From Blepharisma stoltei ATCC 30299 (lineage: Eukaryota > Protista > Ciliophora), in assembly GCA_965603825.1 (NCBI GenBank), contig CBFDEM010000030.1, positions 572,331 through 636,330 of the forward strand: 64,000 nucleotides of DNA. Reading direction: 5' to 3'. Below are positions 1 through 64,000 of this stretch, one piece after another; within the stretch, counting starts at the first letter, position 1; each line of letters starts with the position of its first letter. The position numbers and the translations under genes were made by a program. Under the pieces are notes generated by a model. The model was not told where the DNA came from. It saw nothing but the letters and a program-made list of their open reading frames with translations, and searched no databases.

Positions 1-768
1 TTTGGTATCAGGATGATAAGGGCAGTTTCCAAACCTTTTTGGCTTTTCTGAAATATTTATCCTTTTGTGTTTCTGCATTAATCTGTTTCCACGGTTATGA
101 TGGTCGTCATCACAGTCTAAACATAAAGAAGCTTCGTCAGCTTCACAGTAAACAACAGCTTGAGCTTCTTGGCAAATATCACAAATCGGAGCATTTAGTC
201 CTTCTTCCAAATTAGGGTCTAATTCGAAATGCACTACAAATAAGGCCAAAAGCTGAGAGGGGTCAAAAATCCCATAATTGTGATTATACGAGCTCTCCTC
301 ACTTGAAGGGTTATAAAGGTAAATTGAGTCATATCCACGAGGGACTTGAAGAGAGTCACTTTCTACAGTCGCAGCATTGATTGAATAGCTTTTCCCAATA
401 CCTACTTTTACCAGCAGAAATTCATAAGTCTTATTATACGCTAAAGGTCCATTCGCAAGCTGCACATTCCCTATACGAAAATAAACCCCACCTGGAGGGC
501 ATTTAAATCCTTTACTACAGACGTCTTCTAGTCTATTGTTTTCATCTAAGCTTGAAGTGTCAATTCAAGAGTCTAAAACTAACACACCTTGTGTCCGCTT
601 ATCAAAGTTAATAGCTTGATGAGCGCTTGCAACTGACCAAATTTGTTTGACGACAGGAGCTGTAGAACCTATAGAGAGTTGCAAAGAATACTCTAATTGA
701 GCCCATTCATTGCTCGTAGGTGCAATTTTTGTTTGTCGAAGTAAAAAATCTCTTGATAAAGATGACAT
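1..768 (-). CDS. B-box zinc-finger protein with an N-terminal PARP/ADP-ribosyltransferase-like region (3' end outside window)
   Basis: Track ORF 565..768 continues through TGA (Trp) without a stop to base 1. Contains CDICQEAQAVVYCEADEASLCLDCDDDHH (B-box), the start of a second B-box (CPYH), and FLLVKVGIGKSY...PRGYDSIY...YGIFDPSQLL, which resembles the PARP catalytic-fold C-terminal strands. Confidence 0.8.
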
Positions 769-848
769 AGTTAAATTATGAATTTATATTTGAAATAGAT
801 GATAGTATTTATAATTAATTCCGGTATTGGAAGAAAGCTAGAAATGAT

Positions 849-1748
849 TTAATTATTCATAAACTCAATAAATCTTCTTACTTCTTCTGCCGAGCCTACA
901 CATAAAGCACTTTTATGCTCATAGCCGTCTACAACTATGTCTAAAACTGGGCCGTTTACACCATATGCTTCTCCTCCAGCGATTTCGATTAGTCTAGCAA
1001 TTGGAGCACACTCATATAAGAGTCTTAATTTAGCAGGGGCTGACTCTGTAACTGGGCTTGAAAAAATCCCGCTTCCTTTAATAAAAATTTGGTATGTATC
1101 TGGTGCTAAACCACCTGTATATCTAAGGGTGAAGCCTTGGTCTTCCCAATGTCTAACAAGGTTTTTATACCCATCATGCTTGCATTGAGCTCTCAAATTA
1201 GCTGGTGCAAATAGCTTGGTTTTATTGGCGATCTTCAAGTTTTCTCTTGTTTTTACCCATTCTCCTCTAGTCAATGTATACGTGCTTACTGTGCTATTTT
1301 CAATTGATTTAGCAGTCCAATCGCTTTTTTCTTCTAAAAGCACAGTGGTTCTTGACCCATAAATAACCATTGCAGCAAACACTAAATCTCTTCCGCTAGC
1401 TCCAATTATATTCTCTACATCCCAAACCCCAAAAATCGTCCCCACACTAAAATTTGTATCAATGATAGAACTGCCATCCAAAGGGTCAAAAGTGACGACA
1501 AAATGCTCCCCTCCCATTTCCTGTGGCACTGGATTTTCTTCACTTAGCGCAAACCTACATTTTCCTCTTAAAGAGGTGAAAAGTTCTTCATTGCTTAATA
1601 AATCAGCACGCAATTGATGCTCGCCGAATGCATTTTGTGAGCCAACACCCATACTGACGTCTCCACTGTCACGTAAAATTTGAGAAATTGATACTGCGGC
1701 TGAAAGAAGGGCATCTTTTATAGAGATTAAGCTTTGCTGTTTGTCCAT
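849..1748 (-). CDS. Sedoheptulose-1,7-bisphosphatase (class I FBPase/SBPase family)
   Basis: FDPLDGSSIIDTNFSVGTIFGVW, LRYTGGLAPD and AKLRLLYECAP match the SBPase branch of the family. Start placed at MDKQQ (1748); an upstream ATG at 1781 is also possible. Confidence 0.85.
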   Translation of the reverse strand: MDKQQSLISIKDALLSAAVSISQILRDSGDVSMGVGSQNAFGEHQLRADLLSNEELFTSLRGKCRFALSEENPVPQEMGGEHFVVTFDPLDGSSIIDTNFSVGTIFGVWDVENIIGASGRDLVFAAMVIYGSRTTVLLEEKSDWTAKSIENSTVSTYTLTRGEWVKTRENLKIANKTKLFAPANLRAQCKHDGYKNLVRHWEDQGFTLRYTGGLAPDTYQIFIKGSGIFSSPVTESAPAKLRLLYECAPIARLIEIAGGEAYGVNGPVLDIVVDGYEHKSALCVGSAEEVRRFIEFMNN

Positions 1749-1820
1749 ATTGTAGAACCTCTTTATAAGAAATTTTATCATAATAAATTATCTAGGTAAT
1801 TATATAGAAATTATAATAAA

Positions 1821-4800
1821 TTAAAAGTCAAGATCAGCCACTTCTTGGAACTGATCAATGCTAGAATGTACTGACGAAGGAGCTGCACCTGACGAAGTTC
1901 TCGCCTGCTTAAAATGTGAAGAGCTACCTGATATAAAGCTAGAGCTCTTTGGTCTATCTGAATCCGTAGATCTATTCAAAATTGATGAAGCAGGTCTTGA
2001 TAAAGCTGGGTTTAGTATAGTCTTAATCAGCCCTTGGCATCTCTTAAACTGCCTGCCAGAAGTCTTGTAATTTAATAATACATCAGTAAAGAGCATGGCT
2101 GCCAAGTTTTCCTCAATCCAATCATTCCTAATAGAATCCGATAAAAACTCCTTAATTGACCTATAAATATTGTCATATTGGTCATGAAGCTTCATTAATA
2201 TCATTTCTTCTGTAAAGTTCCCTCTTGATCTTGCAAGCTCTGGAGCCAAAAACGGCTCAGGCACAAATCTTGCTAAGGCTAGGATAAACCCAATAAGCTC
2301 TTCTATAGACTTCACGTTGAGACGATTGTTTTGCCTCATATATGTATTGCATAATCCTTCTAAGACTGGCATAGAAATTTCTTCTGTGAAGGCGGTGATT
2401 TTTCTGCCGAGTTTTATGAGCTTTTCTTTGGCGTATCTTATAAGTTCGTCTATCATAGAAATTCTTTGCAGGATAGGAACACTGTTTAAGGTAGGATTTT
2501 CTATTAGTTTTATTGGCTCAGAATTCCATACGCTGGATCTTTCAGATTGAGTAGGAGACATTGGCTCAGGTCTTGGGGAAACTCCTTGTGGGCTTGTAAT
2601 GCTCATTAAATTTTTGCGGGAACCATGTGAGGAATTTAGGGAATTATCATTTTCTCTGATTGGTGACAGACTGGGTTTTTCCTTTTTGAGCTCTTCAAAT
2701 GAAGGCTGAGAAGTGTGGACACTTATAGAGCGCTGACGTTCTGCAGGTTTCTTCTCTGAAAAGTTTGATAAATAAGGGTTGTCAAGCTGCCCTGAGTCTT
2801 CTAAGCTAGCTTCTATGTCAATTTCAGGGATTTTTCCTAAGGTATTTTGAGAAATTGAGCTTGGAATTTGATTTTTGGCACCTTCTTTTTGAGTTTTTGA
2901 TTCTGGCTTCGGCGGGAGTTTTTCATTTGGCTTATTTTGATATGGAATTTGCTGTACATCAATTGGCTTATTTTGTTGAACTTCTACAGGTCTTGCTTGC
3001 TGGGCAGGTCTATTTTGTTGGACTTCTACCGGCTTATTATAATTCTGTTGCACTTCTACTTGGTTATGTTGTGGTGTCTGATAAGGATTTTCCATATTTC
3101 TTGGTGATAGCCTTGAGGAGTCAGTTTTTAGCGTATAAATTTCAAACTCGCTCTCTTCTTCTGTATGGATTGAACCTGCCTTGATTACTGGGACTTTTTG
3201 AGCTTGTTCTGGATTTTTATTTTTTAAAATTAATGCTGGGGGCTGAACATCAACGTCAATTACTTGCTGGGTTCCTGATGGAGGCTTGGCTTTTCCCTGA
3301 TCTGAGACTGTAAGTGGTATTGGGGATGGCTTGGATTTTTGTTGGACTTCTTGCTGATATTTATCAGGCTCATACTGATTTTTGCTTTTGACGACTACAG
3401 GGATTTGGTCTTGGGATTCAATTGGCACTCCTCGAGGGGATGGATCTTTTATTGTTTGGTATTGTTGAGGCTTCTGAGCTGGCCTAGGCTCAGGCTCATT
3501 TTGTTTATACCCTTGTGAAGGACTATTATCTTGGCTTCCTCTTCTAGATCTATTTTGCCCTTTGCTATATGGGTTTAGGTCGACATCTCCATCATCAACT
3601 TCGAATTTATTTGCAATTTGACTAAAAGCTTTAGTCTCAGGCTCATTTTTACTACTGGGCCCACTTCTATTGACTTTTTCTTCATTTTTATTGCTTCCTA
3701 TAGACCCTATCCTATTATGTTCACTGCCAATATCTAAATTAGGGTCATATTTATAGATATCTTGCTTTTTCACAGGAGACGCAGGTCTTTCATAAGGGTT
3801 TTCTTGTGGCTTTATAGGAGATGAAGGCCGCTCATCTGACGACAAAATAGGTATCCCTTCAATAGAATCTCCTTTAGGTAAAGAAGGGTGCAAAGGTGAG
3901 GAAATTTCTAGAGGAATATTTTCATATCCGTGCTGAGGTGGGGTCTGTATAGGAATTGATGGAGGTCTTCTGTCAGGAATTGGCCGCTCTTCAGGGACTT
4001 TGGTGTTTCTTTCAGCTTGCCCAAAAGTAAAAGTTCGTGCGCCGCCTTGGCCTTCTTCAGGTTTGGGCTGAGGGATGCTTAAAGTGTCTTGTGGAGGCTG
4101 CTGAGATGGCTGTGGCAGCTGCTGAGGAGGCTGTTGAGGTGCCTGCTGGGGTGGTTGAGCCTTTTTATTCATGATAATCTGCTGGAATTCATATAACGCA
4201 TTATTAGAATCCTGCCCAGAAGACGAAGTATACTCAGGAGTGACTGGCCTCATTTGGTTATCCCTTCTCAGTGAAAATTCTTGAGGCAAATGTGCATTAG
4301 GTGTTGTCAGTCTTTCTTTATTTTCATCAAAATTCATAGCTGGAGAAGTTGAAGGTCTCCAAAGCTCTTTTGCATCTTGAATCTCTACCGTTTCCATCGT
4401 AAAGCTTTTTTCCGCTACTTCTCTCGCGAATTTTATATTTTCAGCTGTTTGTCTTCTTCTATCTTCAATATCCTTATAAATCGAGCTCTGCAGCTTACTC
4501 ATAAAAATTTTCCTCTGCTCTTCCTGTATATATGCATCTTCTAAAATTTTTTCTCTCTGCAAGCTCATCGCATAGTCATTTTTCAGTTCTTTTACATACT
4601 CTTCTTGTGTTTGTAATATCAAATTATGAGCATCCAATTTTTTTTTAAAATCATCTTCAGATATGCTTTTTCTCTTTTTCAGGTCTTCAAATGATTTCAT
4701 ATACTTCTGTTTTTCAAACTCAATAGGATCTTTTACAGCTTCAGCCCATTGTGGATAATGCGCGGTGACCATTTCGCCAAATTGCTGTTTTGCGGTATTT

Positions 4801-5072
4801 AGCCTTTCCCTTGATTTTTTCAAAGCACTGGCACTTGTCTGCTCACTAAATTGGTTTATTGAGTTTAAAACCTCCATAATTACTTTTTGATTGCGGGAAT
4901 ATGCAGAGTCTTGCTGTTTTTGTAATATTTTTATTTCATTTTCTATAGTCCTGGTGCGGAGAACTGAGTTCTGCATGTCATGGGCTTCTCGAAGTTTCGC
5001 TTTTCTTTCAAGTTTGAGCCTTTCTTGTCTGAGGGAAGAAATTTTTGGGTCTAAAAGTCTCACTTTTTCCAT
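1821..5072 (-). CDS. 1083-aa protein with N-terminal coiled coil and Q/P/S-rich disordered middle; possibly Kizuna-like centrosomal protein
   Basis: Single long ORF ending in TAA. The N-terminal RLKLERK...D...AYSRNQ spacing recalls the Kizuna N-terminus (from memory, unverified). Confidence 0.7.
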   Translation of the reverse strand: MEKVRLLDPKISSLRQERLKLERKAKLREAHDMQNSVLRTRTIENEIKILQKQQDSAYSRNQKVIMEVLNSINQFSEQTSASALKKSRERLNTAKQQFGEMVTAHYPQWAEAVKDPIEFEKQKYMKSFEDLKKRKSISEDDFKKKLDAHNLILQTQEEYVKELKNDYAMSLQREKILEDAYIQEEQRKIFMSKLQSSIYKDIEDRRRQTAENIKFAREVAEKSFTMETVEIQDAKELWRPSTSPAMNFDENKERLTTPNAHLPQEFSLRRDNQMRPVTPEYTSSSGQDSNNALYEFQQIIMNKKAQPPQQAPQQPPQQLPQPSQQPPQDTLSIPQPKPEEGQGGARTFTFGQAERNTKVPEERPIPDRRPPSIPIQTPPQHGYENIPLEISSPLHPSLPKGDSIEGIPILSSDERPSSPIKPQENPYERPASPVKKQDIYKYDPNLDIGSEHNRIGSIGSNKNEEKVNRSGPSSKNEPETKAFSQIANKFEVDDGDVDLNPYSKGQNRSRRGSQDNSPSQGYKQNEPEPRPAQKPQQYQTIKDPSPRGVPIESQDQIPVVVKSKNQYEPDKYQQEVQQKSKPSPIPLTVSDQGKAKPPSGTQQVIDVDVQPPALILKNKNPEQAQKVPVIKAGSIHTEEESEFEIYTLKTDSSRLSPRNMENPYQTPQHNQVEVQQNYNKPVEVQQNRPAQQARPVEVQQNKPIDVQQIPYQNKPNEKLPPKPESKTQKEGAKNQIPSSISQNTLGKIPEIDIEASLEDSGQLDNPYLSNFSEKKPAERQRSISVHTSQPSFEELKKEKPSLSPIRENDNSLNSSHGSRKNLMSITSPQGVSPRPEPMSPTQSERSSVWNSEPIKLIENPTLNSVPILQRISMIDELIRYAKEKLIKLGRKITAFTEEISMPVLEGLCNTYMRQNNRLNVKSIEELIGFILALARFVPEPFLAPELARSRGNFTEEMILMKLHDQYDNIYRSIKEFLSDSIRNDWIEENLAAMLFTDVLLNYKTSGRQFKRCQGLIKTILNPALSRPASSILNRSTDSDRPKSSSFISGSSSHFKQARTSSGAAPSSVHSSIDQFQEVADLDF

Positions 5073-5092
5073 TTTTGAATATATGGATATAA

Positions 5093-6421
5093 ATGGAACT
5101 TCTAATCGATAATCAACCAGCTTCTATTGCAGCAGGGGTGGTAAATGAATATGCAAGGGCCAATGCTAAAAATATCGAGCTATCAAAAGTTGCTGCGAAA
5201 CATTTGAAACTAAAATTACCTTTGCTTGTAAAAGATTCGACAATTGAGTTCCCATTGTCTATTTTGACAACACTTTTAGAAGTCCAAAGAGTCGGACCTA
5301 TTCTTTATGGTGCTAACTCTATTGAAAAAGCCCAAACAAGTGGCTGGGTAGAAGCAGCCAACACGATGCCGCCTAAGGAGTTTATTTCACTATTAGAAAA
5401 CAAGCTTCTGACAAGGACTTTTCTGGTCTCCAATCACATCACGATTGCTGATATTGCTGCTTATGCAGTGATTCAGCCTGTGATTTTGTCACTTTCTAAT
5501 AGTGAAAGATTACAGTACGTCTGTGTCTTAAGATGGGCTTCACATTTACAGTCCTTGCCTGGGTTAAAAGAAAAGCTGCCTCATGTCCCAGTCCCTGAAA
5601 GGAGTTTTGAAGTTCCTCATGCACTTGTTAAAGGGCCAGCTGTAGAAGAGCTGAAAGCACCTCCAAGCCATAAGCTTAACCCAGAGGATCTTGCACATAG
5701 AAAGAGCACTGATGAAAGAAGCTCTAAAAGAAGCAGCATTCATGAAGAGTTCAAGTCTCCTAAAGAAAAAAAGGCTAAAGAAGATAAGAAAAAGGCTCAA
5801 GAAGAAACAAAAGCTCCTCAGGAAAAGAAAAAAGAAGAAAATAAAGGTCCACAAGAGAAAAAGCCGAAAGGGGAAGCTAAACCTCAAGAGAAGAAAAAAC
5901 CAGCTAAAGCTGAAGAAGCACCTGAAGAAGGCGGCGACGCATTCCAATACTTAGAACTCAGGGTTGGGAGAGTAGAAAAAGTATGGAGACACCCAGAAGC
6001 TGACAGACTGTTCTGTGAAACTGTTGATTTAGGGGCAGAAAAAAGAACAGTGGTATCAGGACTTGTCGGACATATCACAGAAGAAGAATTCACTGGAAAA
6101 CTAGTTGTTTTGCTTGCCAATTTAAAGAAAAGCAAACTTAAAGGTGTGGTCTCAGAAGCAATGGTCTTGGCTGCCAAAAATGAAGGAACAGTAGAGCTTG
6201 TTTCTCCTCCAAATGGCAGTAAGCCTGGAGACCTGATTTCCGTTGAAGGAATCCCATTCACCCCTTCGAGAATTCTTCCTGAAAAGAAAAAATATTGGGA
6301 AACCGCTACAAAGTCTTTAGGAATTTCTCCTGAAGGAGTCATCATTTACAGAGATCTACCATTGAGGACTGAAAATGGACCATTGGTAGCCCCTACCCTT
6401 AGAGCAGGAATAATATCCTAA
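5093..6421 (+). CDS. Arc1p/AIMP1-like aminoacyl-tRNA synthetase cofactor (GST-like N-domain, Lys/Glu linker, EMAP-II/OB tRNA-binding domain)
   Basis: RTFLVSNHITIADIA (GST-C-like); LELRVGRVEKVWRHPEADRLFCETVDLG...RTVVSGL...LANLKKSKLKGVVSEAMVL (tRNA-binding OB fold). Confidence 0.9.
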   Translation: MELLIDNQPASIAAGVVNEYARANAKNIELSKVAAKHLKLKLPLLVKDSTIEFPLSILTTLLEVQRVGPILYGANSIEKAQTSGWVEAANTMPPKEFISLLENKLLTRTFLVSNHITIADIAAYAVIQPVILSLSNSERLQYVCVLRWASHLQSLPGLKEKLPHVPVPERSFEVPHALVKGPAVEELKAPPSHKLNPEDLAHRKSTDERSSKRSSIHEEFKSPKEKKAKEDKKKAQEETKAPQEKKKEENKGPQEKKPKGEAKPQEKKKPAKAEEAPEEGGDAFQYLELRVGRVEKVWRHPEADRLFCETVDLGAEKRTVVSGLVGHITEEEFTGKLVVLLANLKKSKLKGVVSEAMVLAAKNEGTVELVSPPNGSKPGDLISVEGIPFTPSRILPEKKKYWETATKSLGISPEGVIIYRDLPLRTENGPLVAPTLRAGIIS

Positions 6422-6443
6422 TTAACTCTTAGGTAATTAATAA

Positions 6444-8249
6444 ATGGCATTTTATCATAAATGCATAAGATTCAGCTCTTTTTTGCCATACAAACCAAAC
6501 CTTTTTCTCATTAGCAAACGATCATTTACAAATGAAATATTAAAGCAAAAAGTAAATATTGATAATATTGATAGAATGCTATTCAGTATAAAACAATCTC
6601 ATAATTTTGCATATGTGGCCAATGAATTCAAGGAAATTTTGGATCACAATAGACTTGATCATAAACAGCTCGTGTATGCCACTTATATAGCTCATATAAA
6701 TTATAAGAACAATCAAGAATTTATGCAAGTAGCTTTGAAAAAAATAGAAAATGAGCTAGCAGAGAAAATTAATGAGTTCCCTTATGATTCCAGGTGCACC
6801 ATTATAAGAAATTTAATGGAAGCGACTAAAAAAGGATATAATTTATCAAACAAGGAGCTAGGAAAAGCTATTTTGGCTTCAATTTTTATTGAAAAAGATA
6901 AACCAAAATATTCGAAATTATTGTTCAGTGTGGCTTTAATGACACATAATTTTGAGGCTCTAGGTCTTGATTATAAAAGTAAATTCAAAGAGCTTGAACC
7001 ATTGCTAACCCCTGAATTTCTTGATAAATTATGTTTGAAAGATTTATCGATTCTCCTTTCTGCTTTCAAGCTTTATTACCAAAAAATCTTTCATATTGGC
7101 TATCGTATTGTAAACCCTATGCCACTCTTCGAAAACTCTGAAAAAATCATCTTAAAATCCATTACAAACACAACAAATGCCAACGATTTATACTGAATCC
7201 TTTTTAGTTACATTTCCCTCAACACAGGCACAGAAGATTTTATTCGGCATTTAGAAAGCCTTATTCTTCCAAGACTGCACGAATTAACACAATTTAACTT
7301 CAATGGCTTTCCTTTTCTATATAAACTCCGATATTCCTCAGACCAGAAATACATAATATACGTGATATGAAAAGCTTATTATGAAGAATTGATTAATAGA
7401 TTTCCTAAATTATCTGCAAAGGATATGTCAGTAGTAATATACCGCATGTGGTGGTCTTCAAGTTTGCATGGGTTTTATTGTGACTCACGGCTAATTTCAC
7501 TATTACAAAATTTTTTAAATGAAGAAAGATTTATACTTTCTTTGCCTGAAAGAGATGGATATGAGCTTGTCACAAATATTTCTGCATTTTTGACACATGC
7601 TGCGTTTATGGACGACGAAAATGTTGTATCGAGAATTTCTGATCTACTTATTAAATTACAAAAAGGAGCCACAGATAAACTTGTAATGTCGTCGACTAAT
7701 ATAATGTCTAGGCACTTGAATGTCCCCAATCGCTTTTGGGACATTTTTCTAGAGAGATTTCCGAGCGTTTCTCGAGCTGGTTCTCATGAAAATGACTGCT
7801 ATTTGTTCTCAATTTATTTAAATGTGACATTAAATAATGCTGAAATGAAAGGAAAATTTGAAGAAATTTTCAAGCCGATATTGCCAAGAATCATCAGAAA
7901 TTGGAAAGATTCTTCGACAGATAGCGTATCTAGCAAAAAACAGGGCTACCTTCATAAAATTGTGGAGGATATTTTGAAAAAAAATGAGATTAAGTATGAA
8001 AAGGAATTTTATGATGACTATTATATTGATTTAGCTTTGCCTGATTATAAGCTAGCGATAGAAATAGAAGGGCCGAATCATTATATTTATCCAGCAACAA
8101 AGATTAATGGAAAAACTTTAAATAAAATTAGGAATTTAGAGAAAAAAGGGTGGAGGGTCTTGCAGTTAGCATTTTATCATTATAGGGAGTACAATATAGA
8201 GCAGATGATAAAAGAATGCGTTCGTGTATGCTCTCCAATCAAGTTTTAA
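6444..8249 (+). CDS. RAP-domain (FASTK-like) helical RNA-binding protein, probably mitochondrial, 601 aa
   Basis: Track ORFs 6444..7196 and 7389..8249 are in one frame, joined through two TGA codons. C-terminal YYIDLAL...LAIEIEGPNHY...KIRNLEKKGWRV is a RAP motif; N-terminus is presequence-like. Confidence 0.85.
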
Positions 8250-9167
8250 TGAATTATCCTTTTCTAACTTTGGCTTTTTTAAGTAAATTTTTGCTGCATG
8301 AAATGTTGAAGTTCATGACTTTATTGTATTAAATAGTTTAACGTTGAAAAAAGCCATTATAATAGCATTTTAAGTCGCAATCCAAATTAATTTGTTTAAA
8401 TATGCCTTTATCATAGAATTTTTCAGCGCGTTTAATTCTCCTCCCAAATTAGCATCTTTTCCACTCATATTTCATTTTTTAAATATCTGTTTTTTACTAA
8501 TTTCGATACATAGGAATAATTGACTTTTAAGATCATTGAAAATATAATATGCTGTTTATCATTCCGACTCTGAAAAAGAGACTCTCATTGAAGTAATCTA
8601 ACAAAATCTGCCTTAAAAATCTTAATAGCAGAGGCTGAAATTTCTTTATTGGGTCGTCAAATATTAAAAATTATGTTTCTGGTATCAAATAGCTTGTAGC
8701 AATTAAGAGAAATATTTGGGTAATCAAAGCAGGGGCTATTTGAAAATCAATAGTACGAGTGCGTTTTGATTAAATGCAAAGGCTATAATAGGGAATTAAG
8801 TAAATGAAATTTTAATTCACTAATGTCTGGAAAAACTGAACATTCACATTTCACAATAAGTTCCTGCTACTTTACCAGGTTTAATTGATTTTCTCATGCA
8901 CCATCACTTTTCACTTAATTTCGAGCTTCCAATTAGCACATTTCTTAGCAAAGCTCCTCATCATCACTTTATATTCTCTTCTTTCAATCAGAAATTAGCT
9001 TCCATTCTTCATTTTCTATCCAAAATTTCTCACATATTATTTATAATTTTCAATTTCAGCAGATTTCTATTTTAAATTAAACAGTTATTATATGATCATC
9101 CTATACAGGCTGATTTTTCTAATGATATTTACATCTACATCTTATAAAACTAATTATAGAAAGTTAT

Positions 9168-9488
9168 TTAATCAAAAGCTCGCTGAACTGCTTCATCCAT
9201 GCTGCTGCACTGTTGCGAAATTGTATACGCCTTTTCACGATCTACACCCATTTCAAGAAGGGAATTAAAAATTTGTTCATTTTGCTTTGGGATTTCATGA
9301 TTATTAGGCACTATTGGCTCTCTTTCTCTAGGTTTCTCTTCAGGTGCAGCATTTTTTGGTTCTAATATAAGAGTGTATGAAGCGTCAAGTTCTACTAATT
9401 CGTGGATGAGTTTTACTGCATTTTCTATTTCTCCTTGAGAGATAGCTTTTCCTAAATTCTCTCCTAGTTGTTCGTAGTTATGTTCCAT
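9168..9488 (-). CDS. Small protein with C-terminal UBA-like domain
   Basis: LLEMGVDREKAYTISQQCSSMDEAVQ resembles a UBA domain; start placed at MEHN. Confidence 0.65.
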   Translation of the reverse strand: MEHNYEQLGENLGKAISQGEIENAVKLIHELVELDASYTLILEPKNAAPEEKPREREPIVPNNHEIPKQNEQIFNSLLEMGVDREKAYTISQQCSSMDEAVQRAFD

Positions 9489-9600
9489 TTTATAAGAAAT
9501 GAATAATGGGTAATTATATTTTTCCAAATAAATCCTTTTTTCAGCTATTAAAAAATAAAATATTCTTTTTAGACTTAACTTTTTTTACTTCTTAAACTAC

Positions 9601-11070
9601 TTAGTTCGTTTTCATTTCTTTAAGATCAGAGGCCACAATAAATGAACACTCGGTATTTGCCTTAATGTGATCCACAGTCACACCATTAGCAACTTCTACC
9701 AGAGTAATTCCTCCTTCTCGTTTGAAATCGAACACTCCAAGTTCAGTTATCAGCATGCTCACAACTTGTTTTCCAGTCAGCGGCAATGTACATTTATTCA
9801 ATAATTTAGGACCTTCTTTAGTCTTATGCTCCATTGTGACGATACACCTAGTAGGGGAAGATACCAAGTCCATAGCGCCACCCATGCCTTTTACCATTTT
9901 TCCTGGGACAATCCAATTGGCGAGGTCTCCATCCTTTGACACTTGTAAAGCTCCTAAAATGCTTAAATGGATATGACCACCTCTGATCATAGCAAAGCTG
10001 TCTGAGCTGTGGAATAAAGAAGCCCCTTTTATAAGGGTCACAGTTTCTTTTCCTGCATTAATAAAATCAGCATCTTCTTCACCTGGTCTTGGGTATGGGC
10101 CCATTCCCAAAATCCCGTTTTCACTTTGCAAATAAATTTTAATGCCTTGTGGTAAGAAATTAGGGACTAAAGTTGGCATACCAATACCAAGGTTCACAAA
10201 CATGCCATTTTTAAGTTCTTGGGCAGCTCTCCGAATAATTCTTTCTCTGAGAACTTTGGCTTCTCCTTTGCCAGGGACTTGTATTTCAGCTCCAGTATTA
10301 AGGGTTCTCCTTTCAATTGGCTTTAAATAAGTTGGTCCTTTTATGATACGGTGAACATAGACAGCTGGGGTATGGATTTCTGATGGGGCGATTTCTCCTG
10401 GCTCGACTAATTCTTCCACTTCTGCAATTGTGAGCTTTCCTGCCATGGCACAAAGAGGGTTGAAGTTCATAGCTGACCCTCGGTAGACAAGGTTGCCTAG
10501 TTTGTCGCCTTTCCACGCTTTGACGAGGGCGTAGTCTGTTGTGATTGATTTTTCGAGGATATAGTTTTTGCCGTTAAACTCACGTGTTTCACGAGGCTCA
10601 GAAGCAACTTCCACTCCGCTGCCACCTGGTTTATATTTGATAGGGAAACCACCGTTGCCGATCACAGTGCCGTATCCTGCTGGGGTGTAAAATGCAGGAA
10701 TTCCAGCACCACCAGCCCTTAACTTTTCTGCTAGTGTTCCTTGTGGCGTAATTTCAAGCTCCAGCTGGCCTGATATATACTCTTTTTCAAAAAAGGCATT
10801 TTCTCCTACGTAAGAAGCCACGACTCTTCTAACTTGCTTCTTTTCAAGCAGCTGAGCAAGACCATACCCGTCAACAGCACAGTTATTTGAGACCAAGGTT
10901 AAGTTATTCAAGTTTAAATCAGCCAAAGCCTTGATAAGGTTTTCAGGGACTCCTGAATTTCCAAAGCCACCTACAGCTAAGGAAGCTCCAGATTGGATCC
11001 CTTCTACGGCTTCTGACACGCTTGAACAAATTTTTGCAGCGAAGTTTCGTCTGGCAAAGCGTGCAAGCAT
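9601..11070 (-). CDS. OXCT1: Succinyl-CoA:3-ketoacid CoA transferase (SCOT), mitochondrial
   Basis: [28 protein letters not shown] (catalytic Glu), GMGGAMDLV; N-terminal presequence [10 protein letters not shown]. Confidence 0.96.
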
Positions 11071-11631
11071 TTTTATATTCTAAGAATGGATAATAATATG
11101 AAAAATAGGCCAACAATTGTATGCACCGGATTTTGCATTAGTAGTTATTGACTAGGATAATGAAATAGGCTTTTATTTAAAATAGGTAAAAAAATAGCAT
11201 AAAGGCTGATAAAAGCGATGAATGTCTTGAGTATTTTAAATTAATTTATTCTAAAATAAAATCAAGCACTTAGTTAAATGAAACAATATAAGTAGCTTCA
11301 ATCCGATTGCTGGACAACTCTATTTAGGAAGAAAGCACTTTTATGACTTTCCCCAATTTTAAGCCATACACTCTTACACTCAAAGCAAGGCTAGATAAGG
11401 TTATGGTTTATGCTAAGAAAATAAAAGAGCATCTAATCTACCTCCTAAGACCTCTCCAGAATATTTTCAGTCCCTAAGCCAAGTTCTCAGCTCAAGCAAG
11501 GATAAACTCTTTTATTTCTCCTGATCAGGCTCTTATGGATCAAGATATTCAGATAACTCTAGAATATTTTTGAAGCCAAATGAATAAGCAGACATTTCAC
11601 CATAGCTTACTTATAATAGATAGCGGTAAAA

Positions 11632-12570
11632 ATGCCTAAACGTAAGCGCGCGAATGATGAGGGATATGGAAGGAAAAGACAATTTTTAGGAAGGTAACCA
11701 TCATTTAGAGTTGCAAATAGAAGCAAGGTCAAGAAAGTCGAGCTGCTCAACCTTGGCGCCTTTGTCCATAAACAAGGTTGGTACAACGCTGGCTACATTT
11801 TCCCTAATGGCTACACAGCCAATGTCGAATACAAAGACATAATCGACCCAAATATCAAGATCCCTTATCTCTGCGAAATTATAGATAACGGTGGTAAGCC
11901 TTGGTTTCAAGTCACTTCTAATACAGTCAACACCACTTTTGCCGGGAAATCTCCTACAGCCTGCTGGAAGCAAATTTTAGATTGCATCAATGAAACTCTC
12001 AGATCAAGAAATCAGCCAGTGGTCAAAACTCAGGTGGCAGGCCCAGAGTACTTTGGATTAAACGACCCAAAGATAGTTGAACAAATAGAAAGCCTCGACC
12101 CTACCAAGTCTTGCGATGTGTACTGGGCTGAAAAAGAAAATATCCTTAAGGCAAGAGAATTATATGAAAATGTCCACCCAAAATCAGACAAAAAATGCAG
12201 GAAAAGGAGAAAAGAAGACGAAGAAGACGTCCGGCTAAACGAAGACGACAATAAAGAAAACTATAGAGGAGCCTGGTCTGCGATCCAGAGAAATGAAAGA
12301 TATATTCAAAGATGTGAAAAAATGGGAGCAGAAGTCCTGGTAGAAAGTGATAACCCATTGCCGGAGTATCAAGATCCTATTACTTTACAGCCGGTAATAG
12401 CGCCTGCGCTGTCACCATATGGGCATGTGGCTGGGTATTATTCGTGGACACAGGCTTTGAAAGAGACTAATGGGTACTGCCCATTCACAAAACTGCCACT
12501 ATCAATTGAATCCATCACGAAGCTAACAAAGCAAAATTTCAGTCTTTATAAAGACCATATACTTTATTAA
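11632..12570 (+). CDS. FYRN/FYRC-domain protein with C-terminal U-box-like domain (one 15-nt intron)
   Basis: ATG 11632; removing intron 11694-11708 opens the frame into track ORF 12019..12570. GYIFPNGY...CEIIDNGGKPWF (FYRN), GKSPTACWKQI...GPEYFGL (FYRC), YQDPITLQPVIAPALSPYGH...CPFTKLPL (U-box-like). Confidence 0.85.
11694..11708 (+). other. 15-nt spliceosomal intron GTAACCATCATTTAG
   Basis: GT-AG, A at -6; retention gives an in-frame TAA. Confidence 0.85.
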
Positions 12571-12608
12571 TTAAACTCGTTTTACTAGTAAAAATATAAT
12601 AAAACTGT

Positions 12609-13367
12609 TTATCTGATATAAATTTGTAGCCCAGAAATCCCCCAGCTTTTCTCACATGGCTGCTGTTCTAAGGTTGAGCCAAAAGAAATTATCACGCTGC
12701 TGTCAGAATGGTCAATTTTTATATCAACTGCGATTGAAAATTTTCCTTCACCTACATCATCTTCTCCACAGATATTCATAGGGTCTTTTGAGGAGTTTAC
12801 ATCATAAGACTGGGTCCAGACAGTCTCCATGTCATCAGATGACCCAATTTTTAAATAAGCAGTTTCGCCACGCCATTCATCTATCATATGGTAATTTGCT
12901 TTAACTCTTAACTGTGAATGCTCTGGCAGGTCTTTAAACTCTTTCCACGATTCTCCAGCTGAAAACTGACAGTAACCTCCTAGCATTCTGACGCCTCCAC
13001 ATTCAGTAATGGTTTGGTTGCTCCATCCTTCCCCTTCGACTCCTTCAAAAGCATCATAATGAGTCAGTGCCCACTGGTCTACATTTGTAAGGATCAATTT
13101 ACCTCCAAAAGTCAATGAGGCTTCTGTCAAAACACTGACCCCAAAATGAGTTTTTCTGTTGTCATCGAAGTAAAGAGGTGCATAGTCACGACAAATAAGC
13201 CCAAATGGATATGTTGAATTGAAAACGCCTAAGCGACAATTTCCATCACCGTTTATTAGCTTGATTCCTGCATTTCCTTCAATAGTTAGCTCTTGTGGCT
13301 CTAGAAGGTATGAGTAGAGCTCGGAAGCTAACGATAAGCTTAATAAGGTAAATAGATAAAATTTCAT
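12609..13367 (-). CDS. Secreted Cys-containing beta-rich protein of unknown function
   Basis: Signal peptide MKFYLFTLLSLSLAS; intact 252-aa ORF with spaced Cys and Trp. Confidence 0.75.
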   Translation of the reverse strand: MKFYLFTLLSLSLASELYSYLLEPQELTIEGNAGIKLINGDGNCRLGVFNSTYPFGLICRDYAPLYFDDNRKTHFGVSVLTEASLTFGGKLILTNVDQWALTHYDAFEGVEGEGWSNQTITECGGVRMLGGYCQFSAGESWKEFKDLPEHSQLRVKANYHMIDEWRGETAYLKIGSSDDMETVWTQSYDVNSSKDPMNICGEDDVGEGKFSIAVDIKIDHSDSSVIISFGSTLEQQPCEKSWGISGLQIYIR

Positions 13368-13471
13368 ATATAAATGAAAAACGAATAGGATTTTTTGACT
13401 GAGACTTTTTATGCAAAATTAAGGTTTCAATAATAAAATTATTATTTTCAAAGATCATTATAGCCATTTGG

Positions 13472-14275
13472 CTATTTTTTCATCAATAAAAGTCTAGAAA
13501 ACTGTTTTTTCAAGTTTGAAAGCTCATCTTGCTTCTTTTTTACTTCGTCTCGAATATTCATAGTAAGTCTTTTTACTTTTCTCCTTCTTCTAACTGTATT
13601 TTTTTCAGCTGCAGGGCTCACACATGCAGTTGCCGATTTTTTATGTATTTTTTGTTGATTTTTGCTTATAGGCGATATCAGTCCGTCTTCGACTTTTTTC
13701 ATTTCGCTTTTCTTTCACTGTATTGGGGACGTATAATATGTATGATTATAAAGGATTTTATCCAAATTTTTTGATACTAAATAATTCAAGTGTCTAGCAT
13801 GGTCATGCTTATAATCAGGACTTTGAAGTGTTTCTATATAATCTGACGCAAATGTTGCGCTTTGCTTGTTTTTAAACCCAAACTCTCGTTTGCTCTGCTT
13901 TAGAGCATTTCTTATATCTGAATCGTATAGCATTGATGTGTAAATGTATTTTTTCTTCCCAGGATCATTATCTTGTAAAAGACTTAAAATGTATTTTTCG
14001 CGTTGGATTCGCTGGAAATCGTTAAGTTCGTGTTTTTTCTTATAAATCATCTGTTTACCTGCTAGGTATTCTTGCGATTGAGTGAAATGTGGTCTTTTCA
14101 GTCTTGAGAAATTGTCGATATTTCTAACTAACCTTTTCATTCTTGTGTTTGTTTCTTTAATTTTTGATAAGCAATTATTGATATCTAAATCAATATCTCT
14201 GAATTCGCAATTGTCAGGGCTTAAGGAATCTTTTTCACTTGGAGTTGTTCTTATTAGCAGCTTTTTATGGTCCAT
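13472..14275 (-). CDS. Basic hypothetical protein, 267 aa
   Basis: Track ORFs 13715..14275 and 13472..13702 are in frame, linked by TGA(W)-K-K-S-E; ends in TAG. Confidence 0.75.
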
Positions 14276-14915
14276 GATATTTTTATAAAAAACATTTGTG
14301 CTGAAAATATTATTATACTGAAGAAATACCTGGTATTTAGGCTTTTCGGTCTCATAGTATTAATATATTTTATTTGTTTTTTTATAATTCTCTGATCTGC
14401 ATCTAATTTATATTATTCGTATCCATTAGTATCCAAATTATCCAGTAAAAGAAGCAATTTCTTTAACTTCTATGTATATAATATTTTCCTCATTTTATTA
14501 TAATATATAATAAATTTTGTTTAGATAGATTTAAGGTTATTATACTTATGCTAATATATTTATAACGATGGTATTTTCGTAGGCTTAATTTCAAGAATAT
14601 ATTTCACTATGCGTAGCTAATTTCATATTTAATATTCAAGACATCTTAAAGAGAATCAGATTGCATCATAATAAAATATGAGGCATTTTTCTGCTAAGGA
14701 ATCAACAGTGTTAATTTTCTAAAAAATAGGAGTATGAAACTCTAAAACCATTGCAAATTTTCCATTTAAATGACCTACAATTTTTAATTTGCTCTATATA
14801 CCTTTTAACTTTTTTTATATAGGAAAACTCCTATATTTTGCTTATATCTAGATCAATACTGCGATCGTAACTTAAACAAATAATATTCCTTAATAATTAA
14901 ATTTATTAAAAACAT

Positions 14916-15401
14916 ATGAGTAGCTTCACTATGGTTTATTATCATATCCCTGAAGATTATGATGATCCAGAACAGCCAAACGCATTTGGAATTCCTAAAA
15001 GCATAGAGGAAATAACTCTCACTGATATCAAAAAAGCTTTTCCGGTTGAAGGTAGTTACCACTTCAGATTTAAAACATCTCACAACAAAGCGATTATTTG
15101 GATGGATTTAAGCCATGAAGACTGCAAAGTTCCATTATATATGAACAGAATTATTACAAAAGTCACAAGAATAAGCTGGGAAAGCCAGCCTCAGCATTCT
15201 CCTAAACGACAGGATTCATTTAACCAGCAAATTCCAAGACAAGAGCCATTCTCTCAACAGATTCCTCAAAAGCCAGTACAACCTCAGTCTCCTCCACCTA
15301 AGGTGTCACCTTCATTGAATATATTTGAGCCAGAGCCAGCCAGTCAGCATGTTAACAGGAAACCAAATGAAGCTCAATTTGATTTTTTATTCCCAAGCTA
15401 A
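14916..15401 (+). CDS. DIX-domain protein with Q/P-rich tail
   Basis: TMVYYHIPED...ITLTDIKKAFPVEGSYHFRFK...WMDL...VPLYMNRIITKV matches the DIX consensus. Confidence 0.8.
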   Translation: MSSFTMVYYHIPEDYDDPEQPNAFGIPKSIEEITLTDIKKAFPVEGSYHFRFKTSHNKAIIWMDLSHEDCKVPLYMNRIITKVTRISWESQPQHSPKRQDSFNQQIPRQEPFSQQIPQKPVQPQSPPPKVSPSLNIFEPEPASQHVNRKPNEAQFDFLFPS

Positions 15402-15459
15402 TCCAAAAAAAAATTTAATAAAATTCAATAAAAGAAAGAAATAGCGCTATAATTTTAAT

Positions 15460-15810
15460 ATGGGATGCTATTGTTCAGGGGAAGATCGACATAGTGATTT
15501 TCATGGTTGTGTAAACCCTTTTGTTCAGGTGGTTAATGACCAAATTAAAGAATATGATGTAATTATATATTCAAAATCGAAAGATGAAAAGTCCTTTGAA
15601 GCGAAAAACTTATTGCGAAAATATTCCATTGCATTTGAGTACTTTGAACTTGACAAATTAAACGATGATAACCAAGTCCACTGTGTTTTAGTAGAGTTAA
15701 CAGAAAAAAGGCACCCTCCTTATATATTTATCAATGGGAAATTTTGGGGAGGCATAGTTGAGCTACAAAAAGGGTTAGAATCAGGAGAAATCAAAGCATT
15801 ATTAGCATAA
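15460..15810 (+). CDS. Glutaredoxin-fold protein lacking the CxxC site, with predicted N-terminal acylation
   Basis: VIIYSKS...FELD...PYIFINGKFWGG gives the Grx fold; KDEKS replaces CPYC; N-terminus MGCYCS. Confidence 0.8.
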   Translation: MGCYCSGEDRHSDFHGCVNPFVQVVNDQIKEYDVIIYSKSKDEKSFEAKNLLRKYSIAFEYFELDKLNDDNQVHCVLVELTEKRHPPYIFINGKFWGGIVELQKGLESGEIKALLA

Positions 15811-15854
15811 GTATTTTAAATTCTTATAATTTTACATGAAAGTAATAATTTAAA

Positions 15855-17054
15855 ATGGATTTCGATAATAGAGACAATATCTGGGAAGAGCTTTTGCAGC
15901 ACAAAGCAGACCTAGTTCAATCATTTAATAAATCAAACTGCTGCAAAATATGCTTGTGCTTAGAACTTTTGAAATTTTCAGTATGCCAAGAAGGCTGCTA
16001 CCCTCAGGGTGTTGAAGATTCTCTTTTGATTTCCCGGCTTCTTGACGGAATTTTAGACAGAAACTCTATATCTCGCATATCTGAATCTTTACAGACTCAT
16101 TTTTCCAATATTTCATCTACAATTTCCTCACAAGCTAAGCTTGAAGAATTAGAATCCTCCTTAAAAAAATGCTCTGAAGAATTTCACGCTATTTCAGTCC
16201 TAGATCTCCCATCCCAGCTTGATAAAATCAAGAAAAATCTCGCAAATTCTGAAAATATCCCTCCAATTTCTCTAGAATGCACCCAAAAATTAGAAGAATT
16301 AGAAAAAAGATTAGCCCAGTACGAAGAAAGCCTTAATAATTTGACTAGAGAAAACGCAGAATTAAAATCAAAAATCCAAAGAGCAACAACATTATATGAG
16401 ACTTGGATGAAAAGAAGGAAAAATGAAATAGTTTCAGAGTATATGCAGATTAGGGATGAACAAGACAGGCTAAGGAATTATTTGCATGGGGTAAAAGAGC
16501 AAATTGAGAAAAATTCAGAAAGCATTGAGAAGCTCAAAAGAGAATGCATAAGACCAGAAACTAAAACTCAATTAGAAGAAATTATAAAAGAATACCAGAA
16601 TTACAAAGACATTTGGAATCAGCAAAAAATCTCGTTTGACACTTCTATGTCCTCGATAAAAAAGCTTTCAAATGGCGCCCAGGAGTCTTTAAAAGATCTA
16701 GACCAAACATGAAAAGAAATCCAATTTATTAAAGCAAGGCAAGATAACTTAAAAAAGTGGCAAAAAGAGTGCAAAGAAATTTCAAAGCATTCTGATAATT
16801 TACTAGTAGCTGCAGATTCAGTGTTTTCAAGCCAGCAAGAATTCAAGGATTTCCAGCAGAATATTTTAGAAAAACTAGATAATTTGAGATCTGAAGTAGA
16901 AGCTATGAAAGGGCAGCGAGAAATATATAGACCGAATTACTATGAAAGAAACGTAGATGAGGATTATTTTCATAATGGAAGTTTAATTGGGAATTCGTGG
17001 ACTTGCTGCAAAAGGGATCAATATTCACAAGGCTGCCAAAAACGCCAAAGATAA
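15855..17054 (+). CDS. Coiled-coil protein with C-terminal Btk-type zinc-finger-like motif, 399 aa
   Basis: Track ORFs 15855..16712 and 16821..17054 are in frame through one TGA; C-terminal YFHNG...WTCCKRDQYSQGC. Confidence 0.75.
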
Positions 17055-17104
17055 TAATGATTAATTTATTGATTTTTTATATTTTCTTAAATTTTAGAAT
17101 TTAA

Positions 17105-18133
17105 ATGGAAGTTTCAAATCTTTATGACCTTTTAGGAATTGCAAGAACTGCCTCACAAGAAGAAGTAAAAAAAGGATATAGAAAATCATGCTTAGTCCAT
17201 CATCCTGACAAAGGTGGAGATCCAGAAATGTTTAAGGATATATCAAAAGCATTTGAAACTTTGTCAGATCCGAGAAAAAGGGCTTTATATGACCAACAGC
17301 TGGATAGGACAAATTCTTCTGATGGGGCAAATCCACAGCCAAGATCTGATAAGCGCCAAGCTACAAAAAAACAAAAAACACAGCCTGGCCCTCCACAGTC
17401 TGAATCTGGCCCAAGCGAAATTCCGCAAAATCCTGAAAATTTATCTGTAAAAGAGCTTAAAAGCTTATTAAGCTCACTTGGCATAAGGCATGATGACTGT
17501 GTAGAAAAAGCTGAACTTTTGCAGAGACTGAGGGAAAGAAAAAACAAAGCCAAACGAAAAACTGCTACAAACCCATCATCCATCAGCCAATTAGCTATAA
17601 AAATCCTTAGCATTGGTGATCCAGAATGTGGTAAATCTTGTATAATTAAAAGATACTGTGAAGGAAGATTTGTGAATCGTTATATTTCTACTATTGGTGT
17701 CGACTATGGTGTCAAAAAACTTACAATACAAAATGTAAAAGTCGCTATTAATTTTTTTGATTTATCTGGGCAGCAGGATTACGAAGAAATAAGGAGAGAT
17801 TTTTATAGAGACTCCCAAGGAGTTTTACTAGTTTTTGAACTAAATGACAAAAACACGTTTAATAATTTGACAAGATGGGAAAGAGAAGCCAGAAGCAATG
17901 GACTTAACTTGCAAGAAGTCGATGTAGTCGTGTGTGGGAATAAAGTAGATTTAAATGGAAGAGAAGTTACAGCTCAAGAAGCAAATAAATGAAGCTCGAG
18001 CAGAGGGTATAAATATTTCGATGTAAGTGCTAATAATGGACAAGGGATTTCTGAAGCTTTAGATTCATTGTTTGCAAGTGTAGTTTCAAGGAATTTGAGG
18101 AATAGAGAATCACTGCTGTCAAGTTTAATATAA
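17105..18133 (+). CDS. RJL-family Rab-like GTPase with N-terminal DnaJ domain, 342 aa
   Basis: J domain with HPDKGG; GDPECGKS, TIGVDYG, FFDLSGQ, GNKVD. Reading TGA 17990-17992 as Trp adds the missing G5 motif (YFDVSA); TAA at 18131-18133. Confidence 0.88.
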
Positions 18134-18529
18134 TTCTGTTAGAATAGTCTACGAAAATATTTTGATAAATGAAGTCAATGGCCTATGTGAGTAATTTCTA
18201 GTAAAAATATCAATGCTTAATCTGCTGATTTTTATTTTTTTTTGTAAGGGTTTTAAAGAAGGCTAATTTTTCTAATTATCGTTCTTAATTTTATATCCTT
18301 TTTATAATATTTTATAACTATATATAATTTATAGCACATAAAAGCAAAAATCGTGCTAAATCTTGATTAAATATAAAATTCATCAAAGGAAAAATTTATT
18401 CTATTCCCCAATTTTTTTACCATCCATACAATGCCAATAATTTATGGCCTTGGTGATTGCTTTGAATCTTCTCCAATTAGTGAATACAATTAAATTATTA
18501 CTTACAGCACTTTAATTACATATAAACAC

Positions 18530-18757
18530 TTATCTGATAGCGTGAAGCAGCTGGGATACTTCAACACTCGTAATTTCCTTGCTTACTCGTCGTCGATTAT
18601 ATAAGGCATTTTGGTCCAGCTTCAGAGAAGGAGCCTTTTTAGCTTTGACTATTAACAACTTTCTTCGCTCTTCTTGAACCGTAGCTGGATCATTCTCTTT
18701 AGTATCCACCACAGAGTGGTTCGCTTTACTTGACTGTTTTCCTGCACAAACTCCCAT
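18530..18757 (-). CDS. Small predicted N-myristoylated/palmitoylated protein, 75 aa
   Basis: MGVCAGK start; GC-richer ORF between AT-rich spacers. Confidence 0.6.
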   Translation of the reverse strand: MGVCAGKQSSKANHSVVDTKENDPATVQEERRKLLIVKAKKAPSLKLDQNALYNRRRVSKEITSVEVSQLLHAIR

Positions 18758-19117
18758 ATTTTTATAAATTTCCATTCAGGTGCTTAAAATGAAGTCGAAA
18801 TCTGAGCCACGATAATGAAAATCAAAAATAATAAAAATAAATAGAATTTTGGTTTCAAAAAGGGAACTTTCTACGTCTCTTGATAAACGATTAATTAAAA
18901 AAAATCTAAATTTTCGAATTCTTTATTTTTGAATTTTAAAATCTGAAACCCTATAAAAATCAACGAATTTAAATAAAAAAGTTAAATTTATAACTATGAT
19001 ATTAAAGCTCTGTATTTAGCAATAACTTTTGATGATATCATAATCATTTTATTAATTTAAAAAATAATGAGGTTAATTATCCAGTGAATTTGAAAATTTG
19101 TTTCATTTCAATAGAAA

Positions 19118-20152
19118 TTAAGCTAGTGAAAAATCCAGTAATAATTCTGGCCCAAGCTGTGCGTTTATTAAATTTAATTGCTTCCCTGATGAAAAGTGTT
19201 CAGGTAAATAGTTAGAAACTGGAATATCATCACTCAGCAATCCCATAGCTTTGTATGCAGATGCTACTAATTCTGAGCAGAAAAAGCCTTCTTCGTTGCT
19301 ATCTTCCTCTTTTTTGCCTTTTTTTGAGCTCTTTCGGGGACTTGCTGTAAGCATTTTGCCTTCTACCTCTTTTAAAAAAATCTCCAAATTTTCCATTGCA
19401 GGTTCGTTTCTATCAAATTCTAAGCTTCTATATACAATTCTTTTATACTTTTGATTTTCATGGTTTTCCATAAAATCCTCCCACATATTAATTCTAACCC
19501 CTTGCTCTTCAGTCTCAATAATCCCAATCTTCCCATTTCCTCACTTCAATATCATTGCAATATAATCATACTTGCTTCTTGTGATCCCTCTTTTTAGTTT
19601 GGCTTTCAGACTTTTGCTTTTAAATAGCAGCAAATCCCCAGTCCTCGCGTCTTCTTTTAGCTTTTCTTCACTTATTCTTGGGGTTTTCCAAAACTTGTGT
19701 TTAGGCTTATCAATGATTTTACTATTCCTAAAACCATCAGAAGCCTCAATATGATAGATTAAAGCTAAAGCCCAGTCTTTATTTTCAGTTTCATTTTTAC
19801 CTCTTAGCCGAAAAGGCTTAGTAGAGCCAAAAGGGGTTAGGGTTATTTCGGCAGGATTGTCAGGGTTGTCTACATTTAAATCAACAGTGACTAAATCAAA
19901 ATTTATAGAAAGCTTGGGCTGGCTGCTTTCAGGCTTGTTGTAGTAATAAAGAGTTTTGTCACGAAGAACGAAATATCGCCGCTGTCAGCGATGAAATAGG
20001 TGATGAGATCTTTTTTGAAGCCAGCCTGATTTTTCAGGGAGACTCAGGCTGGAGCGGGTAGAAATAGAATGAGAAGGTTCAGAAGCTGTAGGTCTTAAAT
20101 TTCTTTTTGGGGATTCACAATCTTGAGGAATTGATATACTTGCTGATTCCAT
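19118..20152 (-). CDS. PH domain plus permuted papain-like (NlpC/P60, YiiX/YaeF-type) domain protein, 344 aa
   Basis: ATG 20152, two TGA=Trp. KSGWLQKR...R(W)QRRYFVL...KDWALAL (PH); TGDLLLFKS...SKYDYIAM...FFCSELVASAYKAMGLL. Confidence 0.85.
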
Positions 20153-20315
20153 TTCTGCTTATGATTTTGGATAAAATAATGCAATTTTTTAATTATAGGG
20201 ATAGCAAATATATTCTTTATATCTGCCTATTAAATAAGATATGTGGCTGTAGCCAGCACAAAAATAAGCTTGCATTATAATTGCTAGGAAAATTATATGA
20301 ATTTGATTAATTTAC

Positions 20316-22880
20316 CTAAAAAAAGTCTTTTTGTCCATCCAGCTCATTCACCATCTCAGTGTTCGCTAATGGTTCTGCATTGATAATTTCTCCCTCAATC
20401 TCTGCATACTTAAAGTAGCTTGTAGTATCATACGGTAAAACAGGCTTTGGTAACTGAATTGAGCTTAGAGTTAGCTGATTTAGTGGCCCTTCAAAAATCG
20501 CTTCTTTTTCGCTCAAAAAGTTCAATAAAATATTCCATAGCTGGTCACCAGAAAACAGCCCTGCATTTCCACAAATAATAAGACCATATTTAGCCCTCGT
20601 CAACGCGACGTTTATTCTTCTGAAATCAGCTAAAAACCCAAGCTTTGAACTTCCATTAGACCTAACAAGTGAAATGACTATAAAATCTTTTTCTTTCCCT
20701 TGGAATTCATCAATGGTGGAAACTGATAAATCTTCATACTTCTTTTTCCCTAAAGTGCCTTTATGGTACAAATATGAAGAAATAAAAGACTTTTGGCCTT
20801 GATAAGGCGTAACAACTCCGATATTATTAGCTTTGATTTTCGCCTTCAGCAGCTGAGTTACAATAATTTCAATAGTTTTTGCTTCTTCTCTATTTATAAA
20901 CGATTTCCCAGTCGCTGATTGCTCTTCACTACCTATGATATTATAGAAGAAAATCGGTGTTTTTATATTGGTCCAAAAAGAAGCAGTCCCATAATATTGC
21001 CTCAACTGGCTTGTAACTCCGTTTATTAGCGAGTTATTATAAAAATGAATATTGGAAAACTCTGAAATTGATGGATGCATTCTGTACTGAGTGTTCAAAA
21101 AGCAGGACTCTACGCCCAAACGTATAAGCCTTTCAAATAAAGAATGGTTATAGCCTGCTTTTGTGGATAGTCCTGCAAAAGATATAGGGCCTAATTGGCA
21201 GTGGTCGCCGACCATTATGACTTGTTCAGCACATGCAAGCATAGGAAGCAACGATTCAGGCTCAGTTGCTAAGGTAGCGTCATCAATTAAAACTCTTTTG
21301 AACTCGAAGTCTTCAAGTCTTTTGTCAAAAGCTCCTATACAGGTTGTAACAATGACTTCAGCCTCACTTAATAATCTATCAGAAGTATTGTAGTATAGCT
21401 TTGTATGCTTTTTTCTTTCTGCAACAGTGAGTTTTGATCCTTCATCAATTTTGTCTTGAAGCTTTTTGTAGTCACGGTCGCTATTTTTATAGATTAAATT
21501 GTGTAGTGCAAGATGGTCAGTTTCAGATTTGAGCGCTTCTCGGCTTCTTGCTACAACTCTTAACACCTTAACACCACACGATTCTAGACGTAAGGCAAGC
21601 TGGTCTGCTGCATTATTAGAAGGAGCGCATGCAAGAATTTGTTCATTAAATTTTTTTAACATGTGGTAAATGATGGCTACAGAGGTTGAAGTTTTGCCTG
21701 TCCCTGGAGGTCCTTGTATCATCATAAATTTAGACTTTAAAGCAGCCCTCACCGCTTCTGTTTGATGATGGTTAAGTGCCTTTTGATTTGGAGGCGTCAA
21801 ATTGTTAGGCAATTTTACCTTCCTTTTGATTTTTTCTCTGTCTTGTCCTAATATAGTTCTTCCTATATAAGTGTCCATGTATCCATGCTCAAACATTCTT
21901 AGACCATTTATCATTCTTATATAAGTATCATTTCCTTCAACAAATTTCAGTGTAAACCCTTTTGTTTTTTTGGGTAGCCCTTCATGATTTCCTATGATTT
22001 TCAGAGTAACTTCATCTTCTGCATTATAAGCGAAAATTATCCCAATCCAAAACTCCTTTTGTTTCTTGTAAAATAGTTTCACTTCATCTCCTATTACGAG
22101 TCTTACATCTGTGTTTTCTCTAGAAACCACAAAACGGGCTAAAATATTCTTTTTGTCTCTGAGATCCCAAGTGATAACAAACCCACTGATCACTTGTTGG
22201 GATTTTCTCATTTTTTCTAAGTTTTCTTCTATCCTAACTAGTCTTTCAAAAATATCCACATACTCTCTAGCACTTTTGTATCTTAATTGAACTTTGTTTA
22301 CTGGGGGCAACTCTGGTTCTGGATCTTCTGGATCTAAGCCTTTTTTGACGTTTTTTTCAATGACGGCGATTTTTTTCATTGAAATATTGAGAGCTTGAGA
22401 AAGTTCTGTTTGGTTAGATTTTACTAACAAAGAAGTAATGGATCTCTCTGATATGCAAGGTTGTCATCCTGCTAAATCCCACTGATCTTCTTGTAGCTTA
22501 GAGTTCAGTCCACACGGATTTCTGCACAAATACTTAATTTCGTTGCTGGAGCGTGAAAGTACAATCCCTAGCAAGAAAATGTTTTGTTGGGAGCATTCTG
22601 CACATTCAATAGGAAAACCACTGAAGCTATTACTAGGATGTAAAGCGATTTTTTTATGCCCAGCTTTGGTTAAGTGCGCCACAATGTGGGAATCCGACAC
22701 CCCTTTCACTGACGAGTTGCAATACCAAGCACATTTCTCAAAAGTGCATCTTACTAAGGAACTTGGGTCACTATTTTTGCAGTAGATACAAGAAATTTCT
22801 TCAATATTGTCCCAGTCGTTTTCGTTATGGCTCTCACTGCTTAAGGATTCTTGGTAGACATCTGTTCAATCTTCTGACAT
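20316..22880 (-). CDS. UPF1: UPF1-like SF1 RNA helicase (divergent paralogue), 854 aa
   Basis: N-terminal CH zinc domain (CIYC...WYCN...SHIVAHL...ECAEC...LCRNPC...(W)QP), IQGPPGTGKT, GDHCQLGP, QYRMHP, FQGKEKD, RINVALTRAK; two TGA=Trp join the track ORFs. Confidence 0.9.
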
Positions 22881-23295
22881 TTATATTTAGAACGGGCCCC
22901 TAATCAGAAATAAGGGCACTTTGGAGGGAAATGTATAAAGAGCTATTGGGGTGTTAGATGAAATTATTCAAATATAAAACCGCCAAATTAAAAATAATAA
23001 TTTTAAAAGTTTAGTCCTTTGGATTGATACTTTATTGCTTTGATATATTTTGTGGAACTTTTATAAAAAAAGAAGCAATTTCACTTTGCTCTATGAACAA
23101 AATGAATGCTAGAACTTAAATTTTATTAGTCGGAAAAATTATGAATATAGCCAGCCACATCTTTTTTATCAACCAGTGCCCTGCTTTTATAGAAATTTCC
23201 TATTAATATTTAATAAAAACCCATAATTTTTCTTACTTGCATTTTCTATATGAAATGTATACTTAATTATTAGAAGTTACTCTTAAGTTCTAGAC

Positions 23296-25812
23296 TTAAA
23301 TGGCACTAATTTGACCTAGAGAATACTCAGCCATTTCTTTCAACCTCGGATCTCCTTTTTCTTTATGCATTTGCAAATATCCAAACACATTCGGATTTTT
23401 CAAGTGTTCAGCTACCTTTTTCCTATAAGCATTTGCGATATCTCCTAACAGTCCCAGTGCAGCTGAATGCACCGCATAAGAAGGTGTGTGCTTTTGATTT
23501 ACACAAATTAATGTATACTGAATAATATTCGGAATTTTCAGCAAAATTGAATCAGTCTGATTTGTCTCATGTAGCCCTTGTATTAGTCCCACATAAAATT
23601 CAATGATTGCTTCTCTAAGCTGCAATAAATACTCCTTCAGGTCTGGGTTGTCATCTTGGAATTCTTTTACACTCAAATTTGCAGCACCTTCTATATACTG
23701 TAAAACCTGATTGAGATAATGGCTAAATATCCCTCTGGTATTGCTGGCTAAGTCTCCCATGGCTTCAATGCTCATAATTTTTACATCAGTACTTACAATA
23801 TTGCTTTCTAGGTTGCGCAATAATATAGGAATTATATCATGGATATAAGGGGAAAGCCTTTGTCCTAGAGAACGGGCAAGGTCACCTACACTCATTGTGG
23901 CGGCTTTGCAGATGGAAGAAATCTCTTGGTTGCTAAGTGCCCAGAGCAAGTATTGGTGGAAGGGCTGCACAAAAGGCTCGAATCTGGTTTCGATGTTCTG
24001 AGCGAGAGCTCCAATAGCTTGGATTCCTTCTTCTATAACTGTCCCTCGGACTTTGAAAATTTGTAAAATAGTGTCCATGAATTCTCTTGCGTCTGCATCA
24101 GAGACTGCTCCTGTTGAAGATCGGCCAAAGCAGGTTTGTAATGCTGAGCACAGATAAGCTTGCAAATGTTCAGTATTTCCCAAATGCAGTGTTTTTTTCA
24201 GCATTATAATAAAATGCGGAATTTTTGACTCTATTAATTTCACTGAATCTTTCCCAGACTTTTCGATAATAGTATTTATAGCACTAAAAGAAGAAATCTG
24301 CAAGTTATAGTCGTGCCCAATCGCATCAGGTCTATTAGCGGCTATCAAAAAAGCATTAATCATAGCATCCACATGATCTTTAGTAAACACATTATACCCT
24401 TCTAATTTTTCAGCTAAATTTATTACAGCCCAGCAGCAATGTGAAGCTATAAGTGGGTGAGATTTCAAAGCCTCTAGTAGCTCATGGACAATCTGCAAAA
24501 AGGATGGATCATTTAGGATACAAAGACTGTGGAATTCACACAGCTTTGATAAAGCCCATGCTGTTGTTTTTTTGACTGATTTTACGTCATCTTTTAATAG
24601 CTGTAATAAATTTCCTAAAATATTTTGCATTAGTCTGCTGATGGGTTGGTGCCCTGGGCCATCTAAAATAGACCCAAAAACTAAGACTGCTGATTCACGT
24701 TCTTTCCAATTAGGAGATTCTATATGAGAAAGGATATAAGAAGCGACTTTATCTACCACGGAGTCTCCAATAATTTGAGAAACTGCTCCTATTGTGGTAG
24801 ACCCAGCCTTATGCAGGTTCCATTCATCATCATCGTCTTCAAAAATCGCTATTTTTTCTAACAAAATCGGTATAAGTGTATCTGCAGCTGTATTGATAAA
24901 CCCAAGCACAGGGAAATTATTTTCGATTTTCAGGTTTTCAATGTCTGCAATTACATTCCAAAACTCCACGCCCAGCACAGCAGCTCTTGGGTCATCCTGC
25001 CTTATAGTAGAATACGTCACAGTTCCTAGCTGCATTAAATTAGTCTGTAAATATTCATAATAGAGCCCAGCAATATCACATAAAACTTGCAAAGCAGAAA
25101 TTCTGATATTTAAATTAGGGTTTGTGCACAAATCGCATAGGATATTGATTATATATTCTCTTTCATTAGCTTTTTGAAAATTCTCATGCGTGAATGGTAA
25201 GGAATTCCTCAAAGCTTGGATCGCGATGATTTTTAAGTCATCTTTGCAGTTTTCGTCTGAAAAATTCGCACAAATAGCAGTCAAAATTTGGTCAGCTGTA
25301 ACCTTGGTTATACAGCTTGAAGGGAGTTCTTCACATATATATCCAAGGGTAGTCAAAGATATCATTTTCACATTGAGATCTTGATGTGTGGCATTATTAA
25401 TAAGGATTCCTAAAATATCAGGCCATTCTCCTAAAGGGATATCAAGCTTGGCGATACAGGCGACTGCTTGAGCTGCAGCAAGTCGGACATCGCGATCTTG
25501 GGTGGCCAAGGTGCATAGTGTATTATTCCTGATTTGCGCTTTGGAATCTGGAGGGAGACTTATTCATAGACGGTCAAGAAATGCCTCTTGCTTGACGTTA
25601 AGAATTGTGTTTTTTAAGGTGAGACCTGCAATTTGACGGGCAAGCTTGGAAGACTGCTCATTAGAAAGCTCAGAGGAAAGGTCATAGAGAAATTGAGCAG
25701 GCTGAGTCTGAGTCAAGCTTTGGATGATTTGCTCAGATGAAGCACGGGTTTGTGGGTCTGGGGCTGACTGGGCTGAAATTAGAAGTTGAGCAAAGGAACT
25801 TATTGCCGCCAT
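23296..25812 (-). CDS. KPNB1: Importin subunit beta-1, 838 aa
   Basis: RQIAGLTLKN (IBN_N), LGYICE, EFWNVIAD, DDDEWN, WKERESAVLVFGSILDGP; TGA 25564-25566 supplies the conserved Trp after IBN_N. Confidence 0.95.
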
Positions 25813-26346
25813 AAGGAAATTTTTTGATGCAAAATAAGATGGATGTGTCAGAAAGATTTAAGCTTAAAGTGGCGGAAGTGAAAGGGAGGAGGATTTTGTA
25901 GACGAAAAAAGATTGACATAGTAGAATATAATGCAGAAGGCTTTTTTAAAGTGTAATAGTTTAAGATAAGCAGGATTTTAAACAAAGAAGATTAGTCTTT
26001 ATTTATTAAAGGATAAAAATTTCTAACTGATGATTATTTGGTATTTTATATTTGCATTTGCCAAGTGTAATCATTTTAAAAATACAATTATTTATTTATT
26101 AGCGCTTTATTATTTTTGACCAATTTTCACCAGCTAACTTTGACGTAAGTAAATAAGAGAAATTACCTTTTCCTTCATTTTTTTTATTGTATGAGTTTGT
26201 TTAACATTAAGCTCATTATTTCATTAGCACAGCCATCTGCCAATATTTAAATATGCTATATAGCATTTTTATGCAAGCTTAATTAAGTGATTTATTTTGC
26301 TCCTATTTGAATTAAAAATATTGATTACCATTGATTATACTGAAAG

Positions 26347-27202
26347 ATGGCCGAAGAAAGTCAATTTTATTTGGTTCTAGAAAGCTGCAAAGAGCAGCTT
26401 CTGCGCCACAGTAAAGTAACATTTAAGAGTCTTGTTGAAGTCTATGAGGTATTTTTCAACTCAGTTTTCTTATAGAAAAAAACAATGAAAAATCCCCAGC
26501 CGAGATATGAGGGCAAAAGAAGCTGTCAGGGAATTAGAAGAAATCGCGTCCTCAGTAATTTTTATTAAGGCTTTGGTGGACTTAAAAATTGACGGAGTCC
26601 TAAAACCTTCATCCAACATTTATGTCGCCAGAATAGAAAACAATGGGTACATTCAGAGCTACTATGAAAGCGCTGATACCTCAGTTTCTACCAACGACGA
26701 AGAGTTCACAAGACCAAGAAGAGCGACTTCTCCAACCCGCCAGCCTGAAGAACAAATTGAAGTGCGGAAACGCTCAAGTTCAACCAATACCAAGCTGCCT
26801 AAAGTTAATACTCCAACGTCTCTGAACGTCAAGGAATCACCAAAGTATAAAACAGCTGAAACTCCTAATTGTAATCTAGAAAAAAACACTGAAAGTTGCA
26901 GTACTTTTTCAGCTGTCGCAGAGTCTGTTTCTTTAGAGACTTTAAAAAGGTCGAAAACACCAGCTATTAGCAGGTTTATGGAAATTCATAGAAGAAGTCC
27001 TATGCCTCAAAATGATAGCAGCCCAAAGCGAGCGCTGGAAAATTCGATAAAAAATAGGTTTCCTTTAAAGGAATCAATTTTATTTAAAAAAAATTCATGG
27101 TTTAACGCAAATAGCAGTAGATGCTGTTCAGTTAAAGAAAAACTCAAGCTTATAAGGGAGTCATATAGCAACGCCCGATGTAAAGTCGCGTCTTATAGAT
27201 AG
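26347..27202 (+). CDS. Hypothetical protein with S/T/P-rich C-terminal half (one 16-nt intron)
   Basis: ATG 26347; removing intron 26449-26464 and reading one TGA as Trp joins it in frame to track ORF 26507..27202. Confidence 0.7.
26449..26464 (+). other. 16-nt spliceosomal intron GTATTTTTCAACTCAG
   Basis: GT-AG, A at -6; removal restores the frame and avoids a TAG. Confidence 0.72.
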
Positions 27203-27864
27203 CGCATTTTTGATATGGCAGAATTAAATTAATGATTTTTACAATAATTCATTATTCTGAAAATAGAAAAATTCCATTTCGAAGTTAGAAATGCAAAATA
27301 ATGGCGATATAAATTGCACATTAAGGCTTTAAAACTCTGCTATAGCTGATTAATTTTTTGAATTTAGCAGCTGGCTTTCTTCATCTTTTAAAAATTGAAC
27401 TCTGCTTTTCGTTTCTTATTTACTATTAATTTCTCAACCCCTGAGCCTGCTAAATATGGAATTCATGATATTAAGCTCATGAATCTATGATAAATAATAA
27501 ATGAGTTAATCAACAGTCAAAATATAATAAATGGTTCAATACTAGCTACTTTTCTTTCAACTTTAAGCTTTATTAAAGTTTCCATCCTTAAAGTTAAGAC
27601 CAATATGGCAACAAGGATTTTTATTCATATAAGTACATATTTTTTAAATAAAAATTTAGATGATAGAAATTATAATTTAAATATTTACTAAAGCTCAAGA
27701 CATTTTTAAAATTAATGGAAAGAAATATTTATTAAATAGCTCTTTTTGGATAAATATATTGAAGATGATTATTAAAATATTCTACAGCATTTCATAGCTT
27801 CAAAATGTAACGCTTAAGCCAATATCCTTTGTTCTCTATTTTATGTAATTTTGAATAATAATTA

Positions 27865-29460
27865 ATGAATATAAAAGAATCCAGGAAGCATCTTTTGTCA
27901 CAACTCTTAGATATGGGCTATCCTCAGCCTAAAGCTGTGCAGGCAGCAAATAAATACACTGATATAAACGATGCAATTTTGTACTTGACTTCAGAAGAGC
28001 CTCAAGATTCCAAAGCGTCGTCTCACAAAGGCTCTTTAAAAATCCCCAAAGATGCAAATGACCATGAACGATCGCATTCCTCAAAAGCAGCTCACGATAT
28101 TGATGAAAATAAAGAGCAATTAGAAAGAACAATGAGAAAATCAGCAAGCCAGTTAGCTGCAATGAATTCCAAAAGTATAAAGAAAGCCGCAAAAGCCACG
28201 AGAAAAGAAATAAGGAAAAAATTCAGATCTGTTTATGCAGAAATCAAGAAAAATCTTGATATTTTATCAAAAACCAAAAAGGAATTGCGGAAAAAAATAA
28301 AGAAATTGAAAGAAGAAGGCCATGAAAAAACCGCAAGAAAAACAAAAAGGAAGCTTTCAAACGTCAAAGATAAGATAGGGAATTTAGATACTAAAGTTGA
28401 TGATTTATATTTGTTAAACGGAGAGTTTACAGAGATGAAAAAGTCTAATCCAAAAGATATCACAGAGGAATATTTTTTTGGACTACTAGAAGATATTGAA
28501 AATAATGTTTGGTTTGATGAGGAGCTGAATTCTATCATAAACGACTGTGGAATTTTTGAAGCACGAAGAGTAGAAACCAGCTTTGAAAACACAGATATAA
28601 AAATTATATATGAAATCGAAACCGAAGAAGATGAGACTGAAAAAATTGCTGTTGAGCAAGCAGTCCCTGAAATCCCTCAGGATTCCCCTCATAGGCACAA
28701 ATCTAAAATAAATCCGTTATCTGAAACAAGGTCTATAATTCAACAAAAAATCCAAGGTTTAGGCTTAAGTCAGGAGTACGCACATATTTTAAATATGCAT
28801 CAAACCTTTGAAGAATCTTATTTAGGGCTAATTCAAGTAATATCTAAAAGAAGGATGAAAAATCATCCGAATCAGCTCTCCATTTGTAGATCAAGAGAAA
28901 TTGGCACGAAAACAATTTTTCTGCAAAAGCCAAAACAAGTTTTGAGCCCATATCAGTCTATACAAAGACTAGATCCCTTTAAGCCAAACCAAGGGCTTTT
29001 CAGCAAACTTTTTGCATCAATAAACCCAAAGACAGGGTTTATAGCGACTATTCAGGGCAAAAAGAGTGTAGAAGAAATTAAAGAAGATCCAACAGAAATA
29101 CTAAGCCCAGATATTGAAGAAAATCTTAGTGATTTTGACGAATACGAAGAAGTCCCCGACGACATAGATGAAGGAGATGTGTCCAGGCATTCTCCTACAA
29201 ATGAAGGCATTATTGATATTTTAATAGAGGCTTATAGAGCCAAAGGGGTTTCAGTAGAAGCTATAGATAGTTTACCATACTACACCTTAGAAAACGAAGA
29301 GGCACTTCCATATACTACATGCATAATTTGTTTAGAAGAATTCATCAGAGGAGACATTCTCATGGTGATGACTTGTGAGCATTTCTATCATTCAAGCTGC
29401 TTGAAAAAATGGTTACAAGGAAGCAAAAAATGCCCGCTTTGCAATGCTGATGTACAGTAA
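27865..29460 (+). CDS. UBA plus coiled-coil plus RING-H2 E3 ubiquitin ligase
   Basis: QLLDMGYP...DAILYL (UBA); CIICLEEF...CEHFYHSSCLKKWL...CPLC (RING-H2). Confidence 0.9.
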   Translation: MNIKESRKHLLSQLLDMGYPQPKAVQAANKYTDINDAILYLTSEEPQDSKASSHKGSLKIPKDANDHERSHSSKAAHDIDENKEQLERTMRKSASQLAAMNSKSIKKAAKATRKEIRKKFRSVYAEIKKNLDILSKTKKELRKKIKKLKEEGHEKTARKTKRKLSNVKDKIGNLDTKVDDLYLLNGEFTEMKKSNPKDITEEYFFGLLEDIENNVWFDEELNSIINDCGIFEARRVETSFENTDIKIIYEIETEEDETEKIAVEQAVPEIPQDSPHRHKSKINPLSETRSIIQQKIQGLGLSQEYAHILNMHQTFEESYLGLIQVISKRRMKNHPNQLSICRSREIGTKTIFLQKPKQVLSPYQSIQRLDPFKPNQGLFSKLFASINPKTGFIATIQGKKSVEEIKEDPTEILSPDIEENLSDFDEYEEVPDDIDEGDVSRHSPTNEGIIDILIEAYRAKGVSVEAIDSLPYYTLENEEALPYTTCIICLEEFIRGDILMVMTCEHFYHSSCLKKWLQGSKKCPLCNADVQ

Positions 29461-29539
29461 CTTATAAAAATATCCACAAATTCTTTATTTTCAAATAATT
29501 TTTCTTTATAATATTTATACAAGATTATAATAAAATACG

Positions 29540-30610
29540 ATGGCAAAATTTGTTGCACATAACATGCTCCTGGCTCTGAAAGAAGAAGAGTACAAGATAA
29601 CTGAATACGGCAAAAGTACATGCTTAGACGTGATTGATCGTTTCACTGTAGATATTCCTTATTCTGACGGATGTATCAAAACGCGTGTTCTATTTAACGC
29701 AATGGATCCTTCTTGCCCACCTGACTTTATTATTATGAATCCTCAAACAGACATTGAAGTTCCTTATTCTTCAGTTATAAGCGACTGGAATATCAGCGAC
29801 CGACGAGGTCTGCTCAATGCCAGCGCCAAAATCAAAGACGCTTTTTCAGAATACCACGAACGGCTATTTCAGGAATACAAAAATCAAGAAACTGAAGTGA
29901 TTTATAATATTGCTAACAAAATTGAAGGCCTAACGCAAAGAAATGAAATTAAAGTCAACATTGAAGGAGGAGTTTTGCAAGAAATAGTGATTTCTGTGCC
30001 GTTTCCTATTACTTTGGCGCATGAGTCATGCACTCTGCCTATATATTGCCATGTGAGCATTTTGCCGCATGAAGAAAAATTCACTGTGAACTTGCAGTAT
30101 CCCCAATGAGCAACTCATTTGCATCATTTAACTATAAATGCACTTGTGAAAGCACAAAATCCTTATTGGCAGTACTCATCATTTTATAGCTTGATAAACC
30201 AGCTAATTAATTTTTTGAAGAAGGAAACGCAGACTGCTGGGAACTCAAAAGACTTAAGAGCGTTATTCATGCAGTGCCTCTGCAATGCAAATCTAGGGAT
30301 CCCTCTAGAGATTGACTCAATTGAGTTCTTAAAAATGAGCTTTCATATGGAAATTCCATATAAAGCCACAGGTGGGTCAGAAATCGTCCAATTAATTTTC
30401 CAAGTCCCCTCAGACTTTCCCAAATCAGCACCTACCTATAAACTGAGGAGCCAAAAAATTATGAGGCATAGTGAGCTCAGAGAAAAAAAATACGGGAACA
30501 AGTTTAAAGGCTGAAGCGCAGACTTAGAAATATCGCAGCTTGCGGCGCTTGTAAAACAACGACTTAATGAAGACCTAAAAGATTTTCTCAGCTGGGTTTA
30601 TTCAACATAA
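29540..30610 (+). CDS. BRE/BRCC45 (BABAM2)-like tandem UEV protein, 356 aa
   Basis: DRFTVDIPY...VLFNAMDPSCPPDFI matches the BRE N-terminus; second UEV VPSDFPKSAPTYKLRS; two TGA=Trp; TAA at 30608-30610. Confidence 0.8.
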
Positions 30611-30617
30611 TTAACCA

Positions 30618-31616
30618 TTATTCTTTAGATGCCGGCATCACGTCGTTGTCCTCGATTTCTTTTATAAATATCTTCTCAGGTGGTTTATTAGGAATATCTC
30701 CTTCTTCAAACATATAACTGCAGCCTATTGCCAGCTGCTTACCGTCCTTATTAAACGCTAATGAAGAAATAGGGCTTGGGTACTGTTTTAGCTTCCAAAT
30801 CCTTTTCTTGTGCTCCCCGTCCCAGACATTGACTAAGTTATCGCTTCCTCCTGTTGCAAAAGTCCCAAAAACTGGGTGAAAAGCAATAGTGTTGACTGGG
30901 TAAACCAAAACTTTCCCGTTTTCTTCTTTTCTGTGGCATTTAAAAGCGTAGTTTCTAGCTTGCATTTCTGGGGCTGCACTGAAATACTCCAACCCTACCC
31001 TACCTTCTATTGAAGCTATAGCGTAGCCCAGGCCATTTGGCATACATTCAATGTACCTGGTTTGGTATTTCAAAGGAGACTCTTTCTGCTGAATTGGCTC
31101 TTGAAGATTCCTTATGTCAAAAATCAATATTTCTTTTTTATTTGTCCCGAGAACTATGTAGCCTTGATTTTCACTTATAGCTAACGAATAAGCTTTTCCT
31201 GGCAAGTTTGTGGTAGAAACCCAGTGGCTTTGAGTTCGAGGGTCCCATGATCTCATTGTAGAATCCCAAGACCCTGATATGATGAGCCCTACTTGTGAAT
31301 AAAAGCGGACTGCTTTGATAACATAGTCATGGTCACCTAAATTTTCAGTATGGTTCCTTTCAAAATCATGAAGCTGCAGATGCCGATCCAAGCCACCTCA
31401 TACAGCGGTATTTGGGGTGTTATAAAAAGCACAGTCAAGAATCGCCGCATTGCCTGTGAATCGAGAAATCAAGTCACAAGAGTCTGTGTTGTAAATAGAA
31501 ACTGAGCGATCCCAGCTTGATACTAATAATGTGTTAGAAGTCGGACTAAAAGCAAGCTTAGAAATGCTGTCTGCAGGAATATTTGGTAATTCTCGCTCAG
31601 TCTTGTCTGATTCCAT
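30618..31616 (-). CDS. BUB3: Mitotic checkpoint protein BUB3 (WD40), 332 aa
   Basis: LLVSSWD, ESPLKYQTR, SIEGRV, YAFKCHR, YPVN, FATGGSD, SYMFE; TGA 31398-31400 joins the two track ORFs. Confidence 0.92.
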
Positions 31617-31680
31617 TTAATTTGAACTTAAAATATGTATGATCCCTTAATGCAAATTTATAGGAAATTTTTAATTTTAG

Positions 31681-33549
31681 CTACTTTCTCTTCTTTTCTC
31701 CTGCAGCTTCTATATGAGCAGTTGACGGGCCTCTATTAAAAGAGCCCACTTCTTGTCCCATCACTTCTGGCATGGCTCCTTGTGGCCCTTTAAGTTTCTT
31801 TTGTTTTTTCCAATTTTTCTTCTTGTATTCTGACCTTTCTTTTTTAGGCAGCCACCTTTCAGGGTCTGGAGGAGGGTTATTAGGATTTTTAGGGTCAAAG
31901 CCTTTAGGGTATTTTGGTTTTCTTTTTCTCTTTTTTCTGGCCACTTCTGCTACTTTTTTCTCTTCTACTTTTTGTTTCCAGTTTACGTTGGCGTATTCTA
32001 ACCTGTCGCAGACTCCAAAAATGTCTTCGTCACCTTGTCGTAAGGAATATAAAGCATCTTTTTTATTGATCAGGCCTTTTTTCAAGCTTTCTATTTCTTG
32101 GAACTTTTTGTTTTTTTCAGCTTCGCTGACAGTTGGATTGGCTTTTACCCATTTTGCATAAGAGTTAGCGGCGGCAATTACTAAACTTGATCTTATAGCT
32201 TTATCATCATTTTTATTGAGAAATTGCTGGAAAACGCTAGTTGCTTTATCTAATTCGCCAATTTTCATTAATAAATTCCCTAGAGCTTCACAGATTTTTC
32301 TATCAGAAAACAATTTGTTTCCTTCTTCTAAAAGCTCAACAGCTTGCTGCACATATCCAGCGTCTTCCAAAATGTGAGACATTGTTATATAAAAATCTTG
32401 ATCATTAAAAGCGCTCTGTTCTGACTTCAGTTTCAGCGAAATCTCTGCAGCTTCTTTCTGTTTGTGCTGCTGCAACAGAATTTTTATTAGCAATAAATAA
32501 GCCCACGGCTGATGTTTTTCCAATAAAAAGTTTTTATATTCATCATTCTTTTTTTCTTTCATCAGTATATAAGCATTGATAGAGCCTAGCCTTCTCTCGT
32601 GGACTTTATATTTTTCGCATTCTTTTAATATATCTTCTGCTTCTTGGATTTTTTTTCTTTTGAAAGCGATCAATGCATAATTAAGCAAAATCCCAGCTTT
32701 TTGTAGAGCAGTTAACTTATTTTCATCTCCCAAAGAGCTCTTAAGCTCGTTTAAGGCTTCTTTATTTTCATGCTCCTTTGCAACAATCAAGTTATTTTTT
32801 ATCATTGCTTTTATATTTAAATCTGTGGTCTGTTTTAAGATTTCTTCATATTTTTCTATAGCAGTTTGTGTTTCTTCCATAAGTTGGTAAATATAAGCAA
32901 TTTGGGCTTTGACGATCCATTTTTCTTCTTCTAATGATGAATCTTTGGTGACGATATTTTCGACTTCTCGAAGTGAGTTTAAAGCTTCACTATAGTGTCC
33001 TATATCGGTCTGCAGAATAGCTCTATTGAACAAAATTTCCCATCCACCCTCGTGCTGAAGCGAAAAATGATTGATACCTCTATCTCCAAGTCCTGGGCCA
33101 GAAAAAGACGCTGAAAAGTTAATAAGCAGTTCTTGTGAACTTGGGTCATTTTTTATCAAATCTTCATACTCAGCGATTGCTTGCTCAAACCACGACAGGC
33201 GAAAGAACTACATAATAAATACAGCTTGAGCTCTCAGCTGACGAAAAGCTTTGTCGCTTTTTCCTTCACAAACTCTTAAGCAGTCTTCAAAATTCCCAAG
33301 CTTATAGCTTATATAAGCTCTTTCAAAATCCAAGCCCTGCACCGTTTGTATCAGCTCAAAGGCTTCTTGGAATTTTGATGTTTGGATCAAAGCGACAATT
33401 TTAGTCTTCAGCAAGTCAAGATCATTAGGCAAAACACCTTGCACTACATAAAACTTACAATTTGAACAAATCGCCAAGATCGAGCTGTGGTTGCCGCCTT
33501 TGATTTCTTGCCAAAGCAGCTCATACGCTTTCTGAGGGTTATCAGACAT
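31681..33549 (-). CDS. SRP72: Signal recognition particle subunit SRP72 (two 15-nt introns)
   Basis: FERAYISYKL TPR N-terminus; C-terminal KKRKRKPKYPKGFDP...PDPERWLP SRP72 signature; introns 33444-33458 and 33208-33222. Confidence 0.93.
33208..33222 (-). other. 15-nt intron GTATTTATTATGTAG
   Basis: GT-AG, A at -6; removal yields LRAQAFFRL; retention ends at TAG. Confidence 0.9.
33444..33458 (-). other. 15-nt intron GTAAGTTTTATGTAG (in frame, stop-free)
   Basis: Strong GTAAGT donor, A at -6, TAG acceptor; not required for the frame. Confidence 0.7.
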
Positions 33550-33602
33550 ATTTTACTTGGATTTAAAGAGAATGGGAAATTATAATAAACGGTAATCTCG
33601 CC

Positions 33603-35156
33603 ATGAAAATAACTATAAAGTGAATATGCGCTTTATCTCTATTGGTCTTGGCCTCTGCAAGTCAGAAAACAATGCAGCCAGAGATGAAGAATAATGGATT
33701 GGCATTTTTAGAAGAGGAAGAAGAAGAGGATAGCCAAGATTTGGTCGACTCAGGATACACAGGAAGTTCTGTAAGTACAGATGAAGGAGATGAATATGAT
33801 GAATATTATGAAAATGATGAAGATTATGACGAGGAAGAATATGAATATCAAGATGTCGAAAGGGCTGACTATAGCGAATATGATAGTGATTATAGTGCTA
33901 CTTATACAGCGACAGATGAGGATGAGGAAAATAATGATGGTGAAGAGGAGGAAAGTGGAGATTTAAGTGAAAATAATGAAGAAGAGGAAAGTGGAGACGA
34001 AGAAGATAGCAGTGAGGATGTAGATGGTGATACGGAAGAAGGTATAAGTGAGGGTAGTGATGAAACTGAAGAAGTAGATGAAGAAGAAAATGATTATGAT
34101 GAAGATATAGATGAATGAGATGAAAATTCAGATAGTGATATTGATGAAAGTGAAGAATACTACTCAGAAGAGGGCGATTATTCTGAAAGTAACGAAGATG
34201 GAGAAGAGCTAGAAGACTATTCAAGTGAAAACTTAGATTACAGTGATGCTGATGAAAGTCAATACTCAGATACTGACTCTGATGAAGATTTAGAGGAAGA
34301 TTATGATGAAGACGCCAGCGAGAGCTATGAAATTGATGAAAGTACTGATGAAATTGAAGATTCAGAATATGATCTTGAAGACTATTCAGAAAGTGACAGT
34401 GATGAGGATGAAAACTACTCAGACTATGACGAAACAGATGTAAGCTATGAAGATGAATCTGAAGATTTAGAGGACTATGCAAGCACAACTTCGGAGGAAA
34501 GCGAAGAAGTTGATGAAGATGAAGAGACAGATGAAACTAGTGAAGATACTAGCAGCGAGGATAGCTCAGCAAATGATGAAGATACAAGCGACGCAACAGA
34601 AGTTACTATTGAAGAAGAAAGCAGTATAACAGTCTCAGAAGAGGAAAATAGTGATAGTGAGGGGACTAGCAATGATGAAAGTTCAACTGAAGTAGAAAGT
34701 GAATCAACGGAAACAGATACTGGAGGAGAAAATGGTACAGAAGAGGCTGATGGAGAAGAAGCAGATAGTAGCGAAGATGAGGCGGCAGATGAAGATACTG
34801 GTAGTGAGGAAAGCGAAGAAGAAAGCGAAGAAGAAAGTGAAGAAGAAAGTAAAGAAGAAAGTAAAGAAGAAAGTGAAGAAGAAAGTGAAGAAGAAAGTGA
34901 AGAAGAAAGTGAAGAAGATAGCGAAGAAGAAAGTAATGAGGAAAGTGAAGAAGAAAGTGAAGAAGAGACAGAAAACTCTGATGAGTCATCAAGTGATGAG
35001 GATACAAGTGAAGAAGACAACAGTGAAAGTGACTCAGAAGTCCAAGACTCAACTGAAGAAGCCTCTGAGGTGGAAGAAAACGAAAATTCCAGTGAGTCCG
35101 CAAGTGACGTTACTGATGAATCAAGCGAGTCAACCGAAACTCAAGTCACAGAATAA
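33603..35156 (+). CDS. Secreted hyper-acidic (E/D/S/Y-rich) protein, 517 aa
   Basis: MKITIK(W)ICALSLLVLAS signal peptide; open frame through two TGAs to TAA 35154-35156; almost no basic residues after the N-terminus. Confidence 0.85.
34812..34967 (+). repeat. Coding tandem repeat, 13 x 12 bp (AGTGAAGAAGAA consensus, SEEE)
   Basis: Directly visible, with SKEE, SNEE and SEED variants. Confidence 0.9.
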
Positions 35157-35287
35157 TTAGCAAACTTATTTGTTTAATAATAATCTATCTTACCTTCGAT
35201 TAATAAGGAGATCCTTCCTTATTTGTGATGTCTTACTTATTTCTGGGGCAGTTAATAGAATAGTGTATTGAATTAATTGCTCTCAAA

Positions 35288-35677
35288 TTATAAAGTAGTA
35301 CTTAAATAAGCAATATATTTTTTTATCTGTGCTTCAGTTTTTTGCAAAGTCAAGTCATTATTATTGCTGATTTTTTTAACTGGCTGGCAGTTTCCTTCCT
35401 TTGAAGCTATTTCTCTTTTAAGATTTGTAACATCTCTCAGTGCGATTTTTGCTTGATATAAGTCTTGAATTGCTTTGTGCTCTTCCTGTTCCCTTCTTTT
35501 TTCTTTGGCTGACTTTAGCATTTCTTCTGCTTTTGCTCTTTGCTGATTTCTAAATGCAATATGCTCATTTCTGATGACTGTTTCCTTAAAATTCCATCGG
35601 ATTTTGGGATTGTTATTCCAGCGCTTCTTATTTCGAGTGTCCTTTCTTGGAAATGATTCTGGATCATCATCAATCAT
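35288..35677 (-). CDS. Hypothetical coiled-coil protein, 129 aa
   Basis: ATG-to-TAA ORF flanked by AT-rich spacers. Confidence 0.6.
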   Translation of the reverse strand: MIDDDPESFPRKDTRNKKRWNNNPKIRWNFKETVIRNEHIAFRNQQRAKAEEMLKSAKEKRREQEEHKAIQDLYQAKIALRDVTNLKREIASKEGNCQPVKKISNNNDLTLQKTEAQIKKYIAYLSTTL

Positions 35678-35836
35678 TTTTATATTTAGACAATATTGCG
35701 AAAATTTAAATAAAATAAAAATTTATATATAAAAAGAATTTAATTTTTATTTTAAGCGATAAGCAAATATGTTTAATAAAACTCATCATATAAACAAAAC
35801 AGAAATTAAATATATAATTATTTAATCCTTTACACC

Positions 35837-36784
35837 TTACCTCAAGTTAAATTGCCCTGTTTCAACGTTGAAATTTCTATGCAGCAATTTAATATAGTTT
35901 TCATCAATATCAACTGTTCTTGATCTCTCAATCAATTCTTCCCAGCCGATTTTTCCTTTTCCTCCATCCAGCAGCTCCAAAAAATGCTTCCACTCCCTCT
36001 GGCTCTGATGCGTAATTTTCAGAGGCCCCAAAATTTCAATTGAGTCCCTTGCCTGAAGAATTGTCTCTTCTAGGCATTTTAAAATCGCAATCACAAATCT
36101 ATATATAAAAGACCAGCCTTTCCTAAAAAACTGGTCAAGGATGTTGACCATCTCTCTTACAGGAACTACACTGCCAAACATCGTAAAAAGCCAGTCAGTT
36201 GCATACATTTCTGAGCTTATCCTATGCTCAGCAAACTGCCTGTGGACGTTTGGGAGTAAATCTAGGATGAGAAGCTGAATTATTTGACAGTGTTTTGATA
36301 GTCCTGGGAGTCTGGGCAAGAAAATATCCCGTAACTCGTATTCTTCCATGAGCCCAATGAAAAGTCAAAATGCATCAACTTCGCTGGAATGCCAAAGCAG
36401 AGCTGCAACAATAAAATTCATCCCTTGGACATAGCCAAGATAATGGTCGTACTTGCTGAAAGCATAGAGAACTCTTCGCAAAGCTGCCTGGCCTTTGGAG
36501 TTTTCTGAAAAATATTGTTCGTCAGGGTAGGTGCGAGCTAAGTCGAGCTCGATTTGTTTGGTGCTGTCTTTGTATTGCTGGGTTTCTAGAGGAGATTCTA
36601 AGAGTTCTTGGTAAATTTCTTCAGCATTTCTAGGAGGATTACATTTTAAAAGTCAAGTGGTAGCTCTATTGCATGATGTAGAGACACGAGATGGGACAAA
36701 CTGCCGATAGCTACGAGTGAAGAAACTTTTATCTTCTAAATTACAGTCGCATTGTATTTCATGGGTGTTGATAGAAACAGGCAT
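35837..36784 (-). CDS. TBC-domain Rab GTPase-activating protein, 315 aa
   Basis: QIELDLARTYP (R finger), GYVQGMNFI (Q finger), DAF(W)LF with TGA=Trp, YATDWLFTMF. Confidence 0.9.
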
Positions 36785-37436
36785 ACTCTTAGAGTTACGC
36801 CTTAGTGTGGAGAACTTTAAGATATTCAGCTTTTCGAAAATTAATTAACATAATTAACTTTAATTTCAACCTTTAAAAGTGGATGGAGGATTTCATTAAT
36901 TAGATAAAAGAAAGCAGGCTAAGTAGCAAAGATATCGTTGAGAAAAGAAGCCTTACTGAATCAATAACGTTGTGAATTTATTAAAATTCAAAATAAATGA
37001 AAAATGAATAAATAATTCAATTTATTTTCTAGTAAGCTAAATTAATAATAGGATAGATATATGATTATAACAATCTTGAAATAGAAATTAAGCTAGAAAT
37101 ATAAAGTAATAAATATAACCTTTTAGGATTCAAATAATTTTATTTTGAGTTCTAAATTAAACCTCAACACTTAAAACAGTATATAAAATAAAGCATCAAA
37201 AAAATGCAAAAATCAAAACCCAGAATTAATGAAAATATTGTGCAGATGCTTTACTAGTAATAAGCTTCTTTAAGTTTTCAGTTGATGACCACTTAAAATA
37301 AGCTATAAGCTTAAAAAAAATATTAAGTCTATGAAATATCTAAATTCTCGAAAAAACTCCGGCTAAGTTTCAGTAAAAAAACTAAATAGTAAAAATCCAA
37401 TTTCTGGCGTATAAAATATATTAAATTAAAGAGCTT

Positions 37437-38624
37437 ATGGCATCTATCAGATATTTACTTGAATCACGAGGAGGCGAGTCTTTCCCAAGAAGAAACCCCA
37501 AAACATCTTCCTCAGCTTCCAGAGTTTCTTTAAGAAACCTTGAAAACCCAAACTTAAGAGATTTGCAGAGACTTATCCGAGATTTTGACAGTAACTTACC
37601 TAAAAAATCCCCACAACTATCAAATACTATCCCCAAACAAATTTCAGAGACTTTATCACAGCCAATAAAAGACCCACCTAGAGACTCTTTAAAACAGCCA
37701 CCCAAAGACCGCCCAACAGAACTGGCAAAAGAAACAATAAATGAACCAATAAAAGACGATGGGAACAATTCGCAGTCTTTTGCTATAGAAGAAGACGTAA
37801 TTGGAGAAGCCTTGGACAAAGCAGAAATAGAGTACACTTCTATTGAGGACTGTCCTTTAAGCCGCGATGATTTGCCAATTGTAGGAGAAGCTGAGCATGC
37901 TGTTGGTTACTGCTTTTGCCACCATTGTACATGTGGCCAGCACCGTTGTCCAGGTCTTGACATTCGTGAAGACCTTGCATCCCGATCAATATGAACAACT
38001 TCATATCGTCAAAATTTTAAGTCAAAGCTCTCTGACGCTCCTCCAAACCCTAATTTCGCTCCCAGTAATGCGAGTTGCTATAAGCCATCCTATAAAGATT
38101 TGACCACTACCCAGCGAAATGACTTCAAGCCTCCTCCTCTCACGCCTCCAAAAATCGAGAAAAATCCGAGCACCCCACAATATCAGCTAAAACAGACAGC
38201 CCGAAGTTCTTATTCCCGAGATTTCCCTGACTGGAGATACGGGGCATTAATAAAAATCAAGCCTGATTCTTTACCTTACCGAGGCGGTATGTTGAGAGCT
38301 AACATTACGTCTACCTACACTGACTCTTTCAAACGTTTTGAAGAGCTTGATCAGCCTAAAAAGCGGACTTTTTCTACAAGCTGCTTAACTGAAAGGACAG
38401 GAAACGGCCCGATCAGTTTGCTGAATAATTTTTCAGGAGAGACTACATCAAGAAGCGAGTATAAAAATTTGATTTCGAAGTCAAAATACCTTAATAAGAA
38501 AATTGAAAACAAGCAAGACGCTTCTCCGCAGAACAGCGTCCCAAGAGTGCATTTTACAACGAGCTACCAAAGCGAGTTTAAATCGAAACTTCATCCTTTT
38601 GGATTGGCAAGACATAGGGCTTAA
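37437..38624 (+). CDS. SAXO/FAM154 (STOP-domain)-like microtubule-stabilising protein, 395 aa
   Basis: CFCHHCTCGQHRCP plus repeated Mn-like motifs (TTSYRQNF, TTTQRNDF, SSYSRDF, TSTYTDSF, TTSRSEY, TTSYQSEF); one TGA=Trp. Confidence 0.78.
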
Positions 38625-38727
38625 ATGTAGATTTAAATAGATTAATTTAATTTGAAAGCTTGCAAATAGACGCGCCTCGGTCGCTTGACAATGCATGCAT
38701 GATTTTCAGTCCGTCAATGCTTGTGAT

Positions 38728-39633
38728 TTTACTTTGATTTATTTTTCAAAATTTTAAAATTTCTGCTTTTGCTCGCCAAAAATCGAAAATTTGGTGGTCG
38801 ATTATGGTTTCTAAGGAAGGGTTTTGCTTGAGTTCTGATAAAATGACTTTTTCACCTTTAAAGAAATCGTGAGGAATTATTAGGTCTGAGTCGTAGTTTA
38901 GTAGCTGGAATATAGAAGCCTTTATTTTATTAAAATTGTTGATTTGGTCTGGGCTGCATGATAAGAGAGACGAGTTTATTCATTCTAAAATGCACTTAGC
39001 TTTGTATAGCTGAACTGCTTGAGCATCAGTATATCTAGGGCTTTCAATCAAAATAAGCTGATTAAAGCATTTAAGTGTGTCGTCATCTTGGATGATATTT
39101 TGCGCTTCTCTACAAACAACCCCAACCGCTTGTTGTCGACATACCTTTTTGTCAATCCCACAAATTGGGATTTTTTTTTTAAACTTATTCCTCAAATTCT
39201 CCAGAAAGCACATTTTAGCCTCTTCTTCAGTTTTATGGGCTTCAATTGTTTTTAAAATAGAGCTCTCAAACTTATTCTCATAAGCTGACTTAATGATTTT
39301 ATACTGTGACAGCATGTCCTCTTGAACAATTGCATCAATTTTGCCTTCCAAAGCCACAGTGCTATTTGTGTCAGCTTTTTTTTTGCTTTTAATTACTTTT
39401 CCATACCTTACTCACAGCTCTTTAGCCTCCAAAATTGCATAATCAGCCTTTTCTTCAATACTCAATGCTTTAGTCGGCTGATCTTTATTTTCAAATGGTT
39501 CACTTGCCAATGTCGCCCTAAACACGGAGCTCTCATAATTCGCATTGACAAATTTAAAGAAAAAGCACCTCATCAGCGCATGTCTAAAAAGTCCCAAAAG
39601 TGCTTCTACAAGCTCAATAAACTCTTTTTCCAT
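38728..39633 (-). CDS. Hypothetical protein, 301 aa
   Basis: Track ORFs 39412..39633 and 38980..39357 are in one frame; three TGAs; TAA at 38728-38730. Confidence 0.7.
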
Positions 39634-39671
39634 TTATCCCAAACCAATTTTAAATCATTCTCATAATTAAA

Positions 39672-40400
39672 ATGGTGGTAATATCTGCTGGCCTAGTCAC
39701 CAAGAACGGGAGAATTCTGCTTGCACGACAGTTTTTAGAGATTTCCAAAGGACACATTGAAGGACTGCTGAATTCATTTGTAAGGATGATTGATCCGAAT
39801 GTCCAACACACTTTCATTGAAAATGAGTCGGCTCGCTTCGTGTATCTCCCATTCGAAGACCTATACCTTGTCCTCACCACTTCTAAAGACAGCAATATCG
39901 TAGAAGACCTCGAGACCTTGCGTCTCCTGTCCAAAATAATCCAGCACTACTGTCCTTTTGGCTTAGACGAAGGCAATATCTTGAAAAACTCCTTCGAAAT
40001 CGTATGGGCATTTGACGACGTGATCTCCCAAGGCTACAGAGAAAGCATCACGCTAGCTCAGATGCTGACTTATTGTGAAATGGAAAGCGCTGAAGAAAAG
40101 CTGCATAAAGAAAAGCAAAAAGCACTGATGCAGGAAGCCAAAGAAGTCGCAAAAAGAAAACAGTCAGAGCTGGATAAGAAAAGAGCCGTAGAAGATAAAG
40201 AAAGGAAACGGGAAAGGAGAAGTGTCCAGGAAGAATCAGACTATATGACCAGACCAGACGTGCCAAATGTCCCGAGTCCTACTACAGTTTCGGTCACTGA
40301 AACTGTAAGCCAAATCAGTCCCCCTCAAGGTGCTTCTAAGAAGCCTGTCAAAGGTATGGTACTGGCGACGAAAGGCAAAAAAGGAAGAATTGATGCATAA
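39672..40400 (+). CDS. ARCN1: Coatomer subunit delta, short form (longin domain plus helix, no mu-homology domain)
   Basis: MVVISAGLVTKNGRILLARQF...QHTFIENESARFVYLP...SNIVEDLETLRLL...EMESAEEKL; ends in TAA at 242 aa. Confidence 0.9.
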   Translation: MVVISAGLVTKNGRILLARQFLEISKGHIEGLLNSFVRMIDPNVQHTFIENESARFVYLPFEDLYLVLTTSKDSNIVEDLETLRLLSKIIQHYCPFGLDEGNILKNSFEIVWAFDDVISQGYRESITLAQMLTYCEMESAEEKLHKEKQKALMQEAKEVAKRKQSELDKKRAVEDKERKRERRSVQEESDYMTRPDVPNVPSPTTVSVTETVSQISPPQGASKKPVKGMVLATKGKKGRIDA

Positions 40401-40441
40401 ATATAAGCTTTAAATTGAATATGTGTGCATTTAATTAAACA

Positions 40442-41686
40442 TTAGTTGTACTGTGAAACTAAGTCACGCAGCGGGGTTGCAGATCGGTTGCCTAGCAAGT
40501 AATTGAAAGGGGTTACAGGTCTTTCGACGTTTTGGATCATTTTGGATATGTCGACGATAGGAGAAGAAAGCCGGTTACTTTCTCCTGGAGATGTCATAGC
40601 ACAGCGAGATCTTTTGGCTGAGAGAAGCCGGATAGCTTGGCCATGGTCGCCGAGGACTGATTTTTTCATATCGTCTGAGGAGTAGCAAGATATGTTTTCA
40701 ATGTTGTTTAGTTTCTTTTCATAGTCAAGCAAAAATTGCTGCTGAGGGCCGAGGATTGAGCCTGGTCTGCAGATTCGGCACCATGCGATAAAATCTTCGG
40801 CAGGAAATCGGTATTTCTTTATTATATAGCAGCCGATTAAAGTACCAGTTCTGCCAAGGCCAGCTTTACAATGGACAGCAACAGCTCCAGACTCATCTTC
40901 TATAATCGCAATAAACCTATTCACGATTTCGTCTGAAGGACAGCTTCCGTCAAGGAAGAAAAGGTCATAATGCCGTATCCCAGCCGCCTTGAATTTTTCT
41001 TCTTCATAGGTTTTATTGTTAAGCCTGATTACGGCAGTCACATTCATATTATTGAATAAGTCGACAAAGTCCTCAGGCTTGTAACTGTACCAGTTTTCCT
41101 CAGTCGGAGAGTCTGTAGGACTGCCAAACGCCAAAAGTTTCCCTGGCAAAATCCAGTTCATGTCACCGTTTTCCACTTTTTCTCGGAATTCATAGAATTT
41201 GACGTCAAACCGATGAAAATTGAACCAATTCAGCTGCATTGCGAGTTCCAGGCCTCTTAAGCAGTGAAGGATTGTGCAGAAATAATAGCATGGCCCCATG
41301 CTAGCATCTCGAAAAGGAAGAAAATCAGGCTGAGAAGCAAAAGGCCTCCAGGCTTCACTTGCAGATTTCCGCAAGATAATGATTTGGAAAGCGCCCATCA
41401 AATAGGCTGCATTGGCACGTTTTTCATCTTTTACGCTGCTGTAATGATAAATTTTGTGATTAATGTACTTAGGGTCTTTTAATAATTTATCTAGCTGGTA
41501 GCAGAATCTGTAGGTCATTGCAAGGTTTAAAGGACCAAAGTCCTCACAAAAAGCTTCGTACTGGAGTTCCTACGTGAATATTACGCTGTCTACACACACG
41601 AAAAAGGAAAGTGGCTTGTTTCGAGGAGGGTAGCGGTCACTAATCCAGAATAGTCGATCTTTTATGATTTCAATTGGGTTGCTCAT
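40442..41686 (-). CDS. CDC14: Dual-specificity phosphatase CDC14 (one 15-nt intron), 409 aa
   Basis: EIIKDRLFW, DFGPLNLA, PFRDAS, VENGDMNWI, HCKAGLGRTG, CRPGSILGPQQ. Confidence 0.95.
41570..41584 (-). other. 15-nt intron GTAATATTCACGTAG
   Basis: GT-AG, A at -6; removal yields VDSELQYEAFCEDFGP; retention ends at TAG. Confidence 0.9.
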
Positions 41687-42068
41687 ATTGACAGATAATT
41701 TAAATAATTCCGTTAATTTTGAGTCTTGAAATTAATCCATAAAAAGATGGAAATTTATATGAATTTTTATAAGTAATACGATTTTCTTATAAACCACGAA
41801 ATTGATCAAATTTTAATAGCATATGATGCTTTATTATACTAAAGTTTTATTTAGTTTTTATTTTATATTAATACTTAGGCTAGCAAGTATAAAGAAAATT
41901 TAAATATTTTTGGCAGCAAAATAATGCATAAAGAAAAAAATTTGAAATATTACTTATTCAATTAAACTTTCATTAACATTTGTGCCCTGAAAGAAAGTCA
42001 AGATCATTTTTTCTTATACTCATAGCAATATTTTAGCTAATTTAAAGGATTATTAGAAAATAATAAAT

Positions 42069-43154
42069 ATGGAAGATTCAATAAGTACAAGTGATACATT
42101 CCTAGTTGATGACCGATCGGCTCGTGAGAGTCAAAATTACCAATTTCTGCATATAAGTCTCGATAGTTTGTTCTTTACAGCAGGCGACAATCTATCCGGA
42201 GATATTTTGCTCAATCTCTCATCCAGAAACTCCCCATCCTTAGTTTCCCTTAAAGTTCTTGGCATTGAGTCTGTTAAGGTAATAAAGCCAAACGGCCAAA
42301 CAGCTGAAGAACAAAAATGTATATTTAAAGTGGACTCCAAATTGCAGCAATGGGCTGAAAACACCCCAAGTGGGCAGTTCAGTTTTCCATTTACCTTTAA
42401 AACTCCTCAATTCTCTCCAGCGTCTTTCAGCTTTTCCTCAACAGACCCTGAAGGCAACCAGATCTTTGCAAAAGTAGAATACACAATAACCGCAGAATTT
42501 ATATCCCAAGACCAGATAATTATTTCTTCTCAGAAAGAAATAACTCTCCGTAACAAAAATAGTCGGCTGCCTATTAAAAAGACGGTAAGTGCCCACCAAG
42601 CGATAAAGTCATGCTTCTGCTTCTCTCAGGGGTACTCAACAATTACCCTGGCTAATGAAATGTCAGAACATTCCACAATTGGCCAGTTATCGAATTTTAA
42701 GATTGACCTTAAAGACAGCTTGCCAGTTTCGCCAATTAGTATGGTCGTGCAGGTGATTTTTGATATAAATTTAACGATTCCTGGGGACAAAGAGTATTTT
42801 TACTCCACTATTGTGACGAGGATTATGCCAAATATAAAACATGAAGGGATAAATATGGCTGGGCTCAGGTTTGAAGCAGATTTGGATAAAATTCTGTATG
42901 GAGACAACCCATGCAGCAATGATGGATCTTTGTTTAAAGCTGAATACAAAGCTCAAGTTTTTGTGCTTTATAATGTGGGCTGCAGGACAAAGAAGGTTCA
43001 GGCTGAGCTAGATCTACATGTGAACCCCAGGATTTATGAAGGGGAAGAATTAAGGCTCCCCAATAGATGGAGTCCGAGATTTGGACCTATCACCAATCTC
43101 ATCGTGGAGAACACGAAACTGATAAATGATGAGAAAAACTGGAAATCAGCTTAA
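42069..43154 (+). CDS. Arrestin-fold (arrestin_N) protein
   Basis: FTAGDNLSGDILLNL...LKVLGIE...GQFSFPFTFKTP...PASF...VEYTITA. Confidence 0.8.
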   Translation: MEDSISTSDTFLVDDRSARESQNYQFLHISLDSLFFTAGDNLSGDILLNLSSRNSPSLVSLKVLGIESVKVIKPNGQTAEEQKCIFKVDSKLQQWAENTPSGQFSFPFTFKTPQFSPASFSFSSTDPEGNQIFAKVEYTITAEFISQDQIIISSQKEITLRNKNSRLPIKKTVSAHQAIKSCFCFSQGYSTITLANEMSEHSTIGQLSNFKIDLKDSLPVSPISMVVQVIFDINLTIPGDKEYFYSTIVTRIMPNIKHEGINMAGLRFEADLDKILYGDNPCSNDGSLFKAEYKAQVFVLYNVGCRTKKVQAELDLHVNPRIYEGEELRLPNRWSPRFGPITNLIVENTKLINDEKNWKSA

Positions 43155-43288
43155 AATATTTAATATCATGAATTAATTATGCATATTTGCAAATTATTAT
43201 TAAATATTTTCAGGGTTTATTTATTAAGACTAAAAATTTTTGCTATAATACTAAAGCAATTTCCTAATTTTGTAATTTTAATTATAAA

Positions 43289-45244
43289 ATGTCACGTAGA
43301 ATGGGTTATAGATTCCTCACCCCACGGCGAGCCGAAGTTACACGACGAATAGGAGAATCTGCAGAAGGACCTTTTACCTCAAGTGAAAGCAACTATTCTG
43401 CCTTTAAAGTTGGTATAAAGCATGCGAAAAATGCTTTGAGTTCAGCTTGTTCAAGTTTTTGAAAATATATTTTTCCTCCCGCTCAAATCGGAGTAATTTC
43501 TCGAGATGCTTTTTCTAGTCTGAAGAAAATTCAGCCCATTTCTGAGTTCATTGAAGACAGCATTCCACAGCCAAAGCCTCTTCATATAGACACAGGGACT
43601 TTGCCCCCTACTCCAGGAAGATTTGAAATCAGCGATTCTGCTTTTAAAAGACCAATTGAAGAAATCACGCCTTATCAGACAAAAAGACTGAAAAAAGAAG
43701 AAAATATTGCTCCTAGTGTAGTGAATTCAGAAAAACCGTCCGTTGTGAATGAGCCTTTTAAACAAGCTGTGCCGGAAAATAAAATAAAAATTCCTCCGTG
43801 AAAGAAGATGCAAATTCGGGTAGGAGAAAGGCAGATAAAAAACTTTCCGGTAGTGAAAAGTGAGAATATTAAGCCAGTAAAAACTGAAGAAAATTTGCCT
43901 GTGCTTAAATTGGAAAATACAAAAACAGAAAAAGAAATCGCAAAGGTAGAAGAAATAGTCAAGAAAGAAGAGAAATCTAAGGCACCTGAAGTTTTAATAA
44001 TCAAAGAAGAATTTAAACCAGTTCCATTGCCAAGCATACAAGATGACAAGGAAAAGCCTTCAGAAGAAACAAGCCCAGAATCAGAAAGCCAAAAAATAAA
44101 AGAGCCGTTATCACCTACAATGAGTTTCGGCGACCAATCACAAAATCCAGACACACTTTCCCAAACACCTAAAAAACTAAATGACTCAAGCCAAAATTCA
44201 TTTTACATCAAAGAAAATAAAGAACTTGAAAAAATTGCTGAAGAAAAAACTGAAGATGTCGTCAAAACAGAGCGCTCAACCCCCAAATTTGACAAAGAAA
44301 TCAAAGACGATGAAACATCTAAAAAACTGGTCGAAAACGCTGTGAAATTTGATGTTCCTATTAAAATTGATCCTCTGATTAAAAACCCTTTTGAAGATGT
44401 AAGCAAAGAAAAGAATCCATTTATAAGTAAAACAATAGATGCAACAGTAAAGCCAAAGGAAAACGAAAAACCAACTGAAGCAGCTATGGTTGAAGAGCGT
44501 CATGAGCCTCCAAAATTCAACCCCCCTCCTGCTGTGTCAAATCCTTTTTTGTCATCGTCAACTTTAACTACAACACATAGCACAACCGACCAGGTAAAGC
44601 CATTATTTGTATTTGGTTCAAATCCCAGTTCTTCAACGACTCAAAATAACCCTATTCCTAACCCTTTTGGTCAGCCTCCAGCTTCTTCTCAAAATCCTTT
44701 TGCAACTGCAAATAATCCATTTTCAACATCAATACCCACAGCACCAATTCAATTTGGCCAGTCTATGCCCCCTGCTTCCTCATCAATTCCTAACCCCTTT
44801 GGAAGTTCAATAAATCCCCCATCAATATCAGCCCCAAACCCATTTGCAAGCTCTACCAATCCTCCTAGTATCTCTATGCCAAATAATCCATTTCAGCCTA
44901 CTTCTCAGTCTTCCACTATATCTCCTATAGCTTATCAGGTTCCTTCTCAGCCTCTAGCTGTATCGCCTTATCAGTCTTCCTTTGGAAACACCCAACCTCC
45001 TTTTCCTAGCACCCAATCAAATTTTAATCAAAATTTCCAGACTGGGAATAATATTCCAAATCGGCCCAATTTTCCTGCAAACACAAATTACGATATGGAT
45101 ATGGGAGGTAGCCGAGCTCCAGAAATTTCAAATCCTTTTGGAAATCAGCCGTTTCCTCAAAATTCCGCACCGATCCAAGGTACATTTAATATTGGTGCTT
45201 TGCCTAACAACAATAGGAAGATTTTGCGAGCAAAGCGTCCTTAA
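43289..45244 (+). CDS. Nup153/Nup1-like FG (NPF/PFG)-repeat nucleoporin, 651 aa
   Basis: ATG 43289; two TGA=Trp join the track ORFs. K/E-rich middle, S/N/P-rich NPF/FG repeats and C-terminal FNIG...RKILRAKRP typical of basket nucleoporins. Confidence 0.75.
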
Positions 45245-45354
45245 GTGTATGTAATTTAATTAACGGAGTCTAAATTATACCGATTGTTATAAATCCAATA
45301 TCTTTATTTAAGCCATATTTAGCTTCAACACTCAGTCTATCAGAATATAAATTA

Positions 45355-47190
45355 TTATTCAGATTTCACCTCTTCCCTGGTTTCTCTATTGTAAATTCCT
45401 GCCAAGCTATAAGTTGTCGCCACTAGTGTCATAATCATCTTAGGATTGACCTCAACGATGTCTTCCCAGGTGCAGAAAATGCTTGATCCGAGCTTTCTTG
45501 CGACTGACAAAATATATTTCGCGTTTTGTTCTCTGCCTTCTGGGTCTTCTCCAGGTGTTATTAAATCCCAGTTGATCGCTCTAGGCTCAATTGAGCTGAA
45601 AAGTTCAATTAGAAATCTTCCATTTGCTATTGACTTGTCCTTATATGAGGCAGCATGAGTATTGACTCTTGAATTGGCCCATTTCATCATAGATTCTTCA
45701 GTCATATTCCCAACCAGCTTCAAAGTGGCATGTCTTACCAGTTGCCAGACATACCCAAGAATCAGCTTCTTTTGTCCATCAGTGAAATCTGACCCTCCAA
45801 TCCCAATCAGTGTGAAATGTAAAGCTCGGCCAAGTTCAATTAAATAATTACAGTTCGCAATTTTCTTAAAGCGGTTGTTAGTCTTGAGCTCCACTTTTTT
45901 CCAGTTCACAAGGCCAGGCTCGATTTTGTCGATAACTTTAATAAGAACGAGACCATCTTTGACATCTTCGTAAAGATTGTTGACATAGAGTCCTTCAATG
46001 TTTAAAGAATTGATCCACATACGGAAAGCTCTTTCTTCTCTGGTGCCTTCTACGTCATCATTAATGAGTCCTGCTGCCTCATAAAGTTCTTGCTCAGTTG
46101 CATAGAGGCCTGGGTTGGTATTGAAAATGGCAGCTGCAAAAATGATGTTTAGCTTGGCGTTTCCACTGATAATGTCACGTGCGGATGTAAAAGTATCAAC
46201 TCCAAGCTTTCTTGAGTTAACTATTACTTTTTCAGCTCTGGACAACAAGTCGCCATCTTGTAAAGGAGACAAGTCACATTGAGCTGGATCAATCTGATGA
46301 AGCAGCAAGGTATAAGCTTCAGAGTCTTTGACGTCATTGCCAAAATTATTAATCCTTTTAGGAGAGCCTGAGTTTTTCAAATGGTAGTTAACCCATCTTA
46401 ACAGTATTACATCGGGTTGCAGTTTAAGCAAATCACTGAGCTCTTCGCCTTCTTCTACCAATTTTACAAGCTCTGGATGTGCTTTTAAGTTGATTGGGCT
46501 CAAAGTAAGGATTTTAATAATCTGCCAGACTAATCCTAGCACTAAATGCTCCTTTTTCTCCATGATGGACTCAGGGAAAATCGAGACCACAGTGCAGCCG
46601 ATCGACTTCGCAGCGTTAATGGCCAAGTTCAAGTTTTCTTTGATCTGGAAGACATTCAGATTCTGCCTCACATTGATGGCCCTTTCAAAAATAGTCCCTG
46701 GAACTGCAGCATTAATAAGCTTGCAAAGCAAAATACCAGTCGCGCAGTGGTCAAAGAGGTCGTTATTATCAGGGTTCAGCGGAAGAATGCTGGCCAAGTC
46801 AGCGTCGTTTCTGAGGTGGTGGTTGACCACGTTCACGAATGCAGACTTCTCATCAGCTGAGTAGGAATGGTAGCCTACATTACCTTGCATCACGTTGGTG
46901 ACTTTTCCTGCGTTGTGGATCAGCTTCTGTCTGACTTCGTCAGACACCCCAACTCCTTTGAAAATGTTGACAAAGGACTCAAAGTCAATTTTGTCGCTTT
47001 TGTGCTCTTCTACTTTAGTAAGAATTTTCTGGGCTTCGGCTGGGATCTCAATTGAGCTGACAGCTTCAGTGATGGCTTCTTTGTCAATTCTGCCAGTGTT
47101 CTGAGGATCGTATGCGGAGAAAAGAGTTTGAAATCCTTGTAAACCTGCAGGAACTGCACCTGCCTTTTGTTGAGGCTCTGAACCTTCCAT
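45355..47190 (-). CDS. Fimbrin/plastin (EF hands plus four CH domains)
   Basis: GILLCKLIN...PGTI, ENLNLAINAAKSIGC, LLRWVNYHL, REERAFRMWINSL, NAKYILSVARKLG. Confidence 0.96.
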   Translation of the reverse strand: MEGSEPQQKAGAVPAGLQGFQTLFSAYDPQNTGRIDKEAITEAVSSIEIPAEAQKILTKVEEHKSDKIDFESFVNIFKGVGVSDEVRQKLIHNAGKVTNVMQGNVGYHSYSADEKSAFVNVVNHHLRNDADLASILPLNPDNNDLFDHCATGILLCKLINAAVPGTIFERAINVRQNLNVFQIKENLNLAINAAKSIGCTVVSIFPESIMEKKEHLVLGLVWQIIKILTLSPINLKAHPELVKLVEEGEELSDLLKLQPDVILLRWVNYHLKNSGSPKRINNFGNDVKDSEAYTLLLHQIDPAQCDLSPLQDGDLLSRAEKVIVNSRKLGVDTFTSARDIISGNAKLNIIFAAAIFNTNPGLYATEQELYEAAGLINDDVEGTREERAFRMWINSLNIEGLYVNNLYEDVKDGLVLIKVIDKIEPGLVNWKKVELKTNNRFKKIANCNYLIELGRALHFTLIGIGGSDFTDGQKKLILGYVWQLVRHATLKLVGNMTEESMMKWANSRVNTHAASYKDKSIANGRFLIELFSSIEPRAINWDLITPGEDPEGREQNAKYILSVARKLGSSIFCTWEDIVEVNPKMIMTLVATTYSLAGIYNRETREEVKSE

Positions 47191-47710
47191 TTATTCGACA
47201 AGATAGCAGATTTTAGAAGCTAAAATGTAGGCTCAGAGTTGATTTTTTTGGGAAGAGGTGTGGGGAAGAATGGAGAAAAAATTAAAGATTATTATGTGGA
47301 AGGAAAGAAACTATAAAATTTTAATGTCAAAGACTTGGAAATTAGAGTGAATACGAATAATCAGGAGAGACGCAGGAAGGAGATAATTAATAATCTGCAA
47401 AGCTATGGAATCTGCAAGACGATTGACGTTTGGCGATTAAAATATTGATGGAATTGCCAAGTCTAAATGATCCTAATCTCAAAAATCAGGGAATAAGAAA
47501 AAAGCAATTCCTCCTCAGTTATAGTAAAGCATTGAAAATTCAATATCTAAATTATTTACATTCAAAGATTGATTTCGCCACCCATCCAGCACTACTTAGG
47601 AGTGCATTATTACCCTTTTAATTCTCGAGGGGTTGTTAGAATTTTTGCAAGGAGTTATATGGGTTTAAGGTAAATTAATAACAATTTACTAAATTATATA
47701 GATTGCAGCA

Positions 47711-47902
47711 CTAAGGGTTTGTAGGATTTGTATTGACCCTTTGGGAATGAATTACACTTAAGTCTTCTATTAGAATTTCTCCCTGTTTGTCGTCTTTGAT
47801 CGAAATGACTCCAGGTGCAAGTTTATTGACGCTATGCTCTGCACATGGCAGCTCTGAATCTTCAGACTTTTTTGCCTTGTTTTTAGTCACTCCGCATCCC
47901 AT
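47711..47902 (-). CDS. Small predicted N-acylated protein, 63 aa
   Basis: MGCGVTK start; ends in TAG. Confidence 0.55.
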   Translation of the reverse strand: MGCGVTKNKAKKSEDSELPCAEHSVNKLAPGVISIKDDKQGEILIEDLSVIHSQRVNTNPTNP

Positions 47903-48599
47903 TTTTCAATTTATTATAAATATGTTACTTCATATAATTAGGAAACGATATAAAATTTTGGGATAAATCGGCAATTTTTGATATATTAATAAGAATATCA
48001 AAATTGTCTCTAATATTGATTTTATTTAATTTTTGTGGATAAAGCGCTAATTCCATTTTTTTCTAGTCAAATATTATATTGAACTTATTTAAACTTTTGT
48101 CTGCATGGATTAATGACCAAAAGGATTGCTGTTTATTTTATTCCATTTTTCTCTTTTAGTTTAATTTAAGACTTATAATGCAAAAAATTAAAAATACTTT
48201 AGCTTGAAATTAAGGGCTTACAAATTTATAAGATTAAATTCTATTTAAGGTTTTGCAATATAATAATTTTATCCATTTAAAATCAAGTCATAATATTTAA
48301 TGAAAAGTAATATATTAGAGTCATGCTAGAAAGCATTTAATCTTAGTTTTGAAACAGATCTCCTATTGTGTTTAGGATGCAATGGATTATCGCCACAAGT
48401 GTATTGGCCTGCAAAAAATATAATAACATTATATATATATGATTAAGGCAGCAGCAGAGCATTATCTATCTCTATAAATTAGTCTTTGGGACAAAGATAT
48501 ATCATTTTAGTTTTGCAATTGTTTTATTATACTGTCGAAATCATTTTTTTTTCTTATTTATATAAAATTCCAGACAATCTAGTTAAAAAATATCTGAAA

Positions 48600-49060
48600 A
48601 ATGCGCATCCCAATTTTACGCAAGTAAAAAAGAGAGCATGACTTCAAAAATATGAAAAAATCCTGAAATTATGCATCTCCAAATCGTACGCCAATAGCAG
48701 GAGCTCAAATAGCCCTTTGAATAGCGAATTCCAAAGATTGACAAAAAACTGCTGGATTTTTGAGTGCTTAGGGTATGGAGTTTGACTCTACAAAGTAAAA
48801 AAAAATTGAAATTATGCATATCTTAATCGTGCTCCAACAATTCAAACTGGTTTCAGAAATTCATGGAAAAACCCAAGGTTTTTGCTGATATTTTGGTATT
48901 TTAGGGGGGAAATGGAGCAAAAATTCGCATATTAAAAAAAATTGCACATCTCCCAATTATGCATCGATAGCCAAAGATTAGACAGTCTTTAACTAAGTTA
49001 GTTCCAGAAATGAATAAAACAAATTAGATTTTATTAAGCTTTTGTGTACTTTAGCACTGA
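48600..49060. repeat. Degenerate non-coding tandem repeat, about 3 units of 130-150 bp
   Basis: TGAAATTATGCAT at 48664 and 48807, a related AAATTGCACATCTCCCAATTATGC near 48938, and recurring TTTG...TTAG and TTCAGAAAT blocks. Confidence 0.5.
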
Positions 49061-49390
49061 ATAAATTATTTTTTTGAATAATTCTCTACTTCTTTTAACT
49101 GCCTAAATGCTGTTTTATTATACCACGTCTGTGCCTGAAATGTCTGCAATGCTTCTGTGAGAATTTAAGAAAGCTTAGAGATTCCCTCTCAAGTTTGCGC
49201 TTCAAATACATCCGTCGTTATGTGAGCCTCCTCTAGATCCTCGCTAGATACTATAGAAATATATAAAAAATTATTTTTAAAGCAGCATTAATAGAACTTA
49301 AGTATTTCAAAAGTTAATGGCATTAATAAATAAATAAATATAATTTTCATCTATTATGCTTATTAAAAATTTGTAATTTGTAATAAAATA

Positions 49391-49975
49391 ATGCATAGGT
49401 TTCGTATGCCATCTGATTACGAAGTCATGATTTCTTGTACAGAACTCGATATCGCCAATTCAAGTCCTAGAAACCGGGGTCTACAAGTGAGCAAATCCAA
49501 ATTAAGAGATATGGTCCGAAGCGCCAAAGAACAAAAACTCCAGCTTGCGAAAGACAAAATGGCGATAATCAAATTGTCAAAGGAGCTTAAAAACCAAGAA
49601 AAATCACTGAATAGTGAAGAGGAAATTCTTAAAAAAGAAAAAATTGCTCTTCAACAACAGCGTATGGAGCTGGATGACTTGAAGGCGAAATTAAGCCATG
49701 ATCAAGCTAAGTTAAATCAACTTAGAGAAAAGTTGGGAGTTGAAAACAACCAAGTCAGCCAAGCCCTTGAAGATTTGCGACTAAAGGCTGCTGAAATCAA
49801 TAAGCAAAGATGTGACATAAAGAAAGGATCTCCTTTAGGAGAGAAAAAAAATAAAGCCCAAGCATCATGCCCTAGCTTCCAAGACTTTAATGAACAATTA
49901 AAACAAAAAAATCACGAAAGAAAAAACCAATTCCGAACAGAAGCAAGGCAAAATTCCTTAGAAATCTGGCTTTAG
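49391..49975 (+). CDS. Coiled-coil hypothetical protein
   Basis: 194-aa ORF with heptad pattern; ends in TAG. Confidence 0.7.
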   Translation: MHRFRMPSDYEVMISCTELDIANSSPRNRGLQVSKSKLRDMVRSAKEQKLQLAKDKMAIIKLSKELKNQEKSLNSEEEILKKEKIALQQQRMELDDLKAKLSHDQAKLNQLREKLGVENNQVSQALEDLRLKAAEINKQRCDIKKGSPLGEKKNKAQASCPSFQDFNEQLKQKNHERKNQFRTEARQNSLEIWL

Positions 49976-50124
49976 CCATTTTAAGCGCCGATTTTTATAA
50001 TTAACGATATTTCACATCTAAACTCTCCTCCTTAATTTTTTGCAAAAAATAAAATTCCTCCACACAATATCTAAACAACTCACAATTTTTCGCAAAATAT
50101 TTATGTCGAATAAATCTTCTTGTA

Positions 50125-50709
50125 ATGGAATTTCCTTCATACAAAGTCATCACACTAGGTAGCTACGGAGTCGGCAAAACCTGCTTACTCATCCGAGCCA
50201 CAGAAGAAAACTGTGTCTTTTCTTCAAACTACATGACAACAATTGGGGTGGATTTCAAAACTAAGCTTCACAACTACAATGGCCAGTTTTTCAAACTCAT
50301 GATTTGGGACACTGCTGGCCAAGAGCGATTCCACCATATAAACCGATTATATTATAACGGTTGCAACGCTGTGATCCTAGTCTACGACATCACAAGTCTT
50401 TTTTCATTCGAAAAAGTCCCCACATTCCTTGACGATTACAACAAAAACACAGATGGGAGTTCAGCTGTGATCCTAGTTGGGAACAAAAGTGACTCCTTAA
50501 ATCGACAAGTCTCCTACGAGCAAGGCAAAACCCTTGCAAACCAACTAGGAATTCCATTCATAGAATGCTCAGCTTACACTGGGGAAAACGTAAATCAACT
50601 GTTCGATATTCTGATCCAGCAGCTCACAAAAGACAATAAACTGCCGACGCCAGCAGCAAAACAAACATTTGTGGTATCGAAAACGAAGAAGAAAAAATCC
50701 TGTTGCTAA
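50125..50709 (+). CDS. Rab-family small GTPase
   Basis: GSYGVGKT, TIGVDF, WDTAGQE, GNKSD, ECSA, C-terminal CC. Confidence 0.95.
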   Translation: MEFPSYKVITLGSYGVGKTCLLIRATEENCVFSSNYMTTIGVDFKTKLHNYNGQFFKLMIWDTAGQERFHHINRLYYNGCNAVILVYDITSLFSFEKVPTFLDDYNKNTDGSSAVILVGNKSDSLNRQVSYEQGKTLANQLGIPFIECSAYTGENVNQLFDILIQQLTKDNKLPTPAAKQTFVVSKTKKKKSCC

Positions 50710-50730
50710 AATTAAGCATTAATCCTTTAA

Positions 50731-51105
50731 TTATTTCTGCACTATATTCACGAGTTTTTCAAACCTCCCCCGGATTCTTCTGGCAAGCTGCATATCTTTG
50801 ACGAGTAAAGTTACCCTTTTGGCGTGAAGGGAGCAAAGATTGGAGTCTTCAAACAGGCCGACGAGAAAATCCTCGGCTGAATGCTGCATGGCTTCTACTG
50901 CAAGTTTGCTTCATTTTAAAGAACTGTCTTTGGTTAAACCTAAAGATACGTCTAATAGGAGCTTTTTGAAGGCTTTTTTGCCTAGCAAAAGTTCAGTTGA
51001 GCTTTGGTATTTCCTGATATCTTTTTGGACTCGGACTCCAGGGAAGTATTTTTCAATTATTTTGGCTTTGGGCTTTTCTTGAGGGCTGGTTACGGCTTTT
51101 GACAT
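50731..51105 (-). CDS. Divergent histone H3 variant, CenH3/CENP-A-like, 124 aa
   Basis: Through TGA 50911-50913: [45 protein letters not shown](W)[48 protein letters not shown]; TAA at 50731-50733. Confidence 0.9.
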
Positions 51106-51167
51106 TATGGCGGTATCAATTTATAATAAAAAAAGTATGTAAAAAATTAACGATTCAGAGGATATAA

Positions 51168-52958
51168 ATGGAAAGAAGTAATTTCTATCATATAACCTCC
51201 GACAAGGAAATAGCCAGAAATAATGGGATAGCTTTAAAAGATTACGAAATTAACCCTCAAAAAGCAAGTTCAGGGGCCCAAAAATTCGAAATAAAACTTG
51301 ACAGCCACTCTTCATTGTTTAAAAATGCATTAAGTCATGACTATTTTAACCCAATGAAAAGAAAATCATTAGAAGAAATCTTAATTGAAGACAAGAGAAC
51401 TGACCCACCCAAAGAAACTCCAATTGAAGACAAAAAAACCAAGCTTAATGCATTTCTTCCAGAAATTATAGAAGAGCATTCTGTTGGGGAAAAAGAATCA
51501 ATGATTTCAGAAAGAATTAAAGAGGCTTCAGCAGAAGAGAACAAAGCAGAAATAAACGCAGACCCAGTCCAAGTGCCTTCATTAATGCAATGCTTAATGA
51601 GCGGACCAAAAGTGCAGATCCTGATGGAAAAGCCAAAAGAACTGACAGCCTGTGACTTTCCTATTGACGCTGAAGAAAATTATATCCCTCCTGAGGAAAG
51701 CGAAATAATCAGTGTTTCTTCAAATGTCTCCTTTATGCCTCAGAAGTACCAAAAAGGAGTCCAAACTGCTTCAGGGTGCAATTTAAGCATTTCTACATTA
51801 GCAAGTATAAGCATTGAGTCATATTCAACCAAAGGAGAATCCAAACACGAAAGAGAGCTACTAAACCTGTCAGAAGACATTTCTTTTGCTACAGTTATTG
51901 AGAAAAACACCCCAGTAGGGAACCATCCAGAAATTTCAAGCCTTGTTAACAGCCAGTCTCAATCAAGATCATACACTCCTACTAATAGTATTTATATAGC
52001 TCCTTTTTCACTTGACTCTGCCATGCTTTATAATGGAGCTAAAGAGCCTGCTAGTGATGAAAAAGAGCTTTTAAGCTTGATTAGGCAGCTTCAACACGAT
52101 ATGGAAAAGCTGAAACAAGACCAAACAGACCAAAAGATATATAGACAAAAATATCAAGAAGCAGACAAAGAGAACGAGAGTCTCAGAGCTGAAATTGAGA
52201 ACATAAAAAAGAACATGGCAGAGAAAAGCGATTTTAAAAAGCTTGATGATTTATTTGAACAAAAACAAGTTATTGTTGAAGCAACAATAGATATTCTTCA
52301 GCAGCTTAAAGAAGAAATTGATTTCATGAAAAAAGAAATAAAAGATATCAAAGAAACAATGGTCTTCAATGAAGGCCATCTAAATGCGTCTGATAAAAAA
52401 ATTGATGATATTTTCAATAGGGTTTCTGAGTGGAAAAATAGTCAAGATACCCATGAAAATAGCGAAATCCATGAAAAATGTATGATGGAAATTGACATCC
52501 TTAAACAAAGCAGCAAAAGCTTAAGCGAAGAAATTAAACTTATTAAGGACTCAATCACAAATTCATTGCCAACTGAAGGAATAATACATGAGCGGAAAGA
52601 CACGAGGTTTAGTGAACCAATTTTTCATGAAGAATTTTACGAAAATTTCGATGAGCTAAATTATGAGCAGCCTATGGAGTTGATTTCTTGTGGCAAGCCA
52701 AAAATTAAAAATTCGCTTGTGGCACTTTCTGATTTACAAGAAAACCGATTCCTCATTAATGATCTTCAAGAGAAACTTCAATCGTTAGAGGAACAGAAAA
52801 TTGCTCTTGAAAATGAGTATTTTCAGCTCCCAGAAATGAGCCGAAGTATGAGAACGAAAAAGAGAAAACAGACGCTAGAGCTTGAGCTGTCGATCAATTC
52901 AAATAGCATTTCCTCAGTCAAAGATAAAATCAGAAAATATAGTCTCCCTTGCAGATAG
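51168..52958 (+). CDS. Coiled-coil protein with C-terminal MPHOSPH9/enkurin-like helical hairpin
   Basis: 596-aa ORF; C-terminal LEEQKIALENEYFQLP...RKQTLELEL...ISSVKDKIRKY. Confidence 0.7.
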   Translation: MERSNFYHITSDKEIARNNGIALKDYEINPQKASSGAQKFEIKLDSHSSLFKNALSHDYFNPMKRKSLEEILIEDKRTDPPKETPIEDKKTKLNAFLPEIIEEHSVGEKESMISERIKEASAEENKAEINADPVQVPSLMQCLMSGPKVQILMEKPKELTACDFPIDAEENYIPPEESEIISVSSNVSFMPQKYQKGVQTASGCNLSISTLASISIESYSTKGESKHERELLNLSEDISFATVIEKNTPVGNHPEISSLVNSQSQSRSYTPTNSIYIAPFSLDSAMLYNGAKEPASDEKELLSLIRQLQHDMEKLKQDQTDQKIYRQKYQEADKENESLRAEIENIKKNMAEKSDFKKLDDLFEQKQVIVEATIDILQQLKEEIDFMKKEIKDIKETMVFNEGHLNASDKKIDDIFNRVSEWKNSQDTHENSEIHEKCMMEIDILKQSSKSLSEEIKLIKDSITNSLPTEGIIHERKDTRFSEPIFHEEFYENFDELNYEQPMELISCGKPKIKNSLVALSDLQENRFLINDLQEKLQSLEEQKIALENEYFQLPEMSRSMRTKKRKQTLELELSINSNSISSVKDKIRKYSLPCR

Positions 52959-53233
52959 CTTATGATGTAAAATTTTGTTATCAATTATCATTTAACCTTT
53001 TATATTTTAATATGTAAAGCGTTTCAAGCATAAATACCCTTTTGTTAAACATATATAAATCTTATAAATCTTATAAACCATTAAAAATCAAAAATATAAT
53101 AAATTCGACCTTAGACAAGTGAATTTCTATCTTTCTATTTTACAGAAGCATTTATGAGTGAAATTTCCAATATATAATCATAAAAAATATTTTTAATTAA
53201 TACTAATTGCCTTGTTAAAAGTCTAGTCTACAA

Positions 53234-54295
53234 TTATTCATTAAAGTTTGGAAATCCATTGAATGCTGAGTTTTTAAAAATCAACGGACTGTATCCAGGA
53301 CTCAGAACTGAGCTGAAGTTTGGTGTCAGAGTTGGGAGTCCAGGAGTGTTTATGCTTGGTGTACGTCCGAACCCTGGCGTCCCATCACCGAATACTGGAA
53401 AATCTGGAATTTCTCCAAGCTTTGGAATCGGATTCACAAAGGAATCAAAACTTATCTGGTTTTTATCTTTACTAATCTCTTCAGGCGGCAATGGGGATAA
53501 TGCGTCTAGCCCAAAAATTGGGCTAGCTGATATCTCCTCTTTTACTATCTTTCCTATGGTAACCTTTCCAGGGCTGTTTTCATTTGTTTCAGATTCTTCC
53601 CCCCCTTCTCCGTCCTCAATATTTTCTAACTTTTCTTCTTTTTCTTCCTTAACAGAGCTGTCCATTGCGATTCTCAGGATATCGTCCACACAATGGTTGT
53701 AATCAATAATTTGGACTTCTCCAAGGCCAAGATAAGGCTTGCTGTATTCTTTGAACCGATTGTTTATTTCTTTGGAGTCAATTTTAAGCAAATGTTTGTG
53801 TGTGCTGTGCCAGCTTTCATAGCTTTTTAAGAAATTTGCATTCATTTTTTCAAGATACACGTTAAACGGCTTTAAGTTTTCATTGAGATAGGACTTTGAA
53901 GCATACGCTGCAAAAAGAAGGTCTAAATAGCAAGTGCTTGAAAGGCTTTTCCAGTCAATTTTTTGTAAATAGATTGTCCACAAAGAAGCTTCCATTTCAT
54001 TGAGGGCAAGGTCTTTTGCAGCAGAAATTAATTGCTTCATTGCAGCTTTTTTGTATGCAGCATTGAGGCAGGCTGATGTTTGGACTACTTTGTAGAGGAT
54101 GTTGATGATTGTATTTGATAGACTGAACTCGGTGTATTCAGAACGAATTGCCTCGTATTCTTTCAAGTGATACTCTTCTTCTTCATTGTCAAGAGATACT
54201 TCTTCTTCAATCTTCAATTTTTTTTGGGGCTTTCTTCTTGGGCGATCTATTGAACTTTTTTTCACAGTTTCTTGATCGCTTGAATTTTTTGACAT
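53234..54295 (-). CDS. Hypothetical protein with NLS-like N-terminus and SP/TP-rich tail
   Basis: Intact 353-aa ORF. Confidence 0.75.
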   Translation of the reverse strand: MSKNSSDQETVKKSSIDRPRRKPQKKLKIEEEVSLDNEEEEYHLKEYEAIRSEYTEFSLSNTIINILYKVVQTSACLNAAYKKAAMKQLISAAKDLALNEMEASLWTIYLQKIDWKSLSSTCYLDLLFAAYASKSYLNENLKPFNVYLEKMNANFLKSYESWHSTHKHLLKIDSKEINNRFKEYSKPYLGLGEVQIIDYNHCVDDILRIAMDSSVKEEKEEKLENIEDGEGGEESETNENSPGKVTIGKIVKEEISASPIFGLDALSPLPPEEISKDKNQISFDSFVNPIPKLGEIPDFPVFGDGTPGFGRTPSINTPGLPTLTPNFSSVLSPGYSPLIFKNSAFNGFPNFNE

Positions 54296-54881
54296 AATGA
54301 CTATTAAAACAATAGATTTTTATTGCTTAATTGATTAAAGTAAAACGCTCCTGATCCCCTATCAGCAAAATATACTTAGAGCATGAAATTATCACTAAGC
54401 TTATCATTCAGATATAAAAAGTTTTCCATTAAAAATTAATTAATTTTCTGTTGAACTGATAATTTTGGTTAAAATATAAATAAAGTATTAAAGCCTTCTT
54501 GAGTAAATATCATCATTTATTAAAGTTAAAAGACTTGAAAGCTATTTTATCAGACAAATTGAGAGAGAGCATTGCTTATTCAATTTTATTTTTTGATAAA
54601 TATGAGGGATTTATTAGCAAAAAAATGTGTATTATTTTAAATAACTCTTTATAAAATTATTTAGTTGTTTCAGCAACAGCAAATTAACTACTTTTAAAGA
54701 AAATTCATATTACAAGAGTTTATTAAAAAGATTAATTATATAATGAATGACCTTGGGAATTTAATATAATTTATAAAAATTTTGCTCTAGGTTCTTATGT
54801 TCTATTAACATGGACAAAATTTCATAAATTTTGAAATAAAATCTTTATTATATAATCATATCTAATAATTAATATATCCTG

Positions 54882-55541
54882 ATGGTATCCAAATGCAGCT
54901 TGTAACACTTATTTAGTGATTACCAATTTAAAATAGTAATTGTCGGTGATGCTCATGTTGGGAAATCTTGCTTAGTTGTTAGACAATCAGATGGCACCTT
55001 TGATGATCGATATAGCGTGACAATTGGCGTGGAATTCAAGAACTCAATAATCCATATAGAAAATTCCACTGTCAAACTTCAACTGGTAATTATAAATCAG
55101 TGAGACACTGCTGGGCAAGAAAAATATAGAGCCATTGCAAGCGGATATTATAGAGGTGCTGATGCAGTGATTGTTATGTTTGACAAAACTGATAGACAGA
55201 CATTTGAGCATGTAGAACTTTGGCTTGAAGAAGTAGGAAAATATATTAAAAGCAATTTTGTAGCAATGCTTGTAGGAAACAAGTCAGACATGAAGTGTGT
55301 AGTGGAGTTTGCTGAAGGGGAAAGGAAAGCAATTTTAAATAAAATGGAATATATTGAAACTAGTGCAAAAGATCCTTATCAAGTTGATTTGTGTTTTGAA
55401 AGAATTGCTAGGACACTTCTTAAAAAGAAAGTTGCACAGGAAAAAGCAGAAAATGCAAAAATCCCAGAAGTAGGCATGAAAATTGCCCGTAAAAATCGAA
55501 TGTCAATCCAAAAAAATAAATGCTGCAACAATTTATTATAA
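54882..55541 (+). CDS. Rab1-like small GTPase (two 15-nt introns), 209 aa
   Basis: After removing 54902-54916 and 55086-55100: FDYQFKIVIVGDAHVGKS...TIGVEF...KLQL(W)DTAGQE...GNKSD...ETSAK...CCNNLL. Confidence 0.92.
54902..54916 (+). other. 15-nt intron GTAACACTTATTTAG
   Basis: GT-AG, A at -6; retention gives an in-frame TAA. Confidence 0.85.
55086..55100 (+). other. 15-nt intron GTAATTATAAATCAG (in frame, stop-free)
   Basis: Removal restores the invariant KLQLWDTAGQE. Confidence 0.92.
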
Positions 55542-55570
55542 TAAATTTAAAATAAATAGAATAATTAATT

Positions 55571-56701
55571 ATGGAATGCCTAAATATAAATGTCGCAAGG
55601 CCAAATACTGTGCCGAATAAGCATGAAAAATACGTGAATTATTTTTACAAAGCAAGCAGTTACGAAAATTTAAATACATCTGAGAAGATTATCAGTAAGC
55701 CTGAGCCCATTATAACTCGCAAATTGCCAAGATCATCAAGCTGTAATCCAAATAAAATAAAGCAAATGCTATTAGAGAGCAAAATGGAGCAAAATCGTCT
55801 TAAAAAGTCCCAGCCTTTTTTTGCAGTGAATGCTTATCCTTTGCTAAAAGCTTATGAATTGGTAAAAGACGAAAAAATTGATAGCACTGACCTAAGCAAA
55901 AATTTACTTGACTTTAAATATATTACAAAAATCAGTAGGTATCATTCGGAAAAATATATATTAGGGCTATACCAAGATCAAACAAGTAATGATCTAGTAA
56001 AGAAAAACCCTTCTACAAGCTTAATCTCTAGTAATGGCTCTGAAAGAAAAAACTTAAAAGTAACTATTAAGAATAGCAAGAAAGAAAGCAAAGAAAAGAG
56101 CTTTGGTGAAGACGTAAGAAATCTTTTTGAATTAATTGATAATCATTTATATGTCCAAGAACCAATCCCAGTCGAAACACAAAGCTCATCATCTATAACA
56201 GATAAAATCGAAAAGCCAGCAGCAACTCTTATTAAGCAAAATAGTGAGCTTCACAAAAAGATATCAATTCATTTTCCTGAAAAGAAAATTAAACGAAGAA
56301 CAGTCCAGTTTACACTTTCACAATCAAAATCTGAAATAAATTGGAGTGATAATAATGACACAAAAAACGAGACAGAAGAATCATCTCCTAAGAAGTCGAA
56401 GGTGCTTTCTCCAACTAGTCCTTCTTCTTACTTAAGTTCAAGCTTTGATCATTCATTGTCAGCAACTTTTTATATCAAAAACACTAAGAAAAGATCGAAC
56501 ACAAATAAAAAGACAGAAAAACCGAAATATATAGTTCCAATTTTTACTGGGCCATTTGGATCATCTCTTAAAGGTAAAAAAATTAAAGAGTGCACTGATT
56601 TTGGAGTGCTATTCAAGTCATCATCAGCTTCAAAGCAAGCTAATCCTTATAATCTTTCATCCTCAATATTGAAAAGAAACAAAGTTAAACTGTACTCATA
56701 A
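55571..56701 (+). CDS. K/S-rich hypothetical protein
   Basis: Intact 376-aa ORF. Confidence 0.7.
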   Translation: MECLNINVARPNTVPNKHEKYVNYFYKASSYENLNTSEKIISKPEPIITRKLPRSSSCNPNKIKQMLLESKMEQNRLKKSQPFFAVNAYPLLKAYELVKDEKIDSTDLSKNLLDFKYITKISRYHSEKYILGLYQDQTSNDLVKKNPSTSLISSNGSERKNLKVTIKNSKKESKEKSFGEDVRNLFELIDNHLYVQEPIPVETQSSSSITDKIEKPAATLIKQNSELHKKISIHFPEKKIKRRTVQFTLSQSKSEINWSDNNDTKNETEESSPKKSKVLSPTSPSSYLSSSFDHSLSATFYIKNTKKRSNTNKKTEKPKYIVPIFTGPFGSSLKGKKIKECTDFGVLFKSSSASKQANPYNLSSSILKRNKVKLYS

Positions 56702-57006
56702 TTAATTTGTTTTTTAAATTGCTGATAGTTTAATTATATGAATAAATGACAGCCTTCAATAAAATCAATTTGAGATATAAAAGCGAAAAGAGAATTTTCC
56801 ATTTACAAAAAATAATTTCTATTCATTTCTGATTTCAGAGCTTATATATTAGCTTAAAGCCAAATCTATTTATCGATCTTAAAGGGGGAGTTATAAAATA
56901 CAGCTAATGAGAAAAACTAGTTCATGGCCAAATCTTATAACTATCTATCTTTCTATAAGCTAAATATTAATCATTCTCAGAAAATTTGAAAACTATAAAA
57001 ATTGCT

Positions 57007-58701
57007 ATGGAAGAAGAAGATAAATTCTCAAACAACGAAAAAATTATGAGCAGCTTCACCCACGAAAAAGCTGGGATGAAAGGAATAAATCGTGAAAAAA
57101 TAGATAAAATTATTTATGAAGCATCGAAAAATACCGATTTTTTCAATCACGAGCAACAAAAGACTGACCAAGTTCAAAAGAAAATCAAGTCCATGAAAAA
57201 CGAAATTCAAAAAAATATTCAAAAAGGTCCCAGATTTATAAAAGAAAGCTCAGATGAAATTGATCGGAAAATCAGAGAATTCGAAAAAGAAAGAATTCTA
57301 ACAGAAACCTGAATCCATGTAGACATGGACATGTTTTATGCTTCTGTCGAAATAAGAGACCAACCTGATCTCGCAGATAAGCCAATTGCTGTTGGTGACA
57401 CCCAAATGATAACAACAGCTAATTACATTGCACGAAGATTCGGGGTAAGAAGTGCAATGCCTGGGTTTATCGGCAAAAAACTTTGCCCTGAGTTAATTTT
57501 TGTTCCTCCCAATTTTGGTAAATATCAAGCTGAAGGAGAAAAAATCAGAGAAATTTTCAAAGAATATGACCCGAATTTTGAGAGCATGGGTCTTGATGAA
57601 GCTAATTTATTAGTCACCCCTGTATTAAGAGAAAGAGGTACAGACACACATGAAGGAAGGCAAGCTCTCGCTATGGAAATTCGTGAAAAAATTTTTGTTG
57701 AAACACAGCTAACAGCTTCAGCTGGAATCGCCTGCAATAAACTTTTAGCTAAAATGGCTACTGAAATTAATAAACCAAATGGCCAATTTTACTTGCAGCC
57801 AGACAGAGATAAAATAACTGAATTTATTGAGCAGCAAAAAGTCAGAAAAGTCCCAGGAATTGGAAAAGTACTAGAAAAAATCTTAAATGAGCTTGGTGTC
57901 GATGTATGTGGCGACATCTTGAAAAAGAAGCTTGAAATCAGCTTTGTCTTTAACAACACGTCATTAGCTTTTTTGCTTAAATCAGCTCTTGGGCTAGGCT
58001 CTACAAGCCATACTGGCGTTTCTGAAGAGCAAAAAAGTATAAGTATCTCAAGAACTTTTCCCCCAACTGAAAATATTGACGAAATTCGAAAGAAGCTAAT
58101 TACCTTTTGTGAAAACATCGCAAAAGAGCTAGAAGAAAAAGACGCAGAGTGCAGAAATGTGACTGTTTTTATTAAAAGAGGCAACTATGAGACTATTAAT
58201 CGCTCTGAAACATCCAAAAAGCTAATTAATACACTAGAAGATATCACAAATCTTGCTTTTAGGCAGCTTGAAACATTGCAGCCACTTGGACAAATTCGGC
58301 TTTTAGGACTAAAAGTGGGTAATTTGAGCTTTGGAAGGAAAAAAAGGAAATCAATACAAAGTTTCCTTGCAGAGCCACCTGCAGAGACTGAACCAAAAGG
58401 AGTGATACAGAAAAAAGCAACTTCAGAAGAAGAATTCGTTAATTCATTTTTACATACTCCGCTGACACCAGAGAAAAAGGTTATAGAGGATGCCAAGCCC
58501 ACAGGAATTAAATTAATGAGATTGCAATGTCCTGTGTGCGGTCAGTGATTTACAATGAGTGAGTATAGGATGAGTGTACATGTCAGTGAGTGCGTGAATG
58601 ATAATGGGGCTAAAAAAAGAAAAGTGTCTTTGGAAGGAGAAAATAAGAGAATTAAGTCTCAAAAAGGATTGACACTTGACCATTTCTTTACTAAAAAATA
58701 A
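57007..58701 (+). CDS. POLK: DNA polymerase kappa (DinB, Y family), 564 aa
   Basis: KAGMKG N-clasp, (W)IHVDMDMFYASVE, TANYIARRFGVRSAMPGF, GLDEA, NKPNGQ; after the second TGA a UBZ (CPVC...HVSEC) and a PIP box TLDHFF; TAA at 58699-58701. Confidence 0.95.
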
Positions 58702-59061
58702 TTAATGCTATCAGATGGGTTATCATTGTATGCTGAATTAGGTTAATATGATACATAATTATATTCATAATGGCGGAATAATGTTACAATTGTTATATTA
58801 ATTAAAACGTCAATAGTAATTTTCAAATCCTCAAAGTGATAGAGAAAGCTTGTGAGCATATTAAAACTTATCAGACTGCAAATAATGCATAGTTAATTAA
58901 ATTTAGCATATTTAATAAATTTAAAAATTTATAATCCTTGATATGCCTGAGATCTTAAAAATAAATACCAGCCAAAAAAAACTGCTAGCCCTTAGAAATT
59001 TTCACTATCTAATTTATTAATTCAATTATCTACACCATTTTCACATTCATAATTTGATTCA

Positions 59062-59970
59062 ATGGAAGCTGAATGACTCCAAACTCTTAAGCAAGGGAAG
59101 TGTCTTGCCGAAAGTGACCTATTCAACCTTTGCGAGCAAGTTAAAGCTATCCTTATGGAAGAAAACAACGTTCAGCCAGTTTCAGCACCTGTCATCATAT
59201 GTGGTGATATTCACGGTCAATTTTACGATCTCCTTGAACTGTTTAGAGTAGGCGGCCAAATTCCAGAAAAAAATTACATATTTATGGGTGATTACGTAGA
59301 CCGTGGATATAATTCAGTTGAAACTTTTGAATTCCTAATGGCACTTAAAGTGAATTACCCTCAAAATATTACACTGCTTAGAGGAAACCACGAAAGTCGA
59401 CAAATCACACAAGTTTATGGGTTTTATGATGAATGTGTAAGAAAATATGGAAATGCAAATCCTTGGAAATATTGCACAGAAGTTTTTGATTATTTGAATA
59501 TTTCCGCAGTTGTTGAAGACAAAATTTTGTGCGTGCATGGCGGATTATCTCCGGAAATAAAAACAATTGACCAAATGAGAGTAATTGAGAGAAAAGTGGA
59601 AATTCCTCACGAAGGCGCATTTTGTGATTTGATGTGGAGTGACCCTGAAGATATTGAAACATGGTCTATGAGTCCTAGAGGCGCTGGATGAATTTTTGGA
59701 TCAAAAGTGACTGAGGAGTTCAATTATATTAATGGATTAAGCTTGATATGTCGGGCCCATCAACTAGTGCAGGAAGGATATAAGTTTTGGTTCCCGCTTC
59801 AAAATTTAGTTACAGTTTGGAGTGCACCTAATTACTTTTATAGGTGTGCTAATCAAGCAGCAATTTTTGAGGTTGCTGAAGATCTTTCGACGTCGTTCAA
59901 GATGTTCACAGAGGTTCCTGAAAGTGCAAAAAGTCTTCCTCCTAGAGCTGTAGTTCCGTATTTCTTATAA
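59062..59970 (+). CDS. PPP6C: Serine/threonine phosphatase PP6 catalytic subunit, 302 aa
   Basis: [41 protein letters not shown](W)IFG, C-terminal PYFL; two TGA=Trp. Confidence 0.92.
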
Positions 59971-60933
59971 AAGTTACATAAATTTTATTTGAAATCTATT
60001 ATGAGAATTTAAAATTTATATTTAGCTCTTAAAATATTAAGAAATTCTTTATAATATTTAATATTAAAGAAATATAGGCTAAAAAAGTGGTTTTAGATGT
60101 GCTCAGCATTGAATTATAATCTATCCTTAAAGGCAGTAAAGTCGAATTTATTGGAAACAGCGAAACTGAATGGGATAAAGTTTTTTATGAAACCAAATGA
60201 GCATCAAGTTCGAAAGGGCAAATGTATGAGGTAATTTCAAAATATATGCAATGAAGAGATAAAGCTCCTTGTGTTTTCTCTTCGCGGTATTTATGAGTTC
60301 AATCTGATTATAGCATATTTTAACAATTACAGGAAATAAAAGGTATCCTTTAAAAAAATGTTTAAACAGAGCCTAAAGAAAGGATTTATTTAGAGCAAAA
60401 CTTGATTAATAAAGCGTGAATACCTTTAAGAGGAATCTTTCTAAACAATTCTATTCTGCTGCTTACAAATACTTAATCTCACCCTCCGTGAGCGAGTAAA
60501 ACTAGAAACAAAGACACTTTCTATAATCTTCAGAGCTAATTTAAGAAAGGAGGTTGAATCTCAGTACACCGTAAGACAAGCTCTCTCTCGTGCATGCAAT
60601 TCATCTCTTCATGTAATTGATGTGCATAAGATTTGTCAAGTCATTATTTGGTGCATATACTTGCTATTAAGAACAAGGCCCCTCACATACCCCTTTTAAT
60701 AGTGAAATTTTTGAAAGTATAAAACAATGATAAAAGAGCACAGCAATGCCCAATAAACTCTTATTTTTAAATCACCTTAGAATCATATAAAGATGCTATT
60801 TTGCTTTATTTTCTCCATCTCTAGCAATATTTAAATTATATTTAGTACTTTTATTAAAGAATTAACACATTAATAGCATATTTTTGTTTGTATTAAAGAA
60901 GTACCTAGATTTTATTGGCTTATAATCAATAAA

Positions 60934-61472
60934 ATGTATCTGAATAATCAAACTAAAAAACCAAAAATTATGCACAGAGAATCCGAATCTAAAAGCTATA
61001 TTGAAGATTACCAATTAGGAACGACAAATGAACCTGGAAGATGGCATCCTACTTTAGAAATGGATGAAACTAAAATTGTCAATTGAAATCATGAAACAAG
61101 GTAGGCCTTCGGCATTTACGATAGAGGAACAAAAAAGTCTCGAATATTTTTTTGCTCTAACAATAGAACCTATGCAGAATTGAGAAATTTTATAATGCTA
61201 TCAGCAATGACAAGTCCGGAAAATCCGACTAAAATTTTGACCGATAACTGGAAGGCGTATAATCAACTAGAGAATGATGGTTTCAGATATAGGATCGTGT
61301 ATCACAACAGATCTTTCGATCTGGAAGAGAGACTACGAACCATATAGGAAAATCTTTGGTTCAGAATGAAAAATTAAAATCTTTCACAAAAGGATTTAAC
61401 CCAAAATATGAAGAAGATATTGATGACTATGTGAATTATTTTCAATGTTTACTTACATATAACTATTATTAA
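60934..61472 (+). pseudogene. Decayed IS1595/ISXO2-like (Merlin superfamily) DDE transposase
   Basis: LEMDET...R*AFGIYDRGT...ILTDNWKAYNQL...IVYHNRSF / ETTNHI / ENLWFRMK / KGFN...IDDYVNYFQ; TAG at 61102-61104 plus frameshifts. Confidence 0.8.
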
Positions 61473-61500
61473 TGATGGCTTATTATAACTAAATTTTATT

Positions 61501-62049
61501 CTAAATCTGCATTTTTTGAAGTAGTTCAATACGATCTCGCTCTAATAAACCGTTAATAAAATTGATATCTTTTTCAGAAAGGTTTCATTCATCCCAAGTG
61601 AAAACACCTCTTGCTTCATTTTCTAGCTTCAAATTATAAGCCCTATTAAAGTCCTGCAAAGCTGCTTCTTCTTGTCTGAGATTATTAAATACTCTAGCTC
61701 GGTTGCAGAAATACAAAGGATTATTGGTTCCAAGTTTGATTGCCTCATCATAGCATTGTATTGCATCTTGATATCTCTGCAAAATATAAAGAGTATTGCC
61801 TTTATCATTATAATACTTGGCATCATTTTGATTGATTTTGATTGCTTTATCATAGCTTTCTACTGCTTCTGGATATCTTCCTAATTCATTTAAAGCATAT
61901 CCTTTCTTTCAGTAAAAATTAGCATTATTTGGATCGAGTTTGATTGCTTCGTTATAGCATTTGACTGCTTCTAGATATCTTTCGAATTTTCTAAAAGCGT
62001 CGCCTTTATTATTATAATATATAGCATTATTTGGATCGAGTTTGATTGC
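61501..62049 (-). CDS. TPR-repeat protein, 5'-truncated by the telomere
   Basis: Open frame from the telomere junction to TAG at 61501-61503 with 34-aa repeats (AIKLDPNNAIYYNNKGDAF...EAVKCYNE); no start codon ahead of the first repeat; two TGA=Trp. Confidence 0.88.
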
Positions 62050-64000
62050 TTAGGGTGTTAGGGTGTTAGGGTGTTAGGGTGTTAGGGTGTTAGGGTGTTA
62101 GGGTGTTAGGGTGTTAGGGTGTTAGGGTGTTAGGGTGTTAGGGTGTTAGGGTGTTAGGGTGTTAGGGTGTTAGGGTGTTAGGGTGTTAGGGTGTTAGGGT
62201 GTTAGGGTGTTAGGGTGTTAGGGGTGTTAGGGTGTTAGGGTGTTAGGGTGTTAGGGTGTTAGGGTGTTAGGGTGTTAGGGTGTTAGGGTGTTAGGGTGTT
62301 AGGGTGTTAGGGTGTTAGGGTGTTAGGGTGTTAGGGTGTTAGGGTGTTAGGGTGTTAGGGTGTTAGGGTGTTAGGGTGTTAGGGTGTTAGGGTGTTAGGG
62401 TGTTAGGGTGTTAGGGTGTTAGGGTGTTAGGGTGTTAGGGTGTTAGGGTGTTAGGGTGTTAGGGTGTTAGGGTGTTAGGGTGTTAGGGTGTTAGGGGTGT
62501 TAGGGTGTTAGGGTGTGTTAGGGTGTTAGGGTGTTAGGGTGTTAGGGTGTTAGGGTGTTAGGGTGTTAGGGTGTTAGGGTGTTAGGGTGTTAGGGTGTTA
62601 GGGTGTTAGGGTGTTAGGGTGTTAGGGTGTTAGGGTGTTAGGGTGTTAGGGTGTTAGGGTGTTAGGGTGTTAGGGTGTTAGGGTGTTAGGGTGTTAGGGT
62701 GTTAGGGTGTTAGGGTGTTAGGGTGTTAGGGTGTTAGGGTGTTAGGGTGTTAGGGTGTTAGGGTGTTAGGGTGTTAGGGTGTTAGGGTGTTAGGGTGTTA
62801 GGGTGTTAGGGTGTTAGGGTGTTAGGGTGTTAGGGTGTTAGGGTGTTAGGGTGTTAGGGTGTTAGGGTGTTAGGGTGTTAGGGTGTTAGGGTGTTAGGGT
62901 GTTAGGGTGTTAGGGTGTTAGGGTGTTAGGGTGTTAGGGTGTTAGGGTGTTAGGGTGTTAGGGTGTTAGGGTGTTAGGGTGTTAGGGTGTTAGGGTGTTA
63001 GGGTGTTAGGGTGTTAGGGTGTTAGGGTGTTAGGGTGTAGGGTGTTAGGGTGTTAGGGTGTTAGGGTGTTAGGGTGTTAGGGTGTTAGGGTGTTAGGGTG
63101 TTAGGGTGTTAGGGTGTTAGGGTGTTAGGGTGTTAGGGTGTTAGGGTGTTAGGGTGTTAGGGTGTTAGGGTGTTAGGGTGTTAGGGTGTTAGGGTGTTAG
63201 GGTGTTAGGGTGTTAGGGTGTTAGGGTGTTAGGGTGTTAGGGTGTTAGGGTGTTAGGGTGTTAGGGTGTTAGGGTGTTAGGGTGTTAGGGTGTTAGGGTG
63301 TTAGGGTGTTAGGGTGTTAGGGTGTTAGGGTGTTAGGGTGTTAGGGTGTTAGGGGTGTTAGGGTGTTAGGGTAGGTGTTAGGGTGTTAGGGTGTTAGGGT
63401 GTTAGGGTGTTAGGGTGTTGGTTAGGGTGTTAGGGTGTTAGGGTGTTAGGGTGTTAGGGTGTTAGGGTGTTAGGGTGTTAGGGTGTTAGGGTGTTAGGGT
63501 GTTAGGGTGTTAGGGTGTTAGGGTGTTAGGGTGTTAGGGTGTTAGGGTGTTAGGGTGTTAGGGTGTTAGGGTGTTAGGGTGTTAGGGTGTTAGGGTGTTA
63601 GGGTGTTAGGGTGTTAGGGTGTTAGGGTGTTAGGGTGTTAGGGTGTTAGGGTGTTAGGGTGTTAGGGTGTTAGGGTGTTAGGGTGTTAGGGTGTTAGGGT
63701 GTAGGTGTTAGGGTGTTAGGGTGTTAGGGTGTTAGGGTGTTAGGGTGTTAGGGTGTTAGGTGTTAGGGTGTTAGGGTGTTAGGGTGTTAGGGTGTTAGGG
63801 TGTTAGGGTGTTAGGGTGTTAGGGTGTTAGGGTGTTAGGGTGTTAGGGTGTTAGGGTGTTAGGTGTTAGGGTTAGGGTGTTAGGGTGTTAGGGTGTTAGG
63901 GTGTTAGGGTGTTAGGGTGTTAGGGTGTTAGGGTGTTAGGGTGTTAGGGTGTTAGGGTGTTAGGGTGTTAGGTGTTAGGGTGTTAGGGTGTTAGGGTGTT
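62050..64000 (+). repeat. Telomere (TGTTAGGG)n, i.e. CCCTAACA on the opposite strand, about 240 units
   Basis: Directly visible; G-rich strand runs 5'->3' toward the end of the window. Confidence 0.99.

Follow-up and report, generated by a model that had tools for sequence, protein, structure and literature searches.

A short-tailed histone H3 variant with a UGA-encoded tryptophan in Blepharisma stoltei, one of two candidate centromeric H3 paralogues

Does the heterotrich ciliate Blepharisma stoltei encode a centromeric histone H3 (CenH3), and is a short H3-like gene on contig 30 of its genome such a histone? To our knowledge, CenH3 is present in almost every eukaryote whose kinetochores are conventional, so that one was to be expected in Blepharisma and the surprise of meeting it is modest. 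The published genome analysis observed no CenH3-like histone: CenH3 of Paramecium and Tetrahymena is longer than H3, and the non-detection is explained by longer, divergent H3s having been sought (PMC9942806 SI). Our literature search found no description of a Blepharisma CenH3 either. The gene studied here lies in a window, i.e. the whole stretch of 64,000 nucleotides that was analyzed (G000:C30:572331-636330), whose last base is also that of contig 30 (636,330 bases); a telomeric repeat (GGGTGTTA)n occupies window positions 62053-64000. The original prediction had read a 64-residue open reading frame of this window as part of a hidden H3 variant, and proposed that it was the centromeric H3. 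The features of the locus, in window coordinates, are as follows.

50734..51105, minus strand: coding sequence of the contig-30 gene (short-tailed H3 variant), 124 codons in a single exon, with its ATG at 51103-51105
50731..50733, minus strand: stop codon TAA, which also ends the contig-38 paralogue
50911..50913, minus strand: in-frame TGA, codon 65, read as Trp, at the position of H3 Phe84; TGG in the paralogue
51055..51105, minus strand: residues 1-17, the N-terminal tail, for which the alignment shows no relation to that of H3
50914..50943, minus strand: end of alpha1 and loop 1 (residues 55-64); by the alignments, H3 has two residues fewer here
50734..50766, minus strand: hydrophobic C-terminal extension, residues 114-124, beginning with RFEK, eight residues longer than in H3 in the alignment
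51106..51167, no strand: AT-rich spacer of 62 nt to the divergent neighbour (ATG at 51168), presumed shared promoter region
50125..50709, plus strand: Ras/Rab-family GTPase, convergent neighbour, given for context only (Pfam PF00071, 168.7 bits)

Translated as it stands, the minus strand of 50731-51105 gives 64 residues, a TGA, 59 residues and a TAA. When the two pieces were searched apart, each matched Pfam PF00125 on its own, with 20.1 and 58.1 bits. Read through the TGA, for which we used either the database record P0003 or a translation with table 4, the protein matched the same family with 85-89 bits over profile positions 19-122 of 122, the 89-bit match spanning residues 7-112. The fragment does become a complete H3 fold once TGA is read as Trp, as had been proposed. 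Under the standard code, or under table 11, the frame ends at codon 65, and the locus would then be a broken gene, or a fragment of 64 residues without a full H3 fold. UGA is however a Trp codon in B. stoltei, whose genome was annotated by its authors with table 4 (PMC9942806 preprint text), and TGA makes up 52 of the 173 Trp codons (about 30%) in the 35 longest table-4 open reading frames of the window. Moreover, this TGA aligns with the TGG of the paralogue and with the invariant Trp of CenH3s, the 59 codons that follow it are the most constrained part of the gene, and both genes end with TAA. A broken gene is, in our opinion, extremely improbable.

Since UGA is a routine Trp codon in B. stoltei, its use at codon 65 has no special meaning, and illustrates only that open reading frame tracks made with the standard code split the genes of this organism. 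Nor is the gene hidden, as had been claimed, except to such standard-code or table-11 tracks: the exact protein of 124 residues, with W65, is already present in NCBI, UniRef and nr (P0003), probably under a generic name.

Four samples from a single 2022 study cover the locus, in the form of assembled, unstranded contigs for which the label RNA is a guess. These RNA-type contigs behave like transcriptomes. Over 48600-53400, they form gene-sized pieces, with the spacers and 48600-49394 uncovered in all four runs; positions 51113-51157 of the AT-rich spacer are bare in four of four. Neighbouring pieces differ in depth up to about 40-fold, and one piece has a poly-T end at 53212, beside the stop codon of a minus-strand open reading frame. 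In each of the four runs, one contig spans both the Rab gene and the H3 variant and ends at 51088-51112, where the ATG of the latter lies (51105), and none of the runs has an alternative letter at codon 65. The stop codons of the two genes are 21 nt apart (50710-50730), so that their convergent transcripts would overlap at the 3' ends, which would account for the merging of both genes into one contig. Given the tiny UTRs of the B. stoltei genome (PMC9942806 preprint text), it is unlikely that in four samples the 3'UTR of the Rab gene should stop, by chance, just where the H3 gene starts. We therefore take the contig-30 gene as transcribed; strand, level and timing are not readable from merged unstranded contigs.

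The contig-30 protein was then compared, in an anatomy alignment, with the canonical H3 of the same genome and with named CENP-A/Cse4 proteins. Canonical B. stoltei H3 (nine genes, e.g. L001, L003 and L009) has the same fold, with an identity of about 45% overall and near identity in the alpha2-alpha3 core. It differs by its ARTKQTARK tail with K4, K9, K27 and K36, by Q68 and F84, by a shorter loop 1, by P121 and by a GER(S/T) end. In the contig-30 protein, only about 17 residues, unrelated to that tail, precede the KYFPG motif; ARTKQTARK is absent, and so are the K4, K9, K27 and K36 contexts. Residues F46-K47 correspond to F67-Q68 of H3, the conserved glutamine of alpha1 being replaced by K47. 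At this position, A or S is found in 14 of the 16 named CenH3 rows; the remaining two are a frog CENP-A with Q and a fungal row with a proline. From Phe46 to W65 there are 19 residues, against 17 in H3, which makes loop 1 two residues longer than in all nine canonical genes and equal in length to that of the frog CENP-A rows; as in yeast Cse4, this loop carries a TKD motif. W65 itself stands at the position of H3 F84, where Trp is invariant among the 16 named CenH3s (alignment A1). The proline of RVTIMPKD (P121) is changed to valine, and is replaced in several CenH3 rows also. Finally, 11 residues (RFEK...) follow IRG, instead of 3 in H3. Their RF matches the IRGQF end of Cse4 in the alignment, and the motif RFE..(I/L/V)(I/V)N of the extension is kept in three related proteins, P0001, P0002 and P0004.

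The marks listed in the original prediction, namely the missing ARTKQTAR tail, the loop 1 longer by two residues, the K, W and S at the Q68, F84 and T107 positions, and the C-terminal extension, were thus all recovered against the genome's own canonical H3. The change of T107 to S (S88) is not diagnostic here, because the canonical genes L006 and L009 also have S.

An AF2 monomer model of the protein has helices at residues 22-42, 44-57, 63-95 and 102-123, with loop 1 at residues 58-62. This is the pattern of H3, with the C-terminal extension prolonging the last helix. The confidence of the model is moderate, with a pLDDT of 68, as is usual for a lone histone; it falls below 50 for residues 1-4 and stays low to about residue 20. 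A Foldseek search with the model returned H3 chains only, with a TM of about 0.45, which confirms the fold and does not inform on the subtype.

How many other genes could fill the role of CenH3 in this organism? A profile of the 16 named CenH3s, all from animals and fungi, run against the genome (41.46 Mb, 64 contigs), detected 14 H3-type loci: the nine canonical genes, one degenerate gene (contig 26), two short-tailed genes (contigs 30 and 38) and two VIT-VWA proteins (contigs 23 and 27). The score of this profile was rejected as a discriminator, as canonical H3 scored higher than both short-tailed proteins (187 bits, versus 131 for the contig-30 protein). The contig-26 gene (L010, G000:C26:96391-96771, 133 aa) has an intact ARTKQTARK start, a deletion in the alphaN region and many substitutions in that region and in the core (LFGDSNF, QLVRRIRG); it resembles a canonical H3 gene in decay, or an aberrant one. 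In the long proteins of contigs 23 and 27, a very divergent H3 fold is internal (L012, G000:C23:542389-542763, and G000:C27:346315-346689); that of contig 23 counts at least 824 residues, and L012 has an end branch of 4.9 in the tree described below. These long proteins have N-terminal VIT and VWA_3 domains and are the most weakly expressed H3-domain proteins (PMC9942806 SI). Among the canonical genes, the open frame of L006 (L006:1465-1875, G000:C28:150987-151379) begins with ANAKQTARK and has no Met at the expected place. The two short-tailed genes are the only good CenH3 candidates among the 14 loci.

The same genome encodes three deeply divergent Ndc80-type genes with pairwise identities of 26-31%; the HEC domain of each contains an in-frame TGA.

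G000:C30:566604-568295: best Ndc80-type gene (L036), 124 bits, 564 aa, about 4 kb before the window and 55 kb from the contig-30 H3 gene
C38:395996-397201 and C53:228107-229279: the other two Ndc80-type genes

The presence of Ndc80-type genes on contigs 30 and 38, where the short-tailed H3 genes are also located, is probably a coincidence, given the 26-31% identity among the three. The CENP-C cupin domain (PF11699) had no match in the genome, which says little, as this domain is poorly conserved.

We next asked which histones the two short-tailed proteins resemble most. Searched by sequence against the PDB, the contig-30 protein had Cse4 as its top match (95.9 bits, with H3.3 at 95.6) over residues 9-115, and the contig-38 paralogue matched Cse4, Cnp1 and H3.3 with 113.5, 110 and 104 bits, respectively. 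The Cse4 alignments share with the contig-30 protein the TKD of loop 1, the Trp and the IRG-x-F end. In word searches of 5.8 billion proteins with both paralogues, the named matches past the closest kin were predominantly annotated as CENP-A, Cse4 or Cnp1; for the contig-30 protein, a few long multi-domain H3-like proteins scored above these CENP-A/Cse4 matches.

A maximum-likelihood tree of H3 folds, translated with UGA as Trp, was built from 37 rows. Its CenH3 references were drawn from the query's own hit lists, and its rows exclude CenH3 of Tetrahymena and Paramecium and include no verified ciliate CenH3. As the original prediction would have it, the contig-30 protein fell on the CenH3 side: every CenH3-like row grouped in one clade against canonical H3, with support 93/95, and within it the contig-30 protein belonged to a clade of five (100/97) with P0001, P0002, P0004 and P0121. 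Joining this clade of five with Blepharisma canonical H3, or with all canonical H3, was rejected by AU tests (p 6e-5 and 8e-4, respectively), for groups that were named after the tree had been seen and among divergent H3s for which long-branch attraction is possible.

These results bear on whether the gene could instead encode a diverged H3 without centromeric role, whose likeness to CenH3 would be due to convergence; replacement or development-specific H3s with little tail, as described from spirotrich ciliates, would be examples. Ciliates have many divergent H3 variants (PMC4770206; PMC9942806 SI), the monophyly of CenH3 is generally weakly resolved, with a support of 93/95 here that is below the highest class of the tool, and profile scores fail to separate the contig-30 protein from H3. 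Nevertheless, four independent marks coincide in this protein (loop 1 longer by two, loss of Q68, W84 and the C-terminal extension), in addition to the replacement of P121. The TKD of loop 1 and the IRG-x-F end are common to yeast Cse4, affinity with canonical H3 is rejected by the AU tests, and the genome has no other plausible CenH3, yet encodes Ndc80. We consider convergence very unlikely.

The best sequence matches of the Blepharisma pair among solved structures are Cse4 and Cnp1 (PDB 6uph, 7k78, 9lrv), with which W at F84, a longer loop 1 with TKD, the loss of Q68 and the IRG-x-F end are shared. The short tail is within the range of CenH3s, since Cnp1 of S. pombe has only 120 residues and a similarly short tail; that of Cse4 has about 130 residues, against about 17 in the contig-30 protein. 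Differences are that the C-terminus of the contig-30 protein reaches 9 residues past the F of IRG-x-F, unlike in Cse4 and Cnp1, and that its alpha1 is unusually changed, where H3 has LLIRKLPFQRLVR. Localization to centromeres has been shown for Cse4 and Cnp1, whereas the contig-30 protein is known here from its sequence.

Closer in lifestyle are the ciliates: Paramecium, Tetrahymena and Blepharisma all have an amitotic macronucleus, and the CenH3 of Tetrahymena thermophila, Cna1, is found in the micronucleus only. In Paramecium, three features led to the recognition of CenH3a and CenH3b, namely an elongated loop 1, a diverged N-terminal tail and an extended C-terminus; both proteins are present in micronuclei only (PMC4770206). 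They form a retained pair of paralogues like that of Blepharisma, with an identity of 90%, against 71% and saturated synonymous sites in the latter. The contig-30 protein (124 aa) is shorter than H3, whereas CenH3 of Paramecium and Tetrahymena is described as longer (PMC9942806 SI). In Loxodes, of the sister class, an H3 cluster is nested among cenH3, in a tree made of model organisms and Loxodes only (PMC11441545 SI).

The contig-38 paralogue (P0001, 122 aa, G000:C38:313302-313667, L011:1477-1842) is 100% identical to the NCBI protein CAG9325461.1 of B. stoltei. The two paralogues are 71% identical (BLASTP; 85 of 124 alignment columns) and align without gaps except in the last residues. The contig-38 protein has the same CenH3 hallmarks and the same C-terminal motif, and differs at the Q68 position, where it has A instead of K. 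Between the two genes, synonymous sites are saturated (pS 0.77) while pN is 0.21, and the frame of the contig-30 gene is intact; the duplication is therefore old, and both copies have been maintained. From W65 to N120, a stretch that includes alpha2-alpha3 and the C-terminal motif, only 6 of 56 residues differ.

The two copies did not evolve at the same pace. With P0004 as outgroup, a protein that stems from gene-dense eukaryotic environmental contigs, 16 unique changes were counted in the contig-30 protein and 4 in the contig-38 protein (Tajima test, p 0.007), and those of the contig-30 protein cluster in residues 41-56, in alpha1. The end branches of the tree are 0.5 and 0.026, respectively. 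The contig-30 copy is the derived, about fourfold faster-evolving one of two CenH3-type paralogues.

A related organism contains one more member of the family, P0002 (L031:5001-5372), whose identity with the contig-38 protein is 85% and with the contig-30 protein 73%. Its contig shares with the contig-38 locus a glucokinase, an aminotransferase and one downstream gene, and P0002 is, on account of these shared neighbours, the orthologue of the contig-38 gene. The tree paired P0002 with the contig-30 protein instead (99/91). This pairing is contradicted by synteny and opposes 6 sites to 3; we do not trust it, and regard it as an effect of a long branch and few informative sites. As for the contig-30 copy, the word search found neither an orthologue nor a closer relative among the 5.8 billion proteins.

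A segmental duplication between contigs 30 and 38 was also considered and is not clear, the matches between the two loci being limited to the H3 gene and a single neighbour (30% identity). That neighbour is an open reading frame of 361 residues without Pfam match (window 53237-54319, minus strand), near the contig-30 gene. Its relatives lie beside the paralogue (30% identical, G000:C38:315191-315673) and on the L031 contig (35%), and these genes may be what is left of an ancient duplication that took in two genes.

The existence of the paralogue modifies the proposal that the contig-30 gene is the centromeric H3. The CenH3-type class was supported by the hallmarks, by the Cse4/Cnp1 matches, by the clade and by the AU tests; the gene is not the sole candidate. 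A paralogue with a better fit to CenH3 had been named as one half of a refutation of this proposal, and as far as fit is concerned this is what we found for the contig-38 gene, which has the higher Cse4 score (113.5 versus 95.9 bits), fewer unique changes (4 versus 16) and a syntenic orthologue. It fits CenH3 at least as well as the contig-30 gene, and is arguably the genome's primary CenH3 candidate.

Is the contig-38 paralogue then the only working centromeric histone, the contig-30 gene being a CenH3-derived duplicate that is fading or has taken another role in chromatin, e.g. during meiosis, during macronuclear development or in a single class of micronuclei? The faster evolution of the contig-30 protein, with its changes concentrated in alpha1, would fit such a history, as would the synteny of P0002 with contig 38 and not with the contig-30 locus, the lack of a closer relative among the proteins searched, and a Cse4 match below that of the paralogue. 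Against it stand a frame kept intact in spite of saturated synonymous sites, a pN of 0.21, the near identity to the paralogue past W65, and the coverage by RNA-type contigs. Furthermore, retained pairs of centromeric histones are known, Paramecium CenH3a and CenH3b being both micronuclear (PMC4770206). We judge this possibility doubtful, although it deserves to be kept in mind.

The contig-30 gene is intact, transcribed and selectively maintained, and encodes a protein of H3 fold that has CenH3 marks and groups with CenH3. The best explanation, to which we give a probability of roughly 0.65, is that it would be a working centromeric histone of micronuclear chromosomes, as one of two CenH3-type (CENP-A/Cse4-type) H3 paralogues. 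By analogy with CenH3 of Tetrahymena and Paramecium, the protein would replace H3 in nucleosomes at micronuclear centromeres, both mitotic and meiotic, and would be expected to be missing from the macronucleus, which divides by amitosis. Its targeting surface for a dedicated chaperone may consist of the elongated loop 1 together with the alpha2 region, and the hydrophobic C-terminal extension might dock inner-kinetochore proteins, thereby linking the nucleosome to the Ndc80 outer kinetochore. Beside the contig-38 paralogue, the contig-30 copy may be either a second, possibly stage-specialized, centromeric histone or a derivative that is partly out of that role.

A more specific possibility, which we hold to be rather unlikely, is that the organism has two centromeric histones with separate functions, the conserved protein of contig 38 and the fast-evolving protein of contig 30 with its remodelled alpha1, which would differ by stage (mitosis versus meiosis) or by nucleus. 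In Blepharisma, a new macronucleus can arise by either of two developmental pathways. If this reading were true, the three divergent Ndc80-type genes would be a hint of kinetochore sets existing side by side, and Blepharisma would offer a natural system for the switching of centromere identity between nuclei that share one cytoplasm.

Our literature search found no description of the pair as CenH3; P0003 and P0001 are already in the databases. The gap reported for Blepharisma (PMC9942806 SI) is filled by two short-tailed genes in which the set of CenH3 marks is complete. As candidate centromere markers, the contig-30 and contig-38 genes offer direct access to the centromeres in the germline of a heterotrich. 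Two questions become testable in an early-branching ciliate lineage: whether centromeres are removed by programmed DNA elimination, as in Paramecium, and whether the loss of CenH3 from somatic nuclei is ancestral to ciliates.
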